Position numbers and translations under genes: made by a program
Assembly: GCA_044450345.1 (NCBI GenBank)
Contig: JBIOIY010000001.1
Span: forward strand, 96,001-160,000
Source of the DNA: Thermodesulfovibrionales bacterium
Lineage (GTDB): Bacteria > Nitrospirota > Thermodesulfovibrionia > Thermodesulfovibrionales > UBA6898
Direction: 5' to 3'
Length of the DNA: 64,000 bases
The notes under the pieces: generated by a model
What the model was told of the DNA's origin: nothing
Seen by the model: only the letters and a program-made list of their open reading frames with translations
Database searches by the model: none
Part shown: piece by piece, positions 1-64,000 of the stretch
How the letters are laid out: every line of letters starts with the position of its first letter
Numbering within the stretch: position 1 is the first letter of the stretch

Positions 1-220
1 GAACGCCGGCTGCTGATGCCCCGTATACCATATTGATAGAGGCGATCTCGCTCTCGGCCTGGATGAAGACCCCTCCGACCTCAGGCATCCTCCTGGCCAT
101 ATACTCGGGGATCTCGTTCTGCGGCGTGATGGGATAGCCCGCGTAAAAACGGCATCCCGCCTGTATCGCGGCCTCTGCGACCGCCTCATTCCCCTTCATA
201 AAGAATAATTTCTTTCTCAT
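1..220 (-). CDS. 2-oxoacid:ferredoxin oxidoreductase alpha-type subunit (VorB-like), runs off window
   Basis: Own translation from ATG at 220: [81 protein letters not shown] and QAESE motifs. Not in the ORF track. Confidence 0.9.
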
Positions 221-429
221 CCCTGGTCCTAGTATTTATTGTGCACCGCGAACAAATTTTGGGTTAATTATAGCACATCAGTCCCGTATCCAATATGTTG
301 AGGATAAACGTCGTGCGTGTGGGATAAAAAGACAAAACGATACTATTCCGGACTGCTGATTGGGGACTCCAGTGCTTCAGCGGTATCGAATTCCGCTATA
401 ATGCTCTTCGGGTATCTGACGAACTCCGA

Positions 430-459
430 TTGACAAACCCCCGGTCCTTTATTTAAGAT
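430..459 (+). promoter_or_regulatory. sigma70-like promoter for glyQS
   Basis: TTGACA-18nt-TAAGAT, followed by GAGGAG RBS before ATG at 483. Confidence 0.55.
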
Positions 460-482
460 TTTGTTTTACTTGAGGAGACTGA

Positions 483-1358
483 ATGTATTTTCAGGAACTG
501 ATTCTATCACTACAGAATTTTTGGGCAAAAAAAGGTTGTTTGCTGCTTCAGCCTTATGATATCGAGGTCGGAGCAGGCACCTTCCATCCCGCGACTTTCT
601 TCAGGGTCATCGGTCCCGAACCCTGGAAGACGGCTTATGTCCAGCCTTCCCGAAGGCCCACCGACGGCAGGTACGGCGAGAATCCTAACAGGCTTCAGCA
701 TTACTATCAATATCAGGTAATCATAAAACCTTCCCCTGCAGACAGTCAGGGGATTTACCTCGAGAGTCTCACCGAGATCGGGATCGACCCGACGAAACAC
801 GACATCAGGTTCGTCGAAGACGATTGGGAATCGCCCACTCTCGGGGCCTGGGGACTCGGCTGGGAGGTATGGCTGGACGGCATGGAAGTCACCCAGTTCA
901 CCTATTTTCAGCAGGTCGGAGGCATAGACCTGAGGCCGGTATCTCTTGAAATAACCTACGGGCTCGAACGGATCGCGATGTACCTCCAGGGCGTAGACAA
1001 CGTCTATCACCTCAAATGGAACAAAGAGCTGATGTACGGGGACGTACACCATATGAGCGAAGTCGAGGGATCGAAATACAATTTCGACCATTCAAATGCC
1101 GAACTGCTTGTCCGCCATTTCGAGGACTGTGAAAGGGAGTCGATCAGAATGAACTCCCTTGGTCTTGTTATTCCTTCTTACGAGTTCTGTCTCAAATGTT
1201 CTCATCTCTTCAATCTCCTCGACGCAAGAGGGGCGATATCGGTGACCGAGCGGACCAAATATATAGCGAGGGTCCGAAACCTCGCCAAGCTCTCCGCCGA
1301 GGCTTTCTATAAACAAAGGGAAGAGATGGGATTTCCATTGCTGAGGACTAAAAAGTGA
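483..1358 (+). CDS. glyQ: Glycine-tRNA ligase alpha subunit
   Basis: [38 protein letters not shown] motifs. Confidence 0.98.
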
Positions 1359-3454
1359 ATTCTACTAATTCTGAAGCTACAACAGTCGGCTCGCAGACAG
1401 ACCGGCCCCTGCTGCTCGAGATAGGCACCGAGGAGATACCGGCGAGATTTCTTCCGACTTCAATTGCGGACCTGAAAAATATTGCAACAGCGGTCTTCGA
1501 AGAATACCGCATACCCTTCCGCGAGGCGCGGTCGTATGCAACTCCGAGGAGGCTTGTTCTCATAATGAAAGACGTGGCCCCCATGCAGGACGACATTGTA
1601 AAAGAGGTCTTCGGTCCCTCCAGGAAAGTCGCCTTCGACGAGCAGGGAAATGCGACAAAGGCGGTTACCGGATTCGCGGGCTCCCTCGGACTTAATGTCT
1701 CAGATCTCGTTGTAAAGATGAAGGGCAAGGGCGAATACATGGCTGCCGTCATACATGAAAAAGGCATGGAAACAAAGCGGGTGCTGCCCGAAGTCTTCAA
1801 AAAGATCGTGCTCTCTCTGCGTTTTCCGAAATCCATGCGGTGGGGGAGCGGCGATCTCCTGTTCGTCAGGCCGATCCACTGGCTGGTCACCCTTTATGGC
1901 CCCGACACAATACAGATAGACATAGACGGCATCAAGAGCGGAAACATGACACGCGGACACCGGTTCCTCTCCCCCGCTTCTTTCCAGATAAAGGAGATTT
2001 CGTCCTTCATGAATCTTCTCGAAAACAACTTCGTTCTGCTCGACCAGGAAGAGCGCCGAAAAAAGATACGTGCCGGGATTACCGCCTTCGCGGCCCAGTC
2101 CGGCGGTCAGCCTGTCATGGACGAGGACCTTCTTGGACTCGTGAATTATCTGGTCGAATATCCTATGTCTGTCCTATGCGGCTTTGACCGCGAATATCTA
2201 AAACTTCCGAAAGAACTCCTCATCACCGTGATGAAGGACCATCAGAAGTACTTCGGGATCCAGGACGACGAAGGTAATTTACTTAATCAGTTCATCGTGA
2301 TCAGCAATACCCTTGCGGAAAACAGCGAAACCGTCAGGACCGGCGCCGAAAAAGTCATCAAGGCGCGGTTCGACGACGCCAAGTTTTATTATTATGAAGA
2401 CATGAAAAGACCACTCATCGACAGGGTCGACGATTTAAAGAGTGTCACGTTCCATGATCAACTCGGCAGTCTGCATGACAAGACAGAGAGGATCGTATCG
2501 ATGGGGACCTTCCTGGCGGAGAAACTTCTCCCGGCCCTGCTTGACAAAGTCGTAAGGGCGGCGGGTCTTTCAAAGACCGATCTGATCACCGGCGTTGTCA
2601 GAGAATTTCCTGAACTTCAGGGTGTGATGGGAAAATATTATGCCTTGCATGACGGCGAGGACAAAGGGATACCTGAGTCGCTCGAAGAACAGTATTTTCC
2701 AAAGTCTCTGGGAGGCCGGATGCCTGAAACAGACATCGGCGCTCTACTCAGCCTTTCCGACAAGATCGACAATATAGCCTCTTTTTTCTCGATCGGACTA
2801 ATGCCGACGGGCTCAGAGGACCCCTTCGCGCTCAGAAGGCAGGCGATCGGAGTTGTGTCGCTACTGATCGACCGGGGCTACGCAGTGACCATCGAGGAGA
2901 TTTTCAGGAAGGCGCTTCAGAGCGTGCCGATAAGGTCCGCACGCGACATGTCAGGCGACATACTGGATTTTATGGGGCAGAGGGTAGAATTCGTACTCTC
3001 CTCAAAAGGCCATGCTCAAGACCTCGTGAAGTCCCTTCTTCCCTTGATATCAAGCCGACCGCTGAAGACCGTTGTGGCCCGGATCGAGGCCCTTCAGATC
3101 TTTAGGCAGGATGAAATCTTTCCTCAATTTCTCCTGGCGATAAAGAGGGTCAACAACATCATGCCCAAAACAGACCTTCCGCAGCTGTCCGAAGATCTCC
3201 TGGCCCAGGAAGAAGAAAAAAGTCTCTACGGCGCGTTTATGCTGTTGAGGGAACGGATCTCTCCGCTTCTCGGGGAAGAGAATTATGTGGGCGGACTCAT
3301 GGCATTGTCCGAGATAACGCCTGCCGTCAACAACTTCTTCGACAAGATCCTCGTCATGGACAAAGATGAGGACATTAAATCAAACAGGCTGGCACTGCTG
3401 AAAGAGATCTGGTCGACGGCCTTATTGTTCGCAGACTTCTCTAAACTTTCGTGA
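1355..3454 (+). CDS. glyS: Glycine-tRNA ligase beta subunit
   Basis: [40 protein letters not shown]; overlaps glyQ stop. Confidence 0.97.
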
Positions 3455-3457
3455 ACT

Positions 3458-4225
3458 TCACAAACCTGCAACCCTGAGCACTATCACACTTATGTTGTCC
3501 ATCCCCCTGGCAGAAATGGCCCTATCGAAGAGACATTGCACCGTTCTTTCCTGATCTGTAAAACATTCCTCCATTTCTGTGCGTCTCACGCTCTCCCACA
3601 AACCATCGGTGCAGATAAGAAAAGTGCTGTCGCCGGAAATGCCCACCGTCTTAACATCAAATTCCGGCAGGCTGCCCCGCAGGTCGGCGATAGCCGCAGA
3701 AGTAATAATATTCTTTTGCGGGTGAGACCTCATCTCGTCCTCCGTTATCGTCCCGAAGTCGGCAAGCTCCTGCACGACGGAATGATCTCTTGTAAGCCTT
3801 TCGAGAGAGCCGCCTTGCAGACGATAGACCCTGCTGTCGCCGCAATTAAAGACAAATGCATCTTTATCCGCAAGAAAAATTCCGGAGACTGTAGTGCCCA
3901 TCCCATAGTTATTTCCGTCATCCCTGGCAAGCATGTTCAGAGTTTCCTTAGAAGACAACATGATCTCACTGATATCACCGGCCTTTTGAATGTACTGATA
4001 TCGTTTCTTAAAAACCTGAAGGACGGTCCTGCTCGCGACCTCTCCCCTATGATGTCCACCCATGCCGTCTGCAACAACATAGATCTGCCCTGCTTCGGAG
4101 GACTGCACACACGCCGCTCTGTCCATGCTGACCCCCGAAACAAGCAGGTCGTTTACCAGGAGGGAATCTTCATTCTTTTCTCTGGCTTTGCCGATATTCG
4201 AGATGTAACAGGCATCTACCCGCAT
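3458..4225 (-). CDS. PP2C-family Ser/Thr protein phosphatase
   Basis: NEDS, VADGMGG, GTT, GDSR, CTDGL, DNIS motifs. Confidence 0.93.
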   Translation of the reverse strand: MRVDACYISNIGKAREKNEDSLLVNDLLVSGVSMDRAACVQSSEAGQIYVVADGMGGHHRGEVASRTVLQVFKKRYQYIQKAGDISEIMLSSKETLNMLARDDGNNYGMGTTVSGIFLADKDAFVFNCGDSRVYRLQGGSLERLTRDHSVVQELADFGTITEDEMRSHPQKNIITSAAIADLRGSLPEFDVKTVGISGDSTFLICTDGLWESVRRTEMEECFTDQERTVQCLFDRAISARGMDNISVIVLRVAGL

Positions 4226-4441
4226 ATCATTCCACCCTTTCCTCTTTCTACCGGAGCCCTGACTTTTTTACAGTATACAGGAGAACGGCATATACGGCAT
4301 TCACGAATTATTATGGCAGTGACTCAGTCACTACCATTATTATCTGAATACAGTCCCCTTGACAAGTCCGGGCATCGGCGGTAATTTTCAGTATACTTGC
4401 ATGAGGTCTTTTTTAGGGTAGTAAAAAGGAAAGAGTAAACC

Positions 4442-5086
4442 ATGTTCCTGGACAGAAGAGATGCAGGAGCCAAACTGGCATCAAAACTCCTCAAGTACAA
4501 GGACAATAAAGACGTCCTTGTCCTGGCGCTGCCCCGTGGCGGAGTAATGACCGGCTACGAGACGGCGCGGGCGCTGCGGGTGCAGATGGATGTTCTGATC
4601 GTCCGCAAAATAGGAGTCCCCTGGCAGCCGGAATTCGCTGCCGGGGCCCTCTCAGAAACAGGCGCCCTCGTCATTAACAAACTCGTAGTGTCGGGCTACA
4701 AAATATCAAAGGAATTTCTGGAAAAAGAAGTCTCGAGACAGAAAGAGGAGATATCGAGAAGGATCGAACTTTATCGCAACGGAAAGGGCATCGCCGGCCT
4801 GGAGGACAAGATCATCATCCTTATAGACGACGGCGCCGCCACGGGGGCGACGATGAAGGCCGCGGTCGAAACCTTGGGGGAGGCCAAGATCATGAAACTC
4901 GTCGTTGCCCTCCCGGTTTCCCCCGCCGACACGGCAGAAGAACTGCGGGGGATGTCGGATGAATTTGTCTGCATCGAAACCCACGACGATTTTCTTGCCG
5001 TCGGCAACTATTACCGGGACTTTACCCAGGTTTCGGACGAGGAGGTGGTTGACCTTCTTGAGCGGTCAAAAAAGGAAAAAGGTTGA
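4442..5086 (+). CDS. Phosphoribosyltransferase family protein
   Basis: DRRDAG, LALPRGG, VRKIG, ILIDDGAATG PRPP-binding motif. Confidence 0.9.
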   Translation: MFLDRRDAGAKLASKLLKYKDNKDVLVLALPRGGVMTGYETARALRVQMDVLIVRKIGVPWQPEFAAGALSETGALVINKLVVSGYKISKEFLEKEVSRQKEEISRRIELYRNGKGIAGLEDKIIILIDDGAATGATMKAAVETLGEAKIMKLVVALPVSPADTAEELRGMSDEFVCIETHDDFLAVGNYYRDFTQVSDEEVVDLLERSKKEKG

Positions 5087-5156
5087 TGCATAGCGCATAT
5101 ACGTCCGCTTTCCGCTTCATGTGATATATTGCTGAAAAATTGCTGCGCAAGAAATA

Positions 5157-5186
5157 TTGACAATTCCTCTTTGATTCTAGTATGTT
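5157..5186 (+). promoter_or_regulatory. sigma70-like promoter for rplM-rpsI
   Basis: TTGACA-18nt-TATGTT in AT-rich region upstream of rplM. Confidence 0.5.
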
Positions 5187-5230
5187 ATATAGTTCTTAAA
5201 TATTTCATAAGAAAGTAAAGAGGTTTGATA

Positions 5231-5656
5231 ATGAAGACTCAGTTCGCAAAAAAAGGTGATTTCGACCGGAAGTGGTATGTAGTCGACGCCAAAGACGCGG
5301 TGCTCGGGAGGCTTGCGGTAAAAGTCGCAACTTACCTCAGGGGCAAAAATAAACCGGTCTTTACGCCGAACGTCGACACCGGTGATTTTATCATCGTGAT
5401 CAATGCAGAGAAAGTACGTCTGACGGGAAATAAGCAGACCGACAAGATGTACTATCATCATTCCGGCTACGTCGGCGGCATCAAGGCGAAGAGCGCCAAA
5501 GACTTGCTGGAAGATCATCCGGAAAAGATCATCGAGCAGGCTGTATGGGGCATGCTTCCGAAGAACAGGCTCGGAAGGACGATGATCAAGAAACTTAAAG
5601 TATACAGGGGAGCGGAGCATCCACACAGGGCGCAGTCCCCGGAAATTCTGCAATAA
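5231..5656 (+). CDS. rplM: 50S ribosomal protein L13
   Basis: [39 protein letters not shown] at 5231 chosen after GAGG. Confidence 0.98.
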
Positions 5657-5666
5657 AGGAGTTTAC

Positions 5667-6059
5667 ATGGCCGAGATAAAATATACAGCAACCGGAAGAA
5701 GGAAGACCTCGATAGCACAGGTGAGTATGATGACTGGGAACGGGAAGATAACGGTGAATAAGAAGCCGGTTGAAACCTATTTCCCGAGAGAGGTCCTGCG
5801 CATGATCATCCGCCAGCCGCTCGAACTTGTGGGCGCTACGGGCAAGCATGACATCACTATAAAGGTTGAAGGCGGTGGACCGACCGGACAGGCGGGCGCG
5901 GTCAGACACGGCATTTCGCGTGCGCTCCTCAAAATGGACGCGGACCTGAGAGGCAGGCTGAAGAAAGAAGGCTTTCTGACGAGAGACCCCAGGGAGAAAG
6001 AAAGAAAGAAATACGGACTCAAGGGCGCCAGGAAACGCTTCCAGTTCTCCAAGAGATAA
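5667..6059 (+). CDS. rpsI: 30S ribosomal protein S9
   Basis: [36 protein letters not shown]. Confidence 0.98.
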
Positions 6060-6102
6060 TTGCATCCTAAGAGCGCAAGCTCTGAAGTCTTTTTTGATTT
6101 GT

Positions 6103-6136
6103 GAGGGCCCGTTCTTGAAACGGGCCCTTGCTTTTT
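6103..6136 (+). terminator. Intrinsic terminator after rpsI
   Basis: AGGGCCCGTT-loop-AACGGGCCCT then T-rich tail. Confidence 0.7.
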
Positions 6137-6185
6137 GTAGAATTGGAAAAACCATACACTTACCTTGGAAGATGAGGGAGTCACA

Positions 6186-7226
6186 ATGATAAAAATTGCT
6201 ATTTGCGGAGGCAGCGGTTATACAGGGATAGAACTCCTGCGGATACTGTCGGGCCATCCGGACGCGATAATAACGGCGATAACGTCGGAGAAATCAGCAG
6301 GCAAGAGACTGGCCGGGCTATTCCCCCATCTGCATAAATACGGGGACCTGGTATATGAGCCCCTGAACAAGGAAAAACTTCTCGCTAAAGCGGATGTCTT
6401 CTTCCTTGCGCTCCCGCATGGGGCCTCGCAGGAAGCGGTAAACTTCTTCTTCAGAAACGGGAAGAAGGTCATAGACCTCTCTGCTGATTTCAGGCTGAGA
6501 GATCCTGAGACGTACAAGGACTGGTACGGGCTGCCTCACGACTTTGTTCCGACCCTGAAAAAAGCGGTCTACGGTCTGCCCGAGATATACCGCAACAAGA
6601 TAAGAAAGGCAGGGCTCATCGCCAATCCGGGCTGCTACCCCACGGGCGCGATCCTCGGCCTGCTGCCGGCGATCAAGTCCGGGCTTGTCGATCTGTCCTC
6701 GATAGTCATTGACTCGAAATCCGGCACGAGCGGAGCGGGAAGGAAGGCGGACCTTGCGGTCTCTTTTTGCGAGGTGAACGAGGGGTTCAAGGCATACGGG
6801 ATCGGCACACACAGGCACACACCCGAGATAGAGCAGGAACTTTCCGCTCTTTCAGGCAGGGAGATAATCGTCAATTTCACTCCCCATCTGCTGCCCATAG
6901 ACAGGGGCATATTGACGACGACATACGCAAGACTTATAAAAAAGACGGACACTGCCTCGGTATTGAATCTATATAAGAAAAAATATGCCGGCGAGCCCTT
7001 CGTTGAGGTGCTTCCGGAAGGGATATTCCCGAACATCAAGAATGTGAGGGGCACGAATTTTTGCGAAATCGGCGTCAAAGTCAATGCAAGGACAAACGCG
7101 CTCATTATCGTGTCTGCCATCGACAATCTTGTAAAGGGCGCTTCGGGCCAGGCGGTCCATAACATGAACATCATGATGGGAATTGAAGAGGAGAGGGGCC
7201 TAGGCAATCTGGCCCTATTCCCGTGA
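6186..7226 (+). CDS. argC: N-acetyl-gamma-glutamyl-phosphate reductase
   Basis: GGSGYTG, DLSADFRL, ANPGCYPT, SGTSGAGR, DNLVKGASGQA. Confidence 0.97.
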   Translation: MIKIAICGGSGYTGIELLRILSGHPDAIITAITSEKSAGKRLAGLFPHLHKYGDLVYEPLNKEKLLAKADVFFLALPHGASQEAVNFFFRNGKKVIDLSADFRLRDPETYKDWYGLPHDFVPTLKKAVYGLPEIYRNKIRKAGLIANPGCYPTGAILGLLPAIKSGLVDLSSIVIDSKSGTSGAGRKADLAVSFCEVNEGFKAYGIGTHRHTPEIEQELSALSGREIIVNFTPHLLPIDRGILTTTYARLIKKTDTASVLNLYKKKYAGEPFVEVLPEGIFPNIKNVRGTNFCEIGVKVNARTNALIIVSAIDNLVKGASGQAVHNMNIMMGIEEERGLGNLALFP

Positions 7227-7253
7227 TCTCCAGGATTATGCGGAACAATTGTT

Positions 7254-7313
7254 TGTCATCCCGGCTTGTCCGGGATCATTTTCAAGAAGGATTCCCGGCA
7301 AGCGGGAATGACA
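7254..7313. repeat. REP-like double hairpin (TGTCAT...ATGACA family)
   Basis: TGTCATCCCGGCTTGTCCGGGAT...GATTCCCGGCAAGCGGGAATGACA; related half copy at 37057-37082. Confidence 0.7.
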
Positions 7314-7346
7314 GAGCGCAATGTCTTTGTCAGGAACGACAACTAA

Positions 7347-8543
7347 ATGTCTGAACATAACGCCATAAAAACCCCCCAGGGGTTTCTCTTCTCCGTTGCA
7401 GAGGCTGCCGTCAAGAAACCCGGCCGTAAGGACATCGCGCTGATCGTCTCTGAAGTGGACGCGACTATTGCGGGTACCTTTACGACAAATGCGGTAAAGG
7501 CGGCGCCGGTAAGGCTCTGCATGCAAAATATCAAGTCCGGCCGCGGCAGGACGATAGTCGTGAACAGCGGCAACGCCAACGCCTGCACCGGAGCACAGGG
7601 GCTTAAGGATGCCGGGAAGATCGCCTCTCATATTTCGCACTCCCTGGGAGTAAAGCCATCTCTGTCGTATGTCTGCTCCACCGGCGTCATAGGCGTCCCG
7701 CTGCCTATGGAGAGGATCACTCCTGCCCTCGGCATATTGCTGGAGAATGCCGGAGATCATTCTCTCCTCGACGTTGCGAAGGCCATCATGACAACTGATA
7801 CCTTTCCAAAGATAACGTCACAGGAAGTCACCATCGGAGAGAAGACAGGGGTGATCGCAGGGATATGCAAGGGCTCAGGGATGATCCAGCCGCACATGGC
7901 TACGATGCTCTGTTTTATTATCACGGACATCGCGGTTGAACGGAAGGCCCTTCAGGCGCTGTTGAAGGATTCAGTGGGGCGGTCTTTTAACCGTATCACC
8001 ATTGATGGTGATATGTCGACTAACGACACGGTACTTCTGATGGCCAATAGCATGCTCGGTAACAAGCCGATCACTGCGAATTCGAAATGTGTCAGGGCGT
8101 TCAAGGCTGCTCTCGATAAAGTGACTTATGGACTGGCCAGACTCGTAGTCAGGGACGGCGAAGGTGCAACAAAACTGATCGAGGTCACTGTGAAGGGGGC
8201 CGGGAATGAAGCTCACGCCGAAAAAGTCGCATTTGCGGTCGCAAATTCAAATCTCGTAAAAACGGCGATATACGGGAATGACGCTAATTGGGGCAGGATC
8301 ATGTGTGCGGTGGGATATTCAGGAGTACCTTTCCGGGAGGATAAGACAGATATTTTCTTCAACGGGACACAGGTGGTCAGAGGTGGCATCTCTAACAACA
8401 AGGATAAAGAGGCTACCGAGGTTTTGAAGTCGAAAGAGATAGGGATTACGATCGATCTCCATTCAGGCAAGTCCTCTGCAAGCGTCCTCACCTGCGACTT
8501 AACAGAAGATTACATCCGCATCAACGCGGAATACAGGACATAA
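7347..8543 (+). CDS. argJ: Bifunctional glutamate N-acetyltransferase / amino-acid acetyltransferase
   Basis: NSGNANACTG, STGVIG, IMTTDT, KGSGMIQPHMATML, DGDMSTND, DGEGATK, NAEYRT. Confidence 0.97.
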   Translation: MSEHNAIKTPQGFLFSVAEAAVKKPGRKDIALIVSEVDATIAGTFTTNAVKAAPVRLCMQNIKSGRGRTIVVNSGNANACTGAQGLKDAGKIASHISHSLGVKPSLSYVCSTGVIGVPLPMERITPALGILLENAGDHSLLDVAKAIMTTDTFPKITSQEVTIGEKTGVIAGICKGSGMIQPHMATMLCFIITDIAVERKALQALLKDSVGRSFNRITIDGDMSTNDTVLLMANSMLGNKPITANSKCVRAFKAALDKVTYGLARLVVRDGEGATKLIEVTVKGAGNEAHAEKVAFAVANSNLVKTAIYGNDANWGRIMCAVGYSGVPFREDKTDIFFNGTQVVRGGISNNKDKEATEVLKSKEIGITIDLHSGKSSASVLTCDLTEDYIRINAEYRT

Positions 8544-8565
8544 TAGGTTTTATCCTGGTGCATGT

Positions 8566-8765
8566 GGGGCTTTGCCCCACACCCCAGGTACCCTTCTTGC
8601 TTGCTCCAAGAAGCGTACCCGTAAGAAGGTCACCCCGACGAACCTTCCCGGGCGGTTCGCACTGCCGTCCTCGGTAGATTTTAGGAACTCGCCCTTCGGG
8701 CTCAGACAGCCTAAAATCTTTCACCCTGCGGGCGACAGCACTCACCTGGAAGTTTCGAAGGGGGT
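8566..8765 (+). repeat. Structured noncoding element, copy 1
   Basis: Hairpins GGGGC-TTT-GCCCC, CTTCTTG..CAAGAAG, GATTTTAGG[AACTCGC..GCTCAGACA]CCTAAAATC. Confidence 0.65.
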
Positions 8766-8808
8766 TGATAGACCTAGAGGCATTTTCAAAAAGGTATTGT
8801 ATTAATGG

Positions 8809-9001
8809 GCCCCTTCTAAAATTTAGGTTGGCTGAAGCGTATAAAATTTTCGCATGTTTGAGCCCCGACTTTGGGGCGAGTTCGAAAATTTAGTAAAGCC
8901 GACCGTCACGATAGTGAAATTTTAGCTGGGGTGTGTTCTTTTGCGGCGGTTTTCTGTCGCATCACAGAAAAGCGCCCGGGGTATAAGGGGCAGAGACCCT
9001 T
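8809..9001 (-). repeat. Structured noncoding element, copy 2 (inverted)
   Basis: On minus strand: GGGTCTCTGCCCC, TTTTCTG..CAGAAAA, AAATTTTCG[AACTCGC..GCTCAAACA]CGAAAATTT; same motif order as copy 1. Confidence 0.65.
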
Positions 9002-9021
9002 TCTCAGATGAGGGGCAAGGC

Positions 9022-9789
9022 CTATCGGATGGAAAACGAGTCCAGAATACCGTAAAATGCCGTCACCGCCACTGAATCGGCGGGAAGTTCTACGATGCCT
9101 TTGCCCTGCAGGTCGTATTCGAAGATTTGATGGTCCTGTGGGACAATCCCTGCAACGGTCAGCCCCATCTCCTCCGCGAGTTTCCTGAGATCCTGCCCTT
9201 CGTCACCCGAAACGCGGTTAATGATCAGGGCGTGTTTGGCGACGTCGAGTTCGAGCTCCTTTACCAGTCCGTCTATCCTCTGTGCGGTGCGCACACCTCT
9301 GACCGTCGGGTCGCTGACGATGAGGAGAAGATCGACCTTATGCGTTGTCCGCCTGCTTAAATGCTCCATTCCTGCCTCGTTGTCGATGACCACATATGAA
9401 TATGTTTCGGACAGCTTGTCGGTATATTTTCTGATGATGTTATTTGCCGCGCAGTAACATCCGGGGCCCTCAGGCCTTCCCATGACCATCAGGTCGAACC
9501 CCTTCGCCTCCACAACAGACTGCTGGACCTGATAGTCGAAGAGCTGCTCCATCGCCATGCCGCCCGGCCGGTCGCCGCCGCTACGTATAGCCTGGAGCGA
9601 CTCCTCCCTTAGGCCGCCTATCGTAGCGTGTACATCCACACCCAACGCTTCGTTCAAACAGGAATTGCTGTCTGCATCGACCGCAAGCACGGGTTTTTTC
9701 TTTTTTTCCATAAGATACTTAACGGTCAGAGCGGCAATGCTCGTCTTACCTGTGCCGCCCTTCCCTGCCAGTGCGATTACGTATGCCAT
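9022..9789 (-). CDS. CooC/AcsF-family nickel-insertion ATPase (CODH/ACS maturation)
   Basis: Deviant Walker A GKGGTGKT, DAD, MGRPEGPGCYC, DNEAGMEHLSR. Confidence 0.9.
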   Translation of the reverse strand: MAYVIALAGKGGTGKTSIAALTVKYLMEKKKKPVLAVDADSNSCLNEALGVDVHATIGGLREESLQAIRSGGDRPGGMAMEQLFDYQVQQSVVEAKGFDLMVMGRPEGPGCYCAANNIIRKYTDKLSETYSYVVIDNEAGMEHLSRRTTHKVDLLLIVSDPTVRGVRTAQRIDGLVKELELDVAKHALIINRVSGDEGQDLRKLAEEMGLTVAGIVPQDHQIFEYDLQGKGIVELPADSVAVTAFYGILDSFSIR

Positions 9790-10015
9790 ATATGTTTACC
9801 CCACTCTCTTCATTTTTAATATATATATTATACCGCTCGCCACTCTGAAAATTCTCCATTGCATTAATGGAACCGGATTGCGCTTATCGAAAACATGAGC
9901 GTTCATGAATAATCCAGGCCAAACTTGATATAATGTTGCAGATCATGCCGGAAGTTATGAGCAGTATTATTGATCTGTTTTTCAAAGATCGTGTATCTGG
10001 AGGATTCTATTTTTA

Positions 10016-12571
10016 GTGAAAAAGACCACTGAAGAAATTTCCAATAAAAATTTCACATTCTGGCAGCAGGATTTTGCGGCGTTATTTGAACACCTTGAAG
10101 CAACACCAAAGGGCCTCACGAGTACCGAAGCGGCCCGCCGTCTGACACAATTTGGTCCTAATCTTTTGCATCCGGCAAAGAAACGCGTAATCGTATTACA
10201 GTTTCTGGCGAAGTTCCTCAACCCGCTGGTACTTATTCTTCTGGCAGCCTGTGTTGTACTGGCGCTGACCGGGGATATAACCAGCTTCATCATTATTTCC
10301 ATCATAGTGCTGATAAGCGTGACTCTGGACTTTGTGCAGGAACATAGGGCCGGCCAGGCGGCCGAACGTCTGCGCAAGTCAGTATCCGTGCGCGTGAATG
10401 TCCTCCGTGATAGTAAGACGCTGGAGATCCCAATTGCTGAACTTGTTCAGGGGGATGTCATGTTTTTGTCCGCAGGTGATCTGGTCCCCGGGGACGGACG
10501 TATTATCGAGGCGAAGGATTTCTTCGTGAATCAGGCCCTTCTGACCGGCGAGCCCTATCCAGTCGAAAAGAATCCCGGGCAAGCGCAAGATGCCCCAGAG
10601 GTCATCGCTGCAAACAACGCCGTGCTTCTTGGGACCTCGGTAATCAGCGGTTGTGCAACTGTATTAATATGCCGCACCGGTTCAGACACGGTTTTAGGTG
10701 AGATTGCCGATACCCTTGTAGCCTCGGCGCCGCCCACTGCCTTCGAACTTGGCACGCGTCGATTCGGGATGCTCATTATGCGACTGACCGTTCTTTTGGT
10801 GCTCTTCGTTCTTCTTATGAATGCGTTCTTTCACAGGCCATGGCTGCAGTCCTTTCTCTTTGCCGTAGCCCTTGCGGTGGGACTCACCCCTGAGCTTCTC
10901 CCTATGGTAGTCTCCGTGACGCTTGCGCGAGGCGCCCAGCGTATGGCTTCGAAGAAGGTGATAGTCAAACGGTTGGCCGCAATCCAGAACCTCGGAAGTA
11001 TGGACGTCCTCTGCACCGATAAAACCGGGACACTTACAGAGGCGCGTATCAAACTGGAACGTCACGTGGACAGCTTTGGCCGCGACAGCAGTCGAGTACT
11101 CGAGCTTGCGTACCTTAACAGTTTTTTTGAAACCGGGTTGAAAAGTCCTCTTGACAACGCCATCCTCGAACATGTCGAGGTCGACGTGGCTTCATGGAGC
11201 AAGATAGATGAGTGTCCCTTCGATTTCGAACGCCGCCGGGTCTCTGTCCTTGTTGACAACGGCAAAACAAGACTGCTCGTGGTGAAAGGGGCGCCTGAGG
11301 ATATCCTAAGGCTCTCAACCAGATATGAGGGGGACGGCGATATTGACCTACGACCATTCGACAAGACATCGCGGTCATCTGTCCAGGCGATTTTTGAATC
11401 TCTGGGGCGGGAAGGGTTTCGCGTGCTCGGCGCTGCCTGGCGGCGGGTGGACCCCGACCATCCCCACGCCGTTGTGGATGACGAAACAGAACTTGTCTTT
11501 GCAGGTTTCGCCGCCTTTCTTGACCCTCCTAAAGAAAGCGCCAAAGAAGCCTTGACCAAACTTGCAGCCGCAGGTATAGCCGTCAAGATCGTATCCGGCG
11601 ACAATGAGCTCGTGACGGAGCATGTCTGCAGAGAGTTAGGCCTGCCGATCTCCGGGATCTTGACCGGTACGGACATCCAGCAGATGGACGATCAGGCGCT
11701 TTCAGCCCGGGTCGAGAGCGTAAACCTCTTCTGCCGCGTCAACCCGTCGCAAAAAAACAGGATAATCCTCGCCCTAAAAAAAAGGGGACATGCAGTAGGC
11801 TACCTGGGCGACGGTATCAATGATGCCCCGTCGCTTCATTCTGCAGATATAGGTATTTCCGTTGAAGGCGCCGTCGACGTTGCCAAGGATGCTGCGGAGA
11901 TGATCCTGCTTGAGCAAGATCTCGGGGTCCTCTATGAAGGGGTAAGCGAGGGACGTCGCACCTTCGGCAATGTGATGAAGTACATAATGATGGGCACCAG
12001 TTCTAATTTCGGCAATATGTTCAGTATGGCAGGAGGATCGCTTTTTCTTCCCTTCATTCCGATGCTGCCTGCCCAGATATTGCTGAACAACATGTTGTAT
12101 GATTTTTCCGAAGTCCCCATCCCGCTGGACAATGTCGATGAGGAATACCTCACACACCCCCGGCAATGGGACATCGGATTTGTACGCAAGTTCATGCTGG
12201 CGGTCGGCCCTGTCAGTTCCCTCTTCGATTTCCTTACTTTTTTTGTTATGCTTAAACTTTTCCACGCCGGGGAATCGCTCTTTCATACCGGCTGGTTCGT
12301 AGAGTCCCTTGCCACGCAGGTACTGGTCATATTTGTCATTCGCACCCACAAGAACCCGTTCAAGAGCCGGCCAAATCCATGGCTGACAGGCTGCTCACTC
12401 CTGGTCGTGGCGATAGCGATCGCCCTTCCATTTACCCCATTGGCCGGATACCTCGGCTTTGAACCGCTCCCGCCTCTATTCTTCCTGGTGTTGGCAGGGA
12501 TGGTCCTGTTCTATCTGTTGATCGTCGAACAGGTCAAACAGTGGTTTTTCCGCAGGTATATTTTCAGATGA
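10016..12571 (+). CDS. mgtA: Magnesium-translocating P-type ATPase
   Basis: LTGE, VGLTPELLP, DKTGTLT, PFDFERRR, KGAPE, GDGIND, MGTSSNFGN, FHTGWFVES. Confidence 0.93.
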   Translation: MKKTTEEISNKNFTFWQQDFAALFEHLEATPKGLTSTEAARRLTQFGPNLLHPAKKRVIVLQFLAKFLNPLVLILLAACVVLALTGDITSFIIISIIVLISVTLDFVQEHRAGQAAERLRKSVSVRVNVLRDSKTLEIPIAELVQGDVMFLSAGDLVPGDGRIIEAKDFFVNQALLTGEPYPVEKNPGQAQDAPEVIAANNAVLLGTSVISGCATVLICRTGSDTVLGEIADTLVASAPPTAFELGTRRFGMLIMRLTVLLVLFVLLMNAFFHRPWLQSFLFAVALAVGLTPELLPMVVSVTLARGAQRMASKKVIVKRLAAIQNLGSMDVLCTDKTGTLTEARIKLERHVDSFGRDSSRVLELAYLNSFFETGLKSPLDNAILEHVEVDVASWSKIDECPFDFERRRVSVLVDNGKTRLLVVKGAPEDILRLSTRYEGDGDIDLRPFDKTSRSSVQAIFESLGREGFRVLGAAWRRVDPDHPHAVVDDETELVFAGFAAFLDPPKESAKEALTKLAAAGIAVKIVSGDNELVTEHVCRELGLPISGILTGTDIQQMDDQALSARVESVNLFCRVNPSQKNRIILALKKRGHAVGYLGDGINDAPSLHSADIGISVEGAVDVAKDAAEMILLEQDLGVLYEGVSEGRRTFGNVMKYIMMGTSSNFGNMFSMAGGSLFLPFIPMLPAQILLNNMLYDFSEVPIPLDNVDEEYLTHPRQWDIGFVRKFMLAVGPVSSLFDFLTFFVMLKLFHAGESLFHTGWFVESLATQVLVIFVIRTHKNPFKSRPNPWLTGCSLLVVAIAIALPFTPLAGYLGFEPLPPLFFLVLAGMVLFYLLIVEQVKQWFFRRYIFR

Positions 12572-12804
12572 AAACAGGCATGGAAGATTTTATATTAGAA
12601 GGCAGCGAATTCATCGAATTAAACAAACTCCTGAAGATCACGGGATTATGCGAAAGCGGAGGGATGGCGAAGGCAGTGATCGCGGAGGGCAAAGTCAAAG
12701 TCGATGGTAAAGCAGAACTGCGAAAGCGGTGCAAAATACACGCTGGCCAGGTCGTAGAATTTGAGGGTCACAAAATGCATATAAGAAATGCATCCACTAC
12801 CTGA
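12568..12804 (+). CDS. S4-domain RNA-binding protein (YbcJ/YaaA-like)
   Basis: IELNKLLK..SGGMAK..VKVDG..RKRCKI; ATGA overlap with mgtA stop. Confidence 0.88.
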   Translation: MKTGMEDFILEGSEFIELNKLLKITGLCESGGMAKAVIAEGKVKVDGKAELRKRCKIHAGQVVEFEGHKMHIRNASTT

Positions 12805-12850
12805 CCCAACTTTACTTGCAATGTTTATGGATTTAAAGTAATATTTCCGC

Positions 12851-14059
12851 ATGCAAAAATTGATTCGCGGCTTAATTCAAACCAACACAACCAAAATCGT
12901 GCTTGTCATCCTCGACGGACTCGGGGGGCTTCCTGTAAACGGCAAGACCGAACTGGAGACGGCAAATGCCCCGTACATGGATGGGCTCGCACAGTCATCC
13001 GCGTGCGGACTTCACCTCCCTGTTGCTTGCGGCATCACGCCGGGCAGCGGCCCGGGCCACCTCTCTCTCTTCGGATATAATCCGCTCGAATATCAGATCG
13101 GCAGAGGGATCCTCGAAGCGCTCGGTCTCGGCATGGACGTAAGAAGGACCGACATCGCCTTACGCTGCAATTATGCTACGATCGAAAAAGGCATAGTGAA
13201 AGACAGGCGGGCGGGCAGGATACCGACAGAGCAGAGCAGAAAGATTACAGAGAAACTGCAGTCGGCGATAACCAAAATAGACGACGCCGAGATACATTTT
13301 GCGCCGGGCATGGAGCACAGGTTCGCGGTGCTGATGAGGTTCCCCGAGCCGCTCGCCCCCGGCGCCGACTCCATAAACGACACAGACCCGCAGAAAGAAG
13401 GTAAGGCACCTATCCCCCCGGTCGCAACGTCGCCTGCAGGGGAACGCGTAGCACGGGTTGCCGAGAAGTTTATTACGAAAGTCTCGGAGGTGTTGAAGGG
13501 AGAAGAAAAGGCTAACTATGTGCTCCTCAGAGGGTTCTCCGTCATGCCCCATCTTACTACGTTTAAAGAGGCATACGGACTGAATGCCGTTGCAATCGCC
13601 ACCTACCCCATGTACGGCGGACTCGCAAAGCTTGTCGGCATGGCCACGCCGGTAGTTTCCGGAGGGGTGCAGGAAGAGATCGATTTTCTCAAGGCTAACT
13701 ACGATAAGTACGATTTCTTTTTCCTGCATGTAAAAAAAGTGGACTCCTACGGCGAAGACGGCGACTTCGCCGGAAAATGCAAACGGATCGAGGAATTCGA
13801 CGCCCTCCTTCCTCAGATACTTTCTCTTAATCCCGATGTGCTCATCATCACAGGCGACCATTCCACTCCGGCCCTTATGAAGGGCCATAGCTGGCACCCT
13901 GTCCCCTTACTCCTTAAGTCGCCATATGTGCTCGGAGGGCTCTGTAAAGGGTTTTCCGAGAGGGAATGCACAAAAGGGGAACTCGGTATCTTCCCGACCG
14001 TTAACCTCATGCCCCTCGCCCTCGCCAACGCCGGCAGATTGAAAAAGTTCGGCGCGTAA
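12851..14059 (+). CDS. apgM: 2,3-bisphosphoglycerate-independent phosphoglycerate mutase (ApgM type)
   Basis: LDGLGG, TPGSGPGH, DRRAGRI, TGDHSTP, HSWHPVP, KFGA. Confidence 0.92.
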   Translation: MQKLIRGLIQTNTTKIVLVILDGLGGLPVNGKTELETANAPYMDGLAQSSACGLHLPVACGITPGSGPGHLSLFGYNPLEYQIGRGILEALGLGMDVRRTDIALRCNYATIEKGIVKDRRAGRIPTEQSRKITEKLQSAITKIDDAEIHFAPGMEHRFAVLMRFPEPLAPGADSINDTDPQKEGKAPIPPVATSPAGERVARVAEKFITKVSEVLKGEEKANYVLLRGFSVMPHLTTFKEAYGLNAVAIATYPMYGGLAKLVGMATPVVSGGVQEEIDFLKANYDKYDFFFLHVKKVDSYGEDGDFAGKCKRIEEFDALLPQILSLNPDVLIITGDHSTPALMKGHSWHPVPLLLKSPYVLGGLCKGFSERECTKGELGIFPTVNLMPLALANAGRLKKFGA

Positions 14060-14161
14060 TACCGGTCTGCTGCATGACAACGCAACCCGGATTGTCGTAA
14101 CATAAAAGTCGCACGGACAAAATATATCTTAATAGAAAGTCATGCAGAGGACCGTAGACTG

Positions 14162-15592
14162 GTGAAAAATGATAACCAAAAGAGAGAGGCACCTTTAGAC
14201 TCAGGAAACCGTTTTCCTGAAGTCATTGTTCCCCTGATCGATACACACTGCCACCTCGAGATGCCTCAGTTCGACGGCGACCGTGAAGAGGTGATCGGTC
14301 GGGCAAAAAAAGCGGGGTTCGAGGCATTGATAACCGTTGGCTCCGACCTGGAAGGAACGTGTAAGGCCTTAAAACTCGCCGAACAATACGATTTCATCTA
14401 TGCCTCGGTCGGCGTTCATCCCCACGATGCAAAGGATTTCTCGCAACGAAGTTATGAAGATCTGAAGGAGATGACAAAAAACAAAAAGGTCGTCGCCATA
14501 GGCGAGACGGGCCTCGACTATCATTACGATCACTCGCCGCGTGACGTCCAGAGGGGGGTATTCAGAAGACACCTTGCGCTTTCTAAAGAGACCGGTCTTC
14601 CCGTCATTGTCCATAGCCGGGAGGCGGAAGAAGACACGATGGCCATCCTCAATGAATCCGGGATCGACAGGGGGGTCCTCCACTGCTTTTCAGGGGACTC
14701 GGAAATGGCAGAACAGGCGATGTCGATGGGCCTTGCCATTTCGATTGCCGGACCAGTGACCTTCAAAAAATCAGCAGGGCTGAGGGAAATAGCCCGCATT
14801 ATCCCTGACGACTACCTCCTGGTAGAAACGGATGCCCCCTACCTGGCGCCCGAGCCCTTCAGGGGCAAAAGGAACGAACCATATTATATGCGTCTTACTG
14901 CAGGATATGTCGCACAACTGCGCGGAATAAGCTTCGAGGACTTGGCGCGGATTACTACTCTTAACGCTAAACGGCTCTTTGGTATAGGGTCCATTTCTGA
15001 AGAAGCCGCGATCGCGTATCAGATCAGGGACAGCCTCTACCTGAACATAACAAACCGTTGTACCAACGCCTGTTCCTTCTGCGTTAAGTTCAGGTCGGAC
15101 TTCGTGAAGGGACACAGATTGAGGCTCGGTCATGAACCCACCGAGGACGAGATAATAGAGGCCATCGGCGATCCCTCCCGCTACCACGAAGTGGTTTTTT
15201 GCGGTTACGGAGAGCCTCTCCAGAGAATTGACATTGTAAAGAATGTCGCACGATGGATAAAAAGGCACAACGGAAGGGTCAGGATCAATACGAACGGACA
15301 CGCCAACTTGATCCACAAACGCGACATCCTGCCCGAGTTGAAAGGGCTTGTCGACCGTATCTCGGTAAGCCTCGATGCCCATGACGAAATAACCTATAAC
15401 AGGCTCTGCAAGCCGGCATACAAAGATGCATTTCACGAGGTCATCGGGTTTATACGCAGGGCAAAGGAGCTTATACCCGATGTCCAGGCGACCGTAGTCG
15501 ACGTTGAAGGCGTGGACCTCGAAAAATGCAGGGAATTAGCTGGGCAGATCGGGGTAACGCTCAGAATACGGAAACTCGATGCGGTGGGGTAA
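14162..15592 (+). CDS. TatD hydrolase fused to TatD-linked radical SAM domain
   Basis: DTHCH, GVHPH, GETGLDY, HSRE, HCF, ETDAP; then LYLNITNRCTNACSFC and FCGYGEP; start uncertain. Confidence 0.92.
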   Translation: MKNDNQKREAPLDSGNRFPEVIVPLIDTHCHLEMPQFDGDREEVIGRAKKAGFEALITVGSDLEGTCKALKLAEQYDFIYASVGVHPHDAKDFSQRSYEDLKEMTKNKKVVAIGETGLDYHYDHSPRDVQRGVFRRHLALSKETGLPVIVHSREAEEDTMAILNESGIDRGVLHCFSGDSEMAEQAMSMGLAISIAGPVTFKKSAGLREIARIIPDDYLLVETDAPYLAPEPFRGKRNEPYYMRLTAGYVAQLRGISFEDLARITTLNAKRLFGIGSISEEAAIAYQIRDSLYLNITNRCTNACSFCVKFRSDFVKGHRLRLGHEPTEDEIIEAIGDPSRYHEVVFCGYGEPLQRIDIVKNVARWIKRHNGRVRINTNGHANLIHKRDILPELKGLVDRISVSLDAHDEITYNRLCKPAYKDAFHEVIGFIRRAKELIPDVQATVVDVEGVDLEKCRELAGQIGVTLRIRKLDAVG

Positions 15593-16673
15593 AGTCCTTT
15601 ACCCAGGTGAGGAATGCCTGAACCACAAAAGGGTCGAACTGCGTTCCGGAGCATCGTTCAATTTCTTCGATAGCCTCCGCTTTTGTCTTCATCTGCCTAT
15701 ACGGTCTGTCTGAAGTCATTGCATCAAAGGCGTCCGCTACGGACAGGATCCTTGCCATAAGAGGTATTTTCTCCCCTTGCAGCCCGAAGATGCCGTCTTG
15801 CCCGTCCCAGTGCTCGTGATGATATTTCACGCTCTTGATTATCTCATCAAACTGCTTCAGTTCCACGAGTATTTCGGCCCCGAGAACCGCATGTCTCTTA
15901 ATCTCGGACCACTCCTCCTTTCCGAGCATGCCGTTCTTGTTTAGAATCTCCTTCGGTGTGGCGATCTTACCGATATCATGGAGTAGCGCACTGATCTTCA
16001 GTTTTTCCATCAGCCCGGCTTCGAGTCCCATGACCCTGCCTATTCCGAGGGAATAACTGGTAACACGCTCCGTATGGCCGGCCGTCCAGTATGACGATGC
16101 CTCGAGCGCTTTTACCAATGACCGTATGGCCCCCAGCATCAGCGCTTCCAACTCACCATAAAGCATGGCATTTTCAATGGCAAGGCCTGCCTGGGCAGCG
16201 ATCGTCGACAAAAGTTTCGAATCATTTGAGAAGAACTCCTCGCCGGATTCCTTGTCGGCGACCACGATCGCGCCGATCACTCTCGCCTTGCCGATAATCG
16301 GACAGATCATCAACGATGACAGCTCCGGGAGATGGTCCTTATGTTCGGCCTCGATAAGCCTGCAGTATGCCGATGCCTTCCGGGAGTCGATCGACTTCCA
16401 GAAAACCTCCATGGTTTTGTCGATCACCCGCCCGCAGTCCCACTTTCCTTTGCAGGTCTTTGTATGCAGCGTCTCTCCCTTGCCGTCGAGGAAAAGCACC
16501 GCGGCGGTCCGGACGCCGATGGTGTTGACCGCTTCTCTGGTGATCCTCGCACAGATCTCGTCTATACTGAGGAAAGAAAAAACCTCGGACATCCTGTGGA
16601 GCAAAGAAAGCTCCTCGTAGGTGTTACTCAGTTCCCGGACTGTCAGTGAAAGGTCATGCTCCGGGCTCGTCAC
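15561..16673 (-). CDS. GAF + HD-GYP-like phosphodiesterase
   Basis: GAF helix (AAQAGLAIENA), HTERV, LHDIGKI, HHEHWDG, ADAFDAMTSDRPYR; GYP replaced by GIF. Confidence 0.88.
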   Translation of the reverse strand: MTSPEHDLSLTVRELSNTYEELSLLHRMSEVFSFLSIDEICARITREAVNTIGVRTAAVLFLDGKGETLHTKTCKGKWDCGRVIDKTMEVFWKSIDSRKASAYCRLIEAEHKDHLPELSSLMICPIIGKARVIGAIVVADKESGEEFFSNDSKLLSTIAAQAGLAIENAMLYGELEALMLGAIRSLVKALEASSYWTAGHTERVTSYSLGIGRVMGLEAGLMEKLKISALLHDIGKIATPKEILNKNGMLGKEEWSEIKRHAVLGAEILVELKQFDEIIKSVKYHHEHWDGQDGIFGLQGEKIPLMARILSVADAFDAMTSDRPYRQMKTKAEAIEEIERCSGTQFDPFVVQAFLTWVKDFTPPHRVSVF

Positions 16674-17034
16674 TACCTATTACCTCCTGTACCATTTCCA
16701 AAAGCGCCTTAGGGCTGAAAGGTTTTGTGATATACCTGGCCACGCCGCTTTGCAGCCCCAGTTGTTCGTCGGCGTCCTGCCCCCTGGCGGTCAGCATAAA
16801 AATAGGAATATCCGACGTTTCACTGTCCTGTTTGAGAATCCTGCAAACCTCTATCCCGCTGATTTCCGGCATCATCCAGTCGAGTATGACTAGGCCCGGC
16901 TTCTCTTTTTTGATGACCTCGACCGCATTTACGCTGCTCCTCATGGTCACCACATCGATCCTCGCAGTCCTTAATTTATCCTCTATCATCATAAGGATAA
17001 AGGGCTCATCGTCTATGACAACGACCTTTTTCAT
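16654..17034 (-). CDS. Single-domain response regulator
   Basis: IDDE, ILDWMMP, MLTARG, ITKPFS. Confidence 0.93.
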   Translation of the reverse strand: MKKVVVIDDEPFILMMIEDKLRTARIDVVTMRSSVNAVEVIKKEKPGLVILDWMMPEISGIEVCRILKQDSETSDIPIFMLTARGQDADEQLGLQSGVARYITKPFSPKALLEMVQEVIGSDEPGA

Positions 17035-17267
17035 GCTGCCTCCCTCTTTTCCCTTTCGCCTTCAGGCTCAGCTTCGAAGCATTCACCGAGAGATAACCTG
17101 AAATCGCCGTTCTCTTCGGAAAATCTGAAAACATAGCAGATCGGAAAGCCCACCGCCTCATGTGCCGGCACGCAAGTCATCTTTTCAAGCGCCTCACTGA
17201 CAAAAATAATCCTGCCGTTACCATCGACCTTAATTATACCACCCGCAACGCTCTGAAGGACAACTGC
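17031..17267 (-). pseudogene. PAS-domain-like remnant in frame with hisS stop
   Basis: Open frame AVVLQSVAGGIIKVDGNGRIIFVSEALEKMT...EAVGFPICYVF; no standard start codon before the motif; stop overlaps response regulator ATG. Confidence 0.55.
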
Positions 17268-18527
17268 TCACGCACCGGCAATGAAATCCCTTATGCCGGT
17301 AATCCGCAGTTCGCCTGTCGCCGAATCCGCAAGTCTCTTCCATCCCACCATCCCGGACTTTATTTCATCGTCTCCGATGATGAACACATATTTGGCGGAC
17401 AGTCTGTCGGCCCTCCTCATCTGGCTCTTTAGCGACGAAGACCCTTCACCCAGTTCTACCCAAATGCCCTTTTCCCTGAGACCGTCGGCGATGCGAACCC
17501 CTTCTTTGCCTGCCTGCTCACCGACCGCTGCGATGAAGACTTCAGGGGCCGGAAGATCATATTTCACCGACATCTTCAGCAACTCCACGATCCTCTCCAT
17601 CCCCAAAGCAAAACCGATAGCCGGGGTTTCAGGTCCGCCGAATTCCTTTACAAGACGGTCGTATCTCCCGCCCGCAGCAATCGCGTTTTGGGCGCCGAGG
17701 TTTTCGCTCGTGACCTCAAATGTAGTCCTGGTGTAATAATCGAGCCCCCTTACCATCTCCGGATTGACCGTATGGGGAATCCCGAGCATTTCGAGCAGGG
17801 CCAGAAACCTTTCAAAATGATTACGGCAGTCCTCGCAGAGATAGTCGACGACGCGGGGCGCGTCTTTTCTTATCTCTCTGCACCTGTCGACTTTACAGTC
17901 GAGTATCCTGAGAGGATTCTGGTCATACCTCCTCCGGCAGTCGGTGCAAAGGTCATCCAGACTGCCGGCAAAAAATGCCAGGAGCGCTTCTTTAAACACG
18001 GGGCGGCATTTCTCGCATCCGATTGAATTGACCTGAAAATGCGGCGACTCGAGGCCGATACCCCTCAGCAGGCGGTTGAGCATGGATATCACCTCCGCAT
18101 CCATCTCCGGCTTGGAAGATCCGAACGCCTCCACCCCTATCTGGTAGAATTGCCTGAAGCGCCCGGACTGCGGCCTTTCATATCTGAACATCGGCCCCGT
18201 GTAATAGAACTTCTGGGGTGACGGCAGGGTATACAGATGGTTTTCTGTGTAGCACCGCACAACCGAAGCAGTGCCCTCCGGCCTGAGCGTGATGCTCCTC
18301 CCTCCCTTGTCTTCGAAGGTGTACATTTCCTTTTCGACAATGTCGGTGTTCTCGCCTATACTTCGCGCAAAGACCGATGTGGATTCGACTATCGGGGTCC
18401 TTATCTCAAGAAAGCCGTAAGACGCAAATACCTCTCTCGCCTTCCTCTCCACCTCCTGCCATATGTGTATGTCCGAGGGCATGATGTCCTTCATGCCCTT
18501 CAGCGCCTTGTACCGTTCAGAACTCAC
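17268..18527 (-). CDS. hisS: Histidine-tRNA ligase
   Basis: KEMYTF, LRPEGTA, FRYERPQSGRFRQF, VRGLDYY, AGGRYD, GMER. Confidence 0.98.
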   Translation of the reverse strand: MSSERYKALKGMKDIMPSDIHIWQEVERKAREVFASYGFLEIRTPIVESTSVFARSIGENTDIVEKEMYTFEDKGGRSITLRPEGTASVVRCYTENHLYTLPSPQKFYYTGPMFRYERPQSGRFRQFYQIGVEAFGSSKPEMDAEVISMLNRLLRGIGLESPHFQVNSIGCEKCRPVFKEALLAFFAGSLDDLCTDCRRRYDQNPLRILDCKVDRCREIRKDAPRVVDYLCEDCRNHFERFLALLEMLGIPHTVNPEMVRGLDYYTRTTFEVTSENLGAQNAIAAGGRYDRLVKEFGGPETPAIGFALGMERIVELLKMSVKYDLPAPEVFIAAVGEQAGKEGVRIADGLREKGIWVELGEGSSSLKSQMRRADRLSAKYVFIIGDDEIKSGMVGWKRLADSATGELRITGIRDFIAGA

Positions 18528-19003
18528 TCGACGACCTCTTCCCTGTTTTCTCCTTCTCTGTAGGAATCATGTTCCAGCATCCTCGTGTGGTTTTCGATAA
18601 GCCGCTTCAATTCCTCTCTGAAATGACGGCGTATCCCTTTGAGGTCGACGATATCTTCATGGATCTTGATGACCTTTTCCTGTGCGTCTTTGATCAATTC
18701 GTCCGCCCTGATCTCAGCCTCTCTAATGAGAAGCTCCGCCTCTTTTCTCGCGTTCGTCTTGTAATCCTCGACCATCTGCTGGGCGGTCATGAGGGTTTCG
18801 CGCAGCGTCGTTTCCATGTCCTTGTATTCCTTGATATGGTTTGCGGCCCTCTGCACGTTTTCCTTCAGTGACGCATTCTCCCTCAGAAGTTCCTCCATCT
18901 CCTCCCTGATCACTTCGAGAAACGCATAGACCTCTTCTACATCAAACCCCCTGAATTTCATCGGGAATTGTTTCTGCTGGATATCAAGCGGCGTGATTCT
19001 CAT
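18524..19003 (-). CDS. divIVA: DivIVA domain protein
   Basis: ITPLDIQQKQF..FRGFDVEEV followed by coiled coil. Confidence 0.9.
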   Translation of the reverse strand: MRITPLDIQQKQFPMKFRGFDVEEVYAFLEVIREEMEELLRENASLKENVQRAANHIKEYKDMETTLRETLMTAQQMVEDYKTNARKEAELLIREAEIRADELIKDAQEKVIKIHEDIVDLKGIRRHFREELKRLIENHTRMLEHDSYREGENREEVVE

Positions 19004-19006
19004 ATA

Positions 19007-19312
19007 TCATCCTCCTCCAAACTGCTGACCGATTTTTATTACTGTCCTTACCAGAAACGACTGCAGGAATATAATAACAAGAATTACTACTATTGGAGAA
19101 ATATCGATCGGCCCGAGCCGGTACCCTATGAGCCGCCGTATGGGCCTGAACACCGGTTCAGTGACCGCATGGAGAAACCTCACTATCGGATTATAGGGGT
19201 CAGGGTTCACCCAACTTATCAGCGCAGCGATGATGACGACCCATTTATACAATCCGAGAAGATAATCAAGAATTGTCGCGATGGATATGAGCAGGTCGCC
19301 GAAAACGAACAT
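19007..19312 (-). CDS. yggT: YggT family membrane protein
   Basis: ISWVNPDPYNP, TEP, IDISP. Confidence 0.93.
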   Translation of the reverse strand: MFVFGDLLISIATILDYLLGLYKWVVIIAALISWVNPDPYNPIVRFLHAVTEPVFRPIRRLIGYRLGPIDISPIVVILVIIFLQSFLVRTVIKIGQQFGGG

Positions 19313-20100
19313 TATTCCCTCCTCCCGAGCTCCTCCGCCCTCTTCCTCGCGGCAAGCAGTGCTTCGCTTACCGTGGCCTTGAGAGACCTTTCCTCAAACA
19401 CCTTCAACCCTGCCTCGGTAGTCCCTCCCGGCGACGTGACCATTATTCTCAACCGCTCGGGCGTCATGCCCGTATCTAAGAGTTTTGCGGTGCCGAGCAG
19501 GGTCTGCGCAGCCAGTTCTGCCGAGTCGGAGGCAGAAAGTCCCATCTTCTCCCCGCTCCCTATCATCGCCTCAATGAACAATGCGATAAATGCAGGCCCG
19601 CTTCCCGACAAGGCGGTCACGGCATTCATCATCTCTTCCGGCAACACAAGGACCTTCCCTATGGACATCAGTATGCTCTTCACTACATTGAGTTCAGGAC
19701 CGTATGAGCACCCGCACAACGACATCACCGACATGCCCTCCTGCACCAGGGCTGGGGTATTGGGCATGACCCTTATCAATTGTCTTGTCTTAAGTCTCGC
19801 TTCAAGATAGGAAAGGGTAATCCCGGCGGCAATCGAAACGACCGTTTTCGTGTCGTTCACAGAGGGTGCAATTTCAGTCAGGACCGCATCCATATTCTGG
19901 GGTTTCACGGCAAGTAATATGATTTCGCAGGCAGATGCGACTTCCGCATTGGAAGCGGCCACCCTTATCCCATATGCCTCCTTAAGTTCCCTGCGCCTAT
20001 CCTCCCTAAGTTCCGAAACAAAGATGTCCTTCATGCCCTTTGCCGTCATCCCCTTGATCAATGCTTCCGCCATGTTTCCGCCGCCGATAAAACCGATCAT
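19312..20100 (-). CDS. proC: Pyrroline-5-carboxylate reductase
   Basis: GFIGGGNM, AVKPQ, RVMPNTP, SGSGPA, VTSPGGTT. Confidence 0.97.
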   Translation of the reverse strand: MIGFIGGGNMAEALIKGMTAKGMKDIFVSELREDRRRELKEAYGIRVAASNAEVASACEIILLAVKPQNMDAVLTEIAPSVNDTKTVVSIAAGITLSYLEARLKTRQLIRVMPNTPALVQEGMSVMSLCGCSYGPELNVVKSILMSIGKVLVLPEEMMNAVTALSGSGPAFIALFIEAMIGSGEKMGLSASDSAELAAQTLLGTAKLLDTGMTPERLRIMVTSPGGTTEAGLKVFEERSLKATVSEALLAARKRAEELGRRE

Positions 20101-20831
20101 GCCGTCTCCTTTTTCCTTTCACCAAAAATGGCCGTACCCACCCTTACAATAGTCGCACCCTCCTGGATCGCAACCTCAAAATCGTGCGACATGCCCATCG
20201 ACAGTTCGATTAAGCTGAATCCCTGGGCAGCGGCCCTGTCCCTTGCCTCTCGCAGTTCACTAAAGAAGGGCCTCACCTTTTCAGAATCATCAAAAAATGG
20301 CGGTATCGTCATAAGCCCTTCGACCCGCAGGTTTTTCATTACAGCCGTTGCATCAAGGATATCCATAAGTTCTTCTTTTAATATTCCATACTTGCTTTCT
20401 TCATCTGAAAGTTTTACTTGAACAAGTATTCCCTGTATTTTTCCAATGTTTCCGGCAAACTTGTTAATCAGACCGGCCAGTTCCAGCGAATCCACGGAGT
20501 GGATGAGGTCAAACAACTCGACCGCAGCCTTCGCCTTGTTCTTCTGTAAGTGACCGATAAGATGCCACCGGACACGGTATCCGAACGGCGCCTCCGGAGA
20601 GTAAAGGTCGATGTCCCGCGCAAACAGTCCGCGTTTTGCAATAAACTCCTGCACCCTGTTCTCGCCGAAATCTCTCATGCCCGCCTCAATCGCTTCCCTC
20701 ACAGCAGAAGCTGACACGTTCTTGCTCACCGCAATCAACTTGACCTCTCCCGGCCCCCTTCCCGCTCTCATCGCGGCATGGGCGATCCTCTTGTAGATAT
20801 TATTTATGTTTTCCGACAGCCTGTTTTTCAT
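20097..20831 (-). CDS. yggS: YggS/PLPBP pyridoxal phosphate homeostasis protein
   Basis: AVSK, FGENRVQE, WHLIGHLQKNK, LSMGMS, VRVGTAIFG; start taken at ATG 20831. Confidence 0.95.
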   Translation of the reverse strand: MKNRLSENINNIYKRIAHAAMRAGRGPGEVKLIAVSKNVSASAVREAIEAGMRDFGENRVQEFIAKRGLFARDIDLYSPEAPFGYRVRWHLIGHLQKNKAKAAVELFDLIHSVDSLELAGLINKFAGNIGKIQGILVQVKLSDEESKYGILKEELMDILDATAVMKNLRVEGLMTIPPFFDDSEKVRPFFSELREARDRAAAQGFSLIELSMGMSHDFEVAIQEGATIVRVGTAIFGERKKETA

Positions 20832-20919
20832 GTTTTTTTTGGAAATATTATAGTAGTATCTCTCCCGTGAAAATTCAATAAATATCCCCGGCAAGTCTTA
20901 TCTCCCCGTCACAAGGATA

Positions 20920-21543
20920 TCACCTCGCCGCCCATGAGATAAACCATCCCCCGAAGGCTATCAGAAAAAAGCCGCAGCCATAAAGCATAAACCTGTATCC
21001 CCTGTCACCGATCATCCTCCTGCCTTTCGATACCGCAAGCGCCAACAGGCTGTACCAGGCAAGGTCGGCAGCGATATGACCGGCGAAGAAGGCAGCAACT
21101 CCCGCGAAGCCATACTTCACTGAGCCGACAAGATAACCAAGGCCTGCAGTCGCCCACCAGATAAGCCAGTAAGGATTTGAGAGACTTCCCACTATGCCCG
21201 ATATGACCGGATGAAGGCCCCTTTCATTCCTCCCGGTCTTCATAACCAACCTCGCCCCGGCAGCATCTTTTATCATCATCCCGCCCATGACAAGAAGGAT
21301 AGCGCCTCCTGTTACGGCGATTGCAATTTTGGCACCCTCTCCCGCGAGAAACGGGGTGACGCCCATCACAAGAAGTAAAACAAGGATCAACTCCAGAATA
21401 CCGTGGCCGAGAATAATCAGAGGACCCGCGATAAAGCCCCTCTTGACCGATTCGCCCACGGTTATCGTAAAAAGAGGTCCCGGCACAAGTGCACCCGAGA
21501 ACGCCACGATAAAGGAGGATAATGCGATAAGCGCCACATTCAT
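20920..21543 (-). CDS. LysE-family translocator
   Basis: SGALVPGP, GHGILE, SNPYWLIWW; six hydrophobic segments. Confidence 0.85.
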   Translation of the reverse strand: MNVALIALSSFIVAFSGALVPGPLFTITVGESVKRGFIAGPLIILGHGILELILVLLLVMGVTPFLAGEGAKIAIAVTGGAILLVMGGMMIKDAAGARLVMKTGRNERGLHPVISGIVGSLSNPYWLIWWATAGLGYLVGSVKYGFAGVAAFFAGHIAADLAWYSLLALAVSKGRRMIGDRGYRFMLYGCGFFLIAFGGWFISWAAR

Positions 21544-23171
21544 ATACCCACCGCCTCTTTATATTCCATCCAGAGTTCTTCCCTGGGGACCCCGATATCG
21601 ATGAAGTCCCAGGGAAGCATCTCTTCCCGGTCTTTATGTCTGAAGATATAGAAATCCCTGTCGATGCCTGCCGCTCCGTTCCTCACATAAAGGTCATTTC
21701 CCGATGCGATCTGCTCGGCAGTCTGCGATACCCGCCTGTCACCCAGTGAGAAGACACCCTGCATGTATGCGTATTTCGGCACGTCATTAAAAACCTTCAC
21801 CCCCTTTACCATTGTAAGCCCCTTTTTCAGGTGCTTCAGCCTTTCCTTCACTTCCTTCAGAGGCGCCATTGGATGCCACTGAAACGGCGTAAAGGGCTTA
21901 GGCACAAAAGTGCTGACGCTGAGCGTAATATAGCCCCTCGCGGTATTCCCGCGTATTTTCTCAACGAGGGTGATTATACCTTCGATATCGGCCATGGTCT
22001 CTGTCGGCAGGCCTATCATAAAGTAGAGCCTCAGGGTCTCTATCCCGCCGTCAAGGATGATCTTCGCCGTCTCGAATATATCTTCATCCCTGATCTTTTT
22101 GTTGACGACGTCCCTGAGCCGCTGGGTACCTGCCTCGGGCGCTATCGAAACACTCTTATGCCCTTTCATCAACCCCACTATCCTGCCGCTCCTCGGGCTC
22201 GCCCTGAGAGATGTGATCGAAAAATGCACTCCCTGGATCTGTAGTATCTCCTCGGCATGAGGATAATCGGAGAGTGATGGACCTATGAGGCCGATCTTAG
22301 ACGTCATTGCGGATGCGTCTTCGATTTCCCGTCTGAGTACTTCGATATCTTTCCTCCTTGCGGGTTTGTATATCCGGCCGGCAACGCAGAACCTGCATGC
22401 CCAGACACAGCCGCGCATCGCCTCAATCAGAAACATGTCGGAGAACTCGGCCTCCGGCGTCGTGATGACCGGCTTCAGCGGCGATTTAGAGATATCGAAG
22501 ACCGTCCTTTTCCGGATGACGGCCGGGGCGTCATGAGTACTTCTTCTCGCCAGTATCCGGCCATCGGCGGCATATTCGACCTTGTAATAGCCGGGCACGT
22601 AAATGCCTTCGACCCCGGCGGCCTTTTCATATAGATCGTCCTTTGATGAAGAGCCCCTAAACACAGAGAGAAATTCCGGGAGCATCTCTTCGGCCTCCCC
22701 GATAAAACAGATATCGAAGAAGTCCGCAAGCGGCTCTGGATTATAGAAGGCGCAGACCCCGCCCATCACAACGACCGGGTGTCCCGCGCTCCTTTCGCCG
22801 GCCTTCGGCGGAATATTAGCCATTGTTAATATCTTCACTATATTCGGGTAATCATTTTCGAAAGAGACTGAAAAGGCCACGATATCGAACCTCGACAACT
22901 GCCTCTTCGATTCAAGCGTAAAGATCTCCGCCCCCGTTCTCAGGTGTTCCTCAATCTCCTCCGGCCCCGGCAGAAAGGCCCTTTCGCATACCACGTCATT
23001 CATGGCGTTCAAAAGTCCGTATATACCTTGAAAGCCCAGGTTCGACATGCCCACCGGATAGGTATTAGGATACACAAGAGCGATATTGATCTTGCCTCCG
23101 GGGTCCTTGAAAACAGTCCCCTTCTCTTTCGAAAGGAGATATTCGGCTCTCTCTAGTAATTTCTTATTCAT
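21540..23171 (-). CDS. B12-binding-domain radical SAM protein
   Basis: YPNTYPVGMSNLG, RGCVWACRFC, APEAG, YFMIGLP, FVPKPFTPFQ. Confidence 0.88.
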   Translation of the reverse strand: MNKKLLERAEYLLSKEKGTVFKDPGGKINIALVYPNTYPVGMSNLGFQGIYGLLNAMNDVVCERAFLPGPEEIEEHLRTGAEIFTLESKRQLSRFDIVAFSVSFENDYPNIVKILTMANIPPKAGERSAGHPVVVMGGVCAFYNPEPLADFFDICFIGEAEEMLPEFLSVFRGSSSKDDLYEKAAGVEGIYVPGYYKVEYAADGRILARRSTHDAPAVIRKRTVFDISKSPLKPVITTPEAEFSDMFLIEAMRGCVWACRFCVAGRIYKPARRKDIEVLRREIEDASAMTSKIGLIGPSLSDYPHAEEILQIQGVHFSITSLRASPRSGRIVGLMKGHKSVSIAPEAGTQRLRDVVNKKIRDEDIFETAKIILDGGIETLRLYFMIGLPTETMADIEGIITLVEKIRGNTARGYITLSVSTFVPKPFTPFQWHPMAPLKEVKERLKHLKKGLTMVKGVKVFNDVPKYAYMQGVFSLGDRRVSQTAEQIASGNDLYVRNGAAGIDRDFYIFRHKDREEMLPWDFIDIGVPREELWMEYKEAVGI

Positions 23172-23302
23172 AGGGAAATAAACGCTCCATACTATTATAC
23201 TTTTTTATTTCCCGCGGTGACAGTCTCGCATGAGACTTCAGCAATACAAAGCAAGGGAGGGCATGTCCTTTCATTTGTTCTGCCGGCATGGTAAAATTTC
23301 GC

Positions 23303-23746
23303 ATGAAAATCGTTGCTCAGAACCGCAAGGCATTCCACGACTATTCGATAGAGGAAACAATCGAGGCGGGCATTGTCCTGACCGGGACCGAGGTAAAATC
23401 TTTAAGGGAGGGCAAGGCGAATCTGAAGGACAGCTACGTCTTAATAAAGGATGAGGAAGTCTTGCTTCTCAATTGCCATATCAGCCCTTACACCCACGGA
23501 AACATCATGAACCACGACCCTGTGCGCACACGAAAACTCCTGCTCCACAAAAAGGAGATCGCACGGATCCAGGCAAAGGCGCTGCAAAAGGGATATTCCC
23601 TCATTCCGCTCAAGATCTACTTCAAGGAATCCCGGGCCAAAGTGGAGATAGGCCTCGCCAGGGGGAAGAAGATGTACGAGAAGAGAGACACGATCAAAAA
23701 GAGAGAGGCGGACAGGGAGATAGAGCGGGCGATGAAGAGCCGTTAA
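23303..23746 (+). CDS. smpB: SsrA-binding protein
   Basis: [38 protein letters not shown]; adjacent to tmRNA. Confidence 0.98.
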
Positions 23747-23754
23747 CACTCCTC

Positions 23755-23918
23755 AGTGACAGATGCAGCACGGATCTGTCCCTTCGCTCATTCCCTGCCT
23801 GCCGGCAGGCAGGTCGTCCCGATGAATCGGGACTCCGAGGCAATTTCTCGCCACGCCTACGGCTCTACAAAACGAGAAATTGAAGCCGCTCAGACACAGC
23901 TCCATGCTGCATGTTATT
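23755..23918. repeat. Long imperfect palindrome with two nested REP-like palindromes
   Basis: Outer ATGCAGCA/TGCTGCAT, inner CAATTTCTCG/CGAGAAATTG; nested CCTGCCTGCCGGCAGGCAGG (23794-23813) and GTCCCGATGAATCGGGAC (23816-23833). Confidence 0.65.
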
Positions 23919-24019
23919 GATGCCATGGACAAAGAAGCTCCAGTAAGGTTAACAGCCCCTCAAAGTTATTCCCTGTTTTTGTTAAGTGCGGTGCTTGTGG
24001 TAAACTATATGTATAGAAA

Positions 24020-24365
<346 letters not shown>

Positions 24366-24369
24366 ATTA

Positions 24370-24400
24370 AGCCTTTGGCAACAAAGGCTGTTCTTTTTTT
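24370..24400 (+). terminator. Intrinsic terminator after ssrA
   Basis: AGCCTTTG-GCAA-CAAAGGCT then T tract. Confidence 0.8.
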
Positions 24401-24506
24401 ATGTGAAGTAGACTGTCCCGGCCTATCCTATCGATGGAATTCCGTTTTTGCCGTCGACCTGCGACGTTGAAGAAATTATCTCGCCGTTTAAATGCTATAA
24501 TGGGAT

Positions 24507-24728
24507 ATGGGTAAAGCAGATAAACTGAAGGCCACATTCTGTTTCAGCCGTTTGCCTGACGGCAACGTAATCGGCGAGATCATTGACGAAGCGGGCGTCA
24601 TCGTGGATTCTAAAAACTTCGGTGTGATGTCGGTGGTGGAATTCGAGGGGGTCCTCGACCTTGCAAATCAGGAATACCCGATGCTTGCAGGCAAGATATT
24701 ACCGACAGTCGAGTTGACGTGGAGCTGA
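24507..24728 (+). CDS. Small hypothetical protein (73 aa)
   Basis: ATG ORF with protein-like composition; TGCTATAAT extended -10 just upstream; no family recognised. Confidence 0.45.
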   Translation: MGKADKLKATFCFSRLPDGNVIGEIIDEAGVIVDSKNFGVMSVVEFEGVLDLANQEYPMLAGKILPTVELTWS

Positions 24729-25165
24729 ACTACCCCTCTTCTGACCCTGACCCCCCGGCAGCCCCTGGAGGCGACCGCCGCGGCAATGGCGAGGATTATG
24801 ACTGCAACGAATATACTTTTTATACTTAGCATCGGGGACTTCATGAATAATGATTATACCCGAAGATGTAACTTTCGATCCGAATTTGTTCAGCGCTTCT
24901 TTCTTCCTCCGCAACAGCTTAGATCATTGATTCCTGTTTAATTCCCCTCAACTGCGCAAAATGGCGAGGACTCTTTCGACGCGGTGTATTCCCTATAACG
25001 AGTGTGCGCAACGATGCCATCAAAATTACGGCTTACCTTCGGAAACAGTTACCGCGATTCTGCAAGGTGAGGGAAACGCTCGACGCGTAAAAAAAATTTA
25101 TTACGCGTCGGGACCGGGCATTGCTGAAGCCATTCAACATTCCTTATCTGAGTCTGAAAAGGTCT

Positions 25166-26110
25166 CTATTCCCTGGCGGCGACTTCCACTCTGTTCTTAC
25201 CCTTCCTTTTTGCCTCATACAGGGCGGTGTCGGCGTCTTTGAACAATTTTTCGTATGTACTTGAGGAAGCACCGGAAAAAGCAAGGCCGATGCTTACAGT
25301 TATACGCCTCTCCGGTATCTGCGCGAATTTGTGACTCGAAACCTTTGCCAGTATCCTTTCTGCGACCATTATTCCATGATCTGGGGACGCATGAGGAAGA
25401 ATGGCGATAAACTCCTCACCGCCCCATCTCGCGACAGTATCTGTTTCCCTTTGATTCCTCTCCAGTATTCGTGCAACCTCCACCAGCGCCGAATCGCCTG
25501 CACTGTGGCCGTATATATCATTGACCGCCTTGAAATCGTCCATGTCCATTAAAAGGCACGTGATGGATTGTCCATATCTTTTCATCTTTTTCCATTCTGC
25601 CTCAATCACCGTCTCAAGATGTCTTCTGTTGAAAAGCCCCGTCAGGGGATCGGTAATGGAGAGGGTTTCCACCTTCGATAGTAGTTGACTCAGCTGTCGG
25701 TTCTTCTCTCTTAGCTCATCCTGGAGCGCCGTGGTCCTCAATGCGGCATAAATTCTCATATTGAGCTCAGTTTCGTTGTAAGGCTTCGGAAGATAGTCGT
25801 CGGCTCCTGCCTCAATGCCCAAAACCTTGTCGTCAATAGTGCCCCTGGCGGTAAGCATGATTACGGGGATGCCTTTTGTGTCGTCGTTCGCCTTTATCCA
25901 GCGGCAGACCGCCAAGCCGCTCATATCAGGGAGGAGAAGATCCAGTAGAACTATATGCGGAGAAGCAGTCTTAACAGCCTTTATTGCCGACGCGCCGTCT
26001 TGCGCCAAGATTACCTCATACCCGTTCTTTTCAAGGCCTCCCGTGGTAATCTTTGCCTGTGCCCGGCTGTCTTCAACAAGAAGGATTCTTGCCTTTAGCA
26101 CGTTACCCAT
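25166..26110 (-). CDS. Response regulator-diguanylate cyclase (REC-GGDEF)
   Basis: REC (VED, LLDLLLP, KP); DPLTGLFNRR, RETD I-site, RWGGEEF; start taken at ATG 26110. Confidence 0.95.
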   Translation of the reverse strand: MGNVLKARILLVEDSRAQAKITTGGLEKNGYEVILAQDGASAIKAVKTASPHIVLLDLLLPDMSGLAVCRWIKANDDTKGIPVIMLTARGTIDDKVLGIEAGADDYLPKPYNETELNMRIYAALRTTALQDELREKNRQLSQLLSKVETLSITDPLTGLFNRRHLETVIEAEWKKMKRYGQSITCLLMDMDDFKAVNDIYGHSAGDSALVEVARILERNQRETDTVARWGGEEFIAILPHASPDHGIMVAERILAKVSSHKFAQIPERRITVSIGLAFSGASSSTYEKLFKDADTALYEAKRKGKNRVEVAARE

Positions 26111-26224
26111 CTGAAAATTATAACAGATTCCATCTGGCTTTAGTGCCAGTTCCTGAGGCCACGGAAAGCTACATCCCCGTCCTATCATAAGCAGTTTCTT
26201 TTGCACGGGTCGAGCCGTTGATCA

Positions 26225-26761
26225 TTGCGGAAAAAGATGTTACTATTTTTTATACTGGATCTTTTCATGTTGACCACCTTTTTACCCAGATGCCGCAGAG
26301 ACGGGGATATCACTCTCAGGCCGCTTAGGATATCGGATGGACGATCTCTTTCCAGGATCCTGGAGCAGGAAGATATACTGAAATCGGGCGGCCGCAAGAG
26401 GCTACGCAGGACTCATTGGATATTCTTTTACTTCTGGCTTCGAAGGACGTTCTTTGCCGCCTATTGCATTGAACATCAGGCGGAGAAGATAGGATTTGTC
26501 GGGCTTCATAATTTAGTGCCCGGCGAGTCTGCGGAGATTTCTCTCGTCCTATTCGATCCCGCCGACAGGAGGAGAGGGTATGGCACCCGCGCGTTTAAGC
26601 TCTTGTGCGAAAACTCATTCACGATCTCGTTCGCAGATACGCTTATCGCAAAAGTCAGAAATGATAATGGGCCGGCGCGCTCGTTCTGGACGAGTCTTGG
26701 ATTTGTGACCCTTAGGAGCGACGGAGACGTGATGGTGATGGAGCTCAGAGGAGGCAAATAA
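26225..26761 (+). CDS. GNAT-family acetyltransferase (RimJ/RimL-like)
   Basis: ITLRPL, KIGFVGL, RRRGYG, N..ARSFWTSLGF; start uncertain. Confidence 0.8.
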   Translation: MRKKMLLFFILDLFMLTTFLPRCRRDGDITLRPLRISDGRSLSRILEQEDILKSGGRKRLRRTHWIFFYFWLRRTFFAAYCIEHQAEKIGFVGLHNLVPGESAEISLVLFDPADRRRGYGTRAFKLLCENSFTISFADTLIAKVRNDNGPARSFWTSLGFVTLRSDGDVMVMELRGGK

Positions 26762-26869
26762 CTCCCCCAGGCGCCATGCCGGCCGGCAGGCATGGCGCCT
26801 CTCCCCCTCTTTCCGCACTCAGGCGGATTCGCCGAGGTGAAAAGATAAGAGGGGGTTAAGGGGAGTTAT
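26758..26869. repeat. REP/MITE-like element with nested palindromes
   Basis: 10-bp inverted ends ATAACTCCCC/GGGGAGTTAT; core CCCCCTCTT..AAGAGGGGG shared with copies near 36990, 57523 and 58160. Confidence 0.75.
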
Positions 26870-26932
26870 GATTTCCGAAGGGGGACTACCAGTTTGCATA
26901 TCTCCGGCTTCTTGTTTTACGCTGTATACGTC

Positions 26933-27892
26933 ATGGAAACGAATGCCCATACCGTCGGCGAATTCAGAATCAATGACGAAAATGCGGGTAAAAGGATCGA
27001 CATACTTTCGTCTGAATTGTCGGGATTGTCGCGTTCCAGGATACACCATCTCATAGAGAAAGGTCTCCTCACCGTCAATACGCAAAGAACAAAGCCGAAT
27101 TACAAGGCCAAACCTGGTGATATGATCTTACTTCACTTTCCCGTTGAGGAACAGAAACTCATAAAAGAGGACCTGCCAGTCGAAATCCTTTTTAAGGATG
27201 ATTTTCTCATAGTTGTCGAAAAGCCCGCAGGCTTGGTCGTCTATCCCGCCGCCGGCCACCCCACCGGTACGCTCATGAATGCCGTAGCATATCACAGCCC
27301 TACCCTTGCATCTGTCGGCGCACCGCTGAGGCCCGGCGTTGTTCACCGCCTCGACAAGGACACCTCCGGAGTTATGGTCGTTGCGCTCGACGACGGCGCT
27401 TACTACGGACTTGTCGAACAATTCAGGGAGCGGACGATCGACAGGAGATACAAGGCCCTTATTTACGGGAACCTACGGGAAGATCGCGGACAAATTTCCC
27501 TCCGGATAGGAAGATCGGGGTCCGACAGGAAAAAGATGTCTACGCGGGTAAAAAGAGGCAAGGAAGCGGTCACCACCTGGAATGTGGTCGAGCGGTTCGG
27601 TGTTGCCACTCTGATCGAGGCGAAATTGGGGACCGGCAGGACGCATCAGATACGGGTGCATTTCGCATCCATTGGACATCCGGTCCTCGGAGATCTGACC
27701 TACGGCAAAAAAACCCAGGTTGAGGCCTGCAGGAAGACGATAGTCTTCCCCCGGCAGATGCTTCACGCAGAATTACTCGGGTTCACTCACCCGGTGAACA
27801 GTCGATATATGAAGTTCAGAAGAGACCTGCCGGAAGATATGCGGCTAATAATCGAAGCGCTTAGAGAATTGAAGCCTGCTCAGGTCAGCTAG
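26933..27892 (+). CDS. rluD: RluA/RluD-family pseudouridine synthase
   Basis: S4 domain, KPAGLVV, RPGVVHRLDKDTSG, TGRTHQIRVH, QMLHA. Confidence 0.92.
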   Translation: METNAHTVGEFRINDENAGKRIDILSSELSGLSRSRIHHLIEKGLLTVNTQRTKPNYKAKPGDMILLHFPVEEQKLIKEDLPVEILFKDDFLIVVEKPAGLVVYPAAGHPTGTLMNAVAYHSPTLASVGAPLRPGVVHRLDKDTSGVMVVALDDGAYYGLVEQFRERTIDRRYKALIYGNLREDRGQISLRIGRSGSDRKKMSTRVKRGKEAVTTWNVVERFGVATLIEAKLGTGRTHQIRVHFASIGHPVLGDLTYGKKTQVEACRKTIVFPRQMLHAELLGFTHPVNSRYMKFRRDLPEDMRLIIEALRELKPAQVS

Positions 27893-27972
27893 TTCACGCA
27901 TGGACAGAGACCCTTTGGAAGATGTCCCTGCAATATTCTATTTTGAAGCATTTTCCCGGTCATTATTTTTTT

Positions 27973-28587
27973 TTAGAGAACCCGAAAAAGATTATCGTGC
28001 CTTATAATGTCGTCGATTCTGTCCACATCCGACAATGTCTTTACAGTCGAATAACTCAGCCCCATCCTTTCGATTATACGGACGGTTTCGTCAAAGACCT
28101 TCCCTGTCGACCATGAAATACCCTGAAAAATTTCCGGATATTCGGTCTTCATCCCGATAAGATAGTATCCTCCGTCCTCTGCAGGCCCTATCACCACATC
28201 GGCATTCTCCAACTTAAGAAAAGCGTCGCTGATAATAGTTCTGTTCAGGTCCGGGATGTCCACGCCGGTAATGACCGCTTTTGACGCTCCCCGATCAAGC
28301 AGGTCTTGCAACGCATTTCCCATAATTTCCCCGATGTCTCTTCCCCTTTGAGGAAGCAATCCCTCGCCGGGTATCCAGGATTCAAAAAGGCCCTCGTCTC
28401 CTGGAGGGGAATAGAAAATCATCCTCCCGAAACCCGCATCTCTATCCGGAGAGGTATCCCGGAAGACGCGCTCTGCAATGATTTTGTAAACTCTTGCCGC
28501 GCCCTCACCGCCAATGTGCCGTGCAAGGCGCGTCTTTACCTTTCCCGCTTCGGGGTACTTGGCTAGGAGGCCGAAGAGATTCTTCAT
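27973..28587 (-). CDS. TIGR04282-type (DUF2064) glycosyltransferase-like protein
   Basis: AKYPEAGKVKTRL, QRGRDIG, GVDIP, GPAEDGGYYLIG, DVD; start at 28587 coupled to upstream stop. Confidence 0.88.
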   Translation of the reverse strand: MKNLFGLLAKYPEAGKVKTRLARHIGGEGAARVYKIIAERVFRDTSPDRDAGFGRMIFYSPPGDEGLFESWIPGEGLLPQRGRDIGEIMGNALQDLLDRGASKAVITGVDIPDLNRTIISDAFLKLENADVVIGPAEDGGYYLIGMKTEYPEIFQGISWSTGKVFDETVRIIERMGLSYSTVKTLSDVDRIDDIIRHDNLFRVL

Positions 28588-29261
28588 CACCGGTAATAGA
28601 GCCTCGCCAGTGTATGCGGGTCTATCCCCATTTTGTACATAAGCATCACCAGCTGGTTCAAAACAGACGCCCGCATCCAGCCCTTCCTGACCCATCTGCG
28701 GTCGTGGGTAACGGCACACTTCTTCAGGAGTCCCAGCCTCCCCTCCTTTTTCAGCCCGCCGATGATCTCCACATCTTCCATCAGCGGAATGTCCCGGTAT
28801 CCGCCTATCTTTTCGAAAATGCCCCTGCGGACATATATACCCTGGTCGCCATAAGGGAGACTGAAGAGGGTGCACCTGAGTTTCACCCACAACTCAATAA
28901 GCCTGTATCGCATGGCAGGGTTGTCTATCTTAAAAGTAAATGCGCCGCCGACAATTGATTCATCGGCCAGCGCAGAGAGCAGCTCTCGTGACCACCCTCT
29001 CTCCAGCTTTGTATCTGCGTGGAGGAATAGAAGTACCTCTCCCTTGGCAACTGCTGCGCCCTTGTTCATTTGAGAGCCCCTGCCCTTTCCCGTCTCCATC
29101 AAGATCACATCGTCGTATTCTCTTACAATTTGGACGGTCGCGTCCGAACTCCCCCCGTCGCAGACGATTATCTCAAGATCTCCATCACCGGCCTTGACGC
29201 ATTCGATGCACCCCTGAATATTCTCGGCCTCGTTGAGGGTCGGGATAATGACCGATATCAT
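28587..29261 (-). CDS. TIGR04283-type GT2 glycosyltransferase
   Basis: SVIIPTLNE, DGGSSDAT, GRGSQMNKGA, FLHADT, YGDQG, PLMED. Confidence 0.9.
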   Translation of the reverse strand: MISVIIPTLNEAENIQGCIECVKAGDGDLEIIVCDGGSSDATVQIVREYDDVILMETGKGRGSQMNKGAAVAKGEVLLFLHADTKLERGWSRELLSALADESIVGGAFTFKIDNPAMRYRLIELWVKLRCTLFSLPYGDQGIYVRRGIFEKIGGYRDIPLMEDVEIIGGLKKEGRLGLLKKCAVTHDRRWVRKGWMRASVLNQLVMLMYKMGIDPHTLARLYYR

Positions 29262-30049
29262 CTGGCAGGCCGCCCAAGCGGCATTAAAAGCAAATGATTG
29301 ATAAGAAGCGCTTTAGGATCGCGATATGCACCGAGACCGATAACAATCTTCTCCTGGTCGACTTCTTTGAGAAGTGTGCCGAATATTCTGTCCCAAAGCG
29401 AAAAGATAGTCCCGTAATTCGTATTTCGCTCCCTGATAACAACCGAATGGTGGATGCGGTGCATCGCAGGGGGGACAAAGAGAAGCCAATAAATGCGCCC
29501 GAACCCTGCGGGTACCTTCACACTGCTGTGTTGAAATTGGGCCGCAAAGACCAGGAGGCACTCGAAGACGATGACCCCGAGGATTTCAGCACCAAGGAAA
29601 TAGATCAGCGCAATTTTGACCGCGGATGACATCATGATCTCACCTGTATGAAAACGCGACGCGGTAGATACATCCATATTGAGATCGCTATGGTGGACCT
29701 GGTGAAAGCGCCACAACAAGGGCATCTCATGGTTAAGCAGGTGCCAGATATAAAGGACAAAATCCATAACCACTACCGTAACAAGCAGCCTGCCCCAATA
29801 GGGGATGGCGAGCATGTTCAGCAACCCGAAACGCGCCTCGTTTACATAGAAGACGGCCTTCATCGTCAAAGCCCTGAAAAGCAGAGTCACGATGACGCCG
29901 TTCAATAACGCAATCGCCAGATTGATGGCGACACGCCTCACTTTTGAGACAGTATTAGGTCGATACGGCATCAGGAGTTCGAGTGATAAAAATAATACGA
30001 AGCCACCCCAAAAAACCGCTGTCCTGACAAAGAGTTCATCCCCAGGCAC
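29258..30049 (-). CDS. Sterol desaturase / fatty acid hydroxylase family protein
   Basis: His boxes YIWH..H, FHQVHHSD, FQHS, HRIHHS, NYG; GTG at 30049 is a likely start. Confidence 0.88.
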   Translation of the reverse strand: MPGDELFVRTAVFWGGFVLFLSLELLMPYRPNTVSKVRRVAINLAIALLNGVIVTLLFRALTMKAVFYVNEARFGLLNMLAIPYWGRLLVTVVVMDFVLYIWHLLNHEMPLLWRFHQVHHSDLNMDVSTASRFHTGEIMMSSAVKIALIYFLGAEILGVIVFECLLVFAAQFQHSSVKVPAGFGRIYWLLFVPPAMHRIHHSVVIRERNTNYGTIFSLWDRIFGTLLKEVDQEKIVIGLGAYRDPKALLINHLLLMPLGRPAR

Positions 30050-30083
30050 TGCCTTCAGGGCCCCGTCGCGTGCTTCATTTTTC

Positions 30084-31604
30084 TCAGAGGGCCCTCCATA
30101 CGCGACCATCCTTCGCGATAAGCGCATCCGCCTCAGCCGGACCCGATGTGCCTGCCGCATAGTTCGGGAACTTCATAACATCCGTACCGGCGTCCAGCCA
30201 TTCGAGAAGAGGCGAAAGTATTTCCCAAGCCTGTTCCACGCCGTCCTCCCTCACAAAGAGCATCTGATCGCCCTCCATACAGTCGAGCAATATCCTCTCA
30301 TAATCGTTCAGAGAAGATATCTTGCGGTAGACAAAGTCCATAGTCGAAGTACTGAGACAGACTCTCGTGCCCTGCGTTTTTGTCTGAAAAATGAGATTGA
30401 TACCTTCGTCGGGCTGGACCCTGAGCACAATCGTATTCGGCTCTATTCTTTCTTCAAGCGTACTTTCGAACATAAGATGCGGCACTGACTTGAACTGCAC
30501 CGATATCTCGGCCTTTCTCTTCGAAAGTCTCTTCCCGGAACGGAGATAGAAGGGCACGCCGTTCCACCTCCAGTTGTCGATATGGACCTTGAGAGCAGCA
30601 TAGGTGGGTGTGACCGAATCCGCCGGTATCCCGGGCTCGCTTCTGTACCCGATGGCCTTTTTTCCCTCAATCTCACCCTCTCCGTATTGGCCGACTACCA
30701 GAAAATCTTCCACCCCTTTCAGGGGAAAAGGCCTGATAGAGCTGAACACCTTCATCCTTTCGTCCCTCACACGCTCGGCCTCGAAGGCCGCCGGAGGTTC
30801 CATCGCTGTCAGGGCCAGGAGCTGAAACAGATGGTTCTGGAACATGTCCCTTATCACTCCCGCCCTGTCGTAGTAACCCGCCCTGTGTTCCACTCCAAGC
30901 GTCTCGGCAACGGTTATTTGTATGTGGTCTATGTACCTCCTGTCCCACAGGGGCTCGAAAACCGCGTTCGCGAACCTGAACATAAGGATATTCTGCACGG
31001 TCTCTTTTGCAAGGTAGTGGTCCATCCGGTAAACCTGCTTTTCCGAGAAGGAGCTTCTCAAAAACGTATTCAGTCTTCTCGCAGAGGGGAGATCATGACC
31101 GAACGGCTTCTCAACAATTATTCGCGTATGTCCCCCTTCTTCGATGGAAAGTCCGGCTTCACCAAGGTTGACTATCACAGGCTCGTATGCTTCGGGGGGG
31201 ATAGCAAGATAGAAGATGCGGTTGCCCAAAGTCTCACATTCTTTCTCGATTTTTGCGATCGACTCCTTCATTGCCCTGTACATATCGACCCGATCGTATT
31301 CCACTCTCACAAAATACAGTTTACTTTCAAATGCGGTCCAGGCACCGGCGTCGAAATCCTCCGGAAATGCCGCTTGCACCGCATCCCGCATCATCGTACG
31401 AAAGGTCGAGTGGTCCAGCTCAGTCCTCGCAGCACCCAATATAAAAAACCTTTTGGGAAGCAACTCGTCTTTGCTGAGACGGTAAAGAGACGGGATGATC
31501 TTCCTTTTCGAAAGGTCTCCGGACGCGCCGAAAAGGATAAGACAGAATGGCTCCGGAATATGCAATTCGCAATCGTTTACGATTTTAATGCGGCCGGGAT
31601 CCAT
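30084..31604 (-). CDS. zwf: Glucose-6-phosphate 1-dehydrogenase
   Basis: FGASGDL, EKPFG, RMDHYLAKE, RDMFQNH, PFYLRSGK. Confidence 0.97.
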   Translation of the reverse strand: MDPGRIKIVNDCELHIPEPFCLILFGASGDLSKRKIIPSLYRLSKDELLPKRFFILGAARTELDHSTFRTMMRDAVQAAFPEDFDAGAWTAFESKLYFVRVEYDRVDMYRAMKESIAKIEKECETLGNRIFYLAIPPEAYEPVIVNLGEAGLSIEEGGHTRIIVEKPFGHDLPSARRLNTFLRSSFSEKQVYRMDHYLAKETVQNILMFRFANAVFEPLWDRRYIDHIQITVAETLGVEHRAGYYDRAGVIRDMFQNHLFQLLALTAMEPPAAFEAERVRDERMKVFSSIRPFPLKGVEDFLVVGQYGEGEIEGKKAIGYRSEPGIPADSVTPTYAALKVHIDNWRWNGVPFYLRSGKRLSKRKAEISVQFKSVPHLMFESTLEERIEPNTIVLRVQPDEGINLIFQTKTQGTRVCLSTSTMDFVYRKISSLNDYERILLDCMEGDQMLFVREDGVEQAWEILSPLLEWLDAGTDVMKFPNYAAGTSGPAEADALIAKDGRVWRAL

Positions 31605-31710
31605 AAGGCAATTGTATCAGAATTCAAAGACATCTTGAAGCTTCCCCGTAAGATATTGAGAAAGTGCGGTACGGGACTTTATTTGAGCGGTTAGGTGACG
31701 GCAGCTAACG

Positions 31711-33498
31711 CTACGTCTTATCGACAACGATATCTGTCTTGATATGAAGTTCGCGGAGCTGTTTGGGATCGACTGTCGAAGGCGCACCTGACATCATGCA
31801 GAACGCCTTCTGGGTCTTCGGAAAGGCGATCACGTCTCTTATTGAAGATGCCCCTACCATCAGCATCACGAGCCTGTCGAGTCCCAGCGCAAGCCCGCCG
31901 TGCGGAGGCGCGCCGTACTGCAACGCGTCAAGGAGAAAACCGAATTTCACCCTCGCATCCTCCTCGGTGATCCCCAAAATTTCGAACATCCTCCTCTGTA
32001 TCTCCGGCCTGTGGATACGGATGCTCCCCCCGCCGATCTCGTAACCGTTCAGCACTATATCATAGGCCTTAGCCTTCAAAGAAGAAAGCACGACTTTATC
32101 GTCCGCCTTCCCTTCGGTCATCTTACCGATATCTCCGTCGAGGGGAGAAGTAAACGGGTGGTGCATCGCCTGGAACCTTTCTTCTTCGTCGGCCCATTCA
32201 AGGAGAGGAAAATCGAGTACCCATGCAAACCTGAACCCTTCCTGCACGAGATTCAGTTTCTTCCCGAGTTCCAGTCTCATGCGGCTCAGGACATCGTAGA
32301 CCACCTTTGCCTTGTCGGCGACGAAGAGCATCAAATCGCCTTCCTCTGCCTCCAGTCTGGCCGAAATTTCCCTCAGCGCATCTTCCGGGAAAAATTTGGC
32401 AATCGGTGACTCGAACCCGTTTTTCACCTTTATCCATGCAAGCCCCTTCGCCCCAAAGGACTGGGCCTCGGCAGTGAGCGTATCTATCTCTTTTCTCGAC
32501 AGCCCCGCCATTCCCTTGCCGTTGATCGCCTTCACCATGCCCCCGCTCTGAAGAGCATCCAGAAAAACCTTGAACGTCCCCCTGGCGGCTAGATCGGCCA
32601 TGTCCTTCAACTCGAGGCCGAACCTGAGATCGGGCTTGTCGTTGCCGAACCTGTCCATGGACTCCTGATAACCCAGCCTCTGGAATGGTATTTCGATCTC
32701 GACATCGAGGACATTCTTGAAGAGCCTCTTCATCATTCCTTCGATGAGAGAGAGGACATCCTCTCTATTGATAAACGACATCTCAAGATCGACCTGGGTA
32801 AATTCCGGCTGGCGGTCGGCCCGGAGGTCTTCGTCGCGGAAACACTTCACTATCTGAAAATACTTTTCCATGCCGGCGACCATCAGTATCTGTTTGAAAA
32901 GCTGGGGAGATTGGGGCAACGCATAAAAATGTCCCGGGTTCAGACGGCTCGGCACGAGGTAATCGCGAGCGCCCTCGGGAGTGGACTTCGTAAGCATGGG
33001 GGTCTCGATCTCGATGAAGCCCTTCTCATCGAGGAAGTCCCTCATGGCCTTCGCGGCGCGGTGGCGCACGATCAGGTTCCGCTGCATCTCGGGTCTTCTC
33101 AGGTCGAGATACCGGTGTTTCAGCCGCAGGGCCTCACCTGCCTCCGCTGCTTCTTCCATACTATACGGCAGAGGCGCCGATTCGTTCAATACCTCAAAGG
33201 TCTGCACGTACAACTCGACCATGCCGGTCGGCATATTCGTGTTTTCAGTGCCTTCGGGCCTTCTCCTAATCTCTCCCGAGACCGTGATTACATATTCAGA
33301 CCGCAGGTCGTGGGCCCTCTCATGAGCCTCTGCCGCGACATCCGGGCTGAACACCACCTGGCATATGCCGCTTCTGTCCCTCAGGTCTATAAATATGAGT
33401 CCGCCGTGGTCCCTCCGTCTGAAGACCCATCCGGCGATGGTCATCGCGGAATTTATATCTGTCTCGCGGATTTCACCGCATCCCTTACTGCGAATCAT
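31711..33498 (-). CDS. aspS: Aspartate-tRNA ligase, probably non-discriminating (Asp/Asn)
   Basis: [33 protein letters not shown]; His in RRDHG and Gly in RPEG fit ND type; ATGA overlap with rluB. Confidence 0.97.
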
Positions 33499-34226
33499 GC
33501 CGCCTCCCATAGATGCAATTCCTTGCCGATCTTTTTCAATTCTTCCTGCGTGAGACGCCTGAACGCGCCCGGACCGAGTTCTCCCATCTCAAGACCGTTG
33601 ATCCTCACCCTCATCAGCCTTATGACAGGGTGCCCTACCCGTTCGAGCATCTTCCTGATCTGGCGCTTCCTGCCTTCGTATATAGTCATTTCGAGCCAGG
33701 AATTGTTCTCCGTCTTCCTGAGACGCTTCACCTTAGCGGGCGCGGTCATGACCCCGTCCAGCTTCATGCCCTTAGATAACTTTTCGATGTCTCCGTCCTC
33801 GAGGACCCCCTTGACCTTGACAAGATAGGTCTTCGGTATCTTCTTCGAAGGATGGAGGATAGCGTAGGCCAATTCGCCATCGTTAGTCAGGATGAGCATG
33901 CCTTCGGAATCATAATCGAGCCTTCCGACAGGGTAGACCCTCTGCTTGATCCCCCTAAGAAAATCATTCACCGTAGGCCTACCCTCCGGGTCGCTCATCG
34001 AGGTGACTACACCGCGTGGTTTGTTGAATATGTAATAGACCTTTTTTTCAGGCTGGGTCAGCAGCTTGCGGTCCACCTTGATGTGGTCCCTGAGCGGGTC
34101 GGCCTTCATCCCAATGACCGCGACCTGACCGTTTACCGTGACCCTCCCCTCTATAATCAATTCCTCTGCCTTCCTGCGGGAGGCGATGCCCATCTCTGCG
34201 ATGATCTTCTGAAGTCTCTGTTCCAT
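33495..34226 (-). CDS. rluB: RsuA/RluB-family pseudouridine synthase
   Basis: RLQK..SRRKAE S4 domain, [23 protein letters not shown]. Confidence 0.9.
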
Positions 34227-34384
34227 AGGATATAAATAATACCATAAAGCTGGAGTTTTTCAGGGGATTTGGGATACTATCACTAAATTTCGGTATGGGT
34301 AATATGAACAGTCTTTGGGGGCGCCACAACGCTCCGCAGGTACCGTCTTACCTGATCATTCGTCGCTATCTACGGACTTCCCCA

Positions 34385-34834
34385 TTACTCGTCCCTCTCC
34401 TCCCCTTCGTTGCCGGGCGGCGGGAAGACTTTTTCTTCACGTTCCGAAGGACTCATCATTTCATGCTTTTCCTGACAGTCGACGCACCGTAGCGCAAAGG
34501 GCATCGCATTCAGTCTTCCTAAAGGGATATCCTCCTCACATTCATCACAGATGCCATATGTGCCTTCTTCTATCTTACGAAGGGCTTCTTCTATGTCTCT
34601 TAATTGCGACTGGTGTCGGGTCAATTTCGCGGCCTGCATTGCGTCCCTGAACGCAACATCCGCAAAATCCCCATCGTCGGAAACGCCGTTATACTTATCT
34701 TTTTCGTTCAGAATCTGATCTACTTCCGCTTTTGCCTCCAGGAGAATATCCCTTCGCATTCCGATCAATTTCCTTCGTACGCTGTCGAATTTATCGGCCC
34801 GCTCTTTATGCTTGACACCCTTATTCATTTCCAT
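34385..34834 (-). CDS. TraR/DksA C4 zinc-finger protein
   Basis: DFADVA coiled-coil tip, YGICDEC...RLNAMP..RCVDC. Confidence 0.9.
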   Translation of the reverse strand: MEMNKGVKHKERADKFDSVRRKLIGMRRDILLEAKAEVDQILNEKDKYNGVSDDGDFADVAFRDAMQAAKLTRHQSQLRDIEEALRKIEEGTYGICDECEEDIPLGRLNAMPFALRCVDCQEKHEMMSPSEREEKVFPPPGNEGEERDE

Positions 34835-35023
34835 ACCTTTCTATGAGTACCGGAAAATACGGACAAACCAGACAGCAACAAAGACCTGTGTGGTTCATAG
34901 TATAACAGTTTTCACGATTGCCGATACAAATAATGCCAGCGAGGAGGCGATGCATTGCCCGATCTTCTCAGCATTTTTTTTGTCCTGCTTTTTTTGCAAC
35001 GGACAAAATATCGCGTAGAGAAG

Positions 35024-35158
35024 TGAAGAACCCTGCGGCACCAACAGTAGGGGCCTTAGGCCAGACCGCAGGGTATCTTAACGCAAGGATATCTTTTTAT
35101 CATATTCGCTCGCCAACCCCGCAGCAATCAACGGGGAATGCGCTCGCTATCCGTTTCA
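35024..35158 (+). mobile_element. Small non-autonomous palindromic element, copy 1 (with 22-nt insertion)
   Basis: TGAA...TTCA ends; similar to the reverse complement of 41149-41261. Confidence 0.7.
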
Positions 35159-35335
35159 CTTTACAGATATCTTCATGCCTTCCCTGAGCGCCCCGTCCAG
35201 ACCGATCTCGTTGCCCCACTCGTCATAGGTCTTCTTCTGACCTATCTCGCCGAGCAGTCCTGCACCTATCAGGGCGTGCCTGACCGTCATGCCCGTCAGG
35301 ACGTCGACAGGAATATCATTCACATACACTTTCAT
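35156..35335 (-). CDS. 59-aa ThiS/ubiquitin-like (beta-grasp-like) protein
   Basis: Own translation MKVYVNDIPVDVLTGMTVRHALIGAGLLGEIGQKKTYDEWGNEIGLDGALREGMKISVK; 38 nt after nucleotidase stop; absent from the ORF track. Confidence 0.7.
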   Translation of the reverse strand: MKVYVNDIPVDVLTGMTVRHALIGAGLLGEIGQKKTYDEWGNEIGLDGALREGMKISVK

Positions 35336-35373
35336 CGCATCTTTAATAACGTATCACGGGACAGGCAAAACCC

Positions 35374-36912
35374 TCAGTAGGCTTCCTTAATCCTGCCCTC
35401 GACCGCGGGCTCAATCCTCTTGTGCTCCTTAATGTATTCGATAACCGCGTCCCTCAGCCATCTCCCCGAATCGTTGTACACGAGTCTCCCGCCTTTCATC
35501 ATGCCGCCGACTGCCGCAAAGTCCTTTGACTCTCTGACCGCAGCGCCAAACACTGTATATCCGTCGCCCCCTGCCGCGAGGAAGTCGTTCGTTGCAACGA
35601 CATATTCTCTGCCGGGATCGGCCTGACGTCCATCGACGACGATCTCCCGGACCCTCGACCCCGCCGGCGCGGATGGATCAAAAGAAAAAACAATGCCTGA
35701 CACCTGGGGGAATCTTCCCTCGCCTTGTTCGATCGCAGACACACCATGTTCCAGCGCCTGCCTGAGCTGAGTACCCGTCAGCTTGACGGCGACGACATAA
35801 TTGTCGAAGGGCAGAACCGAATAGACGTCCTTCACCCGTATCGGACCTCTGTTGATACTGGTCCTTATCCCGCCGCCGTTTATTATTGCGGCATCGGCTC
35901 CCGACATCTGCCTCATGATGTCGGCAATGAGGTCCCCGAGATTTGTTTCTCTCTTCCTGACGTTCTCGCCGTCGAGGTCGACCCCAGCCGTTCCGATAAC
36001 TTCACCGAGAGCGGCATCGGCCTTCCTTTCATATTTATCGACTATCGCAATTACCGTCTTGTCCTCTCTTCCAGGGGAGGGTACGATCTCATCAAGTCTT
36101 CCTGTAAATCCGACGACCTTACCGTCCTCGACGGAAAGATCGAGCACTCCGAGCGCCTTTCCATGCTCCCACGCCTGAACTATAATCGTATCGCCAACAG
36201 TCGCGGGCCTGTCCAATTTTGTGTGAGAATGCCCCCCTACGATAACATTTATCCCCTTTATGTCTTCGGCAAGCGCCCTGTCTGCGGCATACCCTGTATG
36301 GGAGAGTACGATTATGACATCGACGGTTCCCTTCAGTTCTCCCGTATACCTGAGTACCGACTCTGCGGGTGATTTAAATTTCAGTCCCGCTACATTCCTG
36401 GGATGGGTCGCTATCGGGGTGTCTTCAGTCACCACGCCTATTATCCCCACTCTCAGGCCGCCTATTTCTCTTACCACATAGGGTTTGAGTGAACCAAGAC
36501 CCTCGACGTTTGCGCCGAGCACAGGAAATTTTGCCTCGGCTATCCTTTTCCTGAGAACATCCTGCCCGAAGTCGAATTCATGATTGCCCACTACCATCGC
36601 ATCGAATCTCATAGCGTTCATCATCTCGATAGCGGACCCTCCCTTGAAAAAGTTCGCCCAGTTGTTGCCCTGTATCATGTCTCCCGCGGCCAGCAGGAGC
36701 GACGGCATCTCTGCGCGGAGCCTCCGGACTTCACCGGCAAGATATGCGATGCCCCCTTGAAGCTCATCAGAACCGAGCGGCTTGTACGGCTCTGCAAAGC
36801 CGTGAAAATCATTCACATAAAGTATCCTGAGGACATGCTGTTCACCCCCTGCCGGTGTAAGAAAAAAAAAGAAAAGCATCAACGAAATCAAAACCGGTAT
36901 AAACCGCTTCAT
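35374..36912 (-). CDS. Secreted 5'-nucleotidase / metallophosphoesterase
   Basis: Signal peptide; NDFHG, AGD, GNHEFD, SHTG, GGHSH, NGGGIR, LPFDN, GGDGY. Confidence 0.94.
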   Translation of the reverse strand: MKRFIPVLISLMLFFFFLTPAGGEQHVLRILYVNDFHGFAEPYKPLGSDELQGGIAYLAGEVRRLRAEMPSLLLAAGDMIQGNNWANFFKGGSAIEMMNAMRFDAMVVGNHEFDFGQDVLRKRIAEAKFPVLGANVEGLGSLKPYVVREIGGLRVGIIGVVTEDTPIATHPRNVAGLKFKSPAESVLRYTGELKGTVDVIIVLSHTGYAADRALAEDIKGINVIVGGHSHTKLDRPATVGDTIIVQAWEHGKALGVLDLSVEDGKVVGFTGRLDEIVPSPGREDKTVIAIVDKYERKADAALGEVIGTAGVDLDGENVRKRETNLGDLIADIMRQMSGADAAIINGGGIRTSINRGPIRVKDVYSVLPFDNYVVAVKLTGTQLRQALEHGVSAIEQGEGRFPQVSGIVFSFDPSAPAGSRVREIVVDGRQADPGREYVVATNDFLAAGGDGYTVFGAAVRESKDFAAVGGMMKGGRLVYNDSGRWLRDAVIEYIKEHKRIEPAVEGRIKEAY

Positions 36913-36960
36913 TAAAACCCCCGCACAAAGATAATTTCTTTACACTATAAAATAAATGAA

Positions 36961-37119
36961 AGGATGTGGAAAAGTCATTGAACCCCGCCTCTCCCCCTCT
37001 TAAGATAAGAGGGGGTTAAGGGGAGTTATGATTTCTGAAGGGGGACACAGAGGGGTGGATTCCCGTTTTCACGGGAATGACATCTAAGGGCCGAAATAGA
37101 TTTTTTCAACAACCTGCTA
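36961..37119. repeat. MITE-like composite with nested REP families
   Basis: Imperfect inverted ends AGGATGTGGAAAAGTC / GATTTTTTCAACAACCT enclosing CCCCCTCTT-AAGAT-AAGAGGGGG and ATTCCC-N8-GGGAATGAC. Confidence 0.6.
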
Positions 37120-37184
37120 AAGATAGAGACATGCGCCGAAATCGGGGAGATTCATTCGGACAGATGCACTCTCTGCATCGTTTC

Positions 37185-37231
37185 AAAAAAAGAAAGGGCG
37201 TACCTCATATAAGGCACGCCCTTCTTTTTTT
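37185..37231. terminator. Bidirectional-looking intrinsic terminator downstream of the zinc-ribbon gene
   Basis: A tract, AAGGGCGTACCT-CATATA-AGGCACGCCCTT, T tract. Confidence 0.8.
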
Positions 37232-37242
37232 CTTCTTCTTAG

Positions 37243-37259
37243 GAGACCCGACCGGTCTC
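37243..37259 (-). promoter_or_regulatory. Putative bacterial SECIS hairpin
   Basis: GAGACC-GGUCG-GGUCUC; loop begins 22 nt after in-frame UGA at 37278-37276. Confidence 0.65.
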
Positions 37260-37449
37260 AGCAACCCCTGGGGCTTCAGCCGCCGCCCGAAAACAGACTG
37301 CTCATCTCCGAAAAACTAAGGGCACCTGACAATTTCAGCTGCTTCTCGCCGCATTTCGGACAGGCCTCCTTTTGAAGTTCAAGATCATTGTCGAGCGCTG
37401 TTGCAAACTCGCTCCCGCATTTCTGACATTTACACCTGTTATATGACAT
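37258..37449 (-). CDS. FmdB-like zinc-ribbon protein, probable selenoprotein (63 aa, Sec58)
   Basis: AAGGAGG RBS, CxxC..CxxC, C-terminus SGGG-UGA-SPRGC-UGA, SECIS-like hairpin, terminator. Confidence 0.72.
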
Positions 37450-37484
37450 CACGTAATCCTCCTTAATAAACCAAATGTTACCTA

Positions 37485-37509
37485 GTTGCACTGTTGCACA
37501 ATTATAACA
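37485..37509 (-). promoter_or_regulatory. Extended -10 promoter with tandem GTGCAAC repeats
   Basis: TGTTATAAT on minus strand (37509-37501) followed by GTGCAAC x2. Confidence 0.5.
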
Positions 37510-37820
37510 TACTTCTTCCGTAAAATCACTCTTCTTCTCCGCCCCTTCATTTTTAGACTCTAATTCTTCACCCTTCAACGGACAAACCCGGTCCTTAAAA
37601 AACTCATACTACAGCAGCGGCACAGCAACAAGCGTCAGGACGATCGCCGCAACGGCACCGAACATAATCACGGAGGATCTCACGTATGTGCCCTTCTGCA
37701 TAGCAGGCACCATTCGCACAGCCAACGCCGACATGACGTAGATGATGGCAAATGGAGGAATTGCGGAATGGCTTATATTGCAAAAGCCCGGGGATATGTG
37801 GAAAATGTATAGGTAACACA

Positions 37821-38966
37821 ATGAAAAAACTTTTTTTAATCACCATTATCATACTCACTGCGGCAATGCCACTTTCTGCTGAAAAAACAGCGGACGTGTC
37901 TTTGAGGTATAGCAGACAGGACACAGCAGTGCGCATCGTACTCGAGGCGGGTGAAGACCTCATAAAGAACTCTAAAATCTCGGTTTCCTTGGCTGCAATA
38001 AAAGTAGATTTTCCCCTCGCGTTCGAGATCATAAAACCGAAGGATTTTTTCTATGAGACTGCAAAAAAGGACCGTTCCTTTTACATCTTTTTGAAAGACG
38101 TCACCGATGTAAAATCATACCGGCTTGCCGGTCCGTCGAGACTCGTTTTCGATCTCACACTGGTCGCAAAGGCCCAGAAAGAGGCGGCGCCGAGACCCGA
38201 CCAGAAGACCGTTCAATCAACAGGACCTCTGGTGAGCCCCGGGCCTCCGGCCCCGCAGCCGCCCCAGGCCGGGCAGAAACAGCAGCCTGCACCGTCAACA
38301 GGACCTCTGGTGAGCCCCGGGCCTCCGGCCCTGCAGCCGCCCCAGGCCGGGCAGAAACAGCAGCCCGCACCGTCGCCTGCCCAACCGGCGGAAAAGACTC
38401 GTAAAAGAAAAGTGATCGTCCTTGACCCTGGTCACGGCGGCTACGATTATGGCATCATATCTCAGGACGCCAGGGAGAAGGATGTCAACCTCGCCTTATC
38501 AAAAGACCTGAGCGCAGCAATGGCAAAGAAGGGGTTGACGGTCTTTCTTGACCGCAAGGTCGACCAGTCGGTTTCACTCAGCGAAAGAATACATTTTTCG
38601 AACGCCAAGAACCCCGATATTTTCATCAGCATCCACGCTGCCTCATGGAACGGCTTCGCGATCTATGTCTCTTCGGCCGAAGACGTAAATATCGACGCGG
38701 CGGCCAGGCTCTACAGCCTATCATCACGACAGATCAAGTATCTCGCCGGCAGCAAAGAGGCTGCAAGGGTGATCGCTGACAGTCTGAAAAAAGAATTCAA
38801 CGTCGAAGTAGTAATGAGAGAACTGTCCCTGCCCGTCCTCAATTCTCTCAATGCACCGGCAATTATGATAGAATATCCTTCCCTGAAATCGTACGCGTCA
38901 GACCAAAAAATGCGCGAAAGGTTTGTCGGTTCAATCATGAAAGGCATCGCCGCTTATGAACAATAA
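37821..38966 (+). CDS. N-acetylmuramoyl-L-alanine amidase (Amidase_3)
   Basis: Signal peptide, RLVFD, Pro/Gln linker, DPGHGG, EKDVNL, ISIH, IMIE. Confidence 0.92.
   Translation: MKKLFLITIIILTAAMPLSAEKTADVSLRYSRQDTAVRIVLEAGEDLIKNSKISVSLAAIKVDFPLAFEIIKPKDFFYETAKKDRSFYIFLKDVTDVKSYRLAGPSRLVFDLTLVAKAQKEAAPRPDQKTVQSTGPLVSPGPPAPQPPQAGQKQQPAPSTGPLVSPGPPALQPPQAGQKQQPAPSPAQPAEKTRKRKVIVLDPGHGGYDYGIISQDAREKDVNLALSKDLSAAMAKKGLTVFLDRKVDQSVSLSERIHFSNAKNPDIFISIHAASWNGFAIYVSSAEDVNIDAAARLYSLSSRQIKYLAGSKEAARVIADSLKKEFNVEVVMRELSLPVLNSLNAPAIMIEYPSLKSYASDQKMRERFVGSIMKGIAAYEQ
38217..38372 (+). repeat. In-frame 78-bp tandem duplication in amidase linker
   Basis: Two copies (38217-38294, 38295-38372) of STGPLVSPGPPA(P/L)QPPQAGQKQQPAP. 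Confidence 0.95.
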
Positions 38967-39549
38967 AAAAATCTGGGCCGTACTGGTCGTCTTATTCTTT
39001 CTGGCAGGTGCGTCGGGCGGCTACTTTCTCTTTCATAAATTCGCTGCAAAGGAGATTCCCCCGTCCCAGGCGTCTCTTCAGGGAGACGTTCCCCCGGGTA
39101 CTGAGGATGTCGTTGCGCTCAGACTTTATTACCCCGTCGACAACCGGATAGACCTGGTCGAAAAAAAAGTGCCGAGGAGGACAAAGCAGATGGCAATGGC
39201 AGGCGCCGTCATCGAGGAATACTTCAAGGGTCCCGGCAACGACAAATCTTCCCGGATCCCCCAGAACGTAAAACTGCTCGGTCTATACAAAGACTCTTCA
39301 CAGATGCTGTATGTGGACCTTTCCGATGAACTGCGCAGAAATTTTCAGGGCGACGCATTGACCGAATATCTTCTTCTTAAGGGCCTATACGAAAGCCTTA
39401 TCTCGAACCTCCAGGATGTCCAGGATATCAAGATACTCATTGAAGGGAAAGAGGCCGAAACGCTGGGAGGTCATCTCTATCTTAAGTATCCCTTAAAGAA
39501 CACCGTGGTTTATGAGTATAAAGGCGACTCAAAGGTCTCCGATGATTGA
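38956..39549 (+). CDS. GerMN domain protein
   Basis: N-terminal TM, LYYP, KGP, IPQNVKLL, YVDLS, ILIEGK..TLGGH; usual amidase-GerMN-murI-rph context. Confidence 0.85.
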   Translation: MNNKKIWAVLVVLFFLAGASGGYFLFHKFAAKEIPPSQASLQGDVPPGTEDVVALRLYYPVDNRIDLVEKKVPRRTKQMAMAGAVIEEYFKGPGNDKSSRIPQNVKLLGLYKDSSQMLYVDLSDELRRNFQGDALTEYLLLKGLYESLISNLQDVQDIKILIEGKEAETLGGHLYLKYPLKNTVVYEYKGDSKVSDD

Positions 39550-40357
39550 GAATACACAACCGATAGGAGTGTTCGATTCGGGTATCGGGGGATTGACAGT
39601 GCTGAAGGAGATACTCAGTGAACTACCCCTTGAGAGCACGGTCTATCTCGGCGACACGGCCAGGGTGCCCTACGGCATAAGGTCCCCGGAAACCGTTACG
39701 CGGTATTCCTTCGAAAATACCAGGTTCCTCTCTTCCAAGGGAATAAAAATGCTTGTGGTGGCATGCAACACGGTCTCGGCGGTCAGTCTTGAAGCGATCA
39801 AAAGGTCCCTCGGAATTCCCGTCATCGGCGTCATAGAGCCGGGCGCAAAGGCCGCGGTGAACGCGACAAAGAACAAACGAGTGGGTGTGATAGGAACATC
39901 GGCCACGATCAGAAGCAGTTCCTATACAAAGGCGATACAGGCGCTTGACCCCTCGGTCGAAGTCTTCGCGCTCCCCTGCCCTCTTTTTGTGCCCCTCGTA
40001 GAGGAGGGCTGGACTGACGGCCCCATTGTCGAGATGACGGCGGAACGATACCTCAGGGCGATAAGGGAAAAGGCGGTCGATACGCTCGTCCTCGGCTGCA
40101 CCCATTATCCGCTTCTAAAAACCGTTTTATCTATGGTTATGGGGAGAGGCGTAAGACTCATAGACTCTGCGATAGAAACCGCGGGCGAGATAAAGAAAAC
40201 CCTCGGCGGCATTTCCCTCCTCAATACGTCTGAAGGCAGCGCCTCCCGGGAATTTTACGTGACGGATTCGCCCGATAAATTCATCGAGATCGGTGAACGG
40301 TTTCTGGGCAGAAAGATCGATTTTATAAAAAAAATCGAATTAGGACCGGAGGTATAA
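39542..40357 (+). CDS. murI: Glutamate racemase
   Basis: FDSGIGG, DTARVPYG, ACNT, LGCTHYP. Confidence 0.97.
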   Translation: MIENTQPIGVFDSGIGGLTVLKEILSELPLESTVYLGDTARVPYGIRSPETVTRYSFENTRFLSSKGIKMLVVACNTVSAVSLEAIKRSLGIPVIGVIEPGAKAAVNATKNKRVGVIGTSATIRSSSYTKAIQALDPSVEVFALPCPLFVPLVEEGWTDGPIVEMTAERYLRAIREKAVDTLVLGCTHYPLLKTVLSMVMGRGVRLIDSAIETAGEIKKTLGGISLLNTSEGSASREFYVTDSPDKFIEIGERFLGRKIDFIKKIELGPEV

Positions 40358-40360
40358 CTC

Positions 40361-41098
40361 ATGCGGCCTGACGGCAGACAGTACAACGAATTACGCGAAG
40401 TAAAAATAACACGCGATTTTATCAGCACCGCCGAGGGCTCTGCACTTATAGAACTCGGGAGGACGCGCGTCATTTGTACGGCGACCGTCGAAGACAAGGT
40501 GCCTCTTTTTCTCAAGGACCAGAACAGGGGATGGGTAACGGCAGAATATTCAATGCTTCCCAGGGCGACCCAGACAAGGACTATGCGGGAGTCGACCGCA
40601 GGGAGAATCAGCGGCCGGACCCATGAGATCCAAAGACTGATCGGAAGGTCTTTGAGGTCCGTTGTCGACCTCGGGAGCATCGGCCAGAGGACATTCTGGA
40701 TTGATTGCGACGTCATCCAGGCGGATGGAGGCACAAGGACCGCGGCGATTACAGGCGCCTTTATCTGCCTCGCCGACGCCTGCGGGTTGGCTGTGAGGAA
40801 AGGGCTTCTTCAGAAGAACCCTATAAAGGACTATCTTGCGGCAGTCAGCGTCGGCATAGTCAATGGAGAAAATATGCTCGACCTCTGCTATCAGGAAGAC
40901 TCTTCCGCCGACGTAGACATGAACATCGTAATGACCGGGAAAGGACAGCTTGTCGAGATCCAGGGGACGGCGGAGGCCCACCCTTTTTCGACGGAGACCC
41001 TCGGCAATCTCATTGCGTTATCCAAGGAAGGCATCGCCAGAATGATCTCACTTCAAAAAGGTCTGATCGCGGACGGTCCTTATCCCCTGTCCATTTGA
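40361..41098 (+). CDS. rph: Ribonuclease PH
   Basis: [43 protein letters not shown]. Confidence 0.98.
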
Positions 41099-41148
41099 GC
41101 AACGGTACCCTTGCATACATGCGGCCCCGGGAACGTCATTAAGAGGCT

Positions 41149-41261
41149 TGAATCGGCCAGCGAGCGCATTCCCCGCGGCTTGCTGCGGGGTTAGCGAGCG
41201 AATATTATTAAGAAGAATTCCTTGCGCTAAGAACCCTGCGGTCTTGCCGCAGGGTTCTTCA
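41149..41261 (-). mobile_element. Small non-autonomous palindromic element, copy 2
   Basis: 113 bp, TGAA/TTCA ends, hairpins AAGAACCCTGCGG..CCGCAGGGTTCTT and CCCCGCGGC..GCTGCGGGG. Confidence 0.7.
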
Positions 41262-41341
41262 TTTATGATTACGCATGTGATTCAAAGTTATTTTTTTTAT
41301 ATGTTATATGCTAAAATAGGAGCTGGTTATGGAGGAAAAAT

Positions 41342-43141
41342 TTGAACACGTATAGAAGTCTCTTTATATGGCTGCTCATAGGATTGATGGTGATACTGCT
41401 TTTCAATCTTCTGAACGCCCCGAAAAAATCCCAGGAAGAGATAATCTTCTCCGATTTCATGACGAAACTTGAGGGAACGCAGGTCGATGAGGTCACCATA
41501 AAAGAAAACGCCATAACCGGCCGCTTTAAGGACGGCGTAAAGTTCAAGACTTATTACACGGACTACCCGGACCTCGTCAAGGCCCTCCGTTCCCAGAACG
41601 TGAAGATAACCGTCAAACCGCCCGACCAAAACCCGTGGTACGTCAACCTCTTTTTCACCTGGGGGCCGATCATATTTATCGCGGTCATCTGGATCTTCTT
41701 TATGCGGCAGATGCAAAGCGGCGGCAACAAGGCGTTATCATTCGGCAAGTCAAAGGCGAGGCTGATTTCCGAGAAGGCCGTGAAGGTCACGTTTGCCGAC
41801 GTGGCAGGAGTCGAAGAGGCGAAGGGCGAGGTGCAGGAAATCATAGACTTTCTCAAGGATCCGCAGAAGTTCCAGAAATTGGGCGGCAAGATACCAAAAG
41901 GTGTTCTTCTCGTGGGGTCACCCGGCACGGGTAAAACCCTCCTTGCAAAGGCTATCGCAGGGGAAGCGGGTGTGCCTTTCTTCAGTATAAGCGGTTCGGA
42001 CTTCGTCGAGATGTTTGTAGGCGTGGGGGCGTCAAGGGTAAGGGACCTTTTTGAACAGGCGAAGAAAAACGCGCCTTGTATTATTTTTATAGACGAGATA
42101 GACGCGGTAGGAAGGCATAGGGGGGCAGGACTCGGCGGCGGACACGATGAGCGCGAGCAGACACTCAACCAGCTGCTGGTCGAAATGGACGGCTTTGAAG
42201 GCACCGAGGGGGTGATCATTATAGCGGCCACAAACAGGCCCGATGTCCTCGACCCGGCACTGCTGAGGCCGGGAAGGTTCGACAGACAAGTCGTCGTCTC
42301 TCTGCCCGACGTGAAGGGCAGGCTTGAGATACTTAAGGTACATACCCGTAATATACCGCTTGACGAGAAGGTCGATCTCGATAAGATAGCGAGGGGAACT
42401 CCAGGATTCTCCGGCGCCGACCTTGCCAATCTCGTAAATGAGGCGGCCCTGCTCGCAGCGAGACAATCGAAGACAAAGGTCGAGAACCCGGACTTCGAAT
42501 CTGCGAAGGACAAGGTACTTATGGGTGTGGAGAGAAAGAGTATGATCATAAGCGACACAGAGAAAAAGAACACCGCCTACCATGAGGCAGGTCACGCTCT
42601 TGTCGCCAAACTCACGCCCGGCACCGACCCGATCCATAAAGTGAGCATAATTCCGAGAGGTAGGGCGCTCGGAGTTACCCAACAACTGCCGATAGACGAC
42701 AGATATACCTATTCGAAAGATTATCTGATCAAGACGCTCCGGGTGCTCATGGGCGGAAGGGTCGCCGAGGAGCTTGCACTGCACCATATGACCACCGGGG
42801 CGGGCAACGATATCGAACGGGCCACTGAACTCGCGAGGAAAATGGTAACTGTCTGGGGAATGAGCGACAAACTGGGACCGCTTTCCTACGGTAAGAAGGA
42901 AGAGCAGATATTCCTTGGGAGGGAGATCGCCCAGCATAAGGACTACAGCGAAAAAACCGCGATCGATATCGACGATGAGGTAAAAAAGGTAGTCTTCGAG
43001 GCATATGAGGCCGCAAAGAATCTGCTGAAAGACAGGTTTGCGCTGCTCGATACTTTTGCAAAGCATCTCCTCGAAAAGGAGACTATGGACGGTCCTGAAA
43101 TAGACCAGATGATCCAGGAATTCGAGGCTCAGACAGTATAA
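41342..43141 (+). CDS. ftsH: ATP-dependent zinc metalloprotease FtsH
   Basis: Two TMs, [28 protein letters not shown]. Confidence 0.98.
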
Positions 43142-43158
43142 ACCCCGGGGATCCGGCC

Positions 43159-44004
43159 TTGAACCTGTCCTGGAATAACTTCTCTCTGAACATCTCACGC
43201 AAAACCCACATCATGGGAATCCTGAACGTCACCCCGGATTCCTTTTCAGACGGCGGTCTTCTTTTTGACAAGACGCACGCCGTTGAGGCTTGCCTGCGCA
43301 TGGTGGATGAAGGCGCCGACATCATCGATATCGGAGGTGAATCCACACGGCCGGGATCAGACCCGGTGCCTTTTGATGAAGAACTCCGCAGGACCCTCCC
43401 GGTCATCGAGTCGCTCTCGTCAAAAGTAAAGGTCCCTATTTCCATAGACACCTATAAAGCAGATGTAGCCAGAAGGGCCCTCGATGCAGGTGCATCCATC
43501 GTCAATGATATAAGCGGCCTGACGTACGACCCGGAGATGCCGGCGGTCATTGCGCGGTATAGCGTCCCTGTGGTGATCATGCACATAAAGGGAAGCCCCA
43601 AGAACATGCAGAAGAACCCTTCTTACAATGCGCTGATTCCGGAGATCCTGGAATACTTCAGATCGCGTATCGCTTTTGCGGTGAAATCGGGGATACCGGA
43701 GGACAGGATAATAATCGACCCCGGGATAGGATTCGGAAAAACGTTCGACCACAACCTGGAGATACTGCACAATCTCCGCAAATTCACCACCCTCGGCAGA
43801 CCGGTCCTCATCGGACCATCGAGGAAGGCATTCATAGGCAAAATCCTTGACGATGCCCCCGCCACGGATCGCATCGAAGGCACCTCAGCCGCGGTCGCGA
43901 TCTCGATCATGCAGGGCGCAAACATCGTCCGCGTTCACGATGTCAAAGAGATGGTGAAGGTCGCAAAGGTCGCAGATGCGATAAAAAGGGAACGCGTCGA
44001 CTAA
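43159..44004 (+). CDS. folP: Dihydropteroate synthase
   Basis: GILNVTPDSFSDGG, GGESTRPG, DPGIGFGK, SRK, RVHDV. Confidence 0.97.
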   Translation: MNLSWNNFSLNISRKTHIMGILNVTPDSFSDGGLLFDKTHAVEACLRMVDEGADIIDIGGESTRPGSDPVPFDEELRRTLPVIESLSSKVKVPISIDTYKADVARRALDAGASIVNDISGLTYDPEMPAVIARYSVPVVIMHIKGSPKNMQKNPSYNALIPEILEYFRSRIAFAVKSGIPEDRIIIDPGIGFGKTFDHNLEILHNLRKFTTLGRPVLIGPSRKAFIGKILDDAPATDRIEGTSAAVAISIMQGANIVRVHDVKEMVKVAKVADAIKRERVD

Positions 44005-44014
44005 AACTGACAAT

Positions 44015-44641
44015 TTATCTTCGTGGGTGTTGTCTTCGCCAGTCCACGGGCAACTGCGACAGGCCGTCCTCGCCCCATATCCCCCGCTTCCCCTCCCTCG
44101 CCTGCCTTTGGGCCGATGTAAACTCGTCCACATGTGTAACGTTGGGCGGGAATGTAAATAATACCGCGTAGCCGTCCCTCAACATATCGGCGTTCACCAG
44201 CCTGCCTTCGGTTGTTCTCATATATGCAAGGAGACGGCCGTACTTGTCGCGTCTTTCGACATCATACTCTACATACACATTCCGTAACGGATAGAGGATA
44301 TCTTCGAGATGTCTCTTCGCCCTCTCACCCCATGAGCCCTGCCCCATTTCAGGGGCATCGATCCCGATCAGCCTTATCTTCTCGCGGCGTCCATTGAACG
44401 AAACAGTGACCGTATCGCCGTCGTTCACCCGCACAACCCTCGCGGCATTTCCAGCCTTGTCCCTTACCCCGGCTATAGCCCCTTCACTGAAAATTAGCAA
44501 TAGCGATAGCAAACCAAAGGCTGTCAGGATAATCCTCGACTTCCGTAAACGCGAATCACGGCTATTGTAGGGGCACATTGCAATGTGCCCTCTACTCCCG
44601 TAGCGAAAGGCGGTTTTCCCAACAAATGAATACAGGTTCAT
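44015..44641 (-). CDS. Thermonuclease (staphylococcal nuclease-like)
   Basis: VNDGDT, IRLIGIDAPE, DKYGRLLAY, RGIW; start uncertain because a REP lies in the 5' region. Confidence 0.9.
   Translation of the reverse strand: MNLYSFVGKTAFRYGSRGHIAMCPYNSRDSRLRKSRIILTAFGLLSLLLIFSEGAIAGVRDKAGNAARVVRVNDGDTVTVSFNGRREKIRLIGIDAPEMGQGSWGERAKRHLEDILYPLRNVYVEYDVERRDKYGRLLAYMRTTEGRLVNADMLRDGYAVLFTFPPNVTHVDEFTSAQRQAREGKRGIWGEDGLSQLPVDWRRQHPRR
44567..44595. repeat. GTAG-type REP
   Basis: GTAGGGGCACATTGCAATGTGCCCTCTAC; sister copy at 58026-58053. Confidence 0.8.
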
Positions 44642-44665
44642 ATATTTGAGAAATGTCTCATCTTC

Positions 44666-45832
44666 CTAGTCCACAACCAGAAAGGCGCACTTCAGATACT
44701 CGGTCTCCGGCATAGAAAGAAGGACAGGATGGTCCCTGTCCTGTGAACGGAGTTCAATCAATCTCAGTCCTCTCCGCGCGTCCCTCGATGCATCCCGCAG
44801 CATATCGAGAAACATCTCCTTGCCGAGGTGATAGGAGCACGAAGAGGTCGCAAGCAGGCCGCCCGGCTTTATCAGCCCCATGCAGAGACCGTTCAGCTCG
44901 CGATAGGCCCTTACCGCCTCTTTGATCTTCGCCGAGCTTTTCACAAAGGCAGGCGGATCGCAAACGATGAAATCGTATTTTTCCCCTTCTTCCGCCGTCT
45001 TCTTTTTCAAGAAAGAGAAGACGTTGTCTTGGACAAACACGGCCTTGCCCCGAAGCGAATTCATCTCAGCGTTTTTCACTGCGCGTTTTGTCGCGCTCTC
45101 AGACTCATCGATACCCGTCATCTCCGCCCCCCGGGAGGCGAGACTCAACGACCATGCACCGGTATAACAAAAAAGATCAAGCCCCCTCCCGCCCTTTACG
45201 TATCGTCTGAGCGCCCTTCTGTTTTCTTTCTGGTCCAAAAAAAATCCGGTCTTCTGGCCTTCGTAGGGATCGACTTCGAAAGCCACCCCGCCCTCCTCGA
45301 TCACAGGAAGCTCGTCAAGAGAGCCCTTCGCCACTTCCTTATAGAGTGAAAGTCCTTCGAGAATGCGAGAACGACCCTCATTCTTCAGGACTATGACGTC
45401 CGGGTCGAGCATCTCGTCAATCAGACCGATAAGCAGGTCTTTTATGCGTTCGATACCATAGGTAAGGAGCTGAAGGACGATACACCTGCCGTACTTGTCG
45501 ACGATCAGTCCGGGAAAATAATCCCCCTCGCTGTATATAAGCCTGAGGGCATCGCGGTCTTCGAATAACCTTTCCCTTAAGTCAAAAGCTTCACGCAGCC
45601 GTCTTTTAAAAAAGTCCCGGTTTATCTCCTCACGCTCCCACGAAAGTATCCTTATCGAGATAAGACTATTGGGGTTTATGTAGCCCGTCCCGAGAAAGTT
45701 TTCCTGCCGGTCAAAGAGCTCCACGAGAGAACCCGGAATATACCCTTTCAGATTTTCGTAGATCTCGTTCGAAAACACCCACAGGTGTCCCCCGTGGATC
45801 CTCTTCGTTCTTTTTAGATGGACCCTCTGCAT
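44666..45832 (-). CDS. RlmI/YccW-like SAM-dependent rRNA methyltransferase
   Basis: GHLWVFSNE, EGDYFPGL, GQKTGFFLDQ, DLFCYTG, DPPAF, SSCS, ETEYLK. Confidence 0.9.
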   Translation of the reverse strand: MQRVHLKRTKRIHGGHLWVFSNEIYENLKGYIPGSLVELFDRQENFLGTGYINPNSLISIRILSWEREEINRDFFKRRLREAFDLRERLFEDRDALRLIYSEGDYFPGLIVDKYGRCIVLQLLTYGIERIKDLLIGLIDEMLDPDVIVLKNEGRSRILEGLSLYKEVAKGSLDELPVIEEGGVAFEVDPYEGQKTGFFLDQKENRRALRRYVKGGRGLDLFCYTGAWSLSLASRGAEMTGIDESESATKRAVKNAEMNSLRGKAVFVQDNVFSFLKKKTAEEGEKYDFIVCDPPAFVKSSAKIKEAVRAYRELNGLCMGLIKPGGLLATSSCSYHLGKEMFLDMLRDASRDARRGLRLIELRSQDRDHPVLLSMPETEYLKCAFLVVD

Positions 45833-45847
45833 ATTACCTTTCTTCTG

Positions 45848-46387
45848 CTATTTGATGAATAAGAAAAATCCATTCACAAAATATACAATGCCGAAGACAC
45901 CCACGATGCAGCCGAGCAGCCAGAGGAGTTTTTTCTTCATCAGGGCGGCGATGGAAGACAGGAGGATCGCTATCTGCAGGAATATCACCGCCATGCCGAA
46001 GGCCTTGGAATGTTTCTGTGCGTCGTCCCTGATTCTCTCCAACTCCCTCGCATCTCTGTCTATCTTCGCCTTTTCCTCGTCGTATTTTTTTATCTTTTTT
46101 GCATACACGTCTATCTTCTTCTCATACTCCTCTGCCAAAGACTTCGAGGCCCTCGGACCCATAGCCTTCAGTTCGAGTTCGAGCTTTTCCTTCTGTATCT
46201 CATAGACATAGCCCTTGATACTCTTGGACTGGTAATACGACCATTGGTCGGACGCCTTGCTCTGGCTCATTACAGCCAGGGTAGAATAATTTCCGCCCTT
46301 GAAGGTAGACAGCGTAGCACAGACAGCCAGAATAACCGTTGTCAGCGCAAGATAGTTCAGCCATTTTTCCTTTTTTTCTTCCACCAT
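45848..46387 (-). CDS. DUF4337-like membrane protein
   Basis: ALTT..LAV, ASDQWSYYQSKSIK, coiled coil, LQIAILLSSIA. Confidence 0.75.
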   Translation of the reverse strand: MVEEKKEKWLNYLALTTVILAVCATLSTFKGGNYSTLAVMSQSKASDQWSYYQSKSIKGYVYEIQKEKLELELKAMGPRASKSLAEEYEKKIDVYAKKIKKYDEEKAKIDRDARELERIRDDAQKHSKAFGMAVIFLQIAILLSSIAALMKKKLLWLLGCIVGVFGIVYFVNGFFLFIK

Positions 46388-46473
46388 TATTCGGTTCTCC
46401 TCACATTTGTTTTATTATTATAGAAGATTAATGATATCAATAAAATAGAAATGACAGTGATTGGTCACAAAAA

Positions 46474-46565
46474 GTTTACCCCGTGAGAATGCCCCGCTGC
46501 TTGCGGCTGGGATCCCCATGTGAGCATTCCCTTAGAAGGGCGAAATGTCTTCTCACGGGGTTTAC
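46474..46565. repeat. REP/MITE-like element
   Basis: ACCCCGTGAGAA / TTCTCACGGGGT inverted ends, GTTTAC at both boundaries. Confidence 0.7.
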
Positions 46566-46616
46566 TTACACCATCTAACTGTGATATAAATACGGAACAT
46601 CTTTTAGAGAGCTGAC

Positions 46617-47186
46617 TTGTCAAAAAAATCCAGACGGAAAACAACTGAACATGACGCCGATGCCGGGTTGCCGAAAGGCGCCTCCATAAGCGTCAAACGT
46701 TTCGCCTTCACCTATCTTGCCCTTATGGGGGCCTTTTTCGTACTTATAGGATTCAAACCAATTCAAGATATTATTGATCTTAACGGTGTCTATACCGCCG
46801 GCGTTGTGCTGGCCACGTCGAAACTCCTAAGCGTGCTGAATATTCCCTGCACGTACCAGGGGTCCATTATCAATCTCCCTTCGATATCGCTGGACATCAA
46901 ATTCGGGTGCAATGGCCTTGAGGCCGTGATGATCTATTCTGTTGCGGTCGTTGCCTTCCCCTCGACGTGGAAGAATAAATTGATCGGAGTGGTAGGGGGC
47001 TTCGCCGTTATTCAGGTGGTGAATATTCTTAGGATCGCCTCATTGGCCTATTCCGGAATCCATTTCAAGAGCCTCTTCGAGGTTATCCATATCTATATTG
47101 CTCAGGGCATGATGATCGCTGTCTCCCTTGCCGTATTTTTCCTTTATCTGCATTATGCAAGAACCGAGACAACGGCCGCTGCTTAA
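46617..47186 (+). CDS. Exosortase/archaeosortase family protein (exosortase H-like)
   Basis: Multi-TM; GCNGLEA (Cys), NILRI (Arg), IHIY (His). Confidence 0.85.
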   Translation: MSKKSRRKTTEHDADAGLPKGASISVKRFAFTYLALMGAFFVLIGFKPIQDIIDLNGVYTAGVVLATSKLLSVLNIPCTYQGSIINLPSISLDIKFGCNGLEAVMIYSVAVVAFPSTWKNKLIGVVGGFAVIQVVNILRIASLAYSGIHFKSLFEVIHIYIAQGMMIAVSLAVFFLYLHYARTETTAAA

Positions 47187-47724
47187 GAAGACGGTCTTTG
47201 GGGCCGTCGCCATCTTTCTCGTTTCGTACGTCGTCTTTCTTTTCCTCTGGATTCAGATAAAGGACTCCTATGGAACTGCCGTCACCGTTACCGCGTCCAA
47301 ACTTCTCACCTTGGTGAAGAATGTCTCCTTCGAAGAAAAGACGATCAGCGGCGATACTGTCGAGGCGACGTTCGCGCCTTCGGACCGGAGGGAGATGCTT
47401 ATCGACATACCCGTCAGGACGTCTTCCTATACGTTCAACGCCCCTCTGACTTTTTCTTTCATGACCGCGCTGTACCTCTTCATCAGAAGAAGGAGGAGAG
47501 CCTATGCCGAGGCCATACTGATACTACTTGCAGTACACTTGCTCTATGTATTTTCTCTGGAGTTGAAGACGTTGACTGAGATCCTTATTCAGAGGGGCAT
47601 CGCAAAAGAAAGCGCGCCGCAACTGGTTTTAAGCCAGTTCCTCTGGAGCTTTACGGACAATATGGTGATACGGTTTGAACCCTTCCTGATAGGTTTTTAT
47701 ATGTTCACCAGGTTCGGCAGATAG
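47155..47724 (+). CDS. Probable exosortase-associated membrane protein
   Basis: Multi-TM ORF overlapping exosortase 3' end; FNAPLT motif. Confidence 0.65.
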   Translation: MQEPRQRPLLKKTVFGAVAIFLVSYVVFLFLWIQIKDSYGTAVTVTASKLLTLVKNVSFEEKTISGDTVEATFAPSDRREMLIDIPVRTSSYTFNAPLTFSFMTALYLFIRRRRRAYAEAILILLAVHLLYVFSLELKTLTEILIQRGIAKESAPQLVLSQFLWSFTDNMVIRFEPFLIGFYMFTRFGR

Positions 47725-47799
47725 CGGCCGATGTCGCCCTCATTACTTCCCCGGCAATCCTGTTAAGGGCCGGGACCGTGCATATGCCGGATTCCTGCC

Positions 47800-49977
47800 T
47801 CAATACCACATCAATGCTTCGAAGTCCTCCGTCGGTACGAGTATACTTATATGCCCCCTCCAGGGACACCGTTCGATCTCCTCGCCGCCTTTCCTGACGG
47901 AGATGAAGAGATTGATCTCATCTCTCTCTCTCGCCCGCAGGTCGGCAAAAGGGATGCCGATCTCGAATATTTCGAGCGCAGCGACTTCGTTGATCTCCTT
48001 CAATTTCTTCCACTGTTCATTCGTTTTTTCGAAAAGTTCAGCCTTGTTCCCCTCTCCCTTAAGGGGATACGCTATTTTAATGCCGCCGGGACGTGACGTG
48101 ATGATCGAAAATTCTATATCCTCATCGAACTCGGCAAAGGGGACCTTTGGATCTATCCTCAGGAAAAGCGTATCCTTGTTAAAGCCGTAAAAGACCGTAG
48201 AGATAAGACTCTCGGATTTGTGCATGCTGCCGCCTGATTTCTTCACATCCAATTGGGCCCCCTGATACCACTCATAGTAGCTCGTAACGAGCCCGTCTAT
48301 CTTGGGTTTGATGAACCCTCTGATCATAAGCGTCGGAGAAACTCCCCTGTCGAGACGCAGAATGGGAACGAAGAGTTCGGCAGGGACCTCCTTGCCGGCC
48401 ACCTTATAGACCTTCATCAGATTAAACCTGAAGAGTTCGTCAAAATCCTCCTGCGTTTCCGTCGAATGCTCATCGCCGTACCACCAGTTCCAGTCGCTCC
48501 CCTCCGCCACATAAATCGCCTTCCAGGCATCTGCAGTGTCAAGAGACGGGTTCTGCTTCTCTATTTCCTTAAGTTTGTCTCTTGTTTCCGCAAGATAATC
48601 CCAGGCGAGGTTATCTTCTTCATGGCCCAGCCATATCCCGAAATTGGAGTTTATCCAGGAGCCCGGGAACACGTGATCGAGTCTTTCCCCCCTGCCAAAC
48701 TCGTTGATGAAGCCGGAGATAGTGGTCGTCTTCACCCTATCCTCCTTTGAAAGCCCCTCATAGAGATAGAGAAAAAAATCGCGGCCGTCATTTTTGTAGT
48801 GCTCCCACGCGTTCTCACCGTCGAGGATGATCGATACCAGGCCCGGCGCATCGCTGTTCAGAGAATTCCGGATCGCCCTTAACCTGCTTATCAGGTCTTC
48901 AGCGGCCTTCCTGGGGTCCCATTGTGAATAGACAAAGCCGAGGAGATCGGAGATCACATGATCTCTGAATACAAGGGAGACACCTTCATGCATATATGCC
49001 TTGTAAAGCAGGTCCGGCTGGGTCAGGCCGCCTGAGTTGTCCCTGAGACGCCTGTTCAGGGAATGGGAGAGGATCCCCTCGTCGGTAGCAAGCCACTGCA
49101 CCCCGTGTCGCGCGGCGATCCTGACCACCTCCTCGCTCACCGACCCCTCCGAAGGCCACATGCCTACGGGCCTGAATCCAAAGACCTTCTCGAAGTATTC
49201 GATCCCCATCCTTATTTGCGCATCCGCGTCATCGGGATGGATGAAGCGCTGCCTCGGAAGCCGCACGTTAGGCATGGCCGCACGCGCTGTGTCGGTATCG
49301 CAGATGAGCGGCAGAATCGGGTGATAAAAGGGCGAAAAAGAAAGTTCGACCTGCCCCCCTGACGCCATCTCCCTGTATGTCGGGACGATCCTTTTCACAA
49401 TCTCCAATTGTTTTTCGAGTAAAAGCGTCTTTTCCTCTTCGCTGAAATTATGGCCCTTGTCCGACAGCATTCTGAGAAAGGGGTCCTTTTCCCTGAAGAG
49501 GGGGTCTATCCAGCACAGGTTGAAGAAAACCTGGAGGTCCAGGAAATCACTGTCGGTAAAATATTTGATGGCCCTTATGAGGTCGCTTTTTATGAGGTGT
49601 GTCCCTCTCTTCACGAGGAGCTCATAATATTTCGGGAAGGGCTTGATCATATTTTCCCAGTGGGCGAGAAAGAAATTCTCCAGTATGAAGATCTTATCTT
49701 CCCCGCTTAGTTCCTTTGCGTTTTTCCTGCTTATTTCCAGGTAGAGGTCCTTTGCGTTCCCTTCCGAATAATCTAGGAGCTGTTCGAGAAGCGAAGGAAC
49801 AAGATTGAAGTTCTGCCGAACAGCAGGGAAGTCTTTCAGTATCTCGACCATGTCGAGATAGTCCTTAGTGCCGTGGAGCCGCGCCCACGGCAGCCGGTAG
49901 TATCCGCTGAGAGGGTCCCTGTAATAGGGCTGGTGCATATGCCAGACAAAGGCGACGTAGAGAGGATTATCTCTCAT
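47800..49977 (-). CDS. Glycoside hydrolase family 57 (amylopullulanase-like)
   Basis: WHMHQP, PFYHPILP, WPSEG, LDGENAWE, AEGSDWNWW. Confidence 0.93.
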   Translation of the reverse strand: MRDNPLYVAFVWHMHQPYYRDPLSGYYRLPWARLHGTKDYLDMVEILKDFPAVRQNFNLVPSLLEQLLDYSEGNAKDLYLEISRKNAKELSGEDKIFILENFFLAHWENMIKPFPKYYELLVKRGTHLIKSDLIRAIKYFTDSDFLDLQVFFNLCWIDPLFREKDPFLRMLSDKGHNFSEEEKTLLLEKQLEIVKRIVPTYREMASGGQVELSFSPFYHPILPLICDTDTARAAMPNVRLPRQRFIHPDDADAQIRMGIEYFEKVFGFRPVGMWPSEGSVSEEVVRIAARHGVQWLATDEGILSHSLNRRLRDNSGGLTQPDLLYKAYMHEGVSLVFRDHVISDLLGFVYSQWDPRKAAEDLISRLRAIRNSLNSDAPGLVSIILDGENAWEHYKNDGRDFFLYLYEGLSKEDRVKTTTISGFINEFGRGERLDHVFPGSWINSNFGIWLGHEEDNLAWDYLAETRDKLKEIEKQNPSLDTADAWKAIYVAEGSDWNWWYGDEHSTETQEDFDELFRFNLMKVYKVAGKEVPAELFVPILRLDRGVSPTLMIRGFIKPKIDGLVTSYYEWYQGAQLDVKKSGGSMHKSESLISTVFYGFNKDTLFLRIDPKVPFAEFDEDIEFSIITSRPGGIKIAYPLKGEGNKAELFEKTNEQWKKLKEINEVAALEIFEIGIPFADLRARERDEINLFISVRKGGEEIERCPWRGHISILVPTEDFEALMWY

Positions 49978-50290
49978 ACTGGAATATATATTCGTCGGGC
50001 CTCGCAAGGCCGAATTCTTCCCTGGCGAATTTCTCTTTGTAAAACGGGTCTTCTTTAAGGAGCTTTATCTGCGTCCGGATCTGCTCGTTCTGTCTGCCTA
50101 TTTCGACCAGTTGTCTTTCAAGCCCCTTCCTGGTTCTGTTCAGTTCGAGATAGCGCAGGAGCCCCGCGTCGCCGAAGAGAAGGCTTATCGAAAGGTATAC
50201 GAAACTCAGTACCACAAAGGTAAGAAATATCAGTCTTCTTTTCTTGACCTCGGATACGACCTGTTTTCGTAAGAGGTTATGGGTGCTCAT
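49967..50290 (-). CDS. ftsB: Septum formation initiator (FtsB/DivIC)
   Basis: TM, FGDAG, coiled coil, AREEFGL..PDE; downstream of eno. Confidence 0.85.
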   Translation of the reverse strand: MSTHNLLRKQVVSEVKKRRLIFLTFVVLSFVYLSISLLFGDAGLLRYLELNRTRKGLERQLVEIGRQNEQIRTQIKLLKEDPFYKEKFAREEFGLARPDEYIFQYER

Positions 50291-51564
50291 TATATGAGGT
50301 TATAAAAAGCCCTCTTGCCCCTGTATTCCGCCGCCCCTGCCAGCTCCTCCTCGATGACGAGAAGCCGGTTGTACTTGGCGACGCGCTCGCTCCGGGCCAG
50401 GGAGCCTGTCTTTATGAAGCCTGTATTGCAGGCCACCGCAAGGTCGGCGATCGTAGTGTCTTCCGTCTCACCCGACCGGTGCGAAATCACGGCGGTATAT
50501 CCGGCGGTCTTGGCCATCTCGATGGCATCCAGCGTCTCCGTCATCGTCCCGATCTGATTGAGTTTAACGAGGATGGAATTGGCGATCTTTTTCTCAATGC
50601 CCTGCTTCAGTATCTTCGTGTTCGTCACAAACACGTCGTCTCCCACCAACTGGACCTTTTTGCCGAGGGCCGAAGTCAGCGCGGCCCACCCATCCCAGTC
50701 GTTCTCCGCCAGACCGTCCTCTATCGATAGTACAGGATATTTCGAGATGATCCTTCCGTAATATTCGATCAGGTGCTTATAAGGCACCTTTTTGCCTTCA
50801 AACCGGTAAACGCCCTTTTCACAGAATTCTGAAGCGGCCACGTCAAGGGCCAGATACACGTCTTTCCCGGGCACATAACCGGACTCCTTCACCGCCTGAA
50901 TGATAAGCCTGATCGCCTCTTCGTTGCTCGAAAGGTCCGGGGCGAATCCCCCTTCGTCTCCCACCGCGGTATTAAGCCTTTTCCCTTTCAATATCTTTTT
51001 CAGAGTATGAAAAATCTCCGTGCCGGCGCGCAACGCAGAGGAAAAGTCGGACAAACCTGCCGGCATGATCATAAATTCCTGGATATCGAGGTTGTTGTCT
51101 GCATGCGCCCCGCCGTTCAGTATGTTCATCATCGGCACCGGCAGGACCTTGGCGTTGAGACCTCCTATATGTCTGTACAAGGGAAGACCCGCCTCGGCCG
51201 CAGCAGCACGGCAGACAGCCAGCGATACGCCGAGGATAGCGTTGGCGCCCAGTCTCCGCTTGTTATCGGTCCCGTCGAGTTCCCTCATGAGATCGTCGAT
51301 AAACACCTGTTCCGAGGCATCGATACCCCGTATCCTGGGCGCTATTTCCTCAAAGATATTCTTAACGGCCTTCTGCACCCCTTTGCCGTGAAACCTCTTG
51401 CCGCCGTCCCGGAGTTCGAGTGCCTCTCTCTTGCCTGTCGATGCGCCTGAGGGGACCGCCGCCCTCCCCATCACGCCGCCTTCGAGATACACATCTACCT
51501 CGACGGTCGGGTTACCCCTCGAATCAAGGACCTCTCTTGCAACTACATCTACGATTTCGCTCAT
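50290..51564 (-). CDS. eno: Enolase
   Basis: [33 protein letters not shown]. Confidence 0.98.
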
Positions 51565-51609
51565 TGACGCCTCCCTGTCCTTATCAGAAGTTGAATATCG
51601 GTCGCGGAC

Positions 51610-53013
51610 TCATATGTACTGCCTTATCAGACTCTCGACCCTTTCGTTATCGATCACTTTACCGCTGAGTTCAGGTCTGTTTGCGATATGCCGCAGCGTT
51701 GTCTCAAGATATATCTTGAAATGCCGGACCATATCCAGCAGTTTCCTGAACCCCGGACCCGCTATTACGTCCCTCTTGGCGGAGCATATCTCATTGAAAA
51801 ACGAGACGAACTCCTCATAATCGTCATGCCTGAGCAGCCGGAAAGTAAAACTTTCAAAATATAACATATAGTTCTTCATGGATTCAAAAACCTTCATCCG
51901 CTCACGTGCATTATCGGCCTTTTCCTCGATCATCTCTATAAACCTGTGAAGGACAACGATGTCCTCACGGAGACGTATCGATTGCTGCACCTTCGTCACA
52001 AAACTCACGAATATCTCTTCGCCTTCTATGTCAGGTCTGAAGTGCTGCGCCAACTGGACGATGCTCTGTTCGATAAGGTTCTTCAGTATGCCGTGGCAGT
52101 TCTCTATCTTTCCCCTGAAGTAAGGCGACGCCTTTTTACGCTGTATGTCCCTCAGCTCCTGGAGATAGACCCTCCTGTTTTCCATCGAGAACTGATAGGC
52201 GATAGAATTTAAAAGGCCCACCAGTTCAGGATCTTTGATCTTCTTGACCGCTTTTTCGACGTAGCCGCGAAATACCCCTATCTCAGACTTGAGCAGGATT
52301 AGGATAACCAGGGAAGAGTTCAGCGATATGGGCCGCTGCGTTTCAATATCGATAAACCCCATAAATCGTATGAACCTGAAAAGATAGATATAGACTACCG
52401 ACACATTCTTTCTCACCTCTCCCTGAGAGAGCGATTTCACGATGTCTGATATTTTCTGGTTCGTAATGGTATCGAATTCAGGGTTTATGCTCTTCCGGAA
52501 CGGATTGAAGAACACATTTTCCCTTATTTCCTTTCCCATCATATGTCCGATATTCATAAAACCCATGTAGGATATGGCGCCCGTCCGGATAAGATCCGAG
52601 ATAACGCCCTTCAGATTTATAAACGAGTCGTAGAGGAGGTAGAGGCCCTTTTCCGGGGTGTCCTGCCGATAAAGTCCTTCCCTGAAATCGTCCCTCTCCC
52701 GGGCAGAAAGAAGTTTCGACTCGGCAAACTTTTGAAACCAGTAGGCGTTTTTTTTGTTCTCGGGGATGATCACCTCGAGAATGCCCAAGACGCGGAGGAT
52801 CGCATCCCGTACGGTGACCAGTTCCTCATAGAAATTCCTGTTAGTGAGGTCGTCGTTTGAATACGTCAGATTGTCGATATTGAAGAAGCGGTCAAGGGCG
52901 CGGAGAAGGACGTCGAGCTCCGAGAAAAACTTAGGGTTGGCCTTCTTTGATTCCCTGACCCAGTCCTCCCTCTCATCTTTCCGCAACGTAGGGGTCATTC
53001 CGGTCGCTCTCAT
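51610..53013 (-). CDS. Hypothetical protein (467 aa, helical-looking)
   Basis: Long ORF, ATGA-coupled to lpdA; no motif recognised. Confidence 0.8.
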   Translation of the reverse strand: MRATGMTPTLRKDEREDWVRESKKANPKFFSELDVLLRALDRFFNIDNLTYSNDDLTNRNFYEELVTVRDAILRVLGILEVIIPENKKNAYWFQKFAESKLLSARERDDFREGLYRQDTPEKGLYLLYDSFINLKGVISDLIRTGAISYMGFMNIGHMMGKEIRENVFFNPFRKSINPEFDTITNQKISDIVKSLSQGEVRKNVSVVYIYLFRFIRFMGFIDIETQRPISLNSSLVILILLKSEIGVFRGYVEKAVKKIKDPELVGLLNSIAYQFSMENRRVYLQELRDIQRKKASPYFRGKIENCHGILKNLIEQSIVQLAQHFRPDIEGEEIFVSFVTKVQQSIRLREDIVVLHRFIEMIEEKADNARERMKVFESMKNYMLYFESFTFRLLRHDDYEEFVSFFNEICSAKRDVIAGPGFRKLLDMVRHFKIYLETTLRHIANRPELSGKVIDNERVESLIRQYI

Positions 53014-54395
53014 CTCTTCGGCACATGGACCGCTTCGCCGTGGACGTCTTCCGCCGCTTCCATGATGCCCTCCGACAGCGTAGGGTGAGCATGTATGGTG
53101 CCGCCGATATCTCCCACTGTCCGGCCGGTCTTCATAGCCAAGGCGACCTCATGGATAAGATCTGACGCATGGGGACCGATAATATGGGCGCCCACTATCC
53201 TGTCTGTCCGTTCTTCTCCGATGATCTTGATAAAACCGGAAATCTCGCCCATCGCGTGGGCCTTTCCCAGCGCCCTGAACTCGAAATGGCCCATTCTTAT
53301 CTTGATGCCTTTTTCTTCCGCCTCGTATTCCCTCAAGCCTACGGATGCTATTTCGGGAGACGTGAAAATCGCCGCCGGCACGACACGATAATCCATGACC
53401 TCATCGCCGCCCATGCTGTTCTCCGCGGCCACAAGCCCTTCTCTCGACGCCAGATGCGCAAGCAGCATACCGCCCCTGACATCGCCGATCGCATAGACAC
53501 CCGGGACGCTCGTTTCCATCTTTTCATTTACCAGGACTTCCCCACGTTTCCCCTTTGCTACGCCGATTGGCTCGCACCCGAGATTATCGCTGTTCAATGT
53601 CCTGCCGATAGAGACCAGCATCTTCCCGGCGACGACTTCCCTGCCGTCTGAAAGGAAAGCGTGGACGCCGTCATCCCTTACCTCCACCTTCTCAACGCGC
53701 ACTTCAGTATAGAGTTTGATCTTTTTCTTCTTCAATTCTCTTTCGAGAAGTTCCGAGATCTCGAGATCTTCCGTCGCGACAGCCCGGTTCATCATCTCGA
53801 CCATCGTCACCTCGGACCCCAGTTCCCTGTATATGCAGGCAAATTCGCAGCCTATGACCCCGGCCCCCACAACCAGAAGGCTCTTCGGTATTTCAGTAAG
53901 CACGAGTGCGTCGGTCGAAGAAAGAATTTTCTTCCCGTCAAAGGGAAACGTCGTTATCTCCGCAGGCCTGGAGCCTGTCGCGATAATGATCTTGTCCGCC
54001 TCGACCTTTTCCTTCCCTCCGTCCCTCAGCGTCACTTCGAGCTCGCGGGGAGACGTGAGTACGCCCCTCCCTTCCTTCACTGCGATGCCCCAGCTTTTGA
54101 AGAGTCCTCTGATGCCCTTCACCTGTGTCCCGACAACCTTGTCTTTCCTCTCGAGGATCTTCGCCAGGTTAGGGACGACAGTGCCGTTCAACTCAATTCC
54201 GTACTTGTCGAGTTCCCTGACCTTCGAAAGCACATCGCAAGATGCGATAATCGTCTTCGTAGGGATGCACCCCCTGTTCAGACACGTGCCTCCCACCTCG
54301 GTGTCCTCGATGACCGTGACCTGCGCCCCCAGCTGGGCCGCCTTTATCGCGGCAACGTATCCTCCCGGACCGCTGCCGACGACGGTCAGTCTCAC
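53010..54395 (-). CDS. lpdA: Dihydrolipoyl dehydrogenase
   Basis: GSGPGGY, GGTCLNRGCIPTK, GAGVIG, HAHPTLSE. Confidence 0.96.
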   Translation of the reverse strand: MRLTVVGSGPGGYVAAIKAAQLGAQVTVIEDTEVGGTCLNRGCIPTKTIIASCDVLSKVRELDKYGIELNGTVVPNLAKILERKDKVVGTQVKGIRGLFKSWGIAVKEGRGVLTSPRELEVTLRDGGKEKVEADKIIIATGSRPAEITTFPFDGKKILSSTDALVLTEIPKSLLVVGAGVIGCEFACIYRELGSEVTMVEMMNRAVATEDLEISELLERELKKKKIKLYTEVRVEKVEVRDDGVHAFLSDGREVVAGKMLVSIGRTLNSDNLGCEPIGVAKGKRGEVLVNEKMETSVPGVYAIGDVRGGMLLAHLASREGLVAAENSMGGDEVMDYRVVPAAIFTSPEIASVGLREYEAEEKGIKIRMGHFEFRALGKAHAMGEISGFIKIIGEERTDRIVGAHIIGPHASDLIHEVALAMKTGRTVGDIGGTIHAHPTLSEGIMEAAEDVHGEAVHVPKR

Positions 54396-54778
54396 TTCGC
54401 TTCCTCTTCCACGTACTTTTCATACTCCGAGGAGTCCATGAGGTCGTCTGCCTCCGAGGGGTTATCGAGTTCGACCACGACTATCCATCCCTTGCCGTAA
54501 GGGTCCTCGTTGATTATTTCCGGCGATTCGGAAAGCTCTTCGTTTACCTTGATAATCTTGCCTCCGACCGGCGATATGACAGAAGACGTGGCCTTCGTCG
54601 ATTCGATCTCCGATATTTCACTGTTCGGCTCGACGATCTCATCCACATCAGGAAGGTCGATATACACGATGTCTCCCAAAGCGTCTTGAGCATAATCCGT
54701 GATTCCGATCGTCCCCTTCTTCCCTGAGACTCTTACCCATGTGTGTTCCTTGTGGTACCTGAAATCTTCGGGATTCAT
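54392..54778 (-). CDS. gcvH: Glycine cleavage system H protein / lipoyl carrier
   Basis: HTW, GITDYAQ, ESTKA lipoyl lysine, DPYGKGW; AAGGAGG RBS. Confidence 0.93.
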   Translation of the reverse strand: MNPEDFRYHKEHTWVRVSGKKGTIGITDYAQDALGDIVYIDLPDVDEIVEPNSEISEIESTKATSSVISPVGGKIIKVNEELSESPEIINEDPYGKGWIVVVELDNPSEADDLMDSSEYEKYVEEEAK

Positions 54779-54899
54779 TGCTTCCTCCTTCTTCTTCATA
54801 TTCAACGTTGCGCTTGCTTATTAGAGTCTGCAGTCTCCGTAGAATAATTTCAAAACCCCTGAGTTACTCTAATATACCATTAAACCTGTTTGAGGGAAA

Positions 54900-57476
54900 T
54901 TAAAATTTTGCCTTGTTTTTCAGCTCGATAATCTTGGAGAGGGCCGCATCCGGACTGAGCTTTTCCACATCGATATTCATGATCTCATTCACTATCGAGT
55001 CGTTCACGGAGGAGAAGAGATCGAGCTGTTCCCTGCGCTTTTTTCCCTTGCCGCTCGCGAGCTTCGGGTTCCCGGTCTCGTTAAGTTCCTCATTCTCCAG
55101 ATTATGGAGGACCTCTTTCGAGCGCTTGATTATGCTCTCGGGGATGCCGGCCAGCCTTGCAACCTGGATCCCGTAGCTCTTGTCGCCGGGGCCCTCCTCG
55201 ATCTTTCTGAGAAAAATGATTTCGTCACCCCATTCCCTCACCGACACGGTATAGTTCTTCACGCCCCCGATGGCGAGGGCGAGTTCTGTGAGCTCGTTGT
55301 AATGAGTGGCGAACAGCGTTCTTGCCTTAATGACGTTGACGATATGTTCGGCAATCGCCCAGGCGATGCTTATCCCATCGAAGGTACTCGTGCCCCTTCC
55401 GACCTCATCGAGTATGATAAGGCTGTCCGACGTGGCGTTGTTCATGATGTTTGACGCCTCTATCATCTCCACCATGAAGGTGCTCTGCCCCTTCGAAAGG
55501 AAGTCCGAGGCCCCTATCCGCGTAAAGATCCTGTCTGTAATGCCTATGGCCGCAGACCCTGCCGGCACGAAGCTCCCCATCTGGGCCATAAGCACGATCA
55601 GGGCGACCTGTCTCATGTATGTGGACTTCCCGGCCATGTTCGGTCCGGTAATAACATGGAGCATGCTGTCGCCGGTATCGATAAAAGTGCTGTTCGGAAC
55701 AAACCGCTCATTCGAAGACACGCGTTCCAGAACCGCATGTCTTCCGTCTGTAATGTCTATGAGCGGAACGTCCGCCAAAGAGGGCCTCACGTAGTTGTAC
55801 CGCTTGGCGGCCACTGCAAGGGACGCAAGAAAATCGACAGAGGCGACGGCGTTGGCGGCGGTCATGAGCGCCTCAGACTCCTCCCTGACCGATTCGAGCA
55901 CACGCCTGAATATCTCGTATTCCAGGTTCTTAAGCCTCTCTTCCGAGCCGATGACCTTGCTTTCATAATCCTTGAGTTCGGCGTTGATAAACCTTTCACT
56001 GCCGACAAGCGTCTGCTTCCTTGTATACTCTTCCGGCACCAGATCGAGGTTCGTTTTGGTGACTTCGATAAAGTATCCGAAAATCCTGTTGTAGCCGATC
56101 TTCAAAGAAGATATCCCTGTCCTCTTCTTTTCCCTCTGCTCCATCTCCGCTATAAAATTTTTGCCCTTCGTGGATATCTCCCTGAGGGAATCTATCTCTT
56201 CGTTGAACCTGTCCTTGATAATTCCTCCGTCTTTGACTCCGGGAGGCGGGCTGTCGACGATGCTCTTTTCGATAAGCTCCCTCAGCAGCGAAAACTCCGC
56301 AATCTCCGCCGACAGCGCCTTAAGGGAATACTCCTTTGAGAGAGAGAGGGATTTCTTGACCTTCGGGAGAGCAGCAAGAGAACTCTTTATCGCCACAAGG
56401 TCGCGCGCGTTGGCCGTGCCGCCCGATACCCTCGACGCCAGCCTTTCGATGTCCTGCACCTTCCTGAGCAGCGTCCTGAGTTCATCAAGAAGTTCAAAAT
56501 TATTCACCAGGTATTCGACCGCCCCATGCCTGGCCGTAATCTCGCCGGCGTCGGTCAGGGGCCTGAGCAGTACGGCCCTGAGGAACCTTCCCCCCATCGG
56601 GGTCAGCGTCTCATCGAGCACCTGCAGGAGTGTCCCTTCACGCGAGCCGTCTCTGAGGTTATGGACCAGTTCGAGGTTCCTCTGCGTAGCGGCATCGAGA
56701 AACATGCACGCGTTCTGCTTAAGGGTCGTGATCTTCTTGAACCTGATCAGATCTTTTTGCGTATTTTCGAGATAGCTGATGAGCGCACCCGCCGCAGATA
56801 CCGCGGCGGTCAGTCCTTCGCAGCCGTACCCCTCGAGCGAGGACACCCTGAAATGAACGAGCAGCGTCCGGTACGCCTCGGTATAATCGAAAAACCAGTC
56901 TTCGACCCCAGACAGGTAAAATCCCGAGAGCGCCTCCTGGTAGTGGATGTTCTCTTTCATGCTGACCGGCAGGAGCACCTCCTTCGGTTCGAACCGGCCC
57001 ACTTCGTCTTCTATGTTTTCGCCGGTCTCAAACACGATGAACTCCCCGGTCGATATGTCGGCGGCAGCAATGCCGTGCCTCTCACCGTGAGGAAACACGC
57101 TTATGATATACGTATTCTCTTTCGGGTTTTCAGGTGCATGCGTCCCGGGTGTAATCACCCTCACCACGTCCCGCGCAACAATCCCCTTCGCCTCTTTCGG
57201 GTCTTCCATCTGTTCGCACACAGCTACCTTCTGGCCCGCCTTTATCAATTTTGAGATATACGATTCCGCCGCAAAGTAGGGAACGCCGCACATCGGGACG
57301 GGATTGTCCTTCGTTTTTTCCCTAGTAGTGAGCGCTATCTGGAGGATCTTCGAGGCCTTCTCGGCGTCCTCGCCGAACATTTCGTAGAAATCGCCGCACC
57401 GGAACAGCACTATCGCGTCGCCGTGCTTTTCCTTGATGCTGAAGTACTGCTTCATAAGAGGTGTGAGTTCCGACAT
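54900..57476 (-). CDS. mutS: DNA mismatch repair protein MutS
   Basis: TPLMKQY, GDFYE, GPNMAGKST, STFMVE, DEVGRGT, ATHY, SYGI. Confidence 0.98.
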   Translation of the reverse strand: MSELTPLMKQYFSIKEKHGDAIVLFRCGDFYEMFGEDAEKASKILQIALTTREKTKDNPVPMCGVPYFAAESYISKLIKAGQKVAVCEQMEDPKEAKGIVARDVVRVITPGTHAPENPKENTYIISVFPHGERHGIAAADISTGEFIVFETGENIEDEVGRFEPKEVLLPVSMKENIHYQEALSGFYLSGVEDWFFDYTEAYRTLLVHFRVSSLEGYGCEGLTAAVSAAGALISYLENTQKDLIRFKKITTLKQNACMFLDAATQRNLELVHNLRDGSREGTLLQVLDETLTPMGGRFLRAVLLRPLTDAGEITARHGAVEYLVNNFELLDELRTLLRKVQDIERLASRVSGGTANARDLVAIKSSLAALPKVKKSLSLSKEYSLKALSAEIAEFSLLRELIEKSIVDSPPPGVKDGGIIKDRFNEEIDSLREISTKGKNFIAEMEQREKKRTGISSLKIGYNRIFGYFIEVTKTNLDLVPEEYTRKQTLVGSERFINAELKDYESKVIGSEERLKNLEYEIFRRVLESVREESEALMTAANAVASVDFLASLAVAAKRYNYVRPSLADVPLIDITDGRHAVLERVSSNERFVPNSTFIDTGDSMLHVITGPNMAGKSTYMRQVALIVLMAQMGSFVPAGSAAIGITDRIFTRIGASDFLSKGQSTFMVEMIEASNIMNNATSDSLIILDEVGRGTSTFDGISIAWAIAEHIVNVIKARTLFATHYNELTELALAIGGVKNYTVSVREWGDEIIFLRKIEEGPGDKSYGIQVARLAGIPESIIKRSKEVLHNLENEELNETGNPKLASGKGKKRREQLDLFSSVNDSIVNEIMNIDVEKLSPDAALSKIIELKNKAKF

Positions 57477-57522
57477 ACCACCTATTAAATAATATCGTAC
57501 GGGTAAAGTGCAACCAAAGAGA

Positions 57523-57631
57523 ATAACCCCTCTTGCCCTCCCCTTACCTCAAGGGGAGGAAGCTGAGCTTCCCGATCTGGAAGCAATAATTCCCCCTCTT
57601 GGGTTAAGAGGGGGCTAGGGGGCGTTACTAA
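57523..57631 (+). repeat. Palindromic repeat, left flank of R-M remnant
   Basis: ATAACCCC..CTCCCCTTACCTCAAGGGGAG..TCCCCCTCTTGGGTTAAGAGGGGG..GGGGGCGTTACTAA; direct copy at 58160-58245. Confidence 0.85.
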
Positions 57632-57749
57632 GAATCAGGTGTCGTTACCCTGAAAAAGTTTTCTTCCTTAAGGACCAGCATGGCTGTTACAAATAACCGG
57701 GAAAGATTTTAATATTGATGAGAAATTTATGGAGAAAGATAATCCGTAA

Positions 57750-58160
57750 ATGCCGCTCTCGCTCAACGAAATAAAGGACCGCGCCCTCGCCCTTTCACGC
57801 GAGTGGGAAGGTGCGCGGACAGAGCGCGCAGAGGCGGGGGCGTTATGCCGAAAGGGAAGGCAGAGGGATTAGTTAGCGCAATCGAGCAAGCGGCGGCGGG
57901 CGTGCTTGATGCCCGTGCTTCGCATCCCGAATCTTCGCTGGCCGACCTGTATGATCCAGTCGCCATGCCGCCGGATTTACGAAAGGCGCATCAGGCGCTC
58001 GACAAGGCCGTGGATGTTGCCGATGGTAGGGGCACGTTGCAACGTGCCCTTACTCCCGAATGCCGTGCGCGTGGCCTTTCTTTTTGAGCTATATCATAAA
58101 TACACAAGCCTGCTGCCTTCGCCGGAAAAGCCGAGACAGCGCAGGAGAAAAAGAACATGA
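57750..58160 (+). pseudogene. Internally deleted MmeI-like type IIL restriction-modification gene
   Basis: N-terminus MPLSLNEIKDRALALSREW; C-terminus VLDARASHPESSLADLYDPVAMPPDLRKAHQALDKAVD / RVAFLFELYHKYTSLLP; frameshifted. Confidence 0.8.
58026..58053. repeat. GTAG-type REP inside the R-M remnant
   Basis: GTAGGGGCACGTTGCAACGTGCCCTTAC. Confidence 0.8.
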
Positions 58161-58245
58161 TAACCCCTCCCGCCTCCCCTTACCTCAAGGGGAGGACAAA
58201 GAATTCCCCCTCTTGGGTTAAGAGGGGGCTGGGGGGCGTTACTAA
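58160..58245 (+). repeat. Palindromic repeat, right flank of R-M remnant
   Basis: Shares both hairpins and ends with 57523-57631. Confidence 0.85.
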
Positions 58246-58310
58246 AAAAAATCCTTCACCTCCTAAATGTTCAGGGGGTGTTTCCGTGGTCGTGCTCTCC
58301 CTCCCTTTTC

Positions 58311-58340
58311 TTGACATATCAGCCGGATTATCTTTATAAT
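58311..58340 (+). promoter_or_regulatory. Consensus sigma70 promoter for yceD-rpmF-plsX-fabH
   Basis: TTGACA-18nt-TATAAT. Confidence 0.75.
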
Positions 58341-58375
58341 TCTAAGATAATTTCGGTATTTATCGGTCTTTTAAA

Positions 58376-58876
58376 ATGAAGATAGTGATAGCGGACATCC
58401 CTGACGAGGGCCTGGAAGTAGATATCGAGGAGAGGGTGGAACCGGAGGACGTTTCCCTGTCCGGTCCGGTAATTTCACAGCTCTCGCTGAACAAGGTCGC
58501 AGCGGAGATCATCATCACCGGAAGGCTTAAGACTGAAATGGAACTCCAGTGCAGCAGATGCCTTAAGGATTTCAGGCAGGGCCTCGACATTTCTGTCAAT
58601 GTCGTATATCATCCGGTGGAAGACGCCGCCGGAGAGAGACACGCCCTGAAGGACGACGAGCTGGACATGGGGTTTTACGAGGGCGAGGAACTCGACCTGC
58701 AGGAGCTTCTCAAAGAGCAGATACTGCTGAATACGCAGATGAAGCCTCTCTGTAACGAACAGTGCAAGGGTATCTGTCCCAAATGCGGGAAAGACCTGAA
58801 TACCGGACAATGCAACTGCAGCCGGAAGGAAATTGATCCGAGGCTGGAAGTGCTCAAGAATTTTCTTGAAAAATGA
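58376..58876 (+). CDS. yceD: DUF177/YceD protein
   Basis: CSRCL, KPLC..C.G.CPKCG, DPR; upstream of rpmF. Confidence 0.92.
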   Translation: MKIVIADIPDEGLEVDIEERVEPEDVSLSGPVISQLSLNKVAAEIIITGRLKTEMELQCSRCLKDFRQGLDISVNVVYHPVEDAAGERHALKDDELDMGFYEGEELDLQELLKEQILLNTQMKPLCNEQCKGICPKCGKDLNTGQCNCSRKEIDPRLEVLKNFLEK

Positions 58877-58888
58877 AAGGAGAGGAAA

Positions 58889-59071
58889 TTGGCTAATCCA
58901 ACACACAGACATTCACGGGCAAGGAGAGACAAGAGGAGGGCGAACTGGAAAGGGCAGACGCCTAATCTCAACCATTGTCCCGAATGTAAAGAATTAAAGC
59001 AGCCCCACCGGGCTTGTGCCAGCTGCGGCACCTACAACGGCCACAAGGTTTTAGAGATCGTCGAAAAATAA
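58889..59071 (+). CDS. rpmF: 50S ribosomal protein L32
   Basis: SRARRDKRRA, CPEC..HRAC..CG.Y. Confidence 0.96.
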   Translation: MANPTHRHSRARRDKRRANWKGQTPNLNHCPECKELKQPHRACASCGTYNGHKVLEIVEK

Positions 59072-59074
59072 ACG

Positions 59075-60085
59075 ATGAGAGTCGCTCTTGACGCCATGGG
59101 TGGAGACCACGCCCCGTCCGTGAACGTGGAAGGGGCGGTCGAAACTGTTAATGAGCGCGACGATATCGAAATTATCCTTGTAGGCAATGAACCCCTTATA
59201 AGACAAGAGCTTCGGAACAAGCGGTATGACGCAGGCCGCATCTCGCTCCAGCACGCTTCAGAGGTGGTCGGGATGCAGGACCCACCCACGACGGCGCTCA
59301 GGAAAAAAAAAGATTCTTCGATCAGGATCGGCATAGACCTTGTGAAGGCAGGCAGGGCGGATGCCTTTGTGAGCGCCGGACACTCGGGGGTGGTGATGGC
59401 CACTTCACTCGTGCTGCTCGGCACGTCCAAGGGGGTGGTCAGACCAGCGATAGCTACGGTCATGCCCACATTGAAAGACACGTTTATTCTTCTTGACGCC
59501 GGAGCGAATGTCGACTGCAAGCCGGAACACCTGCTTCAGTTCGCCTTAATGGGGAATACCTATTGTAAGCTCCTGCTCGGCAAGGCAATGCCCAAAGTGG
59601 CCCTGTTGAGCATCGGAGAGGAAGACACCAAAGGCAACGAACTCACCAAGGAAGCCTTTAAGCTCATAAAGAACACGCGTCTGAATTTCATCGGCAACAT
59701 CGAAGGGAAAGACATGTTCACGGGCAAGGCCGATGTGATTGTCTGTGACGGCTTCATCGGCAATATCGCCCTTAAAATCAGTGAGGGGCTTGCCGAGACC
59801 ATCCTGAAGATGCTAAAAAGGGAGATCACGTCGGTCTCTACCGGAAGGATAGGGTATCTCATGATGAAACCGGCCATAAGGAACTTTAAGAAGAAGACCG
59901 ACTACGACGAATACGGCGGGGCGCCGCTGCTCGGCATTAACGGCGCGTGCATCATCAGCCACGGCAGGTCAAGTGCAAAGGCGATCAAGAACGCCCTGAA
60001 GGTGGCATCGGGGTACGCCGGCAAGAGGGTCTTTGAGGCGATTTCGACGGACATACAAAACGAACTTGTGGACAGAGGCGCATAA
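59075..60085 (+). CDS. plsX: Phosphate acyltransferase PlsX
   Basis: DAMGGD, SAGHSG, LDAGAN, GEEDTKG, CDGFIGN, HGRS. Confidence 0.97.
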   Translation: MRVALDAMGGDHAPSVNVEGAVETVNERDDIEIILVGNEPLIRQELRNKRYDAGRISLQHASEVVGMQDPPTTALRKKKDSSIRIGIDLVKAGRADAFVSAGHSGVVMATSLVLLGTSKGVVRPAIATVMPTLKDTFILLDAGANVDCKPEHLLQFALMGNTYCKLLLGKAMPKVALLSIGEEDTKGNELTKEAFKLIKNTRLNFIGNIEGKDMFTGKADVIVCDGFIGNIALKISEGLAETILKMLKREITSVSTGRIGYLMMKPAIRNFKKKTDYDEYGGAPLLGINGACIISHGRSSAKAIKNALKVASGYAGKRVFEAISTDIQNELVDRGA

Positions 60086-60086
60086 A

Positions 60087-61067
60087 ATGCTCAGGGGAAG
60101 GATCATCGCCACAGGCTCATACGTTCCCGATAATGTCATTACAAACCAAGACCTCGAAAAGATAATCGAGACCTCCGACGAATGGATCATGGAGAGGACG
60201 GGGATAAGGGAACGGAGGATCGTCGACAGCCACCAGGCGACTTCAGACCTCGCCTACGAGGCTGCTTCCATCGCCCTTAAGAGGGCACACCTCAAACCAA
60301 AGGACATCGACCTCATTATAGTGGCCACGATAACGCCTGACATGCCGTTTCCTTCGACCGCCTGCATCCTCCAGGACAGGCTCGGCGCAAAAAGCGCTGC
60401 CGCCTTCGACGTAAACGCCGCATGTTCGGGTTTCTTATACGGCCTTCATGTCGCCAATGGCCTTATACGGTCGGGACTTCACCAGCGCATTCTTCTGATC
60501 GGAGCCGAGGTCTTGTCAAAGGTCACGGACTGGCAGGACCGTACTACCTGCATCCTCTTCGGCGACGGCGCAGGGGCCGTTATCATCGAGGCGACCAGGG
60601 AAAAAAGAGGGATACTGTCGACACATATCAGTTCCGACGGAAGCCTCTCTGATCTGATATGTCTCCCCGGCGGCGGGTCAAGAAATCCCTGTTCCAGGGA
60701 CACCATACTCAAGCGGCTCAACTTCATCAAGATGAAAGGCAATGAAACTTTCAAAGTGGCCGTGCGAACGCTGGAAGAACTTGTGGTCAAGACCCTCAGG
60801 GACAACAACCTGGAAGCCTCACAGCTTTCTCTCCTGATACCCCATCAGGCCAATATCAGAATTATCCAGGCCACGGCAAAACGTCTCAATATGCCGATGG
60901 AAAAGGTATTCGTGAACATCGACAAAGTGGGAAATACCTCGGCGGCATCGGTCCCCATCGCCCTTGACGAGGCAGTCCAAACCGGCAGGGTGCAGGACGG
61001 CGATTATGTTCTTCTCGAGGCATTTGGCGGCGGACTCACCTGGGCGTCTTCATTGATCAAGTGGTAG
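60087..61067 (+). CDS. fabH: 3-oxoacyl-ACP synthase III
   Basis: AACSGF, LFGDGAGA, PHQAN, GNTSAAS, FGGG. Confidence 0.97.
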   Translation: MLRGRIIATGSYVPDNVITNQDLEKIIETSDEWIMERTGIRERRIVDSHQATSDLAYEAASIALKRAHLKPKDIDLIIVATITPDMPFPSTACILQDRLGAKSAAAFDVNAACSGFLYGLHVANGLIRSGLHQRILLIGAEVLSKVTDWQDRTTCILFGDGAGAVIIEATREKRGILSTHISSDGSLSDLICLPGGGSRNPCSRDTILKRLNFIKMKGNETFKVAVRTLEELVVKTLRDNNLEASQLSLLIPHQANIRIIQATAKRLNMPMEKVFVNIDKVGNTSAASVPIALDEAVQTGRVQDGDYVLLEAFGGGLTWASSLIKW

Positions 61068-61131
61068 CCGGCCGGGTCTGCATTTCTGCTTCTGCAGGCG
61101 GTAATAATAACTAACGCCGGCAGTCGGTCTC

Positions 61132-61848
61132 TTATTTGCCCCCCTTCCCTCCTGCGTCCGGATTCTTATGCCACAGGTGGAACAGTCTTTCGAGTTTATC
61201 TTTATACACCATGGAGAAGAAGACCATGATTATTGCAACCCCGAGGAGGGTGAAGAACTGCCGGTACTGATGATGATGAATGTAATTGCCGCCCAGGGTC
61301 AGGAGGACAGTCCCTCCCAACCTGCCGACGGTGCTCATTATCAGGAATTCCTTCGTGGTAAGATGTCCGAGGCCGAGGATGTAACACAGGAAATCCTTAG
61401 GCGTGCCGGGGAGCAGGAACAGAAGAAAGACCAGAAAGGCCCCCTTGTGATGAAGGAGGAAGTCATACTTGTCCATCGTCTCCTTCTTTACAAACTTATC
61501 CACAAAAGGCCTGCCGAATATCCTCGAAAGAAGAAAGGCGATCAACGACCCTATCGTGAGGCCGATCGTGGACAACAAAGTCCCGAGTACCGGACCATAT
61601 AAATACCCGCCGATAAACCCCGTCACTTCTCCGGGGATGGGCGCGGCCACAACCTGAAAAACCTGTAGAAAGACAAAACCAGCCCAACCGACCGGGCCCA
61701 ATGATTCTATAAAAGCCAGAATCTTTTCCTTGTCCATGAAGAAACGGAACGCCCCTGCTTCGTAGAGGACGTAAATGACCAGAAGGAAAAAAAAGAGTAA
61801 GATTATTTTGGCCTTTATGTTATTTCTATTATTATTTTCCGGTCCTAT
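61132..61848 (-). CDS. TVP38/DedA-family membrane protein
   Basis: QVVAAPIPGE, LLPGTPKD; frame is open upstream of ATG 61737 to an ATA at 61848, so start uncertain. Confidence 0.85.
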   Translation of the reverse strand: MGPENNNRNNIKAKIILLFFFLLVIYVLYEAGAFRFFMDKEKILAFIESLGPVGWAGFVFLQVFQVVAAPIPGEVTGFIGGYLYGPVLGTLLSTIGLTIGSLIAFLLSRIFGRPFVDKFVKKETMDKYDFLLHHKGAFLVFLLFLLPGTPKDFLCYILGLGHLTTKEFLIMSTVGRLGGTVLLTLGGNYIHHHQYRQFFTLLGVAIIMVFFSMVYKDKLERLFHLWHKNPDAGGKGGK

Positions 61849-61915
61849 GTTTCACCCCTCCAACCCGTCCTTTTTTTGGACGAAGCAAAACCCGGCGACA
61901 AAGAACTCGTCACCT

Positions 61916-62710
61916 TTACTCCTTCGTACCGGCCTTCTGCTCCCATGTTCCAAATCCTTTTTCCATGAAGGGCCTGATCAGATCTATCGGCACAGGGAAT
62001 ATGATCGTCGAATTTTTTTCCGTAGCTATCTCTGTAAGTGTCTGGAGAAATCTGAGCTGTAATGCTCCGGTTTCCGTTGCGATAATCTTTGCAGCATCCG
62101 CAAGTTTTTGAGATGCCTGGAATTCGCCCTCGGCATGGATTATCTTCGCCCTTCTCTCCCTTTCTGCTTCAGCCTGTCGCGCGATGGCCCGCTGCATTTC
62201 CACCGGCAGGTCAACGTTCTTCACCTCGACAGCGGAGACCTTTATGCCCCAGGGCTCTGTCTGGAAATCGATGACCTTCTGGAGTTGCGCATTCAACTCT
62301 TCTCTGTTCGAGAGAAGATCGTCAAGCTGGCTCTGGCCGAGGATGCTCCTCAGGGTGGTCTGGGATATCTGCGATGTGGCGTAGTAGAAATCTTCAACCT
62401 CTGTTATCGCCTTGATAGGATCGACAGGCCTGAAATAGATGACGGCATTTACCTTTACCGTGATGTTGTCTTTTGTGATAATGTCCTGCGGAGGCACGTC
62501 CATCGTCACTGTACGCAGGCTTACCCTCACAAGCTTGTCGATTACAGGCCATATGATTACAAGTCCGGGTCCCCTAACCGGAATAATCCTGCCAAGCCTG
62601 AAGACAACGCCCCTCTCGTATTCCTTGAGGATCTTGATCGCGCTCGTAAGGAAATACACAATCACCACAACGACAAAAATAAATCCGGTAAACTGCGGCG
62701 AAAAAATCAT
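61916..62710 (-). CDS. SPFH/stomatin (slipin) family protein
   Basis: [36 protein letters not shown]. Confidence 0.95.
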
Positions 62711-64000
62711 AACTGGACCTCCTTTTTCTTTACCTTGATGGTTAATCCCGATACGGAAACGACCGAAACCGCCTCCCCCTTTTTAATTGTCTCATCCGAA
62801 TAGGCAGACCATATCTCTCCCCGTACTTTCACAGTACCCCCATCAGCCGTTATGTCCGACGACGCCCTCCCCTCCTGACCGACAAGTCCTTCGCTGCCCG
62901 TTACGGGCCTTCTTCTGTATGCCTTATAGGCAAGGCTGAAAGTAGCGGTAAAAAACATCGCCGTAAAAATAACCACCGGAAGGATAAGATAGAGAGAAAG
63001 CTTGAACATAGGTTCGGGAGATTCAAAAAGCATCAGAGAACCAATGACCATCGAGATGATCCCGCCGATAGTCAGGACACCATGGGAGAGGACCTTGATT
63101 TCAAGAACGAACAAGACCAGCCCCAGGATTATAAGCAGAAGCCCGGCGTAGTTGACAGGCAGAGTCTGGAAAGAATAAAAAGCGAGGATGAGACAGATCG
63201 CACCGGCGACCCCCGGGAAGACCGCACCAGGGTTCGTGAGCTCAAAAAAGAGACCGTAAAACCCCAGCAGCATAAGCATGTAGGCCACACTCGGGTCGGA
63301 GATGAAGTTCAGGATCTTGTACCTCACGCCCATCTCTTCGGTCACGACCGCAACGTTCGCCGTCCTGAGCGTCTTTTCTCCCATGACCGTCATCACCCTC
63401 CTGCCGTCAACATCCTTAAGCAGCGAACTCAGGTCCTTGCTGACGATGTCTATGACATGTTCCTTTAATGCCTCTGTTTCGGTAATAGAGACGCTCTTGC
63501 GCACCGCGTCTTCAGCCCACTGCGCATTTCGACCGGACCTCTCCGCCAGCGACCGGATATACGCAGCCGCGTCGTTGGTAACCTTTTCCGACATCGTCTT
63601 GTCCATCTTTTCTCCCACTGATACCGGATGGGCCGCACCGATATTGGTCCCCGGCGCCATAGCGGCAACATGGGCTGCGAACGTAATGAACACCCCTGCG
63701 GACGCATCCCTCGCCCCGCTCGGATATACATACACAATGACCGGTACGGAACTACTTATTATGTCCTTCACTATACTTCTCATAGATGTATCGAGACCCC
63801 CCGGGGTATCGAGTTCGATGACGAGGGCTTCTGCATTCATTGCCAAGGCCTCCCGTATACCCTTCCCTATGAACTCCGAGGAGACTGGACTGATCGGACC
63901 GCTCACCTTGATCGCAAGGACCTTTCCCTGCGGCCCGCCTGAAAAAACAGGCGAGAGGAGGACAAGCAGCCAGATACACAGAAAAAAAAGAAGTGAGATT
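62707..64000 (-). CDS. nfeD: NfeD/STOPP membrane-bound serine protease, 5' end beyond window
   Basis: LDTPGG, ASAG, IGAAHPV, C-terminal VRGEIWSA domain; frame open to window edge. Confidence 0.93.

Follow-up and report, generated by a model that had tools for sequence, protein, structure and literature searches.

A short gene on the minus strand of the window (the whole 64,000-nucleotide stretch of DNA analysed here) runs for 57 codons from its ATG (MSYNRCKCQKCGSEF...SLFSGGG) to an in-frame TGA, continues through five sense codons, AGC CCC AGG GGT TGC (SPRGC), and then meets a second TGA. This raises the question as to whether the first UGA is a stop codon or, as a preliminary description of the locus had proposed, a codon for selenocysteine (Sec), and, if the latter, what a small zinc ribbon with Sec near its C terminus might do. 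Our analysis of this sequence and its relatives indicates that the gene is very probably real and monocistronic and encodes a 63-residue selenoprotein. The recoding steps are backed by comparative sequence evidence; selenium insertion itself we infer.

Gene layout and expression signals

The features of the locus, in the order in which they are read on the minus strand, are the following:

37509-37501, minus strand: extended -10 element TGTTATAAT (TGnTATAAT), read from the sequence and kept as TGnTA[T/C]AAT in 6/6 genus members
37498-37493, minus strand: one copy of TGCAAC, which with the copy below forms the repeat pair GTGCAACAGTGCAAC, spanning 37485-37498
37490-37485, minus strand: TGCAAC box, downstream of the -10 element and upstream of the ribosome-binding site, invariant in the alignment of 6/6 genus members
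37464-37458, minus strand: ribosome-binding site AAGGAGG, 8 nt upstream of the ATG, read from the sequence
37449, minus strand: start codon ATG, read from the sequence
37449-37258, minus strand: predicted coding sequence of 63 residues, MSYNRCKCQKCGSEFATALDNDLELQKEACPKCGEKQLKLSGALSFSEMSSLFSGGG-U-SPRGC, based on the conserved start, the invariant residues and dN/dS
37278-37276, minus strand: in-frame TGA, residue 58, very probably read as Sec, based on the conserved TGA and the codon periodicity beyond it
37260-37258, minus strand: second TGA, the predicted true stop, read from the sequence
37259-37243, minus strand: SECIS-like hairpin GAGACC-GGUCG-GGUCUC, based on folding and covariation
37224-37185, minus strand: strong intrinsic terminator with a 14-bp stem (37224-37193) and a T-run, based on folding and a terminator scan

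All of the features that the preliminary description had placed (the -10 element, ribosome-binding site, ATG, both TGAs, SPRGC, hairpin and terminator) were re-read at the same positions, and re-measurement again put the GGUCG loop 22 nt past the first UGA. It had also held that the open reading frame track is wrong at both the start and the end, and the translation table 11 list indeed gives a 100-amino-acid (aa) ORF at 37276..37578 that begins at a TTG. The start at 37449 is conserved, and in most relatives a GGAGG-type ribosome-binding site precedes the homologous codon.

We propose that the extended -10 promoter and the ribosome-binding site would drive the gene on their own. In the alignment of the six genus members, the -10 element is also kept where the end of an RND permease gene sits directly upstream. 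A scan with the sigma-70 consensus found no -35/-10 pair, and no -35 match, at the promoter of the small gene. The TGCAAC box may be an operator or an element of the 5' UTR, and the repeats are perhaps an operator for an ArsR-type regulator now lost from this genome (see below). RNA-library contigs of 151-215 nt from three studies cover 37222-37471 only, and their two variants are synonymous in the read-through frame. Such contigs do not prove transcription, nor do they reveal its level or where a transcript begins and ends, and they are therefore only a weak hint of a small separate transcript.

Conservation of the TGA codon and of the tail beyond it

A six-frame search of 61 related genomes gave matches in 41, of which the best 30 loci were examined. 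In all 30, the first in-frame stop is TGA and falls at the same place; 5-7 sense codons separate it from a second stop, which varies (TGA in 12, TAA in 12, TAG in 6). The same pattern is seen in the named Nitrospirota/Thermodesulfovibrionales species-representative records, where the first stop is TGA at 43/43 loci and the second is TAA in 20, TGA in 16, and TAG in 7; this set is not independent of the first, since it comprises largely the same genomes. Homologs among these named records include those of Candidatus Sulfobium mesophilum (87% identity) and Nitrospiraceae bacterium Ngb-4 (89%). Position 58, at which the preliminary description had asked for Cys or TGA, is thus TGA in every locus of both sets, and no homolog among the loci examined ends after GGG with TAA or TAG, the outcome that it had named as counting against a selenoprotein.

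The residues after the TGA are conserved as protein. The tail is SPRGC in 24 of the 30 loci and SPSGC, SPKGC (two loci), SPAGC, SPSGGC, or SPFGGCR in the others, and its length differs by whole codons only. When 401 genomes of the phylum were searched with a profile, 27 gave matches, with one TGA in 18 of the 28 places listed, and the members found come from several families of the order and from two other families of the class. Distant tails read U-NPWGC, U-SPFGC, U-TPRSC, U-NPFGC, U-NPWSC, and U-SPTGC, and two further members were found separately. The motif of the family is G-G-U-[S/N/T]-P-x-[G/S]-C-COOH, in which the U-x4-C spacing is conserved, with U-x5-C in three variants. Conservation of the SPRGC tail, which had been suggested as a check, therefore takes the form U-[S/N/T]-P-x-[G/S]-C followed by a variable true stop.

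Selection on the ribbon itself is strong: dN/dS is 0.02-0.10 within the genus, this genome included, with synonymous sites near saturation. Residues invariant in the 30 sequences are C6, C8, C11, C30, P31, C33, L38, F53, G56, G57, U58, S59, P60, G62, and C63.

One possibility is that the UGA is nevertheless an ordinary stop that ends a 57-residue ribbon at GGG, and that the conservation downstream belongs to an RNA element that mimics SPRGC, for instance a regulator site or an element that stabilises the 3' UTR. Public protein records all end at this codon, the energy of the hairpin is unexceptional, and there is no Cys form to anchor a Sec/Cys pair. Against this, the first stop is always TGA, ahead of a next stop that can be any of the three codons, and the bases in between change as codons do. 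Among the 28 rows whose tail has five codons, the first two bases of each Ser, Pro, Gly, and Cys codon are the same throughout, and it is the third base that differs; the Gly codon, for example, is GGN with T in 8, G in 5, C in 9, and A in 6. Arg in the tail is encoded by AGG, AGA, CGG, and CGA. This three-base periodicity, with its synonymous changes, crosses the TGA, extends over the five codons, and ceases exactly after the second stop; together with the length shifts in whole codons, it makes an ordinary stop highly improbable.

In bacteria generally, SelB and release factor 2 compete at UGA, and the base after this UGA is invariantly A. Both observations would suit a selenium-dependent switch, in which a 57-residue form is made when selenium is scarce and a 63-residue form when it is plentiful, each with a role of its own. 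Nothing in the data favours a role for the short form, and the invariance of the tail indicates that selection acts on the long form, so we regard such a switch as very unlikely.

A degenerate DNA pattern of the tail alone recovered 27 dual-CxxC ribbons among 62 parsed metagenome matches. Four metagenome contigs (L162, L181, L203, and L204) carry divergent ribbons with 42-53 residues before the TGA, a GGG-U-NPWGC or GGG-U-SPKGC tail, and MxxxEYxC-like N termini. Judging from these divergent ribbons, the family may reach beyond Thermodesulfovibrionales. A metagenome search for relatives with five distant members found none.

A covarying hairpin at the true stop

The hairpin begins 16 nt past the UGA, has a 6-bp stem, and overlaps the true stop, so that it lies mostly in the 3' UTR, as is expected where Sec is six residues from the end of the protein. 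Across the alignment of 30 sequences, standard pairs fill 87.8% of 205 pair cells; sliding the partners by 1-3 columns lowers this to 17.6-51.2%. Changes on both sides occur in 4 of the 7 pairs (columns 46-56, for instance, are AU in 21 and GC in 8), the covariation score was reached by 0/500 shuffles, and RNAalifold finds the same helix. The loop varies among GGUCG, GGUCC, GGUUC, GGUCA, AGUUN, and, rarely, CGGCG. The expectation that the hairpin would be conserved in homologs was thus borne out as a covarying helix.

The folding energy is not exceptional (z = -0.54; 59/200 shuffles fold as well), and an Rfam scan of 37000-37700 at E <= 10 gave no match at a gathering score, with sub-threshold, terminator-driven matches only. 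Because the hairpin energy is unexceptional and the promoter has no -35 box, the case for a selenoprotein rests on the conservation, covariation, and codon periodicity in the relatives, which lie far beyond chance.

Selenocysteine machinery of the genome

The assembly (86 contigs, 91% complete) holds the whole of the Sec machinery, selA, selB, selC, and selD, that the preliminary description had proposed looking for. There is a SelA match of 523 bits and a SelB match of 382 bits, encoded by adjoining genes, as well as a tRNA-SeC gene and a selD that itself has one in-frame TGA. Three fdhA-like genes also have one in-frame TGA each (these and selD lie on contigs C28, C2, C38, and C26). We propose that codon 58 would be read as Sec by this SelA/SelB/SelD/tRNA-Sec set, with the 6-bp GGUCG-loop hairpin directing the recoding.

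SelA is present in 60/61 relatives, and the sole relative without it (G015) is also without the small gene. We rejected this co-occurrence as support, since a trait shared by 60 of the 61 relatives does not discriminate.

The genome carries another small dual-CxxC selenoprotein gene at C27:12626-12781 (locus L044), of the known family NF041197, with one TGA and a score of 48.8 bits. Its two CxxC motifs flank the TGA, and a hairpin of 8 bp begins 1 nt past that codon.

Absence of the family from current lists

The 40 close database proteins all cover at most 90% of the 63 residues, and hence end at the TGA; they bear either names that are generic guesses or the label "hypothetical protein." None of them is a Cys form. 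The preliminary description had also asked for Cys at position 58 in homologs, and none was found to have it: among 98 profile matches in 1.84 billion representatives there was no Cys-for-Sec form, and the family members all end at profile position 57. The Cys-rich tails of other FmdB paralogs were considered as Cys forms and rejected, as they are not alignable. With no Cys homolog found, the family offers no Sec/Cys pair of the kind that prediction pipelines usually call for.

NCBIfam has no model for the family, which is also absent from the 119 families in Table 1 of a May 2026 review (PMC13188914); the entries of that table nearest to it are the GOS FmdB-family selenoprotein and NF041197, both compared below. 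Full-text searches of the literature returned nothing on it; a mention in the Haft papers (references 63 and 64 of the review) or in the deep-Sep supplements is possible. A protein atlas search with the 57-aa reading returned unnamed clusters only. The authors of deep-Sep allow that the method may miss selenoproteins without Cys homologs, and the absence from lists would be explained if methods of this type miss Cys-less families. Taken together, this appears to be a bacterial selenoprotein family missing from current curated lists.

Gene neighbourhood and a lost efflux operon

The context of the gene was examined at 38 loci, with 100 of 124 flanking ORFs scanned against Pfam and 24 short or gene-overlapping ORFs left out. 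At 20/38 loci, from five families, the small gene is closely preceded on its own strand by the end of an AcrB-type RND permease gene. All four RND contexts that were extended (4/4) read ArsR/SmtB regulator, TolC-like protein, MFP (periplasmic adaptor), RND permease, small gene. The ArsR regulators have in common an ELCVCQ motif and, beyond it, two conserved Cys, and they share a C-terminal ECxEFQKKTGKCDM. The pump matched no NCBIfam RND subfamily above cut-off and is therefore neither clearly a metal pump nor clearly a drug pump. At three loci, the same ArsR regulator and a NapH-like ferredoxin are upstream. DsbD_TM genes are upstream at three others, beside a thioredoxin-like gene at two of them (L034 and L036); at L033, there is DsbD_TM only, and the second upstream ORF matched no family.

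In the window, one trace of this arrangement is left:

37608-37531, minus strand: remnant of an RND permease gene (its 3' end), carrying a TAC-to-TAG change, based on tblastn (26 aa, 65% identity) and alignment to the ends of intact genes of the genus

Orthologs of the regulator, adaptor, channel, and pump were found nowhere else in the 86 contigs. The sequence evidence thus indicates that the arsR-tolC-mfp-rnd operon, about 6 kb in relatives, is deleted here, with a relic of the permease left behind. A divergent amidase gene (37752-38966, plus strand) abuts the relic stretch (37531-37830, minus strand), and the ORFs of 100, 142, and 70 aa listed in that stretch are probably not genes.

In a genus mate (L082, G004:C10:148300-151560), the upstream RND permease is in at least three ORF fragments (355, 181, and 224 aa). 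This looks like a decaying pump beside an intact selenoprotein gene.

The downstream neighbour (35374-36912, minus strand) encodes a secreted UshA/5'-nucleotidase-like protein with no in-frame TGA, and it scores under the cut-off of the UshA-like selenoprotein model NF041198 (118.5 versus 275 bits). We rejected it as a functional link, since it adjoins the small gene at only 6/38 loci, mostly of the genus.

Predicted structure and possible function

In the predicted product, residues 1-45 would form a dual-CxxC zinc ribbon of FmdB-like type; a short helix would follow, and then a flexible GGG-U-SPRG-C tail. Its two CxxC knuckles (C8-x2-C11 and C30-x2-C33) lie near the N terminus, about 17-18 residues apart, with a low-complexity tail after them. 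An AlphaFold model built with the family alignment gives pLDDT values of 85-91 for the ribbon, a helix at residues 46-54, and disorder over residues 55-63. A Foldseek search of the PDB found nothing at E <= 0.001, the top rows being generic zinc ribbons (MCM, HypA, and rubredoxins), and neither the predicted model nor the Foldseek search gave a thioredoxin fold. Pfam and NCBIfam matches are all sub-threshold: FmdB TIGR02605 (22.2 versus a cut-off of 31.3 bits) and Zn_ribbon_8 PF09723 (20.2 versus 34.4 bits), which are the best of them, HVO_0758, and HypA. Some relatives carry precomputed PF09723 matches.

What might such a tail do? In the reading that we favour, U58 and C63, perhaps with the invariant C6, would form a mobile selenol/thiol ligand arm that captures a soft metal(loid) or a reactive sulfur or selenium species in the cytoplasm. 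The arm would act beside the ArsR(CVC)-regulated membrane export or redox systems whose genes adjoin it in most relatives; here, with the operon lost, the gene would persist alone under purifying selection. A ligand-arm function of this kind within ArsR-governed stress systems is a tentative proposal, to which we give somewhat less than an even chance. The preliminary description had inferred a role as a redox or metal sensor, which the ArsR-type operons of relatives make more plausible. The link to efflux is circumstantial, since the gene has its own promoter and both the operon and the ArsR regulator are absent from this genome.

The main alternative to the ligand arm is a redox tail, in which U58 and C63 would cycle through a selenylsulfide and pass electrons to or from a thioredoxin-like or DsbD-type partner, or a NapH-like membrane partner. 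In mammalian thioredoxin reductase, a C-terminal Gly-Cys-Sec-Gly arm cycles in this manner via a selenylsulfide. The conserved U-x4-C spacing and the disorder of the modeled tail would suit such an arm, as would the three loci with DsbD_TM genes upstream (two of them with a thioredoxin-like gene) and the three with a NapH-like ferredoxin. Most uncharacterised selenoproteins are, moreover, thought to be redox proteins (PMC13188914). The commonest neighbour is, however, an ArsR-headed RND efflux operon and not a redox system, and the protein lacks a thioredoxin fold; we consider a redox tail unlikely, though a serious competitor.

Export genes could also be read differently. The description of TIGR02605 likens FmdB tails to bacteriocin precursors, and a Gly-rich C-terminal core could be modified and exported, with the ribbon as its leader. 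The TolC-like, MFP, and RND genes upstream in relatives would then serve export, and radical SAM genes lie near two loci. Against a ribosomal peptide precursor, no conserved maturase, protease, or ABC exporter adjoins the gene at the loci examined, the regulator is of the ArsR type, and here the gene stands alone, with strong purifying selection over the whole ribbon. We regard this reading as very improbable.

Returning to the ligand arm, a more specific form of the proposal is that these small cytoplasmic proteins make up an obligate-Sec zinc-ribbon family that has no Cys form anywhere, overlooked because current predictors all lean on Sec/Cys pairs, whose arm is a cytoplasmic capture or hand-off partner, or a sensor, of ArsR-controlled envelope efflux of a soft metal(loid) or reactive chalcogen. 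We regard this fuller version as rather doubtful; if true, it would give selenium a new role, in a selenoprotein that assists an RND pump.

Implications

The gene would add to the bacterial selenoproteome a family that is truncated everywhere in public annotation, and it exposes a blind spot of method, selenoproteins without Cys homologs. It would also provide a compact natural bacterial SECIS that overlaps a stop codon and could serve Sec-tagging designs. More broadly, it would link selenium use to ArsR-regulated efflux loci in the Thermodesulfovibrionales that cycle sulfur in soils, peat, and groundwater. For this genome, the annotation should be corrected by extending the CDS to 37258 and marking residue 58 as Sec.

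Comparison with known systems

With the FmdB family (TIGR02605, CxxC_CxxC_SSSS; PF09723), the protein shares small size, two CxxC knuckles, and a low-complexity C-terminal tail rich in Gly, Ser, and Cys. It differs in its N terminus, which is MSYNRCxC with an extra invariant Cys6 where FmdB proteins have MPxYEYxC, and in its Sec tail. Two further loci (L078, G056:C74; L252, G056:C257) encode a canonical MPLYEY-type FmdB ribbon that ends GGT-TGA-GVSSC-TGA, with the second stop covered by a GCUGAGC-AGUU-GCUCAGC hairpin, and a paralog of this protein in the same genome has the Cys-rich tail GSSCSGCSSSSCSSCH. Sec tails thus seem to be present on standard FmdB proteins too. Given the MPLYEY-type U-GVSSC member and its Cys-rich paralog, the Sec tail appears to be the selenium counterpart of the Cys-rich tails of FmdB proteins.

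A selenoprotein on an FmdB-type ribbon has been described before, as the "Putative regulatory protein, FmdB family" of the GOS data. There, Sec replaces a knuckle Cys (CxxU/UxxU), a form seen in 2 marine reads, compared with 807 homologs that have Cys (Zhang and Gladyshev 2008, PMC2398784); the recent review lists the entry as UxxU with 2 Sec (PMC13188914). In the family described here, by contrast, the four knuckle Cys are kept in 30/30 sequences, the single predicted Sec belongs to the C-terminal tail, and the searches yielded no homolog with Cys in its place. NF041197 (CxxC_Se_CxxC; OS_HP3 or hypothetical protein DW) is likewise a small dual-CxxC selenoprotein, but its Sec lies between the two CxxC motifs, and the model gives no match at this locus even at E <= 10.

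Sec a few residues from the C terminus is also found in UXX-star, KCU-star, and the Cys-Cys-COOH protein SaoC, families that are thought to bind metals (PMC13188914, Table 1). These have other folds and motifs, and their NCBIfam models give no match here. With Sec so close to the C terminus, in those families as here, the SECIS must be located at or past the stop.

The closest parallel to the putative SECIS itself comes from the same genome, in which two of the fdhA-like genes have CCCC-GGUCU-GGGG and GUGGCC-GGUCU-GGCCGC hairpins 15-18 nt past the Sec-TGA. The fdhF SECIS of Escherichia coli has the same character: its stem is short and GC-rich, its apical loop is of the GGUC type, and it lies at a fixed short distance 3' of the UGA. 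The hairpin described here is like the fdhA elements in its short GC-rich stem, its GGUC-type apical loop, and its short distance 3' of the UGA. Counted from the U of the UGA, its loop begins at nt 26, as against nt 22 in fdhA, and so sits 4 nt further on; and whereas the fdhA and fdhF elements lie inside coding sequence, this one overlaps the true stop.
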